Assembly (NCBI GenBank): GCA_051047955.1
Contig: JBPGPT010000015.1
Location: forward strand, 248,001-312,000
Direction of reading: 5' to 3'
Origin: Cystobasidiomycetes sp. EMM_F5
Lineage: Eukaryota
Length of the DNA: 64,000 nt
In this document: positions 1 to 64,000 of the stretch, in pieces
Layout: each line of letters begins with the position of its first letter
Position numbering within the stretch: the stretch's first letter is position 1
Made by a program: the position numbers and the translations under genes
The notes under the pieces: model-generated
Told to the model about the DNA's origin: nothing
Seen by the model: only the letters and a program-made list of their open reading frames with translations
Databases searched by the model: none

Positions 1-3000
1 GCTCCTCAAGTGGGGCTATGCAGGCTAGGAAGACAGAGCAATGAGCAACATTGCCTAAGCCAAGAGACACGGCGTACGAACAATGATAGAAACTGGTGTA
101 ACGGTTATCCGGCGCTACGGCAGCGATACCTGCGCCGAACGCGCAAATACGGCGTATTTGAGGATCTGCACACTCCTGATTTGAGCAATTTTTACAGATA
201 GCGACGTATGTCTAATGACCTACCTGCGTCCGTGATGCCGTCATGGACGATATTCAGATAGTCTGCCGTCCATGCTACGCCGCTCGGGCCTCCATACTGC
301 ATCAGATCGACAATCAAGCGTAAAGCCCAGTACCTAGAGCCATCGAGAAGTAATTGACCATTCACAGCCATGCTCAGTGTATCGGCCAGGATGGGAAATG
401 GAAATTCGGAGCCAGTGAGTTTGATGAAGGCTTGAAGGGCAGGGGTCATGCTTTCGAGCATTTTAGAAGAGTCATTCTGCATCTCTTTGTATTCATCGGA
501 CGAAAGCTCTGCTTCAGAGTATGTATCGAGCGCCGCCTTGAGCTCGTCTATCTGTTGCACGCACGCGTTTGCAAAGACCGTTGCATCTCGTACGGAGAAC
601 AGATGAGGCACGGTAGCGATAATTTCGGTAGTCGCCGCCAATACTGCACTCAGCGGCTGAATGTCCGCCTCATTGGCTACTGCCGCCAAGAGCGCCGGAA
701 CTGCAGTGCTGACTAGGCGGTCAGTGTAGCCATTATCGAAGCGGGCCGAATTTTTGATCGACCTGACTAAGACGGGCAGCATAGCTGCGACGGCAGTTCG
801 TATGTCTGCACGGTATTCGTATCCGAGGTGATCCCCCGCCAGAATCAAAGTAGTTTCGGCATATGAGATCCACTCGCCTGTCGGCGTCTCGCTCGTCCCG
901 ACTTCAGCAAGGTTGTTGCCTAGAGCATGCGAAAGCGCAGTCATCAATTCAAATGCCTCGAGCTTTTGCCGCATCGTTTCGCCGTTGATATAGCAATGAC
1001 GCCCAGCGGATGTCTGCATGGCATGCCATACCTCCTCATCAAAATTTTCATTGTCTGCGTCCTCTCCCTCTTCGATGATGTGGACAGGTTGATAGGTAGC
1101 GAGGCGCAGTAAGCTTGGGATAACGGAGTCGACATAGGGAAGAAAGTCGGACCCAAGGATTTCGGCAACCCGGACAAAAGCTATCAAAACCATGGAGGTA
1201 CACGGATCGTCGACTTCCGTATGTGTTTCTACACGAGAGAGCACCATGAGATGCTGTCTCCTGCATGCTGATAATCTAGACTCATGACTCACGTTGGATG
1301 TGCATCAGCGATGTGATGAGTCTTTGCGAATCAGGCAAGACTACAGCCTTGGCGGCTGAAGATGCTGCTTAGCGAGCTTTAGTAAAGGTTGGTTAGAAAT
1401 GTAGAGAATTATAAATGCGTACCAACCAAGGTTGCACAATTCATAGCACTGCTCCTTATCTCGTTGCTGACATCGCCGTCTATGTACCGCCAAACGGCAT
1501 GCATGATGGCTTTGTAGACGTCGTCAGTCAGCGCCGAGTTCTCTCCGAGAGCGGAGGCCAGTTGAGCAATTGCGCCCATGGCCCGCAGCTTCACATCTTG
1601 TCGATTCAGGTCATTGGTGATGAGACTATGCAGCTCCTGGAAGAATGCCATAGAGTGCTGGAGTAAACTGTCCGGAAGTTCCTGCAAACCGTCCGTATAG
1701 TTTACGATTGCTGCGCAGGTATATGCTGTAAGCCGAGCGGGTACGGTAGTAGTGTTGGCAAGGATGACCAGAAAGCCCTCGAGAATTGGTTGGCCGTACG
1801 ATCGTTGAATTGTCCCCTACAGGGAATAGGTAGGCAAATAGTATTAGCGTGTGATCACGCGTCTTCAGGTAATCTGGCACCTTCAGATGTTCGCAGAGCT
1901 CTGCAATCGCGTAGATGGCGGCATATACAAGCCGGTAATTTGGATCAGCTAATGACGGTAGCACCAGCCTACCAGACTTTACATCAGCCAAGGACGCGGG
2001 TGCATAAAATCAATTCTTACTGGAGAATTCCATCAATGTCTTGCAGGTATTCTTCTTGATTACCCTCAGCAAGAACCGCCAGCGCGCTCAAGCCTGCATA
2101 TCGGGTTTTCCAATTTTGTGACGACGTCATCTGTGGAATTGTTTGTATAGCTTGTTGGAGAACACATGATGCTCCTGCGAAAGTAGTTCTGGTAAGCTCG
2201 CAATCGGACCAAAGGAATAAAACATACCGAGAGCAGCACTCAAACGATCCAGAGCTTCCTCCGCTACTATAGATAGGTCATTATCTTCATTTTCAGCCTC
2301 TCCTTCATCCTGGCTCCAGAACGCTTCGTCATCCGCTTCGCCTTTAACCTCCTGCATGACTTGCAGCAACGCTCTGACCGCAGCCTGATACATTTCTCGG
2401 TGGCTTGACAAAGTTGCACTTGCGGTGCTCTCTGCTGTTGACACAAGGACCTCTATTGATGCCTTCCGAAGCGTCTCGGGATATATTGGGTTGACGAGGG
2501 ATGTGACGAATGGGAAGAATTCCGAAAGGTACGGCACGAGAAGCATTCCTCCATCGGTTTCGTTGTAAAAACTGAACATATCTAAAAAGGCTGTGAGCGA
2601 ATCTGCCAGGACATCGTAATTTTGGTGTGTGCACAGCTGCGGGTAGACCTGAGGAGCCATTTCAGCTTTCATTTTGTAATGTTATTCATGCTCAAGACAT
2701 ACTTGGAGAAGATGTGGCAGTATTTTCGCAAGTTTTTCGGCACGGTCATCTGTTGATAGAATGGCTATGGTGCCCTTGATGGCATGGAGAGGCAGGCGGG
2801 ACGTAGAATCAGGCACTTTTAGACCTTGCTCGAGGCAACTGAGCAGAGTCGGAACCGGAACGTCTGCAACGGTAACGGGAGCCTCGAATACGATTGTAAA
2901 GTACAGTTGCCGACTTGTTTCTGTTGCACCAGGCCCGACAAGCTTGACCATTGCATGGTGGAGACCTGGCCATTCCTGACCGGCGCCGACTTCGCTTTCG

Positions 3001-3532
3001 TACGTGGAGCAGATGCATTTACACAGCGAGTTTAGCTCTTCTTGTGATGCGTCTGTACGGGGACGTAGGAGGCTCTCCAACAGCGCGTCCAAGACGGCCT
3101 TTTGTGTGGCAACTGGAACTACTGCCCATACACTTGTTTCACAACGACGGAACGTCAGAAAATCAGACAAATGCGGTAACGGAATAACGATTCTCACAAT
3201 GCGTCACCATGCTGCTCAACTCTGCGTGAGGGAAACCGCTTCAGCAAGACTAATGCCAGCGTTCGGACCTAATTCGTCAGGCAAACACGACGTGCAAGGC
3301 TCAGCGTCCTGACAACAAACTCGACTTGGGGCAGTCAAATACGCACAGCTGACTGGTCAGCCTCCCGTATGAGATGGGCTAGAGCGAGCAGGGTCCATGA
3401 CGGATTATCGCTGAGGCTGTTATGCAACGCCTCGGTCGGGTCGATTTCTGAAAATGTCGTCGAGGGCGACAGGGCATCACTGAGTTGGTTGAAGATGCGC
3501 ACAGTCCAGCTGTGCAGCGAGGACGACTGCAT
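1..3532 (-). CDS. Importin beta-family HEAT-repeat karyopherin (importin-5/Pse1-Kap121-like), multi-exon, 3' end runs off the window
   Basis: Chain of helical minus-strand ORFs (3335-3532, 2682-3197, 2127-2672, 1409-1687, 192-1292) with importin-5-like segments: an acidic loop followed by AEEALDRLSAALG, WKTRYAGLSALAVLAEG and YRADIRTAVAAMLPVLV. The sequence is quite divergent. Confidence 0.7.
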
Positions 3533-4121
3533 GGCCTATATCTTGGGACAGCCCGCCAAGGCCCTTTACGGACTCGTATTTCTGGCGCTCATGGTTGGTT
3601 GGTTGCAGATGACCCAAACCTGTCGACACGGACCATCAATAACGGCCGTCTTAAAAACACGGACTATACCCGTACGACACCTGTCAGCGCGCAACAGAAA
3701 ACGTTACTAGCGTCTTCCAGCCGTCAAATTGCACGGTTAACGGAGGCTTTCAGCCTTACCAGCCGAGGTTATTGCAGTAGTACATCTGTCAGTCGATACA
3801 GTATTCAGATGTTCAGAGCCATCGCGCCTGACGGACGACCACGGCTACAGTACTGTACCACGTCAACGAAGCGCAGCCTGGATAGCGGTGCTGAAGAAAG
3901 AATGATACGCATTTCGTATCTGCGCAACCCTGTCAAAGTATTCAGCGCGCTCGAAGGTCCGAAGGTCGAGCAATGCTTGTTGTAGCATACACGGCTAGGC
4001 TGTTTGTCCTATATAATTCATCACTACAAACTCTTCCGCCCATAACTCTCTGCTACAACTTGCACTTTGCGCGTCCATCACTTGGCTGTTTTCCGACAAA
4101 CCTGTCCTCAGATGTCATTTC

Positions 4122-6446
4122 ATGAATTATGAGCCGGCATTCAGCGGTGATGGCAACACTTCTGCTGCTGTGTCCATCGTTATACCTTCACTGGGCCATG
4201 CGCGACCCACGACTGTCCTAGGCGCAGTAGCTGATCTCACTTCTCGTCTACGGGCGGCTTTTGAAGCGTCACGCAGCACCTCCCGTTCCAGTACATCAGG
4301 CTTCGATACAAGTCGCCTGCACCCTCTAGCTGTTCGTCTAGATGCAGAAGCTGCATCAGACCTGCGTCTCCCTCTGCAGCAGATACACACAACTCTGCAA
4401 AGCTTCGAGGGACAAGTGCTGAATGCGAGCGCGACTGGCAGCGTTGTTCCGAATAGTGGAACCCTGCTCACTGGAGATGGTGACCAGTCTTTGCTACTTC
4501 AACAAGCAGGCAATTCGGTCATCGCTTCCAACGACAAACTGCGCTTGCTGTCATTGCTCAAGGAACGAGCAACTCTCCAACTGTCAGAGTACACGACCGC
4601 AGATGCGGTACATTTAGCTCAGCAACTCCTTAGCAAGCGTAAGGATCGCGCTGCATCGTTTCCTGTCATTGGCGATGGAGACACAAATACTGCTATTCGC
4701 GAGGTGATTGCTCGACTGGCCAAAGAGTGTAATCTGGAGGTCTTCTCCGGGCAAGATGAGGATTTAGGAGATGGAATGATGCTGGGCATCGAGCCACTGT
4801 CTTTTGGCAGCTCGGGACTGAGTACGTCTACCAGTGCGCCGACGAAGCAAACGATAACTATGGCCGGCAAAGGGATCGTTATCGATGCAGATCTCGTTGA
4901 GGACAGAACGTTCGAACATCCCGTCACAGAAGAACACCCGGTCCCGACAAGAATAGCGGCAATGCGTTTCTCGTACGGCTTGGAAGGGCACACGGATCCC
5001 GGCATCGATAGAATGCTGACCCGATTGGCAGAGCATAAGCAATGGCAATACTTGAGAGACTGCCTCTGGCATCTCTCCGAGCTCGATAGACTTGGGACAT
5101 ATATGCAAGAGAGCATGTCTAGCCAATCTCAGACTGTGGACTCTGGCTCAGCGTGGCAGGCGGCAGCTCAGCCTGTATCGTATGTCGATCCTCTAGAGCT
5201 CATGCAGTCATTGTCGCGCGAGCTTGAAAATACTTTTAAGAGTGAATTGTGCGTGCACAGTATGCGCATATGTAGATGAAACTAATAATGCTGACATGTC
5301 GCGGTCCCCTTTAGAGAGATAGCGTCCTCGCCCGACCAGCTCCTGATAACGGGCAATGGGTTATGTATAACGAATCACACAACTCCATACGCGACTGTGG
5401 TATATTATGCACCTGCCCTCACCTTCTTCACCGATGAATGGACTCACGTCGTCCAGTCTGGGTTCCAGCCTGAAGCGATATTTCCACTTCTGTCCTCACC
5501 TGGTGTACAGAGCGTGCGCTTTGATCTCGAAGCCCGGTCCTCGATTTCTGCATCACTGCGATATGTCGCTAGATTCGACATGCCCATTGTTGTGACTAGA
5601 GCCATCGGTAAGGCCATTTGTGAAGTCCTAGGGATCTCCATGGATCCTTCTCCAACAAAAACCTTGGCAAGAGGTGGTCTGCTTCACGATACCTATCAAT
5701 CCGTCATTCTTCCGGATGTCGATGTCGCAAAGTCTTATCACATAAGTCTACCTGATTCAGCTGCAACTACAGTCACCATCGATACGCGCATCCCGATGGG
5801 CACACAACCCGATGCAATGGCAGGATATACCATCTCTCGACTATCTTTTGATACGATACACCAAATCCAGTCTGTGCTGCTACTATTGCGTGGTCAGCTC
5901 GTCATGCGGGAGTTGCTAGAGACCACCTATGAGGGTGCAAGGCAAGCACAGGATGCCGATAGCTACGTGGACGAGCTGAATGTCAAGTTGGAGGATCTGC
6001 TATCGGGCAAGTTGAGCCAGTCGCTCATTATCGATGAGCGAGACTGATGCGTTCTTGATTAACATTTAGATAAACCATCTAGACAGTCCAAGCTCTCTGT
6101 CTATATAGACTCTGCCAGTCTTCCGCTCAGGCTACGCGTCTCACTAGCCCTTCCGCATTTCCCGGTCTGGCTGCCGGTGGTGGTGCAACTGACCATCTCC
6201 GTAAACAACCCCACAGCAGCATCGTCTACGCCTACATGCCTCTCACTTACATGTGATGTACACTCGCATGAATCGTCAGTAGCGGAATGGACGCGCAAAA
6301 CGCTCGAATCGGAGGGAGGAATCGATAAACTGTCACGGCTGCTGGAACGGAGTCGAGATCTCCGCTTGGTGTGTGGTCGGATAATCGACAGAGTACGACG
6401 CGGTCTAGAAGAGCATCAGCAGTCAACAAAGCAGGCATTATGGTGA
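4122..6446 (+). CDS. MED1: Probable Mediator complex subunit Med1, multi-exon
   Basis: ORFs 4122-5279, 5397-6047 and 6177-6446 are joined by short introns. TITMAGKGIVIDADL and LRDCLWHLSELDRL resemble the fungal Med1 N-terminal domain. Confidence 0.55.
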
Positions 6447-7034
6447 GCTGATGGTGCACGCATGCTCTCCGCAGCGAAAAGGATCGGCAACGACTGCTGT
6501 GCCTGGATTCAGAGTCAGAAAGTCTGGGCAAAACAGATGGGAAACGCGGAGTGATTTCTAGTAGAAAGCAGTGCGGTTTGTAGTAAGTAGTAAGGGATAC
6601 TCAGTGATTGTCTTGCATCGGACAGCTCTTCAACCAAACGAACACCAGTCGGTACAGCCTATATATAGTAGAAATAATGGCAATCGGTACAAGTCCCAGC
6701 TGCGAGTACATCTACATGAGCTTTTCAGCGCAGGGAGCCAGTAAGCTGCACAGACATGTTCCCAAACCCCCTCAACGCGTCCGTTGCATCGCAATCAACA
6801 TCTTTTGGGTGCTTTTTGCATCACACCGAGATCGAGGTTCTGCGACTGACGCCACCAAACGTTGGACACCCCGCGTACCGATGACGTAGGCAAAGGGACT
6901 GCAGTTTTTCGCATTCCTTTTGCAAAACGCAAGCAAGGGTGTGCGGGTTTGTTCTTCTATTCGCAAGGAAATAATACTTTACATTCCTCCTCGAGCAGCC
7001 TAGTCCACCAACTACTGCTCACATTCCTACAACC

Positions 7035-10000
7035 ATGTCGCTTCCAAAGGTGAGCAGTCGCAGTCGCAGTCGCAGTCGCCGTCGGACTCGATGTCGACCT
7101 CGCACAACGCACTGACCGCCTGCCTGTTACATAATCTTAGCTACACAAAGACGTCTCTGAACACCCAAGTATGTCGCTGGAATACATGCTGGCAGACTAT
7201 CACTGACTCTGCCTCCCGCCGTCCCGCCCTGCAGGCAAGAATGCCGTTACCGCTCCCAGCGACCCAAGGGAGATGGAGGCTGACATTGACCGCAAGATGG
7301 TGCATTATACATCCATGACGCGAAGCCATCCATTTGCTAACTCATTTGTCTGCTCGCAGCGCCTCTACGGTGTCATTCAAGGTTTCCGCCAGGTACGCCG
7401 CATTCTTGCGAAAATCACGGCGACATTCGCATACTAAACCTCTTGAACTGTCTTTTAGGGCAACCTCCCCTCCAACAAGCAAATTGAGTACGCGCTAGAC
7501 CATTTCACAAGCACCGCTCCTTTCGACACCAAGAAGTTGTCCCGCGAAGGTCAAGAACTTATCGAGAGCTTCCGCGGAGTCATCGGCGATGCCAAACAGC
7601 TTTTGTTAACCAAGAACCAGGACGAACTGATCCAAAACTTCATCTGGAGTGAGTTTGCTTCATGCACGCTTATCTTTCAACCTATTGACGTACGTATCCC
7701 AGACACTACCGAGTTCGATGCACAGGCACACAAAGAGAATATCAAAGGCATTGCTCCTCCCACTGACAAGGATACTGCTCGTTCCGAAGGTCAACAAGCA
7801 CTCGAACACCTCAAGGTCCTTGCCAAACTCATCTTCACCAACTCGGAAGTTCGTAAACTACTGTCCGATGTCGGCGTTCTCGGCCGCGATGTTGCAGCCG
7901 GTAAGCGTTTACTTTTTTTCGAGCAAAGTACGCGGTACTTACTCATCTTCCCACATAGACGCCGCTGCCAAGGTAGCAGAGAAGGCCCGTCCTAGCGAGG
8001 AGGCTCTCCGCAATGCCGACCGACCAGGTCCCGAATCTCAATGGATTGGGCCAGATGGCGAGAAGCGTGGACCAAACGACCGCGTACCGGACACTGGTGT
8101 CGGTGCCAAGGTTGATCAAGCGCGCGAAGCCAAGGATCAAGCCAAAGACCAGGCAAAGGACCAGGCATACCAGGCCAAGAACCAGGCTCAGAGCGAGGCC
8201 CAAGACCAAGCTCAGCAGACACAACATCGTGCGCAGAATGTAGACCCCAATGACCGTGGTCAACAACAGCGCGTTGCGCAAGACGAGGCAGGTAACGCTG
8301 CCGACCGCGCAAAGAATGTCGCTTCAAAGGTCACTGGTAATCTTCCAAGCGCTGGACAAGTCGTTCCAGGCGGCCAGGACCGCATCGATAATACCAAGGA
8401 GCGCGTCAAGGGCCAATACTACGAGAACAAGGATGCCACCATTGACTACTTCAAGGAGAAGTTCCCAGAGGAACGCCGAGAACGCTTCATTTACCGCTTG
8501 AAGAGTAAGTCCAATACACATATGGCAAAAATCAGGATATTGACACTTTGATACTCGCAGAGGTCGTTGTTGAACAGCAACAGCACGATGACTACACCCA
8601 GGCAGTCGAGTTCTTCCTCGACATGGCTGCCAAATACAAGGGACACGCTGCCCAAGTCAAGGACCAGAGCGCCGGCAAGGGCGCGACCGTCCGTTCTGAC
8701 CCGGCCTGGCAAAATGCCGAGATGGAGTTGCGCATCATCCTCGAGCGTTTCGCAAACAACACTTCCATGCAACCCATCCTCGACGCCGTCGAACAGCTCT
8801 ACACTGATGCGCAAAACGATCCAGAGCTCCGCAAGTGGTGGTCGTCTGCCAATCAGTACATTCGCCGGGTTCTTCTAGACGAGGGCTACGTCATGGAAGA
8901 CCAATGCAACGAAGACGGACAACGTCTCGTCGACAGCGGCAAGCATTTCTGGGACAAGAGATACAGAGGTCACCGCGAGGACCTCTTCAACTCGGTCGAA
9001 GACTTCTTCTACGCATACAACGAAGACCCACTCAACAAGAAGCTGGGTGTCGGCGTAAAGAAACTCGTCAAGTCGCTTGCTCTCGATGGCGATGGTAACC
9101 TCAAGTACAAGCCACACTTGATCAACGACCTGCGATATGTAATCATCCCAAATATCGTCTCTTCCATTGGTTACATTCCAATCCCCCGTGCAGAATACTC
9201 TGATAAGACTTTCGATATTGTCATTGAAAACTTGACTGTTGATCTCCAAAATCTTCTCCCTAACCTTATCGAGATTGAGGCGCGCAACTACTTCAAGCTT
9301 AGCCCGTATGATAACATGGGTGATTACAACCAGCACTCGTTCACCATTGGCTTCAGCCAAGTCCAGATGGATCTGCGTGACGTTGCCTTCTTCTTCAAGA
9401 AGAAGTCTGGTTTCCCCAAGCTGTCGGACCATGGTCTTGCCGATGTCATTATTAGCGGTAAGGGATTGAGCGGAAAGATCCAGCTCGAGACGACACCCAA
9501 CAAGCACTCGATCTTCAAGGTCGGCACATGCCACATTGAGATTGACGACTTGAAGTTCAAGATTCGTGACTCCAAGCACAACTTCTTGTACAACTTGGTC
9601 CGAACGACTGCCACTACGCTTATCAAGAATGCGGTTGCAAAAGCTATGCAACTGGCCATCCGCCAGGCGTTGGTACAGCTCGATCAGCAACTCACAGATA
9701 TCCGAGACGCTGCCGACGAAGGTTACCGTCGCGATGACTCCACTCGTCTGCAAGCCGTCAAGGATCGCATGGCCGAAAAGAAGAACAAGAGCGAGGCGAA
9801 TGCTCAAAAGGCAAAGGAGAAGAAAGAGGAGCGTGGTGCTGAATTCAACCTCGTCATGTCGCGCGAGCAAGAGCACATCAAGTGGGAGTCGCCCAACAGC
9901 TACGTCGGCAAGGAGGGTGTCATGACTCACCGCGCGAAGACTGGAGACCAGAATGGATGGAAGTCACCAGTCTTTGACATCTGGAAGGCCAGCCCAGCCC

Positions 10001-10047
10001 GCAATGAGAGCATTGTCAACCAGGATCTCGGCCACTACAAGAAGTGA
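7035..10047 (+). CDS. Conserved fungal DUF4449/DUF5923-type protein with BPI/TULIP-like C-terminal region
   Basis: ATG at 7035, several short exons, then a long ORF to TGA 10047. Motifs LPSNKQI, LLTKNQDELIQNFIW, IGYIPIPRAEYSD, IENL and FPKLSDHGLADV are typical of this family. Codon usage is strongly biased, as in highly expressed genes. Confidence 0.7.
7054..7083 (+). repeat. (GCAGTC)4 microsatellite plus one degenerate unit, in intron 1
   Basis: gcagtc gcagtc gcagtc gcagtc gccgtc, directly after the GTGA donor. Confidence 0.85.
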
Positions 10048-10410
10048 AGCAATCACCAAGCGATACTTGACTGTCTTCAATACACATATACCGCTCGTAC
10101 CAAGCGTACTGTTTTCAGACCCTTGAAGTCAACAGCAGGACCCGTCAGAAGTTGTAATTTTAGCACCTTCAACGTACGGAATCGATATATTGTATGCAAT
10201 ACTACAACATAATGCAGCGATTAGAGGGACAGCTTGTTAGGGATTCGAAATGTCGGAGACGTTTCCCATTCTCGACTAAGTGGCAAATAGCAGGCGCGTC
10301 AAATTCAAAACGTCAGCGAGGTGCGGGTTTGCTAAGACTGACTGCAACCGGATACGACATTCTCTTGTGTAGCATACACAACTGAGCGTCGCGTCAATAC
10401 TCTGCAGACC

Positions 10411-11830
10411 ATGTCGCAAGAACAGGATGAATCGCAGTATCGGACAGCGCTCGGCGTCGGAAAGCTCCAGGTTAGATCGCGATAAACAGTGGCCGAAAAG
10501 AAAGGCAGTGGGCGACAGGCTGACCTTCAATAACTGTACGGTCTTGTAGGAGTATGGTCTGTCTGCTGGAGACTGCCAGAAGCTGTCCGAGGCAGGGTTT
10601 CATACCATCGAATCGCTGGCTTTTACTCCGCGTAAACAACTTATTACCGTCAAGGGAATCAGCGAGGGCAAGGCCGACAAGATCCTAGCTGCTGGTATGT
10701 TCTTTTCAGAGCCTTATGCGGTGCTCAAGTGGCCTCGACTGACTTTGCTTGCCTCATGCCTTGTCAGCGAGCAAGCTGGTGCCAATGGGCTTTACGACTG
10801 CCACTGAATTCCACGCGAGGCGGTCAGACATGATTACAATCACGACCGGCTCCAAGAATCTAGATACCGTTCTAGGGGGTGGAATAGAGACTGGCAGCAT
10901 CACGGAGCTCTTTGGCGAATTCAGGACGGGTAAATCCCAGATTTGCCACCAACTGGCAGTGACCTGCCAGGTGTGTTGACGTCTGACTTACTCTGTCGGA
11001 CCATTATTTTGAGACGCTCTCGCTGATGTCTATACTTCCAGCTCCCAATCGACATGGGCGGAGGAGAAGGAAAATGTCTATACATTGACACCGAAGGCAC
11101 ATTCAGACCTGTTCGTCTGCTGGCGATAGCGGAGAGATATGGACTGAATGGCGAAGAAGTGCTCGATAATGTCGCGTACGCACGAGCGTACAATGCCGAC
11201 CATCAGCAGCAACTCTTGATTCAAGCGAGCGCAATGATGGCTGAATCGAGGTGAACAATACCGCTCCTTGCCTGGACAATGCCAACCTGACTGCTCATTC
11301 TTGCTGATCATTCGGATAACAGATTCTCTTTATTGGTTGTGGACTCGTGTACGGCACTCTATCGAACAGACTTCTCAGGAAGAGGCGAATTATCTGCTCG
11401 TCAAATCCATCTCGCCAAATTCCTAAGAACGCTAATGCGATTAGCGGATGAAGTGAGCTGTACCGTTTCGCGATACCTGAGATCAACTGAGCAATGTCCT
11501 CGTATAGTTTGGCATTGCAGTCGTCGTAACAAACCAGGTCGTTGCATCAGTAGATAACGGCCCGATGGCTGGGGCGGGAGATACTAAGAAACCTATCGGA
11601 GGCAACATTATGGCTCATGCTTCCACGACGAGGTATGCGTTTTTCCTGTTTTCTGATTGGGCCTTATGCGAATCGACTGACCGTCTCGGCCAATACTTAG
11701 ATTATCGCTAAAGAAGGGTCGACAGAATTGTCGTATTGCAAAGATCATGGACTCGCCATGTTTGCCAGAAGCTCAGGGTACATTTGCGATCAATCCAAAC
11801 GGTATTGATGATCCTGAGCTGGAAGACTAA
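10411..11830 (+). CDS. RAD51: DNA recombinase Rad51
   Basis: [12 protein letters not shown], Walker [40 protein letters not shown] and [19 protein letters not shown] at 10411, TAA at 11828-11830. Confidence 0.97.
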
Positions 11831-12316
11831 GTACGCCTGCGGAAGAGCATGGAAGGACCAGGTAGGGCTCGAGACAAACGACATGAGTGTAGCCTATATT
11901 TCCCCGTCCCGAAATCTGGCCCGTACCGCCCACGCCCAATGACGTGTCGCGTCACTCGAGCACACAAGGACGGAGTTCAGAGCGCAACAGACTGTGTATA
12001 TGCTGTTTTACTTTCGTATTCGTTGTTGTATAAACAACCAGCCATTTCCGCAAAGAGCAAGCATTAACGCCGCCAAACATGCACTGACAGGATTGCCCTG
12101 CAATAACTTGTCAAAGAGAGCAGAATCCGTTCTTCAATAACGGCCAGCAAACCAGCTTGTGTGGGCTTTGTCATCTTTGCCTGCAGACCTGCCGATGCTA
12201 GAGAACATGACGTTATATACATGATACTCATCCTGCTTCACGGGAATCAGCAGCGCTCTGCACATATTGTCCATTCATATCGCTACTAGTGTCCTTTCCC
12301 GTCGCCCATCTTACAT

Positions 12317-13664
12317 CTAGTCATCATCTTCGTCTCTCCTGAATATTGTATTTTGAAAAGCGCAGCTTGTGCCAAACTCGCACAACGAGGTGCGTTGAAG
12401 ATTCTTCATGACTGGGCCTGAAAGAAACATGATCATGTATTATCAGCCTGTTGAGGTCGCTGACACGAAGGAATGATCGATGCTCACCGCTTGGGCCGTC
12501 TGTCCATTTACACTGATCAAATACGCAGACCTGCCTCGAATCGCTTTCCGGTAGTTGTTGATCGCCCCAATTACCAGCATACTGCAACCAACCAGTTCCT
12601 TCTGCCTGTATCGTAGCGTTGGCTGTTCCAACTACGCCCGCGATAGAGAAGAGCGAGGTCGATGTGTTGAAGGCGTAGGCGCGGTAGTTGAGAAGCGGAG
12701 ATCCCATTTGAAACCGGCATCCGTTTGGTCGATGAGAATCTTGTCGTATCGATGTATGCCAGGCTAGAGGGTAGCATTTCAGCATAAGTACCTTATAGGA
12801 CTATTCCGAAGCAAAGTGAAGCACACCATTGCGTACGCTGCATGACCGCCGTAACCAATGTATACCACTGCTCGACCAGCACTGGTCATTAACGCACTGT
12901 ACGGATACGCTGTGCCTGAACCGTGTTGCGAGAGGTAGATGGACTGCGGCTGGCCGTTTTGGAATCGCACCATGACTTGCTCCCAGTCTCCTACGTGGTC
13001 GCCTACGTGTACGAGAATTAGGCGTATACTACGTGTGTCCAGACACGAGCGATTCTTACCAAAGGTGAAGCCGAGTACACTGATAATATGGCGAACAAAG
13101 TTAGCGGATGCAGGTGAGCTTCTCAGTCGCCTGCGGCTCACTTTTGACCCTCGTTGAATGCCCAAAACGTAAAGTAGAAAGCGTCGACGGTATTGTTCGC
13201 TTTGGGAACAACGACCAGAGTGATTGGCGCTCGGGAGAAGCCAGTCGAATTCGGTCGACCGTAGTCAGATTTCAGATAGCTGAGCGTGTCGACTGGTACT
13301 TGAAAGGAAGTGAGCCAAGTCTGCTGTGTGAGATTGGAAATATTGCTGAATGTCGCTACGGAAGCTACGGGTCGAAAGTTCACTTGCGGGACAGTCTGAG
13401 GTAAAAAGTCTGCTACATCCGTCGGCCACCTGAGTATGACAGCAGTCATCAGCAAGGCGGTCTTGTCTCGTAAGCAGTTGCGAAACAGATTTCCGCCACG
13501 ACTCGCCATTGCTCCTTTGAAAAGATGTAGAAGAATGGCGCATATTGTAAGACGTAAGACGGGACCGTATTTAAGACCGGAGAAGTGGCTTGGCGGGCAT
13601 CAAGCAACGGAGCAGCTGTCACCAGTCTAGACAGAAAGAGCCATAGCCAGACGGCACTTGGCAT
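12317..13664 (-). CDS. Secreted/vacuolar Vps62-like (DUF946) protein
   Basis: Signal peptide MPSAVWLWLFLSRLVTAAP. Motifs DAFYFTFWAFNEG, GDHVGDWEQVMVRF, YLSQHGSG, GGHAAYA and WLQYAGNWGDQQLP. Confidence 0.85.
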
Positions 13665-14092
13665 CGATAGTGACGGTACTTTTGGCAGCGGTACGAAGAC
13701 AGCGCAGTGTGGAGGGAATGTGCAGATAAGCAGCTTTGCTGAAAAGACCAGCTCGTCGCAATTTCTTTGTAAGATGAAGCGGCACTGCTCGTTTCGAAAG
13801 AAGTTGAAGCGTGATCACGGTGGATACAATGCAGGCTAGTTTACGGGCTAATTACAACGTCACAAATGCCGAGGATAATGCAACACTTTCCAGCTACATG
13901 AACGAGCTGAGAACTGCGGTTATGACCGAGTGAGCACTCGAAGTTACAGCACAAAACGCTCGAACGGCAGTCATTAATTCTCAGGTACACATTTGCCACA
14001 TTCGCTCGCATAGCCGGACCAGCCCTTGCGAGGGACTTTGACGGATTTCTACTCGGCCTGGTGGGAGCAACACATTTGCACAGTCGACAAAG

Positions 14093-16313
14093 ATGAGCTC
14101 TACCGCTTCTTCCAAAAGTATGCTGCGGTCCTTTGCGTGCTCCCGACGACGTGCGCTCACCTCGCTTCCGTCGTTGTCCTCACTATCCGCCTCGGCGACC
14201 GGTCTCCCGTCTACTTCAACTCTGGTGTCGTCGTGTTCCCGTTGGCGGACCTTTACATCTTCCTCCTCGTCCGCTTCAGCAGCAGCCATGCCAAACGGCC
14301 GCCTGAGCGATGCGAAAGCAGACGCAGTCGATAACCTCTGGAAGGGAACGGCGACTAATGGAGGACCGACAAAGCTCTACATCAACGGAGAGTGGGTCAG
14401 CAGTCAGACGCAAAAATGGATAGACGTGTGCGATCCGGTGAGAAGCGCTCGAGCTGGCTTCGTGCATCTACCGCAAACTTACATGATTTGAGTAAATAGT
14501 CAACCCAACGCCTTCTCACAAAAGTACCCGAATCAACGCAACAGGAAATGACAAGAGCTGTAGACGCTGCCGAAGCAGCCTTCTATGGCGGGTGGAGAGA
14601 CAGCAGTATCCTCAGCAGGCAGAGAATAATGATGAAGTGGGTTGGCTGATAGGCAGACGATAAGCCTTGCTGACGTCGAAGTATCTACAGCCTGCAACAG
14701 CTCATTCGGACACATATGGATGACATTGCAAACAGTATCGTGTGCGTGCTCTGCACCCATCGTACCCCCAATTTTGCCTAAATGCTATGGTCCTAACAGC
14801 TTGGAGCAAGGCAAAACACACCCAGATGCCAAGGGCGACGTGCTCCGTTAGTTTATATGCAAGTGCAAGCAATAGTAAGTCGCTGATGATATTCTACACA
14901 GGCGGTCTGCAAGTCGTCGAGAGCGCATGCGGTATTCCAGCAATGTTGATGGGCGATAAGCTCGAAGTATCAAAGGATATGGATACATATACACGTCTAT
15001 TACCTTTAGGCGTTGGTGCTGCCATCTGCCCGTTCAACTTGTAAGTGTAAGATGTCCTTTTCCACATACAATATGTAATGAGCTGCTGCAGCCCTGCTAT
15101 GATTCCGCTGTGGACAATCCCGATGGCCATCGCAACGGGCAACACTCTGATTCTCAAGCCAAGCGAGCGTGATCCGGGCGCTGCATCCATCATTGCGGAA
15201 TTGTGCGAGCGGGCAGGCTTGCCAAAGGGGGTCATCAACATCATCCAGGGTGGTGTAGATGCAGTCAACTTCATCTGCGATGAGCCAAGAATCAAGGCTG
15301 TTTCGTTTGTGGGAAGCGACAAGGCTGGAAAACACATCTATGATCGAGCAGGTGCGAACGGCAAGCGGGTACAAGCGAACCTAGGAGCGAAGAGTGAGTG
15401 CACATAGTTGTTTCGACTTACGCGGGACTGACAGTGTGACGATCGATCAGACCACGCCATCATCATGCCGGATGCGAACCCGCAATTCGCGCTCAACAGT
15501 ATCGTTGGTGCTGCCTTTGGTGCCGCCGGTCAGAGATGTATGGCTCTCTCCGTGCTGGTAGCTGTTGGCGAGACCGATCAGTGGTTGAGCAGTATTGCCG
15601 AGCGGGCACAGCGTCTCAAGATTGGCAATGGCTTCGCTGAGGGTATCGATGTGTACGCATTGAATGCCTTTACGCTTTTCTTCTCTGTATGCTGATCATA
15701 CTGTGTACAATAGCGGCCCGGTCATTTCTCCAGCCGCAAAGGAGCGTATCGAAGGTCTTATCGAATCATGCAAGACGCAGGGTGGAAAGATTTTGCTGGA
15801 TGGGCGAAACCCGAAGGTCGAGGGTTATCCGGATGGCAACTGGGTAGGCCCGACCATTCTGGAAGCCACGACGGACATGGACTGCTACAAGTGCGTAGTG
15901 GTCGGATGGAGCTTCTGAACGATCGCATAGACTAATGGATGGTGTGCAGGCAAGAAATCTTTGGCCCAGTACTGACTGTCGTCAAGGCGAAGACACTTGA
16001 TGATGCTATTGCACTCATCAATAAGAATAGGTACGGTAACGGTGCATCCATCTTCACGCAATCTGGTGCTACAGCTCGCAAGTTTGAGAGGACTATCGAG
16101 GCGGGCCAAGTTGGCATCAACGTTCCGATTCCTGTACCATTGCCAATGTTCAGCTGGGCAGGCAACAAGGGCTCTGTTCTAGGCGGAGCAAGTCTGTACG
16201 GACCGCGAGGAGTGGATTTCTGGACGCAACTTCAGGTCACGACGTCAATGTGGCGTGCGGAGGATGCCACGAGTGAACGAGCTACAGTTGCCATGCCTAG
16301 ACTCGGCTCGTAG
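14093..16313 (+). CDS. Methylmalonate-semialdehyde dehydrogenase (CoA-acylating, ALDH6A1/mmsA family), with mitochondrial presequence
   Basis: Ser/Arg-rich N-terminus. Motifs ICPFNFPAMIPLW, ILKPSERDPGA, VQANLGAKNH-like segment, FGAAGQRCMA (catalytic Cys), EIFGPV and GQVGINVPIPVP. Confidence 0.95.
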
Positions 16314-16558
16314 TATCTTTCATTCGTCATACGCCTATATTCGCAGCGATATACGTTGTACGAGATCAGAGCAAAAGCAAGAGTGCAACATGCATGGACT
16401 CCGCACTGACCGCTTTGGATATCGGGCGCGTCAAACGCCAATGAATTTTGGGCGTGCCTGAAACTCGAGCATTGGAATTACCCTTTGAACTCACCACCAC
16501 TGACTCACATTAGAAAGGCCGTAAGCATGCTTGTAAACGGCTGATCTCACAGTTAGAC

Positions 16559-18969
16559 ATGGCAGTGACACGGTCCAAGACTGCCGCGGCGCCGCCCAGG
16601 GTGCCAACTCCGCCTCAAGAGCCAGTTCAAGCAACGCAGATAGCCAGAGGCGAGTTTAGCTCAAACGAAACGGGGAGGCAAAGTGACTGAAGACTTGTGC
16701 ACACAGTGAAAAAACGAGCCAAGAGCAAGATTGTGACAAATGACGTTGAAATTGAGCAGAACTCTGCATTTCTCAACCTCCCTTTGGATATCTTTGTAGC
16801 TGTAGGGCTACATCTCTCATGTGATACTTGAAAGCTGGCCTTTTGACGGAGTTGTTTGTAACGTGGTATCGCAGATTCTCAGCAAACTACGCGTTGTGGA
16901 TTTATACCATCTTTCGTCGACGTGCCGCAGGTATTGTAGACCGCACGTAGCTTACACGATGCTGACTCCTCTGGGCAGGCTTTGTCATTATCTGTCATCT
17001 CATCAAGCCGATAAGATTTGGGCGCACCTTTACCGTCAGGGGGGCATAACGCTTGTATCGTCAGAGCACACTGCGTGGATGACCCTGACGCACTTAGCTT
17101 TCTCCAAAATATGCAACGTGCGTAACCTTTTTGGACCCCACTAGCTCGCGTTGTTGTTGATGAAACCAGCTCGTTGCAACAGGCATGCCATCTGCAAATT
17201 AAGGATCGTGCTAAGCTCTTCCCGCGCATCATCGATGATGACGTAGCACTTGTGTGCACCAAATGCTGTCCCAGAGCATCGCTATGCTCCTTCTCCGAGT
17301 TCATGACGCCTTTAACAGATGTGGAGCTTCCGTCATTGTTTCATGCGGCAGTACCTGTAGCTTTGCCGGGGAGTAAGCGACTGCTTTGGACCCTGGCGAA
17401 TGATCAAGCGCTGAAGTGAACATGTAGAATGCCATATGACACGCAAGGCTTACCAAATTGACGTATGTCAAAACTTCCTTGAGGCCTTCCTCGACTATGA
17501 GGCAAGAGCAGGCTTCGATGCTGCCCAGTGCAGACTTTGGCTGGACCAGAAGGCAACGGAACAAAAGCAGAGAGAAGCCATGATTACCGATTACTGGACA
17601 TTGTACCGGAGGCAAGGGTGCAGCATGGACTCCGACTCCGCCGTCATCGAGCGGGTCACGGATCAACGGTCGAGTGAGGAAAGGAACGCCATGCGTCAAC
17701 TCGAGCATAAAAATCTCGACGAGTAAGGGTAGAAGCAGTAGCAGAAATACTCTGCCTAACAGCCTGCAATTATTTTTCAGATCTCTGAGGCGAGCGACAG
17801 CAGAGCTCAGGCTGCCGCTCATCGAAAGCGACATTTTGGACGTGCCTGCCTTCAAAAGCTTCTTTGTACGTCCCGGTCCATTGTGTGCATGCACGGCTTG
17901 TTCCTGAATCCATACGCAGAACAAATTGTACAATCCTCTCACAGATCTCGATTGGCAACAAAAACCCGCTTCGTCGCTACAAGACGTTCGAAATGTCTGT
18001 CAGGTCAGGCAGAAGGCCTTGGATATGATCATGTTCCAAAACGAACCCGCAGAGGGTTGGGTGCAGATGCGCAGGGCAACTTGGCTGAAATCTGTACTCG
18101 ATGATATCGCATCGACTGCCGACAAGGATTTCATGCCAAACCTGGCGGAACTCATGCAACTTGAATCTTTTCGTGATATTGTTAACGACCAAGGCATACT
18201 CCCAGACAAGTTTCGCGAAACCAACATGGAAAAGCTGAAGAATCAGGTGACGGAAATGTCAGTCCGCACGCGAGACATATGCATGAGTCTCTGCAATAGC
18301 CAGAAGTCAACACGCCGCAGCGAGAGTCTTCAAGCAGATTCAATATTTGCGATATACAATTGCACACGTAAGAGGTCGACAGCGATCAAGACTTGTTGTC
18401 GGATGTTTCGCTTTCTTAAAGACGCGCTGCAACACGACTGTCTCGGTAACCAGTCTGTTGTGGATCTGACAAAGGGTCTTGCACATACCACAAGCTATGT
18501 GATGGAACGTCTCAGCACGTTCGGCGATGGAGAAGGTCAGCAGACAGTGACAAGGGATTTTTCCATGCTACAGTACGATCGTAGTGCGGTAGACGATGCG
18601 AAGTTTCTGGTCGACCTCATCACAAGTGCTGGTCATCCGGCTCCCGAAGCCCAAGTGGATGTAAGGCCATACAGATTCAATTGCGGTGGAAAGTACACTA
18701 CATGGTCCCAGAGGAAGATGACCTTCATTGAGGCTGTAGGTTTGTGTTTTCACTTGCTTCGAAGGGGCGCCTAAACTTGTGAATTGTGTCAGGTTAACCA
18801 TCTACAAACACGTCGACATTCCTGGTGCGCTGATAAGAAGGCGAAAGACTCGGACGATGTACGTCGTGGTCACTCCAGACTGGTGTTGTGCGAGCCAGCA
18901 ACTACAGTGTCAAAGACAGCATCAGGTTCATTATTCTCAAGTGACAACGACTTCGACGACTTCTTTTAA
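16559..18969 (+). CDS. F-box protein with Cys/His (Zn-like) modules, tandem paralogue 1
   Basis: Spliced reading: MAVTRSKTA...VKKRAKSK...NSAFLNLPLDIFVA|ILSKLRVVDLYHLSSTCRRLCHYL...IW (F-box), then C-x2-C...CxxCC, KLYNPLTDLDW, YRFNC...MTFIEA and an acidic tail. The frame stays open across all exons I traced. Confidence 0.8.
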
Positions 18970-19470
18970 GGAATAGAAAAATCTGCACAATCACATGCGT
19001 CAGTGCATTGGAATCGACACAAATGCACATCATCAGCGTGGTCTATGCTGTATGATGACCAAAAACAGAGTGAAATGGAATCGCGGCCATGGTTCTCCAC
19101 CAGCGCCAACGCTCCTGAAGAGGCCTTCAGCTTACAGAACTAATTTTCTGGTTCATTCCCATTGCCATCCCAACCCAAAACCATCCAGGTCGTGTCGGGC
19201 GGTTGAGACGACCCGTCAGTACCCCTTTTCTTCATGATCCACCAATCTTTCCATGTGTTCGTGTGTGACAGTCTGCGACCATAGGAATGATGAATGCAAG
19301 TGTAACAATAGAATGCTGTTTAGCCTTGAAGCCATGCCTTGCTTTCAGAAGGTCGCCAGGTGTGTTGCAGCTGTTCGTCACGTGGAGAGCCGTGCGCTAT
19401 TGTTCCCCGACTGCCGAATGTTTTGAACGTCTTGACCAGCATTGACAAGGCCCTGCTTCATTCTGCGACC

Positions 19471-21982
19471 ATGAATGTAACATGCAGCAAGATGGTCAGC
19501 GTTGGTCCGCTGGCTGGGCTTCCGCAAGGACCTGTCGCACAACCACAATTGGGTATGTAGTCGGCTCAGATGTCCAAAGCGCACAACCTGAAGCGACCAT
19601 CATGAGCAGAGTCGCAATACCGCAAGCAACATGATTCGGCCATCTTCAAACTCGCAGACCACAATGCGCCTTTCCTGAATCTCCCTCTAGACGTCCTTGT
19701 ACAGGTGCGAAGGACATACCAGATACTTCAACAGCACTGACTGACTCGGCAATGGCAAGATCTTGTCTGTAGCACATCCTCTTGACATCTACAAGTTGTC
19801 CCGCACATGCCGCAGGTGTGCGAAATTGGATCGTACATTCGATGAACATGCCTTGACGCTCAGATTGTGTACATCCTGCGCTCAGCCTAAACTTTTTCTT
19901 CGATTCTCCTCGCGCAGCTGCTATCTGGGAACGAGCTTGGAAAGGCTTGGTGAATTCTGCTCGCGTTGTTCACATAAGTCGTCTCACGGCCATCCGCAAC
20001 TGGCCTACTTCCCAACAATGTGTTCCCTGGCCGGACCTATCTAGGATTTTCTTTGATGGAACATGCTTTGTACGTTATCCCTAGCACAGAAAACTTTCTG
20101 CTACTGATGTCAAATGTAGGTGTGTCGCGGTAAGGTAGAGGCGTGGTATCCATTCAGACTTTGTGGTGCTCGTCTGGCGCTGCTATGCTCAAGATGCTGC
20201 CCAGCGGAATCCTTGATGTCGAGATTGGACATCGAAAAGCGATATGCCGGAGTGGACCTGCCTATAAGATTCTTCGACGCCCTGCCAACAGCCACTATTG
20301 TCAGTACGTACTTTGTCTTGCTTGCTCTCTGGATATCAGAAGAGAATGACTGATGTCACGAAACGGTAGTCGGTCAGATGGGGAGTCGCTCTTTCCAACC
20401 AGATGTCTGCGATGCTTTCCTGCAGGAATACATGGCTCAAGGGACTGTATCCGAAGGGGAAGACGCGGCACGTTTCGAATGGCTAACATCGAGATCAACG
20501 GAGCATCACCAACGCGCGCAATTTGCAGCGTCCGCGCTTACGCCGCTTCGGTCTCATTCTCCTGGCTTCAAGTGGAATAATCTGAGGTGCCACAGCAACT
20601 ACTGCCCGCCTGATAAGTTTGCAATGCTTGACTTGGAAGACAAAAATCTGGCAGAGTAGGTAGAAGATTGCTAATATCGGACAAATCTGAGCATGTGATT
20701 GCCATGACCAGGTTTATGCGCCGGGCTGCAGACGAGCTTGGCGTGCCGTTGATAATTAGTGACGTCCTGGACGCCAAGTCTGTCAACACATCTGTCGTGA
20801 GTGTGCTGTGCACGCGTCTGAGCAATTCCAGCTGAGGAGTCGATCAGCGCAAGCTATACATGCCATTTACGGAGGCAGACTGGCAACGCAAACCAGAAAA
20901 TTGTCTAAAAGAGGTGACCGACGTCTATAACATTCGTAAGCATTTGGATGGACTCGCAAGTTTCGGCACCGATAATGCTGGTAAAGACCGCAAAGCGCGA
21001 GCATCCTCGCTGTGGTCACGTCTCCACGCCACCGGATACAGCTTGCAAGTGATGGCACTGGGCGTTCAGCCGAATTTAGCAGGGTTTATTGGTCTCAAGG
21101 CGGCCAGCGACATCGTCGATAATCCAGAAGTGGTCATCGCAGAGATCCAGTATGCAGACCTCAAGGGGCTATTCACTGCCGTGTCTGAATTCTCCGAGGA
21201 ACTCAAACGCGCATGTATAGCAAAAATCAATTCCTCACCACCTGATGAGAAGGTGACATTCGACTCCATCTTCGCCCTGTTCAGGTGTCAAGGTAACCAA
21301 TTGCTCCCTGAATATGCACCGTGCCGTGTCAAGACGCAATGCGCGAACGAAATTCTCCAGCACTCTTGCTTGACAACGAACCGTATCGACTTGCGGCTGA
21401 AGCAAATGCCAAATACTTTGAAGTACGCAAAACAACATGGCCTTATTCCCAAAAATGGCACCGTCGGCGGCAGCGATATGATCCGGCGTGACTTGTCTCA
21501 CTTTACCCCAGATCTGCAAGCCATGGACAATGCAAAGATTCTGCGCCAGTTGATCGAGGATGAGGGTCTAGGGTGTCTATGGAGTTGGTACGACACTGAA
21601 GATTTCGAATTCAGCTGTGATCGTTTTGGATGCGGCTTGATGTCTTTCGAAGCGGCCGTAAGCCTCCCTATTTCATCCGGCCGCGTAAAAGCACTGATTG
21701 AATTCTCAGCTCGAGCATATGCGGAAGTACCCGATCGTCAAACGGACAGAAGAGGATGTACTCAAACAACGTTTCTCGAGCGACGTTGATCACGGGGAAC
21801 TGACGGCACAAGCTCGCCCCGAACCCGACTCGGAAGAAGAGCGTGAAGCGGAAGAAGACGACGAAATTGCTCGCATGGCGGAGCTCGACTTCGAGGATTA
21901 TGAGGACATGATGATGACGTATCAAGACGAGCACGAGACTTATGGGATGGAATGGCCGCCTTCATGGGGCGGATGGGGTTGA
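19471..21982 (+). CDS. F-box protein, tandem paralogue 2
   Basis: MNVTCSK...NAPFLNLPLDVLVQ|ILSVAHPLDIYKLSRTCRS...IWERAW. Same intron positions and motifs as paralogue 1, with an acidic tail ending at TGA 21982. Confidence 0.8.
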
Positions 21983-22304
21983 TCTTTGACATTCTTCAGA
22001 GGCCAATTCCTATAATGGACCATTCTTCCAAGCCTCAAGAGCTGCCTGACCAGGCTGAAGCGGTGTTGGGAAATTACTGGCTTGCCTGCCAGGCGCCTTT
22101 ATTAGATAGAGCTTGCGAACAGGCTAGACGGCGTTGTGGCTTACGTAGATGTTATGTAACGGAGGCCTGGTTTGGCAATGCGTGCTTGATTTTGCACAAT
22201 CGAAAAGCTCTCCGCTTTGATTGCCTAGGTCGCGTTCCAGGCCCAGCCCTGTTTGATGCTCTGCAACCCGATACCCACTGCTTGAATCTGACACGGTCGC
22301 ACTC

Positions 22305-24769
22305 ATGGTTCTGACGCGCAGCAAGACTGCCAGTACTCGTCAGCCATAACTTGCAACGGCGCGCTCACACGCGCCCCGGCGTCATGGTGGGTGCACTGGC
22401 TGCTGCTCAAGCACTTGAGTGACTTCGGGAATTGGCAGGGGCCAAACGACAGAGGACGCACGATGCGTCAAGTCTTCCCGTTGCAGTCGTATCCCAAAAC
22501 TCGCTCCTCTTGAATTTGCCTCTGGATATTCACGTTCAGGTGGGGAGGCAAAGTCACGTCACTCAGGCCTTGCTAATACTCCAAGGGCAGATCCTGTCAC
22601 AAGCGCACCCGGCAGATATCTATTCAATGTCAAAAGTATGCCGAAGGTAGACCAAGCCTGCCTGCCCAGTTAACCTATGGTACTGATCGCATTGCATACC
22701 CTAAGCCTTCTGTTGTTTTTGGATTCATCGCACGCACATGTCGTCTGGCAGAAGGCATGGTACACGTTCTACAATTCCCAGGCCGCTTGGAGAATTAACG
22801 ACCTTCTGGCTTTCGAGGATTGGGCATATGGATACACCTCGGCGCCTTGGCTGGATTTTACAAGAGTTCTCCTCGACAAGACCTGCTTTGTAAGGCAGCC
22901 CACTCCGTCAAACGATTACCATCTGACCCGGCGAGCAGAATTGTCACAAGCAACTTGGAAGGTTGCCACCTTTGCGATTATCAAGACAACGTCGTTATGC
23001 CAATCTGTGTTTTAACTGCTGTCCTGCAACCTCTGTGGTTACGATGCGTGAGATCAAAAAACGTTACGCAAGATTGGATCTGCCCAATGGATTCTTTGAC
23101 GCATTGCCGTCCCCGTCCGCCTGCAGTAGATGACTTGCTCTGTGGCCAGGCACGCAAACATTAGCTAATCCTTGGACTTCCAGAAGGCTTCGAGGTCTTC
23201 GTTGGCGGTGGAAAACGTTATCAGCTGGATATATGCGATGATTTTCTGCAAGAGTACATCGCAATTGATGCGGGCAACGATGCTGCTACTCATGAATGTT
23301 TAAGGAAGAGACAAGCCGAGCAATTCCACCGCGGTTTTATCGTGATGGACACGCTTGAGGTCCTCCGCAATGCCTCCGAAGACTATGGCGGGTTTGCGGC
23401 AATGAGGCCTCGAGAGAAAGTGATGGCATCGGATTGGAGCAGATGCTCACACTCGAGGAAGAAAATCTCTCCGAGTAAGCTGTGTGTCTGTCCTCGGTCG
23501 CTGCATTCAGAACTCACAACGCTCGTGATAGATTCAGGCGCCGATGCGCACTCGCGCTCAAAGTCTCGCTCGAGCCTAGCGATATTATGGATGCCAGAGG
23601 CGTGGAGGCTTTCGTAGTCAGTTTCAGCACAATGCTCGTAGTGCGAACATTCTGACGAAGGGTTTGTAGCGCAAACTATACAAGCCATTTTCCGATGCCG
23701 ATTGGGAACGCAAGCCAAAGGACTATCTCTCGTGTGTTATGGGGGTTTACGAGACTCGCAAGTTGTTGGAAGAGCAGGCTGCTTCACACTTGATGAAGAC
23801 GGCAGGGCTCGCAGGCTACGAGCACGTAACTTGTTCAGCCATATTTGCGAAAATACCGATTATGAGTTGCGGGCGGAGATTAATCTCAACATTGCAGAGT
23901 TCGTCGCCGTGAAACAAGTCAAAGATATCCTCGATGACAATGGCACAGCCATCTCCGATATCAAAAGCCAGGTGCTGTACGAGCTAAGCGATGCCCTGGT
24001 CGAGTTTTCCGAGGACATGGTAAATCGCTGCTTGGCACTTTACGACAGCACGACTCGGACCAGGGGTCGGAACTCGGCTAAATCGGAACTATCATTGAAC
24101 TCTGTTTTCGCTCTGTTCGTACTGGAGGCTGGGGAGTCATACTTGGGCCGCGGGCTTCATGGTCCTCGCTTTCTTCCGACTTTGCTGGAGCATCCGTCCT
24201 TGATAACCTACGGTCTCGAACGGCTTCTCTATTGTTTCCGACATACACGTATGTATGCTTATGTGAATGGTTTCTATCCTGGAGGCGACGAGGTTGAAGA
24301 CGGTGCAATGCTTCGGCGAGACTTGTCGCTGATACGGCCCTGCCCATCGGCAATTGACGATGCCAAAGTTCTGTGTCAACGGATCCAAGATGCAGGTTTT
24401 AGGTACCCTAAAACTCAGCATGAAGTCGAAGTGTATCGATTTCGGTGCGGCGATCACAGATGTCGTGCTATGAGCTTTATTGAGGCCGTAAGTAACTGTT
24501 TGATGTGACTTTGTGTAAGCTGTGAGCTGAGCGCAGCACAGCAGTTGACGCACATGCAAGAGTATCCCATCACCGAATGCGATGACAAAGACGAAAATGG
24601 ACTACGCTCGGGGAACACGCGTCATCACGGAGAACAAACAGTCATGCTTTACACCGATCTGTATGGGGACGATGATAACTCGGACTACAGTTCGTCTCTC
24701 GTTGGATCTGGCGATTATGGCTCTGACGCACACGAGACGTACGGCTCGGACTGGACGCCGTCATTTTAA
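22305..24769 (+). pseudogene. F-box paralogue 3, apparently disabled
   Basis: MVLTRSKTA start and F-box NSLLLNLPLDIHVQ|ILSQAHPADIYSMSKVC are present, but there is an in-frame TAA at 22347-22349 and two frame changes (about 23360-23450 and about 23775-23785) relative to motifs conserved in the other copies. Confidence 0.7.
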
Positions 24770-25189
24770 TCACATGGGCAATGAGCGCAAGCCGTACGAC
24801 TGAGTCATAAGCGCTCTCGTCATCAGTCGCAGCAAGCTCAGCAGGCTGGATTGGCCGTCGACGATGACATCCCGGACGGCAATATCGAGTGTGTCACCAA
24901 TATGCGTGCGTGTTCATTTGATGTGTCATGTCCTGTCGTGTTTCGAAGAACGTAGGTCTCTACGTAATATTCTGTTAGGAGTTTGCGCCTTGACCGTATC
25001 ACAAGCATGGTCACGTAGACTATAGCGACAGCGTTGTACTCACAATACAAGTACATGAGGACGGTTGCTTTTCTTTTCGTGACTTCTCGTCAAAAACAAA
25101 GGCCCCATCATTGTCACATCCTGCCTGACTCCGCTCCAACTGGCGGGAGGTCTGCAACCTCGAGCGGGCTTACTGCAGCAGTAGCCACG

Positions 25190-27657
25190 ATGGTGACAAC
25201 GCGCAGCAAAACTGCTGCAGCAGCGCCTCCTGCTGTTGCAGTTGCTGTTGTCGATACCGCCGCAGTCGCCCCGTCGTCTCATGGTAAGAGTGGCACAGCG
25301 AGACGCGACTACTATTGATATTTGACAATTTCGGGCAGTCAAGCGTCGCAAGAAGAAGTCAGACCATGTATCGGCTGCCGTCGTGCAGACTGCGCCGTTC
25401 CTCTCTCTTCCGCTGGAAATTCTCGTTCAAGTCCGCTCCAATGGCATGCGATTTCACTTGACACAGCACAACTAACGCAATTCACTTAAACCATTGCATC
25501 TCTCCAGATCGCCGCACAATCGCACCCAATTGAATGCGTCAACCTTGCATTCACATGCAAAGCGTCTGTTACTCGTGTTGTGATGACTATTTGACCCCTG
25601 ACATTGATGTCGTAATCCCAGCCTGCACTCGTGGCTGGCTTCCCCAAGAGCCGATTACATCTGGCTTCAATCTTTCGAACAAGTGATGGAAGTCACTTAC
25701 ACGAATGTCTACTGCCCGTACGCTGCAAACAAGTACCCTAAGCTCCCAACACCTCCAACGTCTTTGTCCTGGCTTTCCTATGCGAACATCTTGCTCGTTC
25801 AACGTTGTTCAGTCCGTTCAACTCGATCTTGCGCATTATGATGGAACAGAACTGACAACACTCCCCGTATGATGCAGGACTGCTCACGTGAGCTGAGTAC
25901 CATACCGCCGCCATTGCGGATCTCTGGATACAGTCTCGTAAACAAATGCTATCGTTGCTGTCACACCAATTCCATGCAATCGAAGCGAAAGATAAAAGAC
26001 GCTTTCAAGAATTGCGATCTCCCCGCGCAATTTTTTAATAGTCTTCCTTCAGCAAGCGGTCAGTGTGATCGAAGACAGATTTGTATTGCGTGCGGACTGA
26101 TGGCTCAGCCTAACTGCTCAACGCGTGTGTTCCAGACTCATGGAATGGCAAAGGCTACGATTTTCAGGTTTGCGAAATGTTTCTGCGCGACTACACGGCT
26201 TTTGAAGCGAGCGTTGGTTTCAACGAAGCTAAATGCAAGGAGTGGTTAGACAAGAAGGCTGAAGAACAGGCACTACGCTATTCCGCCTCAGAACAATTAT
26301 GGTCAGTGCGTAAGCGGGGAAGGAAATGGGTGGAACAGACCAGAAAACCTAAAGGCAAAGCTGCGGACGCTAAAGAAATGAAGCTGCTCGATGATCAGAA
26401 TCTAGAAGCGTAGGCGCATCATGGAAAATGCCTCGTGTGTGGCTGACATCTGCGTATGCCCTAGTCTGCGTTGCCATCTCAAACTGAAGCTGAAAGTGAA
26501 AATACGGAGTAGTGATGTACAAGATGCCGCCGCTACCGCCATCTTCCTCGTGAGAACATGGATTCTGCGGAAGAACGTACAACACTAATCCAGCGGTTCC
26601 AGAAACGGCTGTACAGCCCTTTGTCAGGGAAAGATCTGGATCGTCTCCCTACCGCAGCCTTAGAAGACGTCCTTCGAGTTCGCGAGCAGCGGCTGAAAAT
26701 CGAAGCCCTAGTGCCGTTTGAGATGAAGGGTCTGACCAAGCAAGCTATGCAGCTGCGTGTGCAAAAAACTTCCAGCCTTATCACCAAGCTGAGAAGTCGG
26801 TCTTCCGTCCGCGTGCCCATAGCATCGTCACCGACGCTTGCAGAGATGATGCAGCTCGATTCCATAAGTACCATCATCACAGATTCGGCCACGTCGCTGG
26901 CAGAAGTGGATGAAGCTTCAGTCAACAAAGCTGCATCGGCCTTTATCGAATTTTCCAACGAGATGCGGAGCGCCTGCATTGCCCTCTGTAACAACTCGAT
27001 GCAAACACGAAACGCTAAAATCGTTGCAGACAACTCCGTGTTTGCACTCTTCAATTGTACTGGCGCCTCCAGCGGTCCTCATGAGCAATGTTGTTTGAAG
27101 CCCGGATTCCTCGATGATGTTCTGCAGCACCCGTGCCTGCATAAGAAGCGCTTGAAGCAGCTTACAGATGGGTTTCCCCACACCCTCGAATACCTCAAAC
27201 AACATCCCGTTCTGAGACATCACTGGGCTTCGATCTCTCCTATCCAAGTCATTCCTCGAAATATAGCTATGATCCGACACGATCGTCAAGCAGTGGAAAA
27301 TGCAAAGATCCTGATTGGCAAAATCACCGCAGCAGGCTTCGCTGCTCCGGTGACTCAAGCTCAACTCAGTACATACAGGTTCACTTGCAGTCGGCTGAAC
27401 ATTTCCTGCTTTTACATGACATTCACCAATGCTGTAAGCCCGCATGTGTACCCAGTCAAATTTGCTGATGACTTTCGTGTCTCCAGCTCGAACACATGCG
27501 TAAATATCGTCCATCCAATCAGGCCGCAGCGAACAGCTTAGACTCTTCAAGCGATGACGATGAGGGTAGCGTGCAAGCAGGTCGCACAGCCAAGGACAGG
27601 CATGCCGAGATACACATAGCAGCAGGAGCTCTATGTGTCTGCGGAGGCTACCACTGA
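25190..27657 (+). CDS. F-box protein, tandem paralogue 4
   Basis: MVTTRSKTA...VKRRKKK...TAPFLSLPLEILVQ|IAAQSHPIECVNLAFTCKA...IW, then KRLYSPL and YRFTC...MTFTNA|LEHMRKY. TGA at 27655-27657. Confidence 0.8.
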
Positions 27658-28293
27658 TCCCAGCGAATTGCTACTCTGACTATTGAAAACGAATTACGGC
27701 TGTCGAACCGCGCACAGGCACGCCTTCCAACAATCTTCGATACTCGAGCACTTCCTTTATGCATTTATGTGCGATATGGCACCCTATCATCACCCGTGAA
27801 TTGGCAATGGGATTTACCTCCTTGAAGAGCCAAACTCCAGCCATAGAGTGCGGTATTGAACAAAATGCTCGACACCCATGCTGCCAATCGGGTGGACATC
27901 GTTTGCGATCAAGACACTTGAATGTTGCACCGCGCAATGGTAATCCTGATCCGCGCCTCGTCCGCCCTCACGAATTCATACTGCTTCTGCTTCGCTCCTT
28001 CCGCTCACTGCCACTGAATGAAAGTCTAGCAACCCGAAGGAGCGCATCCACCCTCACACAAACGGCTGCCTGGGGACCAGCTACTCTACTGTCCATGTAT
28101 GCTAGCGCTCGGGTCATTGTCTCGTGCTATGCAAACCCATGCCCTGCAATAATGTTGGCTGCATTGCCAGGTTCGTGAGGTTCTCTTCATAAGATTATGC
28201 ACTGCAAGGCATTTGCATCATATTGAGCCTCAATTTCTTTAGCATTGGTCTTTAATTACTATTAACCCGATTTTACATCATGTTTTCGACGGT

Positions 28294-31200
28294 CTAACTA
28301 GCATACGGGTTGCCCAACGACAAGCGAATCACTCCCGGAGACGCTGAAGTGTCCGCCAAGACCACAACAGTGACTTGTGACAGCTCCTTGATGACTTGCA
28401 AGCACTGACCAGCCGCAGTCTTCTCACAACCATCCTTGCTGACGGGAGCGCGATTGAGCGATTTTTGTACCTGAATTGACGTCGTCTTGTTTTGTACTTC
28501 TGGAATCTCGCCCTCCTCATCGTCATCCTCGAAGAGGGCTGCTTCAGCGGAGACATCCTTGGTTGATGTGCCCATTTGCGCTGCATGGCGATCCGACACT
28601 TCCTTGATGCGTTGAATGTACGGGTCTTTGGTCGACGCAGCCAAATACTTGATCGAATCTTGACCCTCTTCCCAGTACAAGGAGAGCACATTTGTGCGTT
28701 CGTCATGCACGTAGTTCTGTAGAAACATAGATAAGCTATAGTGTGACTCGGAGAAATGCCAATACTCACATGCAGCGGTAGCTGATCGAGATGGACACGC
28801 TTCTCGATGCCAAAGTCTGGCACAACGACATCGAAGGAAGCGTCGAGCACTCCGACAACCGTAGCTTGACGGCGAACTTGACCATACTTTGCGGTAAGAT
28901 CTGAAATGAGGATGCAGAGGTGGAGATGCTGAGACTGCTCTTGGCAAGTCTTTGCCGCCATCTTGCGATTGTTGCTGTTCTGGCAGACCTTGCTGACCGT
29001 TTCCGAGTCCATGGTGAAGCGAGCTTCTGGACTTTCGCTCAAAGCAGCTTCCAGCTGTCGATGAACAATGACATCTGCATATCGACGGATTGGACTGGAG
29101 AAGTGCGTGTAGAGCGGGACATTGAGCGCATAGTGGTGATAATCCGCAATGTCATACATGCCACTGCAGATATACTTGGCCTGCAGCATTGATTTTGTGG
29201 CAAGCAGTCGGAGAACCATGACTGGATCGTCCTGCTTGAGGCGGTTGAAGCTTGTCATCAGCGTGCCTGCGGACTGCGTATCCATCTGGTAGCCTAGCTT
29301 GTCTGCCCGCTTGCCAAAGCCTTCTAGACGGCGTGCTATCGGAGCCTCGTGTCGACGCAATAGCGCCTGATCCGGTAAAGCTGATGCAATCTTCGTAGCG
29401 ACTGCTTGGTTCGCCAACAGCATGAATTCTTCAATGAGCGAATGCGACTCCTGGCGTTCGTACACTTTGCAATCGACAGGCCGACCATCTTCGTCCAGAG
29501 TGAAAGATAGCTTTACATTGTCGATACGCAGGGCGCCATTGTCGAAACGTCGTGCTCTCATTTGGCGTGCCATCGACTGTGACTGTCATCAGCTACCTCA
29601 CAGCATTGTTACAGAAAATGGGCAAAGACACTCACATCTAGATGACGGATGTCCGCTGCGATGCCCTCGGGATCATGATCGTCAAAGATCTTGACTGACT
29701 CTGGCAAATCTTTTCCTTCGATACAGACTTGTGCATTCGAGTAAGCAAGCTTGGCCGCGGATCTGACATGACGATATCAGCAAGATCCATCAGTGCTAAG
29801 AGGTGATGGACGTACTTGATGACCGACTTTCCAAACCAAGTCGACAGTACTCGACCCTCTGCGCTCATCTTGAACACGGCGGAAAAGGTCAAGCGGTCTT
29901 CACCTGGCTGCAAGCTGCACAATGCTTCCGAAAGCGTTTGCGGCAACATCGGCGAGGCTCGCTGAACAAGGTAGACAGTAGTTCCGCGACGTTTGGCTTC
30001 CCTGTCCAGAGCAGAGCTGTGATACGGCTACGTTAGCAAAACTCAACACATTGCAAGATAATACGCGACCGACTTAGGCTTGACAAAGTGAGACACATCT
30101 GCAATGTGCACACCAACCTCGAAGGTACCGTCATCCAACTTGTTGATGTGCAGGGCATCGTCCAGGTCTCGAGCAGTTTCCGGATCAATAGTGAAAACTC
30201 TGCACTGTCTGAAATCCTTCCGTGCCTCAATCTCGCTCTGCGGAATGGTCCATGGCGTCGGCGGCAGGCACTTTGCTACAGTCTCGCCAAACGTCTCGTC
30301 TGTGAATCCACAGTCTTTGAGCAGAGCATTTGTTTCTGCTTCAATATCGCCAATCTCGCCGAGTTCCTCTACCAGACTACCGAATGGATGCAGCGATGTG
30401 ATTGGCCATCTCTTAATGCACGCGACGAATAACGTGCTGTTGAATTTGTCTGGAGAATCGAGGAAACTCTCTGGAGCCTGATCTGCTGGAATAGCAACTA
30501 GCGGGACACGCTTGTCGACCGGCTTGAACCAGATGATTTTCGGTCGATTTTGACGGTCATCATTGCGGATGTCTACGCCATCGCGCTCACGACGTTCAGC
30601 GTCTGCAAAAATGATGAAGGCAGTCAGTCTCCCACACACTTAACCAGTACGAATATGACATACCCTGCTTCTCCTTTGTAGCGGCAGACGACGGGCGCAG
30701 GATACCCAGAGTACCAGCAAAGAGCTGACCTGCCTGTCGTTCGACGACAGCAACAACATGACCAGCATACGTGGGGCGCTGATCATCGTTGACTTCCTCG
30801 TCCTCAAACAGAGTCAAGCCCTGTCCTTCGACTTCGACATCATCCTTCTTCTTGTCCTGCTTGCGGAGCTGTTGTGTAAAGCGTGGGTCAAAAGCAGTAG
30901 ATTCCTCCTTCTTGCGCTTCTTTTCTTCCTTTTCCTTCTTGGTCCTTTTGACATGAGAGCATTGTATCGTCAGACGGCAGACATAGTGGACAAATGCATC
31001 GCGACTCACCCCCAGACATCATCGACATCCAATAACTCGACAGCAACGACATCTCCCTCAAGCGCGCGATTGCGGTCTTTGGATCCGCAAACTGCATCGC
31101 GTTGATACATCGTCAGCCCGCGTTAGCATGCAACGTCATATGTGCACTCACTGAATACATCCGAGTTGAGAACATCGGTCGCGACGTAAGCATCCGATCT

Positions 31201-33729
31201 ATTTCGCTTGTTTACTCTCAGTACACCAATGACCAATTTACCCGTCTGCAAGAGTGGTGGAATGCTTGCTGCTGGAAGATAGGGTGCAAAGAGTGATTTA
31301 CGCTGCTGCTGGCTTGGAGTGCCTTGCATCTGCTGCACGCCAAACGAGGGGACTCGAGAATGTCCTGCCGAAGCTCGGAACTGCGTAAGTTGATGGAGCT
31401 GGGCCTGGGCTTGCGCGAGATCAGTTACGTTGGTCTGCGATACGGGTACAGAGGATTGAGTGACAATGTTGGAGTCTGAGCATGACGAAAGAGTCAGTTT
31501 CGATTAGATTAGACGGACTCTGTATATGTTAGACTCACTGCTTCCCCATCCAGCAAGAGATCCAATGCTACCTCTGCTCTCTCGTCTTCCATGTCCCAAT
31601 GCCCGCTGAGCTGCATTTGGCGGTAGGTCTGCTGGCGACTCTGCAACTTCCATCGTCGTAGGCAGGCCGCCCATGCCCACTACAAACGGATTGTTAACAT
31701 CATTTCCAATAATGGGGGCTGGAGCATTCGTTCCCTGAACATGCATCTGCTGGGTTGGATTGTTCGCTCCAGTAGGAAACGAGAATGCGGAATTGATTGT
31801 ATTTACTGATCCATTGTTTCCTTTAACATTTACTGAATGTCGTCTTCCATGGCCTTTCGGTAGGATACTGCCTGTTGTCGACGATGCTGATCCTGCAGTG
31901 GCGGAGGGGAGTGCGAATTGTCCCATTGACCCAAACTGACCCATTGGACCTGTGCTCGCTTGAGCGGCTACAGACTGGCCGCGTCGATGAGCAGCTGCTG
32001 CAGCGGATGGAAGTGTGACTGCTGCTCCTGCTCGTGCGGGTGTTGCGGGAGCAGTAGCAGTAGCGGCCGTAGCGGAATTAGAGGTCACACTCGAATCAGG
32101 GAGAGCATTCCCAGCAGCAGCGATTGGAGAGTTAGCCATCCCTACTGCCGCTTGTGCAGCTTGAACTTGTGAGATGGGCGACGCGACAATACCCAACTGG
32201 GCATACCGCTGCATGATATTCTCCTGTGCTAGACGGAGTGACTCGAGTTCGAGCTGTACATTGATGGAAGCCTGCGTGGCTGCATTGATATCTGCCTGCG
32301 GAGACTGCTGTTGAGCAGTCGTAGCCTGTGCGAAGCGAGGTGGAACACTTGATGCTGCGTTTGCGTTTGCTCCACCTGGAGACGCGACATTTGCTTGTGC
32401 TACAGCTTGTGCTTGCTGCTGCTGCTGTTGTTGTATAATCTGCGCTTGTAGCAGAGTCTGCTGGAGTTGAAATTGCTGCTGCAAAGCCAAAGCCTGCTGT
32501 TGGGCTTGTTGCTGCTGTGGAGAACTCTGAAATCCCAATTGCTGTTGCTGCTGCTGCAACTGCTGATACAAGGCCATCTGCGCCTGCGCTTGCATGCTCA
32601 TATTCAGCAGAGGATTCGCACCACCCAGACCCATTGCCGCTGCTGCCGCTGCAGTAGAGGCATCCATTCCAGTCGCACCACCTGCATTGCCCAGGTTCAT
32701 TCCCTGCATAGCAGCGAGTAGAGCAAGGTTATTCATGCCCGACTGATCTAGACCTCCGGTATTATTCGTCGATGGACTTGCTGCATTTCCAATACCTGCG
32801 TTGAATACGTTGTGGTAGTTTTGCCATTCTTGTGGATTTGCAGCTGCATAGTTTGTATGGTGACCTGCTCCGATCTGATTCTGCGGAGTCTGGAGTGGAG
32901 AGCCAAATACGTTGCCTACTGTACTGGTTTGGGACTGTGACGCCTGTTGCTGTTGGTACTGCTGTTGTAGCTGAGCGAGGTAGGCGTTGCTGGAGATGCC
33001 ACTGTCGAATGAGGAGACTTGAGGAGTGACGAGTGCTTCGTGCTCTACCTCTCCGAGAGCCGACAGAGCGCCCGGCTGAAACCCACCTGCGTTGGGATTG
33101 GGCTGAAAGCCACCTGCGTTGGGATTGGGCTGAAAGCCACCTGCGTTGGGATTGAGGGTGGAATTGGAAGCAGAAGTAGCGCGACTGCGGGTAGTGGGTT
33201 GTGACGTGGGCTGTGAAGTGGGCGACATGACGTTCTTTTCCCTGTCGTTGTTGGTCGACCCAAACTGATTGGCGTACTCCTTTGTCGGTGTAGACGCGCT
33301 CGGCATCGACTTTATGAGTTCTTGGAGGGACGAGAGAGCTGCTTCGGTGCTGGCTTGGTTGGACGAGGATGTGGGTGTTCGGATGGCTATTGCGCCTCTC
33401 GATGACGGTCTCTGAGGAGTGGCACCGACAGACGACGAGGACAAGCCACCGCCGATGGAAGGGGAGCCGCGTCGATTGAAGGTCGGAGACGACACGCGCT
33501 GCCTCGTTGGGGTGCCACTGAGCGGGGATGTGAGGACAGCAGCTGGCGACTCTGGCCTCGGGGGAAGGGACGAGTGCTTTGACGGTGTGGAGGGGATGAA
33601 GGGCGCTGCGGAGGGGGAGATGCGCGTGGAGGTGTTGTTAGTGTTGCTGCTGTTGGCGGGGTTGTGGATGCTCGTCGATGACCCGTTGCCCGGTGATTGG
33701 GTAGTGGTCGATGGAGGTTGGCCAGCCAT
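28294..33729 (-). CDS. SSD1: Ssd1/Dis3L2-family RNase II (RNB) protein with a long Q/N-rich disordered N-terminus
   Basis: RKSLFAPYLP, GVLRVNKRNRSDAYV, PKIIWFKPVDKRVPL, RWPITSLHPFG, TIDPETARDLDDAL, GVHIADVS, EEFMLLAN and HYALNVPLYTHFSSPIRRYADVIVHRQL. Confidence 0.93.
33074..33154 (-). repeat. Three tandem 27-bp units encoding (NPNAGGFQP)3 within SSD1
   Basis: Plus strand ggctgaaa(c/g)ccacctgcgttgggattg x3, with one mismatch between units. Confidence 0.95.
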
Positions 33730-34314
33730 GGCGTCGATGGGTGCAGGGCTAGAACAAAGGGAGATGAGGGAAGGTCAGTGAGTGCATAGAGTGGGATTAC
33801 GAGTGAGTGAGTGAACGCTCATCCATACACACCTCTTAACTACAATGTAATGGCTATCACAAAGACAAGCCCACTCTACGCGTCCTCACTCTGCCGCCCT
33901 CCACTGATTGGCGGAGGCTAATGATGCAGTTTATGCGAGTGGGTAGTGGGTGGATGGCTGATTGAGTGAGTGTATGTAGATGCAAGCAGTGTGCTGACTA
34001 ACGTCCACCTTGGAGTCTGCAGTGTTCTGTGCATGTCTCCCTCGTGTATTTCAGCGTCTCAGGCACGCTCATGCAACTGCAACGCCGGGGGAGACTTGTT
34101 AATTGGGCAGCTGAATTCATAATACCATAGACTACTAGTCATTACTAGTCATTGATGCACACTACTGCAGTGTATTAGACAGAGTGTCATACAATTAACA
34201 GTCCAATCAGTATACACTGTCACTCCCTGCCTGCCTGCCGCAGCTCAGTCATACCCCGACTGCGACTCCAACCACTCTTTCAACACTCATCAATCACCCA
34301 CTGCTCTATCGACA

Positions 34315-36694
34315 ATGTCCAAGCAGGGCGAGATCCCATCAGCGGGTGAGTGGGCAGGAGATCATTGCCCCGGGTGTTGGGTATCGCAGACTGGCACCGT
34401 CGTCATGGGTTATGGGTCATGGGTCATGGGGAGGGAGAGCTAATGGTCGGATGGTGTGGTTGACTGCGCGCAGGCACTTCGAGCACAACGGAACTGTCCG
34501 AGAATACACTCGTAGTCGTACTCGGTGAGTGGGTGGGGCGTGGGCGGCAGCGGGCTGTCAAGAGTGCGAGATGGCTGACGGGCGGATGATTGAATGATTG
34601 ACTTGCTCGGTGGATTGGATTGCGACGCGACACTCGCATCAACCGCTCCCTCGGCAACGACTTGACTTCCTCAACCGACTGGCTCTTCAACAACCTCACC
34701 CCCACTCTCTGCCATCACAACACTTCATCCGCTACTACCACAGGCGCATCCGGTGATCTCGCAAAGAAAAAGGTGCACCATCTCAACCTCACCAGCACAC
34801 AGGATCAACCCATACTAACATCCCTCTCTACCCACAGACCTTCCCGGCCCTGTACGGCCTCTACCAGAATGACTTTCTCCCAAAAGGCATCCACATCGTC
34901 GGATACGCGCGCACAAAGATGGACGAAGCTGAATTCCACAAGCGAGCATCCCAGCACATCAAGGTCATTCCAGCCTTCAAGAAGAAGGTAGACGAGTTTC
35001 TAGGTGCTTGCTCGTACATTTCCGGACAGTACGATTCAGACGACGATTTCCAAGTACTCGAAAAGAGGCTGCAGGAGATTGAGGGGGCCTACTCCAACAA
35101 GGAAAAGACGAATCGCGTATTCTACATGGCTCTCCCTCCGTCAGTCTTTACGACGGTAGCGGAGAAGCTGAAGAAGAACAACTATACGGAAAAGGGAACG
35201 AATCGAATCATTGTGGAAAAGCCGTTTGGCAAGGATTTGGAGTCGTCTAGAGAGATGATGGGTGAATTGAAAGCCCTCTGGAAGGAGGAGGAGGTGAGTC
35301 GTTTGTCTTTAGTGGCGATCAGGCAGCACTGCAGTCGATACGGTTCTTTTCATCAGTGCTGACATCTTGCACTCTCTGCCTCTCGTACTCGTCAATGTCT
35401 TGTTCGTCGCGTCATCCGTCAGACCTTCCGTATCGACCACTACCTTGGTAAAGAAATGGTAAAGAACCTGCTCGTCCTCCGATTCGGCAACGTCATTCTC
35501 GACGCGTCCTTCAACAAGACGCTCATTGACAATGTACAAATCACCTTTAAAGAGCCATTCGGAACTGAGGGTCGAGGTGGATACTTTGATGAATTTGGCA
35601 TCATTCGTGACGTCATGCAGAATCGTTAGTTAGCCAGTCTCGTTTGAAACCAGAAAACGATTGCTGACATGGTGTGCCGTGTGACTTGCTGATCAGATCT
35701 GCTGCAAGTCTTGTCCATCCTGACAATGGAACGGCCTGTATCCTTCTCTTCCGAGGATATCCGAGACGAAAAGGTCAAGGTTTTGCGCTACATTTCTCCC
35801 ATCAAGCCCGACGACGCGATTCTAGGCCAGTATGCCAAGACTGGTGACAAGCCCGGCTACAAGGACGACGATACGGTCCCGAAAGACTCTGTCTCTCCCA
35901 CCTTTGCTGCAATTGTCATGCACATCAACTCTCCACGATGGGAGGGCGTTCCATTCATCATGAAGGCTGGTAAAGCGCTCAATGAGCAAAAGACGGAAAT
36001 CAGAATTCAGTATAAAGATGTAACGCAGGGTATCTTTAAAGATATCGCGAGAAATGAACTCGTCATTCGCGTTCAGCCCGGTGAAGCAGTCTACATGAAG
36101 GTCAATACAAAGATGCCAGGACTTGCTATGAAGTCGGTGCCTACAGAGTTGGACCTCACGTACAAGCGTCGATTCTCGGATCTCAAGATTCCAGGTGGGT
36201 TGCTTGACTTCGAGTTGTACATGAAGCACTAGCTAAAGAAGTGTAAATAATGAACCTCTGCAGAGGCCTACGAAGCTCTCATTCTCGATGCCTTCAAGGG
36301 AGATCACAGCAACTTTGTCCGAGACGACGAGCTCGATATCGCTTGGAAGATTTTCACTCCGCTGTGCGTACTCAAACTTCAGATGCGGGAGTCTCATCTG
36401 ACTCTTTTGGCATTCCTTATAGATTGCACTACATCGAAAAGGAGAAGCCTCAACCTTTGGTGTGTAATGGTCTGAAAATGATTACATGGCAATACTGATT
36501 TGACACGTCACCACCAGTCATACGATTATGGATCAAGAGGTCCAAAGGAGCTAGACGACTTTATCACAAAACAGTCTGGCTATACCAGGTATGTTTGACT
36601 CAATATCCCGGCTGGAGCGTGGCTTATTGTATATGGCAGAAAACAACAATCATCCTACAGCTGGCCTACGACGGACGCAAACCCGTCCAGCTGA
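34315..36694 (+). CDS. ZWF1: Glucose-6-phosphate 1-dehydrogenase
   Basis: [61 protein letters not shown] and YSWPTT. TGA at 36692-36694, followed by an open extension to 36769 (see findings). Confidence 0.97.
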
Positions 36695-37042
36695 CTCGGA
36701 GTGGAGCCATTCAAAGCCGTTCGCGAGGTAGAACCATGGAAGAAGCGTGTCGTTCGTGCCAAGTTGTAGGGTCAAAGCTTCGTTGACGACATTTTCGTGG
36801 TTATTGTAGTGGACGGAGGAGGAGAGCCAATTGGAATCATGCGCACATGGAACATAAAGCAACGAGATGAGAGTGAGATGGAGATAAATAACAACACCAA
36901 TTGGATTTCCCTTCGAGAGAATGGCTCCAGGATTAGAGAATGTGACGGTATACCACACTACTCAATGAAAGACTACTATACAAGATGCCAGTGTTGAAGT
37001 TAGATTTTTCACATGAAACAATGCCTAATGCGGTGCCCAACA

Positions 37043-39092
37043 TTACTCCATGCCCAGCCAACTTTTGACAAACTCAATTTCCCGCTGATGTATCTTTGCA
37101 ATCTCTGCAGGCTCTTTCTGTGAATCTATAGCATGCGCAGTCTGACTCCTTGTTCGCAGGCCGTTCTCATCCCAGTGATGAACTCCTCCTCTGATCAACT
37201 CGAACGGGCGTAGAAGCGTGCTTTCCCTCTGCTGGACATCCGGCGAATGTGGCGTAGCGTACAGCCATGGATCGGCTGATCCATCGATGAAGGCCTAGAA
37301 GTTTGCCCATTCGTCAGTAGAATATAGAGACGCTTAATCAGATGTCCCCACTATCCGGTCATTGGCCAATTGAAAACCACCATACTGGTTGATTGATGTG
37401 GTGTTTGGTGATGACGGGACGCCTACGCGAGGACAACGGTCAGCCCGTCCGTTAATGGACAAGTCATTACTACCCGTTGCTTACTCGCATATTTGCCAGC
37501 AGGAAAAGCTAGCCGGCATATCTGACTCGTATAATTGAGTGTAATGGACCTGCTGATTAGACTCGGGACATGTGCTGGCGGAGCGCTCTGCAGGAAACCC
37601 CATTCTAAGCCAGCCGGATAATCATATCTCAATGACTCGCGTTTGTATAGGTGGTGCAAACACGCACCGCTACAGTATTGCCATGTCCAGCTTCGCCATG
37701 TTTCGTTTAAGCTATGCTTTTGATATGCCGCAGCATCGAATGTACTGAAGCATTCCTCCAGCGTCTGCGGTGCTTTGCAGAAGCTCACGACATTGTCCCG
37801 GATGTATGAAGCATAGTTCGAAAGGTAGGATATAGCAGAAGCTAAGTGACCCCGATCAGATGCCAATGTATGCTGAAATACCTCTCTTTCTGCAAGACTG
37901 TCTATACCGCCAAGAAGATCCTGGCAAAAGTCATCGAAACCTGTTGAGCTGACTGCTGGATCCCAGTTTGTAGCTTGCCAGGCTCCTAGAGGATATGTCA
38001 ACAAGCTTGCAAAGTCCTCGTCATGACTGAGCTCCTCGACGCCGAAAAGGCGCTTCAACTTCCGTATCAGATCTCTCTGGCCAGTCTGCAGAACTGCGTC
38101 AACGAGGCTGTAGGGCATTGTCAGTATAACAGGAGAGGATTCGTAAGAAACAGCGTACGCGACGGCTTCAATCACAGCACCAACGCATGCCTGATTGGCA
38201 TGAAGGCGGATACCTTCGAAGTATTTCCAGTAGTCTTCGATGGCCTCTGTGACTGCCGATGAGGCGATTGCGCCAAAGACCACATCCGGATAGATATGAC
38301 GCAGCAGAGCAACCTTTGCACCTGCGTAGCTGTGCAATTGCACGACGTGCATCAGTTTTCGCGAAAATAAATGCAGGAAGTGATACTGACCTCCCACCGT
38401 AATGTATCCATTTAGCCGAAACTAGCGCTTCTTGGGCTTCTGATGATGTATTCGGAAACTGTGCATGCTTGGTGAAGTATGCGTTATCAGCAATAGCTTG
38501 AGCTGCCGTCAAGAAACGCAGATTGTCCGTTGACAAGTCAGGAACCGGCCAAGATTCGCCATAGTATCGATGTTCAAGGACGACAGAAAGGCCTCCTGTT
38601 GCTTCACTAGTGTTTCAATTGCTGCGTTAGTTTGCGTACGGCCAGTGGCAAACGCCCACTCACCTAAGAATCTTGAGGATACCGTGATCTAGGAAGGGAA
38701 GACGGTCTTGGCCCGACGTCTCACCACCATCTAGACAGAATACGGGTCCGCCTGGCTTGTAGAATCTGGCATCGTACCAGTACCTAAGCGGAAATGTCGC
38801 GTTATTCGTAGGATCAAAATGGTCAATGGGTACATCAAGCCATTGCGGTGTATAAATTGCGTGTGTTTTGCGGCTACGTGAAAACAGATTGCCCTTAGCG
38901 AAGTCCAAGGGTTCCTTTACAGACCGCTGTGCACCTGCTGGATGATATGACGCGATCCTGCTCTGAGAGATACCGCCATAGCCCTAGCGGCAATGCAGGG
39001 TGGTTGCGCAACAATGAGTTTGATTGTGTGGACGCTACAGCAGTACTTTGCAGTAGAAACAAGAAGAGAGATGAAAGCAACGCGATGAACAT
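37043..39092 (-). CDS. Secreted serine carboxypeptidase, peptidase family S28
   Basis: Signal peptide MFIALLSSLFLFLLQSTAVA. Motifs PIDHF, GGPVFCLDGGE, LEHRYYGESWP, GG|SYAG nucleophile motif, WRSWTWQYC, DGSADPW and GGVHHWD. Confidence 0.9.
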
Positions 39093-39171
39093 TGGAAGAG
39101 CAGAATGACCGGCATGGGGTATCGGCGGTTGGTAGGTATCTAACATCTTATCACGTGTCTAGAGGCGCCTA

Positions 39172-40259
39172 CTATGGCGAAGGTACAACGAAAGTTCCCT
39201 CTCCGACCTTTAGAACATCCCCGCCTACCGTAACATGCGTAGCATCCCCCGCCTCGTCTACTTCGACAGACCCATAGAGCGAAGATGGTGCACCGACCTG
39301 GGCTCCTTGCGCAATTGCGTATTTGTTGGTTGCGGGAAGGAGACGCTCGGCAGCCAACACCAATCCCAGTCTGCGTATCTTATCATAGTCAGCATTGAAT
39401 TCAAGTGAGCAGATTGTGCTGCACTAACGCTAAAGCTGCAGAGCCAGTAGCCGGATCTTCCGTCATGACTCCGTTTGCATTGAAGAATATACGTGCCTCA
39501 ATACGCAACTCGTCTGAAGATGAGTCCACTATACTGAATGCAGCACAGGAAGCCGGTAGCGTGTCCTGCCCAAATTGAGAGGGTAAATGCGCTTGGACTT
39601 CCTCGCTCAACGCGCAAATGGGTCCGTAGGTTGCGTTTGCTTGTCGGAGGGTGTTTACGTCCTTGAATTGTACAAACGTCCACGGTAGACCACAGCTCGA
39701 TCTTCGGACGAAACCAACTTGCGATTCTTGATCCTTGCTCAAACCCAATGCACTCGAGATTTTGTCAAGACCGACTTTCAGGCGGTCGGTCAGAAAGTGT
39801 GGCTTTGCGCGCATGTAGATGCGGGCAGATTCATAGGGAGACTGTGCAAGAGTACGAAAAGACACTTCGGTAGTGCCAGAAGCTGATTGTTGAATCAAGT
39901 CCTGCTTGCAGCCCGATAGATTCTTATGGAGCAAGGTGAAAGCAGTGCCTAGAGTCGGATGTCCGGCGAATGGTACCTCTCTCATTGGAGTGAAGATCCG
40001 AACATGGTATGACGATGATTCCACAGATGCTTTAGCTGGGAAGGTAGTTTCGCTCAGATTAAGTTCTGTGGACAGCAAGGTCAGTCGGAAAGAGAGCTTG
40101 AAAAGCTGGGGGATATTATTTACGGCGAGCCAATGTCTGGCATTGTGATTGTGAGAGTTCAGTGTCGGTCTCAAAGACAGCTAGAGGATTTCCACTGTAG
40201 GTATTTCCATTGTGAATGAAGACATTGACGATATCGTATTTGACGAGCTTAGCCGACAT
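39172..40259 (-). CDS. PhzF/diaminopimelate-epimerase-like family protein
   Basis: VNVF...GNPLAV, LNLSETTF, RIFTPMREVPFAGHPTLG, EDPATGSA and IAQG...VGG; contains introns. Confidence 0.9.
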
Positions 40260-40399
40260 GCTATAAACGAAAGAGTAGGAGGGCAGACGCAGTAAAGCTG
40301 AAGTGAAGCCAAGTGAAGTCAAGTAAAAGTCTCGGACGGCATGTTTCTTTCTGACTCGATGGCCGACCAGACTGCCGAGGCCGGAACTGCGCTTGAACC

Positions 40400-41191
40400 A
40401 TGCAGCCAGATGTAGATGCTCTCAACAATCTAGCATTCGCGTCAAAGTTGTCCGCATACGTCCAGTCTCGTCCAGGCTTATCATCTCTCGCTCCCTTTCA
40501 CGTCGACCGCTTCAGAGATCTGGCGGGCAAAGCTGGTGTACGAGTTGCAGTTGGGTTCGGCGATGCAGCTCCGCCTACGTGTCCAGCCTGCGCTGCAGTC
40601 TGCGGAGCAGGTTGGAACGCTGCTTCCACATTGGAACGCCCAAGGCTGGGTAAACGCAAACGAAGAAACGACAATGCTCGAAAGGCAGCTGTTTCAACCG
40701 GTAGACTAAGAACTACATGCGAGTGCGGCTACGCAATGGCTGGCGGATCTCCAGATCAAGGGGCGCTGAAGCGTTTCAAACGACGCAAAAAGTCTCAATT
40801 TCACGATGGCTCACTTTGCTATTCAGCCGGCCCTTCACCTCCCGTCACAGAGCCGCTGTCTCTCGAACACCCTAAGAAGGACTTGTTACCCGAGGCAGAG
40901 TTTGCTGTGCCGTCAATCTTGCAGCCGTCATCTTCGCCTCCGCTGTCCACATCTTTCAAAGCAGTCGCATCTTTCAAAGCAGTCGTCGAGAAGCCAGCGC
41001 CGCGCGTGCAGACGGCAATCGCACGGCCGACACTTTCCAGTATCGATCCTTCTTCTCTGCCTGCAAAGAAAAAACGCGGCAAGAAGGAAAGCCTTCAAGC
41101 AATGCTGGCAGCTCGCAAACAGGCTGACGAACAACACAAACATTCATCTTCTGGCTCGTTCGGTCTTAGCAGTTTCTTACAGTCGCTTTGA
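40400..41191 (+). CDS. Probable RNase P/MRP Rpr2/Rpp21/Snm1-type zinc-binding subunit
   Basis: Single 263-aa ORF with CPAC...CECG zinc ligands, a basic NLS-like segment and C-terminal KKKRGKKESLQAMLA...FGLSSFLQSL, as seen in basidiomycete members. Confidence 0.6.
   Translation: MQPDVDALNNLAFASKLSAYVQSRPGLSSLAPFHVDRFRDLAGKAGVRVAVGFGDAAPPTCPACAAVCGAGWNAASTLERPRLGKRKRRNDNARKAAVSTGRLRTTCECGYAMAGGSPDQGALKRFKRRKKSQFHDGSLCYSAGPSPPVTEPLSLEHPKKDLLPEAEFAVPSILQPSSSPPLSTSFKAVASFKAVVEKPAPRVQTAIARPTLSSIDPSSLPAKKKRGKKESLQAMLAARKQADEQHKHSSSGSFGLSSFLQSL
40950..40985 (+). repeat. 18-bp tandem duplication (catctttcaaagcagtcg)2 encoding SFKAVA/SFKAVV
   Basis: Directly visible and in frame. Confidence 0.85.
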
Positions 41192-41372
41192 ATCGTTGTA
41201 GACTGGCAGTCTGCGTGAACCTAGGTCAAAATTACGGGTCTCGTTCAAATCTATGTCGTGAAGTACAATTGGAGGATACAGAATCATCAAACTTATGTTG
41301 TCAACATAATGCGGACTATGAACGTGAAATGAGTCGTGATAGGTGTGTCGATGTGTCGACTGGCTCTTGAAA

Positions 41373-43103
41373 TTATTGCCCAGTATAGTAGCTGACGGTA
41401 CTCAATCTCCTGAATGTTGCGGGGTTGAATCGTCGCTCCTTGTTTTCTCGCCAGCCAGGCTTTTTCGTAACGAGATTACATGAGATGCATTGTGTGATAG
41501 CCAGAACGAGGAGGAAAAGCCATGCTGCTCGTCCGCCTAAGAGCTGATGCTCTTGTGAATATGCGAACATGTTGCTGCCTGCCGCAAGACCACAACCGGC
41601 TGCAAGATTTGCGAGCAGCTCGGCTATCGCGTTGATTTTGGCAATATGTTGTTGACTCGATGCGCGAGAGGCTATCAGCTGATCGGCCGCGATGAAGGCA
41701 GGATTGACTGCGACATTGATTATACTGTAGAATGACGAGTCAGACTCGCTCTACGTGTTTCATACCGCAACTCACATTGTCACAATAAGCCCGCCTAGCA
41801 GATAGGTCTGAGATATCTGGGTCTTCGCCAGATAAGATAGGGCAAAGAATATGCCGTACGACATGACGTAGCCGAAGCTGCAGCCGCGTAAAATAGCTTC
41901 AGGGCCAAATTTGCGGGCGAGGATGGGGTATACGAGAACTTCGTAGACTACAAGAAGCAGAGGTCGAAGCATGAAGAAAAAGGACATTTCGCGCGGCGTC
42001 AGACCCAGACCGCCCAATGCCCGCGGAGAATAGAAGAAGAGGACTTGGATAGAATTGAAGGCGCAGATGAGGAACTGTTCGGATAGATACGGATTTAGCA
42101 TTGTCTGGGTATTGCCCGGAGAGCACAAATTGCGCTGATAGGCTTACAATCATCTGAACGAATACAAACAGAATGTAGATTGTAGCTCTGGTGAATAGGT
42201 TGGTCGGTGGTCGCTTTGTTTGCACTGTATGCTTGGTACGGGCGAAGAGGTGTCGGATGGCTTTCCGCTTGTCTCGCGGAAGGGTCTCTCGGGCGAGGAA
42301 GATACCGGCGATGGCTGACAGAAACGGCACACATGCAGTGACGACACTTGGTAGTGCGAAAGGGTAAGTCTCGAAGATGGTGCCCTTGAACACGCTCGGC
42401 AGCAATTCAGCAGGTTTTGATAGCAGACCTCCAAGCAGAGGTGCAATCATGGAGCCTCCTTGCCATCCCAGACTCATGACGGCAAAGAAGATTGGTGCAG
42501 ATTGCTCAGAAGACAACTCTACGGCAAACGTCTTGACATTTCTGTATCACAAATTAGCTTTTATGACAATCGTAATTGCGTAAAGGAACCCACGCAGGGA
42601 TGACCGAGCAGCAGAAGCCGACCAGCATACGGGCAACGACTAGCTGAGCGTAAGAGTTGGAGAATGCAAAGAAGGTTTGCGCGGCGGTTGCACATAGAAG
42701 TGCAGCGATAATGACGGGTTTTCGCCCAAAAGCATCGCTGAGCCAAGCTCCAGGGAAGATACCAATGCATATCGCTATACTTGTGATGCTCTGTATGGCT
42801 CCAGAGCGATATCCAACGGTAGCAGGAGTGGCAACCTTCAGCTGTTCGACGAGCAACGCCGGCAGGAATGGCAACACTACTTCAGAAAGCAATGGCTGTT
42901 GCAAGCAGAATTCAAAAGATTAGCAAACTACGATCGCAGGATGCACTATTACGCACATTGGTAGCCCTCCATAAGCAGATGAGGACGAGCTGGACTATCG
43001 GCAGCGGAGCATCTTTGCTGGTGCTCGTGTCGGAGACCACAGAGTCTCGACGAGCAATCAGCGGACGCCGCTCCTGCTCCCGCTCATTTGGAACGGTCAG
43101 CAT
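41373..43103 (-). CDS. MFS transporter (drug:H+ antiporter-like / ZIFL-like)
   Basis: MFS motif A GAWLSDAFGRKPVI, ARMLVG, GSMIAPLLGGLLS and FETYPFALP; multiple hydrophobic exons. Confidence 0.88.
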
Positions 43104-43800
43104 TGTGGAGCGCGCTGCGGTCTCAGAATTTGCAATGCAGAAGTCAGAATCGAAACCCCATCAACAAAAAGTAGCCGCCACAATTATATGAAGACCTTAT
43201 CATCTAGCTATTCGGATACATGGCTGCTTTGTTGTACCGAGGCTTGGACACATTACATACAATGCTAATCTGTCCCACACCTAGCGCCGTCTGTTCCAGA
43301 TTTTTCAGGGATCATTTTACCAGACTCTGACAATGACGTCTGCCGCCTCGACACCTCTAACGACCGTCGCTGCCCACATGCATGATCCATGTTGCATCTT
43401 GCGAGTCTGTCTGACGAGGGTGCTGCGATATGCTCATTAGACCAAACCGCCTCTAGTACCATCCAGCGCGATATGCTTCTGGAGTAAGTTGTGAACCAGC
43501 GGACGATGCGTGATGATGTTAGATATGTCCCAGTTGATAGTGAAATATAGAGGAAAAGACACGCCTATACGAGATGATGGTCGAGGGGCGTTTGGAGTAA
43601 TGGCATTACTGGCCGTTTTGCGCACCGTGTTGCCGCGACTCAAGCTTAGACGTTATATCGCGCATTGTTCTGTTGGAAGTTTCGAAATACCAGTATCATG
43701 TCTTGACGAGACGCTGACTCCCTCTTCGACATCACAGCTTGCTCCGACATGAGTTACGGCGGGATGATACCTGACTATGTAGGTATGCGCCTTAGCACAA

Positions 43801-45433
43801 TTAGCGGTATACTATTGCAATGAGGACTGTTGCAACGCCCAGAATGGTAGAAAACATTGCAAAGACGCCTTGTGCCCCGAGCCAATCCTGGAGTGGCATG
43901 AAGCTGACTCCAACGAGACCGTTAATGATCCAATTGACTGACAAGCCGAGCGACCCCATCGCTGCCGTGCTCTGCGATGGCACGACTTCACCTATCAGGA
44001 GGAACGGAATGGGTCCGAGGCCGATTGAAAAGGCGGAGACGAAACCGATGATCGATGCGCTTGCGAGAATAGGCGAGGATGCGATTGTAAGCGAGAGGAG
44101 CAGAGAGGAGCAGCACATGAGCGCTGTTGACAAGAGCAGCAGTGGTCGTCGGCCGACTCGCTATCATGTAAATACCATGATCAGCGATTGTGAGCGGTCG
44201 GAATGGTACATTCTCTTACATCTGTCAGGTATAGAGGTGGGAACGTCATAATGAGATTCACCGCCGTTATCAGCAGGGCAATGTACCCTGCAAATGCGGG
44301 AATAACGTTTCTTAGGATGTCGGTACTGAAATACAGCACTGCATTGACGCCACTGGCTTGCTGCGTAATCTGCGTAAGGAGCACGATGCGGAGACCTTTG
44401 CGTGTGATAGGTGATGTGAGAACGCCCAGCATGCTGGTAGGCGGAGGCTTGCTGACGGACGGACTCTGCTGGCTGGTATCCGAGAGAAGTCTGGCTTCTT
44501 GCGAGTCTATGCGTACAAGTCAACATGGAGCAAGGAAGTTTGCAAGTGAAGAACGGGCACATACCTCGCTCTTCGTCGAACAGTACGCCGTCTTCAGGGT
44601 GCACAGAAGTCACGCCTCTTGAGCTGAGCCACATTGGACTTTCCGCCAGGCCTGACCCAAGGATCAGTTGTGCTCCTGCGACAGTCGCGCTGATGACCAG
44701 TACGAAACGCCAAAGGCTGCGGTCCGCTAGCGAGATCGAAGCCGCCTGTCCGACGAATATACCAACGACTATGCCGAGCTGCGAAACGCATTCAGCTAGG
44801 ATATATTGGACTTATACATACAATGGTGACCTACCTGATTGAGCACACCTATACTGCCTTTTCTCTCGGCAGGCGCAATCTCAGCGAGGAATGTAGGGAC
44901 GATGACCGTTGCCATTCCGCAGCCGATGCCTATGATAAGTCTGCTTGCGAGATTAGCGTAGTGTTCAGTCCAGTAGACGCGGAGATCCTACTCACCGGCC
45001 AACAACAAGGATGAAGAAAGCCGGGGCTAGGCTCATCAGAGCTGACCCAGATCCAACGACACTCGCTGCGAGCAGTGTTGCTGTTCGTCTACCGCGCTTG
45101 TCTGCAATTGAGCCAGCGACCAGACTGCCGAAGAGGCCCCCTATCGTGTATATGGAACTGAGAAACCCAAACTGATTCGACTGTAAGAAGCGGTCACGGT
45201 GCATCATAACAGCACAAAGAACATTTTAGTATGCATCCGCTCATACTTTGAGCAAATCATCGCACCGTCATGTCGAAACATTCCGGCAACGCGGCCAGGG
45301 ACCACTGACGGTGTTGACCAGGGCACGACAATGGCGCTTGCAAGGCGTTGAGAGCAGCAATGTTGTAGCCATACTGGAAACTGAGTGCGCATATCAGGAG
45401 ACACTGGGCAGGGAGTGCAGTTTTGGTAGACAT
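43801..45433 (-). CDS. Sugar porter family MFS transporter (Vps73/YBR241C-like)
   Basis: SFQYGYNI, GSIADKRGRR, VPYILAEIAP-like segment, QQASGVNAVLYFS, SAFSIGLGPIPFL and SVNW. The start codon is uncertain (45433, 45487 or 45508). Confidence 0.88.
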
Positions 45434-45589
45434 ATTGTGCCGGACGGTCGCAGGACAATGCGCGCGTGCGGTCAGCGTCAAACTCATGGCACAACTATGG
45501 AAAAGCAATTGTCAAATGTGCTGCACGGGTATGGCATTGCATTGGATCTCTATATCATACAAAAAGTCATTCACAAGTCTCTGCTAACT

Positions 45590-48393
45590 TTAGTCATTCT
45601 GTGCATTCTGTGCACATGCAGTTGTACTCGAGCATGGTACTGCCTCAATAATGGCTTGCGGTACATCCTTCATTTTCATATCCTAAGCACGATAAATACG
45701 TCAGCTTGTTCCAGCTTGGCATTTTGACGCAAACCTACCTCAATGGTTTGTACCTCGGGAGGCGCCGCAAGGGCCTGCTCTGCGACTTCAGCAGCGGTGG
45801 CTTGATCTTCGTTAGCAGCCTTTTTCGCACGAGGCTTGCGAGGAGTTTTGGTTTTAGGCGTCTTGTTCGTCGCGACCTCATCCGCGCCGTTCTCCCCGTT
45901 CTCAGCCTTGACCTTCTTTTGGCGTGGTTTAGCTGGCGTCTTCTTTTTTGTGGGAGAGGAAGCGGAAGGCTCTGGAGGAGGCATGACCTCTGCTCCTCCC
46001 ACATCTACCAGCGCTTCATCGTGCTCCAGTACGGCATTTTCAGGATCCTCCAGACCCTCCATGTCCTCCTCGTTGCCTCCATCCTCATCGACGGCCTTCT
46101 TCTTCTTCTTGCTCGACTTGCGGCCATTCGTACGAAGCGACTCGACTTCGGCTGGCGGACGAAGACTCTCGTGGATCGTCGGCTGAAGATCGTAGATACG
46201 ATGAAGTTCGAAAACAGCTTGCTCCTTGTCCTTTGCCTCAATCATCAAGTCTGTAAGCATGCATGCATCAGTACTTGTTACATAGTACGGGAGCACCAAT
46301 CAGGCTTGCCAATGTCCGAAGGCAGCGGGGTAGGCAGTTTCTTGCAACGATCAGAGTGCGCTCTCCGCTCCATGATTGTGACCGCACCGTTTCGGGGTTC
46401 GCTTAAATGAAACTTGGGACGAATGTTTCTGCCAAAGGAAATGTGAGCTGGCGGCATACAACCATTACATATGCTCAAACCCACTTGCGCTCCCAGGTAG
46501 CCAAGATACGAGGCATCAATTCTTCTAAAGATTGTTCGGCAGTAGGGTAGATGCTATGATGGTGGTAGTCTGTGATGCACTCGCATCAGCATTCGCCATT
46601 ACAATCGTACCGGCTCACTTACCGAGTACGAGCGGGATGTTCAGCTCTTCGCAGATAGGAAGCAAATCATCCACGTTGTAGCAGATCTCATCATTCTCAA
46701 GCACAAGGCGGCCTTTGACATTATCAGGCAGAAGAGTCTTGTAATTTTCCCGGAATCGTTCCAGGGCAGCTGGCTTGTCGCCAAAGACACCTCCGCCGTG
46801 AATAATCATGACGCTCTCGTTGCCCATGCCCATTCTGTCAAACATCTCGCAGTGGTAGGCCAGGTCCTTGACTGCGTTCTCCACGACTACTTTGCGTGGA
46901 CTGCCAAGTTGCGTAAACTGTGCCGAGCGAGACGCAATGTCAGCGGTTACGGCTATAACAACAAGCTTAATTGTACGACAAGACACACCTGACCAGGATG
47001 GCTAGTCAAGCGATGCCCATAACGTCTTGCGAGCTCCCCTACTGCCTTCAGCTCAGCATCAGCATACTCGAGCGAGTATCCATAGTCGTTATGTGCCGCA
47101 AACGGGAACATTTCCGACGAAATGCGCATAAAACGAATGTTCTGAAGACGTAGCGCGTCGGAAACATCGAAATTGTCAGAGTAAGCGGATCTCGCATCAA
47201 ATGTACATTAGACAAACATTGTCTTCATTCCACTGAATCAATTGAAGAAGGTCAATACAGTTCTGTCTCGCAAGTTCTTTGAGGAAATCCATTCCGTTCT
47301 TGTTGATAGTGTCGATTCTGTCGTGGAAGGTCGGTGTATTTATCAGCGAGGCTACCTTTTCCCGCACAGCTTCTGCATACCTGCAAGTCCTGCTACAGAA
47401 TACTGGAGGTTTCTTCTTTCTCAAAACGGTGTTCAGGCACGCGTAACCTAAACGTCCTTTGAAACCAGGGTTGGGCATCTTCTCGACATCTGGAATGACG
47501 TAAACGGGCTCAGGCTTAGGCGCTCTCGGTTTTCGCGGAGTCTTCGGTTTTGTCGAAGCCTTTCTCTTCTTCTTCTTTGGCTTGCCGTTCTCGTCCAATT
47601 CGTCATGCAAGTCTTCTACATTTGTCAGAGCTGAACTGTCCGAAGCATGACCTCCATCTTCGCCGTTGGTACTTTGTGCAACGGCCTTCTTGGGCTTGTG
47701 AGGCGTTGCCGCCTTGCGCTTCTGTGGCGCTTTGCTATCTTCACCATTCGCTTGTGAGGAACTCCCTGGTTCAATCTCCTCGTCTTCCGACTTGACGACC
47801 CCTCTCTTTCGCTTGGTGGAGGATATTACACGCTTCCTCTTTGATGGGGAGACGGTCATTTCTTCCTCGTCTGTCGCAGTTGCCGTCCCATCCTTGATGG
47901 CTGGGTTGTAGGCGTCCTCGTCCAAAGGGTTTTCATCTGTCTCTCCAAGAGTATACGATTCTGCCGTATCGTCATTTGTCAATTCAGCATCTGATGATTG
48001 TGGCGGCGACAAGTCTGCATCATCTTCATCTGCTTCTGCTTTGATATTTGCAGCACCTTCGACTGCCGAGCGGGAGATTGCCGAAGAAGCTGCGGCTGCC
48101 GCACTCCGTTTCGACCTTGTAGGCGAGGATGTGGACGCAGAAGTGGGTGCAGAGCCGTCGGGGAAAGGAGCGGGAAAAGGTATCTGTAGCGATTGAGCAG
48201 CCAACGAGTAGTGATCTTCAGCCTTGACCGAGGTTCCTACATCTCCGGTCGACGTGGATGTAGATGCCATTCTATTGCAGCCTTCTCGGTATATCGTACG
48301 GAATTGGATCTGCCCTCTGCCTGCAGCTGTTTTGCCCCTGACCCACTGTCGAGGCCCAGCAGTAACGGCAGTACGGCGACAAAAAGACAGCAA
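45590..48393 (-). CDS. UVE1: UV-damage endonuclease (UvdE/UvsE family)
   Basis: GRLGYACLNTVLR, FCSRTCR, RISSEMFPFAAH, HRLTSHPG, IIHGGG, RLVLENDE, DYHHH, HLSE, RAHSD and LMIEAKDKEQA, with long acidic/basic tails. Confidence 0.95.
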
Positions 48394-48974
48394 CAGAGTG
48401 ATGAAGAAGAGTGCGGTATGGAAAGAATGTCAGGAAATGATGAGTGTAATGCAGAAATCCAGAGAAATTTGGCAAAGTGACGTCGCCGACATCGAAGTCC
48501 ACAAATTTGCCACCAGTATAGAGTAGCAAAATCAACGCGTCTCGAAGGCTTTTGAATGCAACACAAGTTGAAGTTTACAATGACTGCAGCACAGTATATG
48601 CAGATTGGTGTAAGACGCTTCGTTATTACGCCATGAGTCTAATAGCTTGCCCGTTTGTATGCCTCGCATTCATACGACTCCCCAAAACGGGCCAGAGTGG
48701 ACTCGTAAGTTTGCCTGGCGAGACTGCTTGAGTTCAGCGCGATACAGCGGGTACACGATGTACGCGGAGTCATGGCGGCCACACAACGGACAAGACTGTG
48801 ACGTTTCGAAGTAGAAGACCCGCACAGCCTGCGCAGAGTACGCAGCCTGTCGTGTAAGGTTGTCCTCAAAGTCTCACTGTCTCCAGACCACGCGCAAACA
48901 TCCAAAACCCTCAAATATCCGACATTTACGAAAGACATCAACACACAAGACTGAAGATACTGTAGACCTTCACG

Positions 48975-51781
48975 ATGGATGATCCTATGGAGATTGACGG
49001 GTTGGGTCCAGCGGCAAAGCCAGGGCTGAAGGGAATCAGCAGTGGCCTGCTGGAGCGACTTGAACGAGAAGCTCGAGCTCAGGCTGCCGAAGCTGAACAA
49101 GTACAGCGACAGTTGCAGAGACCCAAAGCGCAGGCCGGTAACAGTGGCAGCAGCAGCGCGAAACGGAATGCTGCAGAGATGTCGTCTGAAGGTGAACGAG
49201 TCGGGCGGCCTCATCATTCCGACCTCGCTGACTCTCGATCAAACAGTCGGTGGATATGTTCCTGGTGGAAAGAAGGCAGCAGCAGAGAAAGCGGCTAGTG
49301 CGAATGTCAACAGTACTGCTTCTACATCTAATGCAGCCGCTGCCATATCCTCTGCGGCCCCTGTGTCAAATGACGCGACCGCGTCTGGGAGTGAACTACA
49401 GACAAAGAAACCCCGCATACAACCTACCATTCGCATGCAATTCTCATGGAAACCCTATCCTGTCGGACAGGAACCTCACGCAAAACACGTCCCCATCTTT
49501 GATATCCTCGCCATTGCTGAAAAGCAAGGTTTCCTCCTTCCTCCTGAAGAGACTATCGAAGAAGGATCAAGCAGCGGTGGTAGTGATGATGACGATGACG
49601 ATGACAAGGCTGAGGAAGAAGGAACAGGCGGAGAAGCGTCGGGTTCCGGTGCTCAAGTATGTCAGAATAGCTTCCCCGATTGCAGCGATTATTGACGCTT
49701 TCGGCCATTGTCAGCCTTCCAAGCCTGGTTCTGCAGCCAATCAAGCTCTGAAAGCGGCGCTTCAGCTAGCCAGCAAGAGCGCAGCGCCACTAGTTCTTCG
49801 CAAGCGGATCCTTGAACGGGACGAAGGGTATGATGTGGATGACCCGTTTGTTGATGACAGCGAGTTGGCTGTGAATGAACCCAAATTCCAGCATAAGCCT
49901 CTCATGGAAGGCTATATTGCGCAAATGGGTCTTGTAGGCACTTTTCAAGACGAAGACGGAGGTGGTGCAAAGTGCGTTGTTATCAAGCATGCGATATGCA
50001 CTCATCCTGATTGTTCGATCGCAGAACGAAAGGACGCAAAGCAGGGTCACTCAATAAACCCAAAGTACCTATACAGATGCCAGATGGATCGACGAAGATG
50101 GTTAGCGAAGCTGTTGCAGCTCGCAAGCAGAAAAAGGCGGACGGCAAGAATGCCACATCTTCATCCGATGCGAAGGCTGCACCTGAAGCTTCGACCTCGA
50201 ACGGTGTCGCCAAGCCATCGAGTACAGCTGAGCCCGCCATTTCGAGACAAAATTCAGGCAGTAGACCGCCCAATTCGACGAATGAAGCCAGATCTCCACC
50301 ACCTTCAGCGGCACCTCGAACAAGTGCAACTCCCTACTCGGGAGTGGGCAACGGCTCTCGCATGTCTCCTATCGCCATCGATGATAATGAAGACGATGTG
50401 GAAGGCTCTGCGACTCCTGCTCCGACCGGAAAGAAAACTCAGCATATTATCAATTTTGATCCGAGTCCTGCTGGTCGTAAAAAGGTGGGTCTGTTTGCTC
50501 TGTTCCGCTTGTATGGCTGGAATGAATAAAGGCCGCCTTAGCTAACCAACTGCATCGTAGTACGAGTATGAAGACCCTGATTCCAAGCTACAGGCCAGTC
50601 TGGACGTTCTCAGGAAAGCAATCAGTCGAGGTGAGTGCTACGCTGGCCTTTGCGAGTGATGGCAGTGCGAAGTGCCAGCTGACGAAACGGACTCTACAGA
50701 ATCGTTCGAAAACAAGAAGAAATTCCCGCCTGATCTCAAACCTTTGCTGGTCAACACAGCGATCATTGCCATCGAGACTAACGAGTACAATGACAATTTC
50801 TTCAACATCATGCCAAACATTTTCCCCTACAACCGTTTTACCATGCAGGTGAGCATGCTCGTCGATTCTAACATGCTCAACGCCAATCGATTAATCGCCT
50901 GCACCTATAACCCATCAAACACTCTCTACTTTGTGCAGAAACTGATCAAGAGGGAGGTTTGCGAGCCGCGAGTGAACCAACTCGAAGCGCATATTGATGA
51001 AGAAATGAGGCAACTCAAAGAGGAGGTCGACAAGGCCGTTGCCCAATGTCTGCCGGCCTATGAGGAAGCACTGAAGAAATACGAGGTCGATTTAGCAGAA
51101 TACCTTCGGAAGAATCCTACAGCAACCCCTGCCGCCGGGCAAGCTGGAACCACTCCCGCTAGTAAAGACTCGAGCGTTACTCCGCACAATGACAGTACAG
51201 CAAATAAGGTTCGCGCAAATAGCCTTACACCGGTCCCTTCTGATGGCGACACGACAATGGCGGACGGTACAGCGCAAAACGACCAGGATCAGGCTAACGG
51301 AGCTACAAAAGAGGCAGGAGGAATGCCTGTAAAGCCCAAGCCGAAATTCAAATGGAATGATGCACTCCGGCAGCATTTGTTCGCGATCATGACCTATCAG
51401 AATGAAATTACTCAGAGACTTCGAGACAAGGCGTGCGTCTTGATAGCGTGCTCTGATGTCGTGGAGAGCGTACTGACCGTTTTTCATTCGGTTAGGGAGG
51501 TCGAGAAGGCTGAAGAACCTAGTCAGCTCGTGGCGTCCAAACAGCGGTATAGCAAGATAGTCCCTCTATGGCCTGACGGCTGGATGTTCTCCAACGTCCT
51601 GTCAAGGGAACGTACGTCCCTCGTACTTAATTGGCCGTTCGGGTACTGATTGTTATGCGAATCCCACTATTAGTTACACAATTTAAGCGAAGAGTAAGCT
51701 CTCTCTGTTACATGTGCATCAGACTACAATCCCCGTACTCATCGCTTTTATCAGGTCGAAAAGGCTGCAACCAGAACTTGA
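48975..51781 (+). CDS. HPC2: HIR histone-chaperone complex subunit Hpc2/ubinuclein-like
   Basis: HUN/HRD motif GYDVDDPFVDDSEL...EGYIA, and a ubinuclein-middle-like region SFENKKKFPPDLKPLL...NIFPYNRFTM...LWPDGWM. Confidence 0.75.
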
Positions 51782-52179
51782 CATCGAGTTCCACGGGTAC
51801 AGGCTGAGGAACAGTTTATGCACACAGAAGGCTAGCTATGGACATGCTGGCCGTCACACAGATGCTGCTTCGCGTATCCTTGTATCGTAGAGCACCAGCG
51901 TAATGCTTATTTGCCAATGCTTGCAGTGCAAAATAACAGAATGCCTTTGAAAATTGGATGTGACAGCTATGACTGGTACAACGCCAAGGCAAGCATCTAG
52001 ATACTCGTCCATACTGCTGTTACACGATCTGATAGCTGAAGTGGGGGGTGTTGGAGGAAGAAATAGCACTGAAATAGGAGAGCGGGAGGGCCAAGGGCAA
52101 TACGCGATCTATGAAGGGGACAAGTGTCGTGTGTGGATGCTGACATGTAATGGGGTGAAAGCGGGGCCAATACATGCGT

Positions 52180-52894
52180 CTAGTAGCTGGGCTGTGCGCG
52201 CCTGCCAGCAACCATGCGGTTGCGGCGACGGGCAGGAGGTTGGGAAGCAGCGAGTACGAGGGCCTCGCAACCGGATGCGGTGTTCTGAGTCTCGGAAGAA
52301 CCACAGCCGCACGTGCCGTAAACGTCTCCCGCTTGGGTGAATTCGTCCGTTGCGATGTGGCACGATGGTCCGGTCGGGGTATCATATCTGCGAGCGGTTC
52401 AAGGTCAGGCACAAGAACCACTTGCAAACAGGCCAGTCGAGACGCACCTGAAGGAGGCTGAAGAGAAGCTCTGAACAGCGCTGATAGCATCCGGACCATT
52501 GTCGTACTCCAGCAGAATGCAATTGTCGGCTGTAAAAATAACGCAATCTCAGCACCGTTTCTTGCAAAATATACTTCAGAGTCACTAACTGGTGAACAGA
52601 GTCGCGTAGCAGGCATCGAACGCAGTGCATCGAGTATTGCAAGCAAGCAGGGATGCGCTAGCGGCGGCTGTCTCATCAGCCTGATCATGGAACACACACA
52701 ATCAGCGCATTGGTTTTGGCAAGACACAAGAGCGACATTACCGTGTCAACAATCTGACTGGCGCCAGTAGCCAATTGGAAGCCGTTGCTGTTCTCATCGT
52801 ACTGCGACACATCGTACGTGACGTAGGTAGCAGCCATAGCGTGGCTGGTGAAGGCCAATACGGCAGCGATGGCAGAGACGGTGAAGGACTTCAT
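52180..52894 (-). CDS. Small secreted cysteine-rich protein, four exons, PAN/apple-like Cys spacing
   Basis: Signal peptide MKSFTVSAIAAVLAFTSHAMA. The spliced reading gives ACNTRCTAFDACYATLFTTDNCILL...SCHIA...CGCG...GCEAL and a basic tail, with TAG at 52180-52182. Confidence 0.7.
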
Positions 52895-53917
52895 CTTGTA
52901 GGGTTATAGGGTGTAGCTTTGTTGTAAAGAATGTGGGTTGAGCTCGTTTGCCCTGTGTGTGGAAGGTTGGATTAGTTTGAGATGTGTGGATGGAAGAGGA
53001 CGAAGGGGAGAAAATGGCGAAATAGCCCTTTTCAAAGGCAGAGGTTCAGATTGTTTACGTTCCAAGGAGGAATTAGTAGTTAAGACCGCTCACATTCCTT
53101 GGCTTTTATCGGAGTGGAATGTGATCCGGCCGATCGCACGCGTGAGGAGTGGAATCTCAAAACTGCAAAAATGGTGGGAGAGCTGAAAGCTACGGCTCGA
53201 CGCGTTGTGAGGGACATGTGTGCGCGACACAACCCTCCGACAGCACTAAGTAGTGGTATTTAGTGGAAAATGCATAAATTTTGTTCGTTCTTGGACCGCT
53301 CGCTCCAGCGAGATGTGTGCCTAGGGTGTTTCAAGTCACCCAGACCGTATCTGTTTACATAGCTTCTTAATTACTATCGGATAGACCTGGTGCAAGCCTA
53401 ACAGGCGCCGTGTTTAGTCAGCCGGATGCTCTGGGCCGCGCACTCCGTGGTCAGCGTAAATCCGCACGACGCAGGCTCCGCACTGCTGACTCGACGTGCA
53501 ACTGTAAGTCATGCAGCATCATCAATAAGTTACAATATCAGGCTTATCAGCATCAGCCATTTGCCTCGTATTTCTTCCCGCTGCATTGGCGCCGTTGTGG
53601 CTGTCAGTCAGTGATCCTAGCACGGCCCGGGCAGGGTGAGCTGATTGCAACAGGACGCCGTTGGCTGTATGCGGGAAGCAGCGCTGTCCTGTCTTCTCAT
53701 ACGCAGACTTACAGTGCAGCATAAGGTGCCGTAGTACCTTGTCGGGATTGTCGCCATCCATTCAGTGAACAACAAACAGACCTCGCATACTGTAGAAGAA
53801 CACTCCGGACTCCAAGCTGGACACATCGACAAAATACTGCATAACGAATTAATGAACCTTCCGCATTAGAACATCTGGCCTCTAGTGCACTTCTAATGTG
53901 GGTCTCCACCGTCAATT

Positions 53918-56248
53918 CTACTTTAGCGGGGCAGCACCTCCAATCGTTCGGCCGCGCACAAAGACACTGGCGATCTGGACAGCGTACCGGATCAGCAATG
54001 CGGTAACGTTCGCCATGCTGAGAACTCACGTTTGCATAATCACCAGTGAACAGGAAGCGTTCGAAGAGGACGGGCAGTGTATCTTCAGGCTCAACAAACA
54101 TTGCTGGATTTGGCTGGGAAAAAAAGACATCCCCTTCATCGTCAGGATTCGCTTGGCCGGTACGAACCAGGATGGCGTCAAACTCCTTGCCCACGACAAA
54201 GTTTCCGATGCGGTCTTGCAGGTCGCAGACTTCAGCACCGCCCAAGGTGGCCAGGAAGAACAAAGTCTCCAGCGGGAGATGCTTGCCAGTGAACATTTCC
54301 GTTTCCGAAACTTCACTTGCGGCTGCCAGGTGTTTGTCTCCTTCAATGACTGGGAGACCGCCCTTTGGCGTTTCTGACCTGCCCCGAGACTTATCCTTTT
54401 CAGTCTTCTTCTCCTGAGTGAAGCTCAATACTTTTGACACTACGCTGGCCTCCCGGAGTGCACTCAGAATGCCGTGCCCGAAGCCACCGCTGACGTCCGT
54501 TCCCAAGCCAACCTTGATGTTGCGATCGAGTAGTACAGCGACTGGAGAATTTCCGCTGCGAAGATTTAGATTAGAAGTCGGACAATGCGAAATGCCTGCG
54601 CCTCTTTGCTGTATCAAATCCATCTCATGCTCTTCTAGATGTACGCAGTGTGCAAGAATCGTCTTCTGCGACAATAGGCCGAAGTGATCATATACTATGC
54701 GCCAGAGATACGATACAGTCAGATTTCGACGCAGACTATCAAAGAGTCGCTTCATGCTCACCGTGGGTATAAGAATCGGTGAAAGGGAACAGCTGCTTAG
54801 TGAACTCGATTTCTGCCGGATTTTCTGCTAGATGCGTCTGTATGTGCAAAGTCGGGTCCTTGCCAACCACAGCTTGTAGACCTGCCATAAGAGCATCGGA
54901 GCAGGAAATTGCAAATCTCGGTGTAATGATAGGCTGGACCAGTGATGTCACACTACTGCGCTGAACAGCCAAGGATTCTGATGTTGTAGACGAGCTCGAG
55001 GAAGCGCTCGAATCGGAAGTTGTAGATCGCTTGCGTGGAGACGAGAAACTGCCGCGCATGCCGTTCGGTGACATTGTGCCTGCTTCATTGGAAGTGGGAG
55101 ATATGGGACCCGAGGCCAATTTCGGATACAGAGGCGCGGCACACTCTTTCCGTACATAATTTACGAACTCCTTCGTGTCGGCGATACTAGCGCTAGCGCT
55201 CTTCTCGGTGTAGTCTGGAGCAGAATGCCGATCCATGTTGCATTTGCCGACAAACGATCTTTGTCCGCTTCGATGCACGATATCCGCGAGAATCTTGGTC
55301 GCATCCAAATGAAGAGTGCCATACCTGCGTATGCGAGACTTGAGCCACGAATTACACTCTACAGGCAAAACGAGCTCACCAACAGCAACATGTCGTACCG
55401 GACGCTATGACCCGCTTGACGACAGATTTATACGTTCGCTCAGCGTATCGAACGTCCCTGAACTGCAGAAGTATTGTCAAAGGTGGTCTCTTTCGAATTA
55501 TTACTCCGAATCACTTTGGCTTCGGTGGGGAAAGTCAACTGAGAATGATAAACAGCCTAGCATTAGCTAGTTGAAAACGAGGTAGAAGAGTGCGACGCAC
55601 GTTGCTAAGCCAATCCAACAGCTGAAACTGTGGAGATTCGAAGATAAGGAAATTGTCAATTTCGAATAATGCACAGCGACCGTACCTGCTGTCCGCGACC
55701 GATATTCCTGCACCGGAAAGAGAATTGAGAATTGAACCTGACTGTCAGCACTACGTCGTCATCGCATACCACGCAGCAACCTCACGGGTATTGCGGAGCA
55801 TGCTAGAGAAACGTGACCAAGGACGACATCAGTGTTGATAAGGATTTCGTATCGAAAGCTGGACGCACGGTATGGGTGTCGATAAAGCTTCGAATGCGTA
55901 CACGTACGAGAGGGCGTATAAGTCTTGTTTGGCGCTGCGGGCTCCCCAGATACCCAGTGCTCACCCTGGAATGATAAACTCGCCTCTGACGAGCTCTACA
56001 ATTTCGGCTTCAGTCCAATGCAGCCTTTCGAGGATAAGCTCGAGGCTGCCAGGTTGCTTGCATGGCTCGATGAAGACTATGACGCCGAACTCGTCGACGC
56101 CGACCGCAGTCTCGTACAGGTACTCGAGCTTGCGCTTGGTGAGCGAGTGCACAAAGTCGCCCACAAAGACTCGCCTACGAGGCTGCGGGCGGAGTTGGTT
56201 GCTGGACCGGTCAGCGAAAGTTGACGAAGCATACGGGATGGTGTGCAT
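53918..56248 (-). CDS. GUD1: Guanine deaminase (amidohydrolase superfamily)
   Basis: PGFIDTHTHAPQY (assembled from micro-exons), PIITPRFAISCS, IQTHLAEN, ILAHCVHL, HCPTSN, VGLGTDVSGG, ATLGGA and IGNFVVGKEFDA. Confidence 0.93.
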
Positions 56249-56799
56249 ACCTCGGTGGGAAGTCCGCTCATCTTGCGACTAGGTGGAAAGCAACAAGCGG
56301 CCGACTGTTGGGCGACTCGGGCGAAGTCTCGAGCGAAGCAACCTGGAAATGGCAGTATACTCCACTGAAGAGAAGCAAGAGTGTCATTCAACGTGTTCGT
56401 ATACTGCATACACCATCACACCTACTTCAAAGGCAGATATCCTCCGAGCCTGGCTCTGCGTTTGAGCGGGTGCCTTGTCCATTTGGGAAGAAACGACCAA
56501 GGCCTGAGATCTCACGCTTGAACCCTGCTACGTGTCAATTGGTGTCGCGACAAAGAGGAACTAACACAGTCGAGGAGGCGTGTCGCCATGGCAGGTCGCA
56601 TCGCGGGTCAAAACAAAGTGGCCAGCGACCGCAAGTGTGCGGTGTTTACGAAATGAAAGCATCCAGCCTTGGAAGGCGGAACAAACTGACGAGAATGTTC
56701 GCCTCGACCTCGGTCGCCTCTTGCTCTTCCTTCTTCCATCGTACAACTGTTTCCGCAAAGCATTCATTAACCGACCGAGCTCATCCTTCAATCATCAAG

Positions 56800-58572
56800 A
56801 TGCTTCTTCTTACCATACTCGCTCTCTCCTCTGTGACGGTGTGTCACGGATTCCTCATTCCGCTATCTTCCGACCTAGTCTCTCCCATCAAGGATCTGGT
56901 CAAGTTGCCAGCAGAGGTTTCAAATGGTTCAGGCCAACTCGACGGTATTGCTCGTCAATATCGCGGTATCATCCCCAAGTATATCTTATCTACCATTCTC
57001 AGTGAGTGTCTGCGCGTGTGACTATGGATTTCGGTCAAGCATCTAACCCGGGGTGCCTCTTTGCAGCCAAGCTTGACGATGACACTCTCCTTGGAAGCCT
57101 GCTTCAGTCTGTCGATCCGACAAGTCAAGTCTCCGATGCTATCAGATCATGTCGGACGTGCGCAACACAATCTATATCGACCAAACGACCAGACCTCAAC
57201 TGCTTTGACGACGGCAGAAACACCGCCTTGGACGTAGTACACACCAGACTCCTGGGGGCATTGCAAGAACATCGCGATACACTGCAAGATGAACGCTTGG
57301 CAGCTATCCGCAATAGTAAGCAGTCTACTACTACTGGCACAGTAGCTTTGCTGACAAGCGTTTCAGTCTTGAACTTTGCGCAACTCTCCAGTGTTTCCCC
57401 AGATGCCGAGAAATACTTCAGTCATATCAAGAGCCTTACGCAGGCATACATCCAGAGTCACAACAGCGATGGCTCTTCACTCAACAAAGTCCTCGCAGAC
57501 CTGCTCAAGCTGAACCCGGCAAGAAGGGGTCGCGCTCGAAGCCGTCGCTCCTTGCTGCCGACTGGTTCGTCCTTGCCCGACACGATGCAGCAGAAGTCGA
57601 TAGACAATGTCATGTCACAGTATCAAGGTATCCTGAGCCCTGACACTCTGCATAGCGTTGAGAAGGGTGAGGCTTCCCTTTCCTGCAGCCCGCCTAAACA
57701 GCTTCTGATTCGCTGTGCGTAGCCCTTTCTGCAACAGGTGTCATTTCTGGCATCATCAGCGACGACAGTGCGCTTTCTGCCATCGAAGCATCTCTAGATT
57801 CCGTTACTGCCGGCCTGTCCGGCAATTCCGTCACCGCATTCGCGCAAATGCAGAATTGCATTGAAAAATCTTTGCAGAGCCCGTCAAATTTGATTTCATG
57901 CTATTCCACCGCCAACGGACCCGCTTCAGCTATGGAGACTGCGCTCGATAACATCGTCGAGCAATTTTCTGGCTATCTGACACCGAACCTGGTCTCCAGT
58001 ATTAACAATCTCATTTCATATCATCTGTCCAATGTGGCAAGAGACATCCCGCTCGCCGGGGCACTCGTACCCGCTTGGGTCCAGATCAACAATGCACTGG
58101 GTAGTATAGCCGCTTCGACCGGGGGCAATTCTGCAACCGCCGTGCTGCAGCTTCAGAACTGCCTCAACCATGCAGCTGCCGAAGGCATCTCGAGTATTTC
58201 AGCTTCGTACTCTTGCTTCGTTGATGGGCCTTTTACCTCGCTGCAAACCATTCTCGTAAGTCACTCATGAAATAATGTCAGCGCCACTGATATCTTATCT
58301 AGAATGGCATTGTACAACAAGCTGTAGGATACCTGCCACCCAACTCGATCATGGATCTGTACACCATTGTGACTTCACGACACATTCCTGGCAACAGTGG
58401 AACGTACGCAACTGAATTGACCAAGGCGTTCGAAGCATCTGGCGCTGGTCCAAGGTCGGTCACATGTTTCGAGAGCCTGCAGACCTGCATGCTTCAAGCT
58501 GCCAAGTCAGGACATGCTGTTGATTGTCAGAGCTCGTTGGCGGCATCGTGCACGCCCATGACTTTGTCGTAG
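56800..58572 (+). CDS. Uncharacterised secreted helical-repeat protein with paired cysteines
   Basis: Signal peptide MLLLTILALSSVTVCHG, four exons, internal repeats and a polybasic RRGRARSRR site (see findings). Confidence 0.75.
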
Positions 58573-58797
58573 TGGCTTAACCAGTAACACGTTTCTTGTC
58601 GTTAGTTGTCTTCGAACTTCTTGACCCTGTCTTTATAGCATGATTCTGGTATGCGCCAGCCGTCGTAACAATGCATTTTTGTACAGCACCACATCCTAGA
58701 ATATTGATCATGACTACCAACGCTTGCTCAGATATCGTTGCGCTTCATTAACCATGACTCTTGACGAGATTTATTTTATTACGCTGTATGGGCTTAG

Positions 58798-60448
58798 CTA
58801 TATTGCCATGCCATAGGCACTTGTCGCGCTTCCTAGTCTTTGTTTTTGTATCGGCTCGCCGCCCGGCAAGTGACTTGTTGAGACATGTTCCTCTTCACTC
58901 GTCTCCGTATCAGGCGGTTGAGGTGAGAACATGGAAGGAAAGGCTGGCGATACTCTGCCATCGGCATAATTTGGCACGCGATGAGATGGTCCAGCAGCGT
59001 CAGGTCCAGACTTGACCTGTGCATACTGTCCGTGTGGTTCTGTATTGCGCAAGATGAAGGATGGATGAACAGGAGTAGGCGGCGCATACAGGGATGAGGA
59101 AGCCGAGGTCGAAGAGGGCGTCATGTCTCCAAAGTCGACGGCTTGCGAGACGGGACCGTTATCGATGAGCGCTCGCTGTTGTGCATACATTACCGAAGAA
59201 GATGTCGACGGAGAAGAAGTGTGAGTATGCTGAGAGTACACTGTCCCGTGTGATTTGGAGCGGATATGTTTGGTTGGGTGGGAAAAGCTGGGTCGAGGGG
59301 ATATTGGCTGCTTGGACATTTGGATCATTGGGACAGCGTCCACTACCTTAAAAGAGGGATCAGATAGGGCTTCCTGATAGGCGTCGGTGGTATACTGAAT
59401 GTCACTTGATTGAGGCTCTTGTCTGGCAGAATAGTTTCTGCCTCGGAAAGTAAGCATTGCATCTTGTATCTCGTTTGCGTTGGGTATCTCCCGTCCTGAT
59501 AAGCTGATATTTCTTGCGACTGCATCTGCAGCACCAGGAGGAACTACTCGAACTATCGTGCTGCCTAGACCCATTCGCGATGGGCCCGCAAAAGCCAATC
59601 GGCTTCTGCCGCTTCCGACGGCAGTCCCATCAGTCGCATGTGAATTTTCGGTGATTGCAGACGAGCCGAAAGAGTTACTGCCATGATTATTGTGCTGGGC
59701 AAGGAGCATTGCAGATGGGCTGGCGAGTTGCTGTACTCGACGGTGTGGAGAGAGCGTTGGACCTCCTTGCGGGGAAAACGGTGGCGTGGCTAGCACCAAT
59801 TGAGGTGAAGACTTGCTACGTTGATAGAAAGGAGAGGGGGAACGGCGCGCAGTGTTGGCTGTCTTGAATGAGGAATCGTTGGTGGACATATCGCCAACTT
59901 CCACCTGCCAATCGACATCTAGGGCAGGAAATTGCGGAGTTGGAATACGATGTGGAGGAATGCGACGCATACGAGGTGAGGATGTCTTGAAGTGGGCTCG
60001 GGAAGGGCTTTCGTGTTGAGTTGTGCGCGTCCTTCCGAAGCTGCTACTGCGATGTTGCTGCATATTTGGCAGAGGTCTGAACATTTGATCCTGTATGTTT
60101 CGAGCACGAGCGTGGTCAAGCATCGTTTCATTACTGGCGTGCGACCGAAGCGTTGTCAAGCCTTTATCGGATCGAAGATTATCCACTCCAGCAAGGTGCG
60201 TCCGCATAGCCCGTCGTCTCAATCGGCGTCGTATCATGACTGCTGTAATGATAATGGCCTGTGCAGAGGTTTGGATCAGCATGCGTACATTGCGACGCGA
60301 CTCGGGCGATCGCACAACTTACGAAGAGAGCCAGGCAAGTCCCGATACCAGAGAGAATGCCAATGAGGATCGTACCATTATGTCCCGCAAAGATATTGTC
60401 TCTTTTGCGGAGTAATCGATGTACGAGACGCGTCGCACTTTCCGCCAT
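58798..60448 (-). CDS. Single-pass membrane protein with a long Ser/Pro-rich disordered tail
   Basis: Exon 1 ...ILIGILSGIGTCLALF| spliced to AIIITAVMIRRRLRRR (transmembrane helix plus positive-inside cluster), followed by the large open frame to 58798. Confidence 0.65.
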
Positions 60449-61070
60449 GTTGACGTTTGGCAGCAGAAATTTTGAGCAGGGTTGGCAAGCACTTCAAGGC
60501 TGCACCACAGCTTTGTGCAAGTTGACGGGAAGCGTAAAGGCGGACGGAATCTTCCGCTGCGGTCGGCGTGTCAACAAACGCGACGCGATTCCCGTCCGTC
60601 CACCTCGATGTCGGAATTTGCTCGCTGGCGTCAAACAGTATATGATGGGCGGTTCCGTCAGGTCACAAAACGAATAAACAGAGTGCTGTGTCAGAATCAG
60701 TTTGCAAATTTGAGGATTGCTTAAAGGCAGTCAGCTCTTCAGGGCCCTATGTGCAAGCCCGAGTACAGTAGCCGCCTGAGCGTCTCATCGTTGACAACCG
60801 TAACGCTCGGGCCACAGCGGGAGGTCTGTGCGGTCCAAACGCAGAAGTAGGCAGTCTGGGAGATTGAGATTCTATGGTCGTTCGTCATTTCACGAGATAC
60901 TGCTTGCAGTGCTGGAATCACGCAGTTGTAGTGTTGCATAGCGGAGACCTAAGACTATGCAACTTGAATTTGGGAAGACCATCCATCATGAGTAAATGCA
61001 AAGCGCGTATGCACAATAATGGGTCTCATAACAACATGCACAACAACAGAGACTGAGAACAGGGTCAAAA

Positions 61071-62100
61071 TCAGAACAGCTTCGCCCACAGAACAAACAG
61101 GCTAGGTATCGGTACAATCGTCAGCTTAGGGGTACTCGCCATGGCCTGGCGACACTCACATCAGTACGACCAGCACTGTGATGATGGCGCCAGTGATGAG
61201 ACGCTGCTGGTACATCCTGCACAAACGAGGATACAAAAGATCAAAGGGTAAACTAGGCGTGTCAGTACAATTGAAGTCCGATAGCGGGATGTGCACTTAC
61301 CGCCTGATCATCTGCTTGAGCGTCCCGCTGGCCCTGTCGATAGAGTTATCTGCGCGATATAGAGTATCTCTAGTATTTGTAATCTGCTCGCGTTGACTCC
61401 GTAAGTCTGTCAAGATGCCCGCTCCTAGATCTTCTGTCTCGAGCGCTATTCTATGCGAGTCTTCCAGTCTCCGCTGTCCATCTGCGAGTTTATCAACTCC
61501 GCCTAGTAGTCGTTGCCGTTGCGCTTGCGTCAATCCACCCGTGTTGGCTTCCAAATCTGACGGAGATACATCGTCGTCACGATACCTCCCGCCCAGCAAT
61601 TCGTCCCGGTCGCTCGATTGTAGAGATGTTTTCTGCGATTTTGTTCTCGTTAACAATGCACTCCCTCGGTGTCGCTATGGTACACCTCACCACTTCGGTC
61701 TTGAACCGTGCCAGCTCGCCCTTGTATGACCTCAGCTTGATCTGGAGCTTTGTTTTGTGGTCGCGCGGCACGCTCTGCACTTCGACTTCCATCTGTTCGA
61801 GCTGGAGTATATCATAGTCATTTAGCTTGCACTTTGCAAGGCAACACCATAGCGACTAACAATCTCATCGCCTTCCTCAAGATGGTGTTCGGCCCGCCGC
61901 AAGACAGCTCTCTTCGCCTCTGCCGACACAACAAAGGCGTTGGGGCAGTCAGATAGCATGTACCCCGTAAATGTAGTGTCCAGACCCTCACCGCCTTTGC
62001 TATCCCGTGCCTCCTTGAGCAGGTCGCTAATGCTCGCCGACAGGGATTTGTAGTCTGTCTCGTAAGACTCAAACACTTCGAGTCCTGGCGTCGAGTCCAT
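61071..62100 (-). CDS. VTI1: Qb-SNARE Vti1
   Basis: FESYETDY, QMEVEVQS, QRQRLLGG, LEDSHRIALETE...DLRSQREQI, LKQMIRRM and a C-terminal transmembrane helix. Confidence 0.93.
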
Positions 62101-62252
62101 GTTTGTAAATTGGCGTGTTCAGTATTGTCAGCAGTCAGTCTGGTTTAAAGAGGTCCATTTGCTTTGCGCGTCTAAGTAGCAGTGACGATCAAGCCAGCTC
62201 AAGCTCAATCCCACCCAGTCTGAGTCTGGCAAGTCTGCTCACCCAAACAGCT

Positions 62253-63789
<1,537 letters not shown>

Positions 63790-64000
63790 TGACTGCGTTG
63801 ACGAATGCGCAAGTGTCGCAAACATCCAGTATGGGCTCGCTAGATCTGTAGTTTCATGTAACAATGGAAGAAATTGAAACCAATGTGCTGGTTTATTCCT
63901 ATGCTGACAATTCCAATCACCTCAAACTTACTATTTACCATTGCGCTGACCATACTCTGATGGTCGGTTCACGGCTTCCCCTGTCGCCAAGCACTGGCTG

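Follow-up and report, generated by a model that had tools for sequence, protein, structure and literature searches.

A candidate readthrough-derived peroxisomal targeting signal behind the stop codon of a Pucciniomycotina glucose-6-phosphate dehydrogenase

Introduction

Cryptic peroxisomal targeting signals (PTS1s) of U. maydis Pgk1, Tpi1, Rpe1 and Art1 are reportedly derived from readthrough of the stop codon. The context involved has been defined experimentally in the same fungus where, as stated in the portions of Stiebler 2014 (PMC4207609) drawn on here, UGA-CU is enough to give efficient readthrough, whose level is governed mainly by the two bases that follow the stop. Table S1 of that paper lists Rpe1, a pentose-phosphate enzyme, with a readthrough tail ...RRPAKL, the class 'Targeted' and a validated PTS1, and the legend of its Fig. 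2C describes orthologues of Rpe1 and Art1 as alternating between a hidden PTS1 and one in the main open reading frame (ORF).

Fungi can reach cryptic isoforms of the same enzymes by readthrough or by alternative splicing, according to the sections of Kremp et al. 2020 (PMC7214817) used here, which also report that U. maydis Pgd1 carries a hidden PTS2. Peroxisomes of C. albicans have been seen to contain Zwf1, Sol3 and Gnd1, as summarized in the part of the review PMC3798809 that also gives the PTS1 consensus as (S/A/C)(K/R/H)(L/M). The term 'glucose-6-phosphate' occurs nowhere in Tables S1 and S2 of PMC4207609, and in the literature covered we found no readthrough PTS1 on a fungal glucose-6-phosphate dehydrogenase (G6PD), with the proviso that Freitag 2012, Strijbis 2012 and Freitag 2018 lie outside that coverage and might mention one. 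A test of UGA-CU readthrough in Pucciniomycotina was likewise not found in the literature covered.

Here we analyse a G6PD gene of the Pucciniomycotina fungus Cystobasidiomycetes sp. EMM_F5, contained in a 64,000-nt stretch of DNA (hereafter the window), in which an in-frame tail ending in AKL follows a TGA stop codon. We argue that a readthrough-derived peroxisomal isoform of this enzyme is probably real.

The G6PD gene and the frame beyond its stop codon

The features on which the analysis is built are the following, in positions of the window:

34315..36694, + strand: G6PD gene, ATG to TGA, 10 exons, 509 aa
34315-34345, 34474-34524, 34744-34772, 34838-35293, 35423-35624, + strand: G6PD exons 1-5
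35697-36194, 36264-36363, 36423-36459, 36518-36588, 36640-36694, + strand: G6PD exons 6-10
36589..36639, + strand: last intron, 51 nt, GT..AG, joined across in one contig of run X1 at depth 3.4
36640..36691, + strand: last coding exon, its first base completing a split codon
36692..36694, + strand: TGA stop of the main ORF, candidate leaky stop
36695..36697, + strand: CTC right after the TGA, the two together containing the UGA-CU readthrough core
36695..36766, + strand: in-frame extension LGVEPFKAVREVEPWKKRVVRAKL, 24 codons with CTC first
36740..36757, + strand: basic run KKRVVR, directly 5' of the AKL codons
36758..36766, + strand: GCC AAG TTG, encoding AKL, a canonical PTS1 tripeptide that fits (S/A/C)(K/R/H)(L/M)
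36767..36769, + strand: TAG, second in-frame stop, adjoining AKL
36770..36836, + strand: 3' flank under an X1 contig, 67 nt past the TAG

All nine introns of the model have GT..AG borders and the reading frame is unbroken. Exon 4 matches Pfam G6PD_N (PF00479, 2.5e-41; NAD(P)-binding) and exon 6 matches G6PD_C (PF02781, 3.6e-56); with both domains present, the gene is a glucose-6-phosphate 1-dehydrogenase, and it is single-copy-looking. Its main ORF ends in NPSS, that is, with the tripeptide PSS.

Basic residues upstream of a PTS1 help Pex5 binding, and the extension past the TGA ends in RAKL, within the longer C terminus KKRVVRAKL. Translation of the + strand reproduced the TGA, in-frame tail, AKL and TAG at the positions given by the initial annotation, whose description of AKL as a canonical PTS1 also agrees with the published consensus. 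Two features of the readthrough type are present in the sequence: UGA is followed by CU (TGA CTC, 36692-36697), and a stop-free in-frame tail has a PTS1 as its last three residues, with the next stop immediately behind it. The TGA-CTC context had been labelled a variant, which is incorrect: U. maydis Pgk1 itself has TGA CTC in Table S1 of PMC4207609, and the strain list of that paper includes a TGACTC reporter. After the TAG at 36767-69 the same frame remains open for 75 further codons.

Comparison with described systems

Like U. maydis Pgk1, Tpi1, Rpe1 and Art1, the window gene combines UGA-CU, a short in-frame tail and a PTS1 before the next stop with a cytosolic basidiomycete sugar enzyme, and at the level of sequence its features agree point by point with the mechanism defined experimentally in that fungus. 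It differs from the U. maydis set in its cargo, G6PD, in its lineage, Pucciniomycotina instead of Ustilaginomycotina, and in being known here from sequence alone; moreover, its hidden signal is not seen in the nearest relatives examined. A hidden G6PD PTS1 would be a new cargo in a new subphylum; the principle itself is known.

Two enzymes of the oxidative pentose-phosphate branch, C. albicans Gnd1 and U. maydis Pgd1, offer a parallel in that, in the literature sections used here, a minor peroxisomal isoform is made post-transcriptionally from a single gene. Their signal, however, is an N-terminal PTS2 obtained by alternative splicing (Gnd1) or non-AUG initiation (Pgd1), whereas that of the window G6PD would be a C-terminal PTS1 obtained via termination. 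Animal MDH1 and LDHB (UGA CUA/G in Table S2 of PMC4207609) share the stop context and an extension that ends in a PTS1; they are, however, other enzymes from another kingdom with tails conserved across vertebrates, in contrast to the window tail, which has no matches in the relatives examined.

Relatives and their C termini

A search with exon 6 returned 3567 homologues. The best matches were JGI proteins with 93, 90 and 87% identity, followed by proteins from Rhodosporidiobolus, Mixia, a Cyphobasidiales metagenome-assembled genome (MAG), Rhodotorula and rusts; the best named matches are Pucciniomycotina G6PDs. A maximum-likelihood tree was built from 42 rows, taken from P0002-P0044 plus P0076, P0099 and P0113 after sequences of <430 or >600 residues were dropped. 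It places the window G6PD as sister to P0002, P0003 and the Cyphobasidiales MAG protein P0009 (support 91/99). The fungus accordingly belongs to Pucciniomycotina, near Cystobasidiomycetes. P0002 and P0003, which group with it, are metatranscriptome proteins, and P0002 is 85% identical to the window protein over 505 columns.

Among 120 G6PD homologues, 105 carry an xWP tail, and 97 of these 105 fungal proteins have a final L. The endings include ASL (22), SNL (19), SVL (15), ANL (8), AAL (7), NKL (5) and SAL (5), besides others; none of the 105 has a canonical PTS1 tripeptide as the ending of its main ORF. The conserved C-terminal xxL suggests a weak PTS1. Members of the sister clade end in TDVNKL (P0002, P0009) or TDVNKV (P0003/L002, L003), and at the last coding exon the relatives read K/TQxxxYxWPTTDVNKL or the same with NKV. 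Because the window ORF ends in NPSS, lacking the usual xxL, the hidden PTS1 would replace an overt one that has been lost. The overt endings of fungal G6PDs (...WPTTDVNKL, ...SNL, ...ASL, ...SVL) belong to the same protein and presumably serve the same destination, but they are constitutive and their tripeptides are non-canonical, whereas the window protein has PSS and a canonical AKL behind the stop.

The genomic context of these endings was surveyed in one metagenome scan that gave 80 loci, in 25 of which the C terminus was readable by script. TGA serves as the stop in 10 of the 25 readable loci, and TGA-CT is found only in two of these, L002 and L003 (TGA CTA in both), which are 90% identical in exon 6. 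None of the 25 has an in-frame extension that ends in a canonical PTS1. The in-frame tails of L002 and L003 span 67 and 72 codons and end in KVE and KMG, with no PTS1 end in any frame. The conservation that the initial annotation had proposed to look for is not seen in these nearest sequences, which are not of the same genus: TGA-CT recurs, but an in-frame PTS1 does not. A DNA alignment of the window tail with those of L002 and L003 found nothing credible past the stop, the three TGAs not falling in one column.

Between themselves, the L002 and L003 tails differ by 8 synonymous versus 23 non-synonymous codon changes, spread over first, second and third codon positions as 13/15/19, whereas the upstream coding sequences differ as 11/2/68, that is, 68 of 81 at the third position. 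With this even spread and the 23 versus 8 changes, the two tails give no sign of protein-level constraint. The tail stretch of both loci is purine-rich and its other frames are largely open too.

The window tail itself, with the TGA read as W, was searched as a peptide against 5.8 billion clusters; the longer lengths gave one candidate, none at E ≤ 10, and the near lengths gave none. A full HMMER scan of 1.84 billion representatives gave a single match, P0122. This protein of 1710 aa, matched in 11 stretches, consists of tandem repeats of a DCNPADTLGVDPAV-type unit and is unrelated to G6PD, and we rejected it as a summed chance match.

Chance expectation, codon usage and RNA fold

To read the tail against a background, we counted all 4362 stop-to-stop intervals in the six frames of the window. 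A canonical PTS1 end, [SAC][KRH][LM], occurs in 17 of them and a TGA-CT start in 162, and the only interval that has both is the G6PD tail. The product of the two rates is about 1.4e-4 per stop. Intervals of at least 24 codons make up 39% of the total, so the length of the open frame is uninformative.

With the G6PD coding sequence as training set, a log-odds score of codon usage gave the tail +5.6 bits in frame, a value reached by 1.2% of 828 stop-free non-coding windows; in the first version of the score, its other two frames gave -23.5 and -16.7. The 72 nt past the TAG, in the same frame, scored +5.5 bits. As this stretch scores like the tail, codon usage is not specific and was not counted as evidence. 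The predicted RNA fold past the stop showed nothing unusual (z 0.18).

These numbers bear on the strongest competing explanation, namely that the 75 nt past the stop belong to an ordinary 3' UTR whose open frame and AKL-TAG end are fortuitous, so that a readthrough product, where made, would be rare noise and have no selected function. Tails as long as this one are commonplace, and the 75 open codons beyond the TAG look as coding-like as the tail does. The nearest relatives lack a hidden PTS1 and the tail has no homologue. The candidate was also chosen from a very large scan, in which rare coincidences are expected, and readthrough is generally non-adaptive according to a report cited in the part of PMC7214817 used here. 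Against this stand the low joint probability per stop and the fact that nearly all G6PD orthologues end in a PTS1-like xxL that the window protein does without, in a pathway for which cryptic peroxisomal isoforms are known. UGA-CU is, furthermore, probably leaky with or without selection, so that a certain amount of enzyme bearing the AKL tag would arise in either case. We consider pure coincidence unlikely for the G6PD tail, and the 3' UTR explanation as a whole a real but lesser prospect.

Transcript contigs and splice options

Evidence on the transcript comes chiefly from run X1, whose kind is guessed, none of the sequencing runs with matches being on record as RNA. A 342-nt contig of this run (depth 3.4) has exact joints over 36195-36263, 36364-36422, 36460-36517 and 36589-36639, all of them GT..AG, and it uses the acceptor at 36640 (36588|36640) and not the one at 36660. 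Being spliced, the contig points to RNA-derived sequence of the same species or a close strain in the run. The AG at 36659-36660 would start the exon 21 nt later and is hence an in-frame alternative acceptor, in line with the initial annotation.

The second X1 contig, of 151 nt and depth 3, covers 36685-36836 without a joint and so spans the TGA, the tail and the TAG. It differs from the window at five positions and by one gap, three of the five differences being located. The sole located difference in the tail is 36752 G>A, a conservative change of Val to Ile; the other two, at 36804 and 36806, lie past the TAG, as does the gap, a deletion of 1 nt at 36803. With only 7 nt of sequence ahead of the TGA and two differences unplaced, the contig does not independently confirm the TGA of that strain. 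Contigs of this kind cannot show RNA ends, and support for the tail being in the mRNA is this one depth-3 contig. Runs X4, X5 and X6 hold pieces of conserved exons from other organisms and do not cover the 3' end; their uncovered parts were not counted as evidence.

The possibility that the AKL end is produced by alternative splicing, as in U. maydis GAPDH or rust-type G6PD, was addressed by pairing each GT from exon 9 onward, up to the TGA, with each AG between the TGA and the TAG. Donors 36589, the normal last one, and 36685, the sole GT of the last exon, were combined with 8 AG acceptors, and no combination excises the TGA into the AKL frame. Three GT..AG pairs do reach that frame, all from donor 36540, each at the cost of the conserved GPKELDDF...WP segment. 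Both routes are in use for the same fungal enzymes (PMC7214817, in the sections cited above), and in L004, the rust-type gene described below, the frame reaches an SKL end only if 40 nt are taken out. In the window, by contrast, no sensible GT..AG pair bypasses the TGA, and of the X1 contigs, at low depth, one is spliced in the normal way and the other runs through the tail unspliced. Readthrough is therefore the only sensible route to AKL, and a splicing origin of the AKL end here is very improbable.

Equally hard to credit is the proposal that the TGA stems from a faulty assembly or from a nonsense change particular to this strain, the true protein ending constitutively in AKL. In its favour, L001 and P0004 have a C-terminal tail within a main ORF that runs on past the WP motif, and the X1 contig begins close to the TGA with two differences unplaced. 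Against it, no located difference falls at 36692-94, the cytosol would be depleted of G6PD by a strong PTS1 carried constitutively, and a canonical ending tripeptide is absent from all 105 homologues with the xWP tail.

Rust-type G6PDs

The locus L004 encodes a rust-type G6PD on a cDNA-like contig, with an ORF that ends in GYKSV-TAA. This TAA lies in a stretch of 40 nt bordered by GT..AG; once that stretch is removed, the frame becomes SPILGFSDSASPHQPDGSKL-TGA and ends in GSKL. G6PD models of Puccinia striiformis and Melampsora end in ...GPKL and ...PVKL, and two further rust-type G6PDs end in WPVQPAN and WPVQSARS.

From these endings, rust G6PD seems to exist as PTS1 and non-PTS1 isoforms made by splicing, which hints at a second, independent indication of a hidden G6PD PTS1 in Pucciniomycotina.

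Discussion

In this work, we followed up a G6PD gene in which the sequence features, the exon model, a contig across stop and tail, and the lack of a splice substitute were observed directly. The proposal that a PTS1 is exposed by readthrough is compatible with the sequence, the stop codon context, the AKL tripeptide and the splice checks; its weak point is the nearest relatives, in which a hidden PTS1 does not recur. From the observed features we infer readthrough in this fungus, import of the tail and a physiological role, and we regard the readthrough-derived isoform as probably real.

The mechanism would run as follows. The majority of ribosomes would terminate at the UGA at 36692-94 and release the 509-aa cytosolic enzyme ending in PSS. 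Owing to the UGA-CU context, a minority would insert a near-cognate amino acid and read the 24 codons up to the TAG. The resulting isoform would end in KKRVVRAKL, in which AKL and the basic residues upstream of it form a predicted strong PTS1, and for this reason we propose that Pex5 imports it into peroxisomes; normal subunits would probably ride along in the oligomer. NADPH could then be produced by the imported G6PD inside peroxisomes.

A broader scenario is more speculative, and on the C termini compared here we put it forward as no better than tentative. Peroxisomal G6PD may be old and near-universal in fungi via the weak xxL, and may have been rebuilt more than once in Pucciniomycotina as a hidden strong PTS1, here through UGA-CU readthrough (PSS-TGA-...RAKL) and in rusts through a retained 40-nt stretch (KSV-stop versus ...GSKL). 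The peroxisomal share of oxidative pentose-phosphate flux would in that case be set post-transcriptionally and could be regulated.

If the readthrough-derived isoform is real, G6PD would join Pgk1, Tpi1, GAPDH, Rpe1 and Pgd1 among the fungal sugar enzymes with cryptic peroxisomal isoforms, and the UGA-CU readthrough rule would reach a third basidiomycete subphylum. Gene models of G6PD in this group should then list a readthrough isoform. The overt NKL of the sister clade, the hidden AKL here and the splice-dependent SKL of rusts would represent dual targeting that is kept while its mechanism changes, and a Pucciniomycotina fungus would carry out the NADPH-producing first step of the pentose-phosphate pathway inside its peroxisomes.

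Sequence downstream of the probable readthrough tail

The frame of the G6PD tail stays open past its terminal TAG, and the first 72 nt beyond that TAG give a coding-like score equal to that of the tail itself; this further open, coding-like frame is probably a compositional effect. Two minus-strand neighbours lie downstream, convergent with G6PD, and a long open frame upstream has no Pfam match.

36770-36997, same frame as the tail: further open frame, 75 codons past TAG
37423-38421, minus strand: exon with a Peptidase_S28 match (Pfam, 1e-07)
39401-40180, minus strand: PhzF-like protein (Pfam, 1.9e-26)
31504-33774, minus strand: 756-aa open frame upstream of G6PD

G6PD C-termini in relatives

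L002:1615-1821 and L003:981-1202: stop after ...TDVNKV and in-frame extension in the nearest DNA relatives
L001:2515-2670: charged G6PD tail, 3' of WPVTSL, within the main ORF
L004:1693-1806: G6PD C-terminal region on a rust-type contig

In the two closest DNA relatives, L002 and L003, ...TDVNKV is followed by TGA CTA and a frame that remains open for 67 and 72 codons, respectively. The encoded tails are of acidic/basic low complexity, ending in SKRAKVE (L002) and SKRAKMG (L003); the roughly 20 nt directly 3' of the stop are almost the same in both, and the remaining frames of the region are likewise open. Protein-level constraint appears to be absent from these tails.

In the L001 locus and the homologous protein P0004, WPVTSL runs into a charged tail in the same main ORF, with no stop between (…DQVNKEDGDKDTQMKSP; …GKGPGSPESDEEMKDASK). 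In this clade the G6PD C-terminus is evolving rapidly.

The L004 ORF ends in GYKSV-TAA, and this TAA lies inside a 40-nt stretch with GT..AG ends (about 1704-1743), removal of which leaves the downstream frame reading SPILGFSDSASPHQPDGSKL-TGA, with a canonical PTS1. In named rust G6PD models the last residues are GPKL for Puccinia striiformis and PVKL for Melampsora. Rust G6PD appears to carry a cryptic PTS1 that depends on splicing.

The match of the predicted readthrough peptide to P0122, a 1,710-aa tandem-repeat protein (11 stretches, E 2.1e-17), was rejected as a tail homologue, being a summed chance match to a protein unrelated to G6PD; for short queries, E-values summed over many stretches mislead, as here.

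C-terminal tripeptides across fungal G6PDs

Among the homologues P0002-P0121, none of the 105 fungal G6PDs with the conserved xWP tail carries a canonical PTS1 tripeptide, and those ending in L do so with non-canonical tripeptides (ASL, SNL, SVL, ANL, AAL, NKL and others). Because such L-ending proteins number 97 of the 105, these C-termini suggest that a weak PTS1 is widespread on fungal G6PD.
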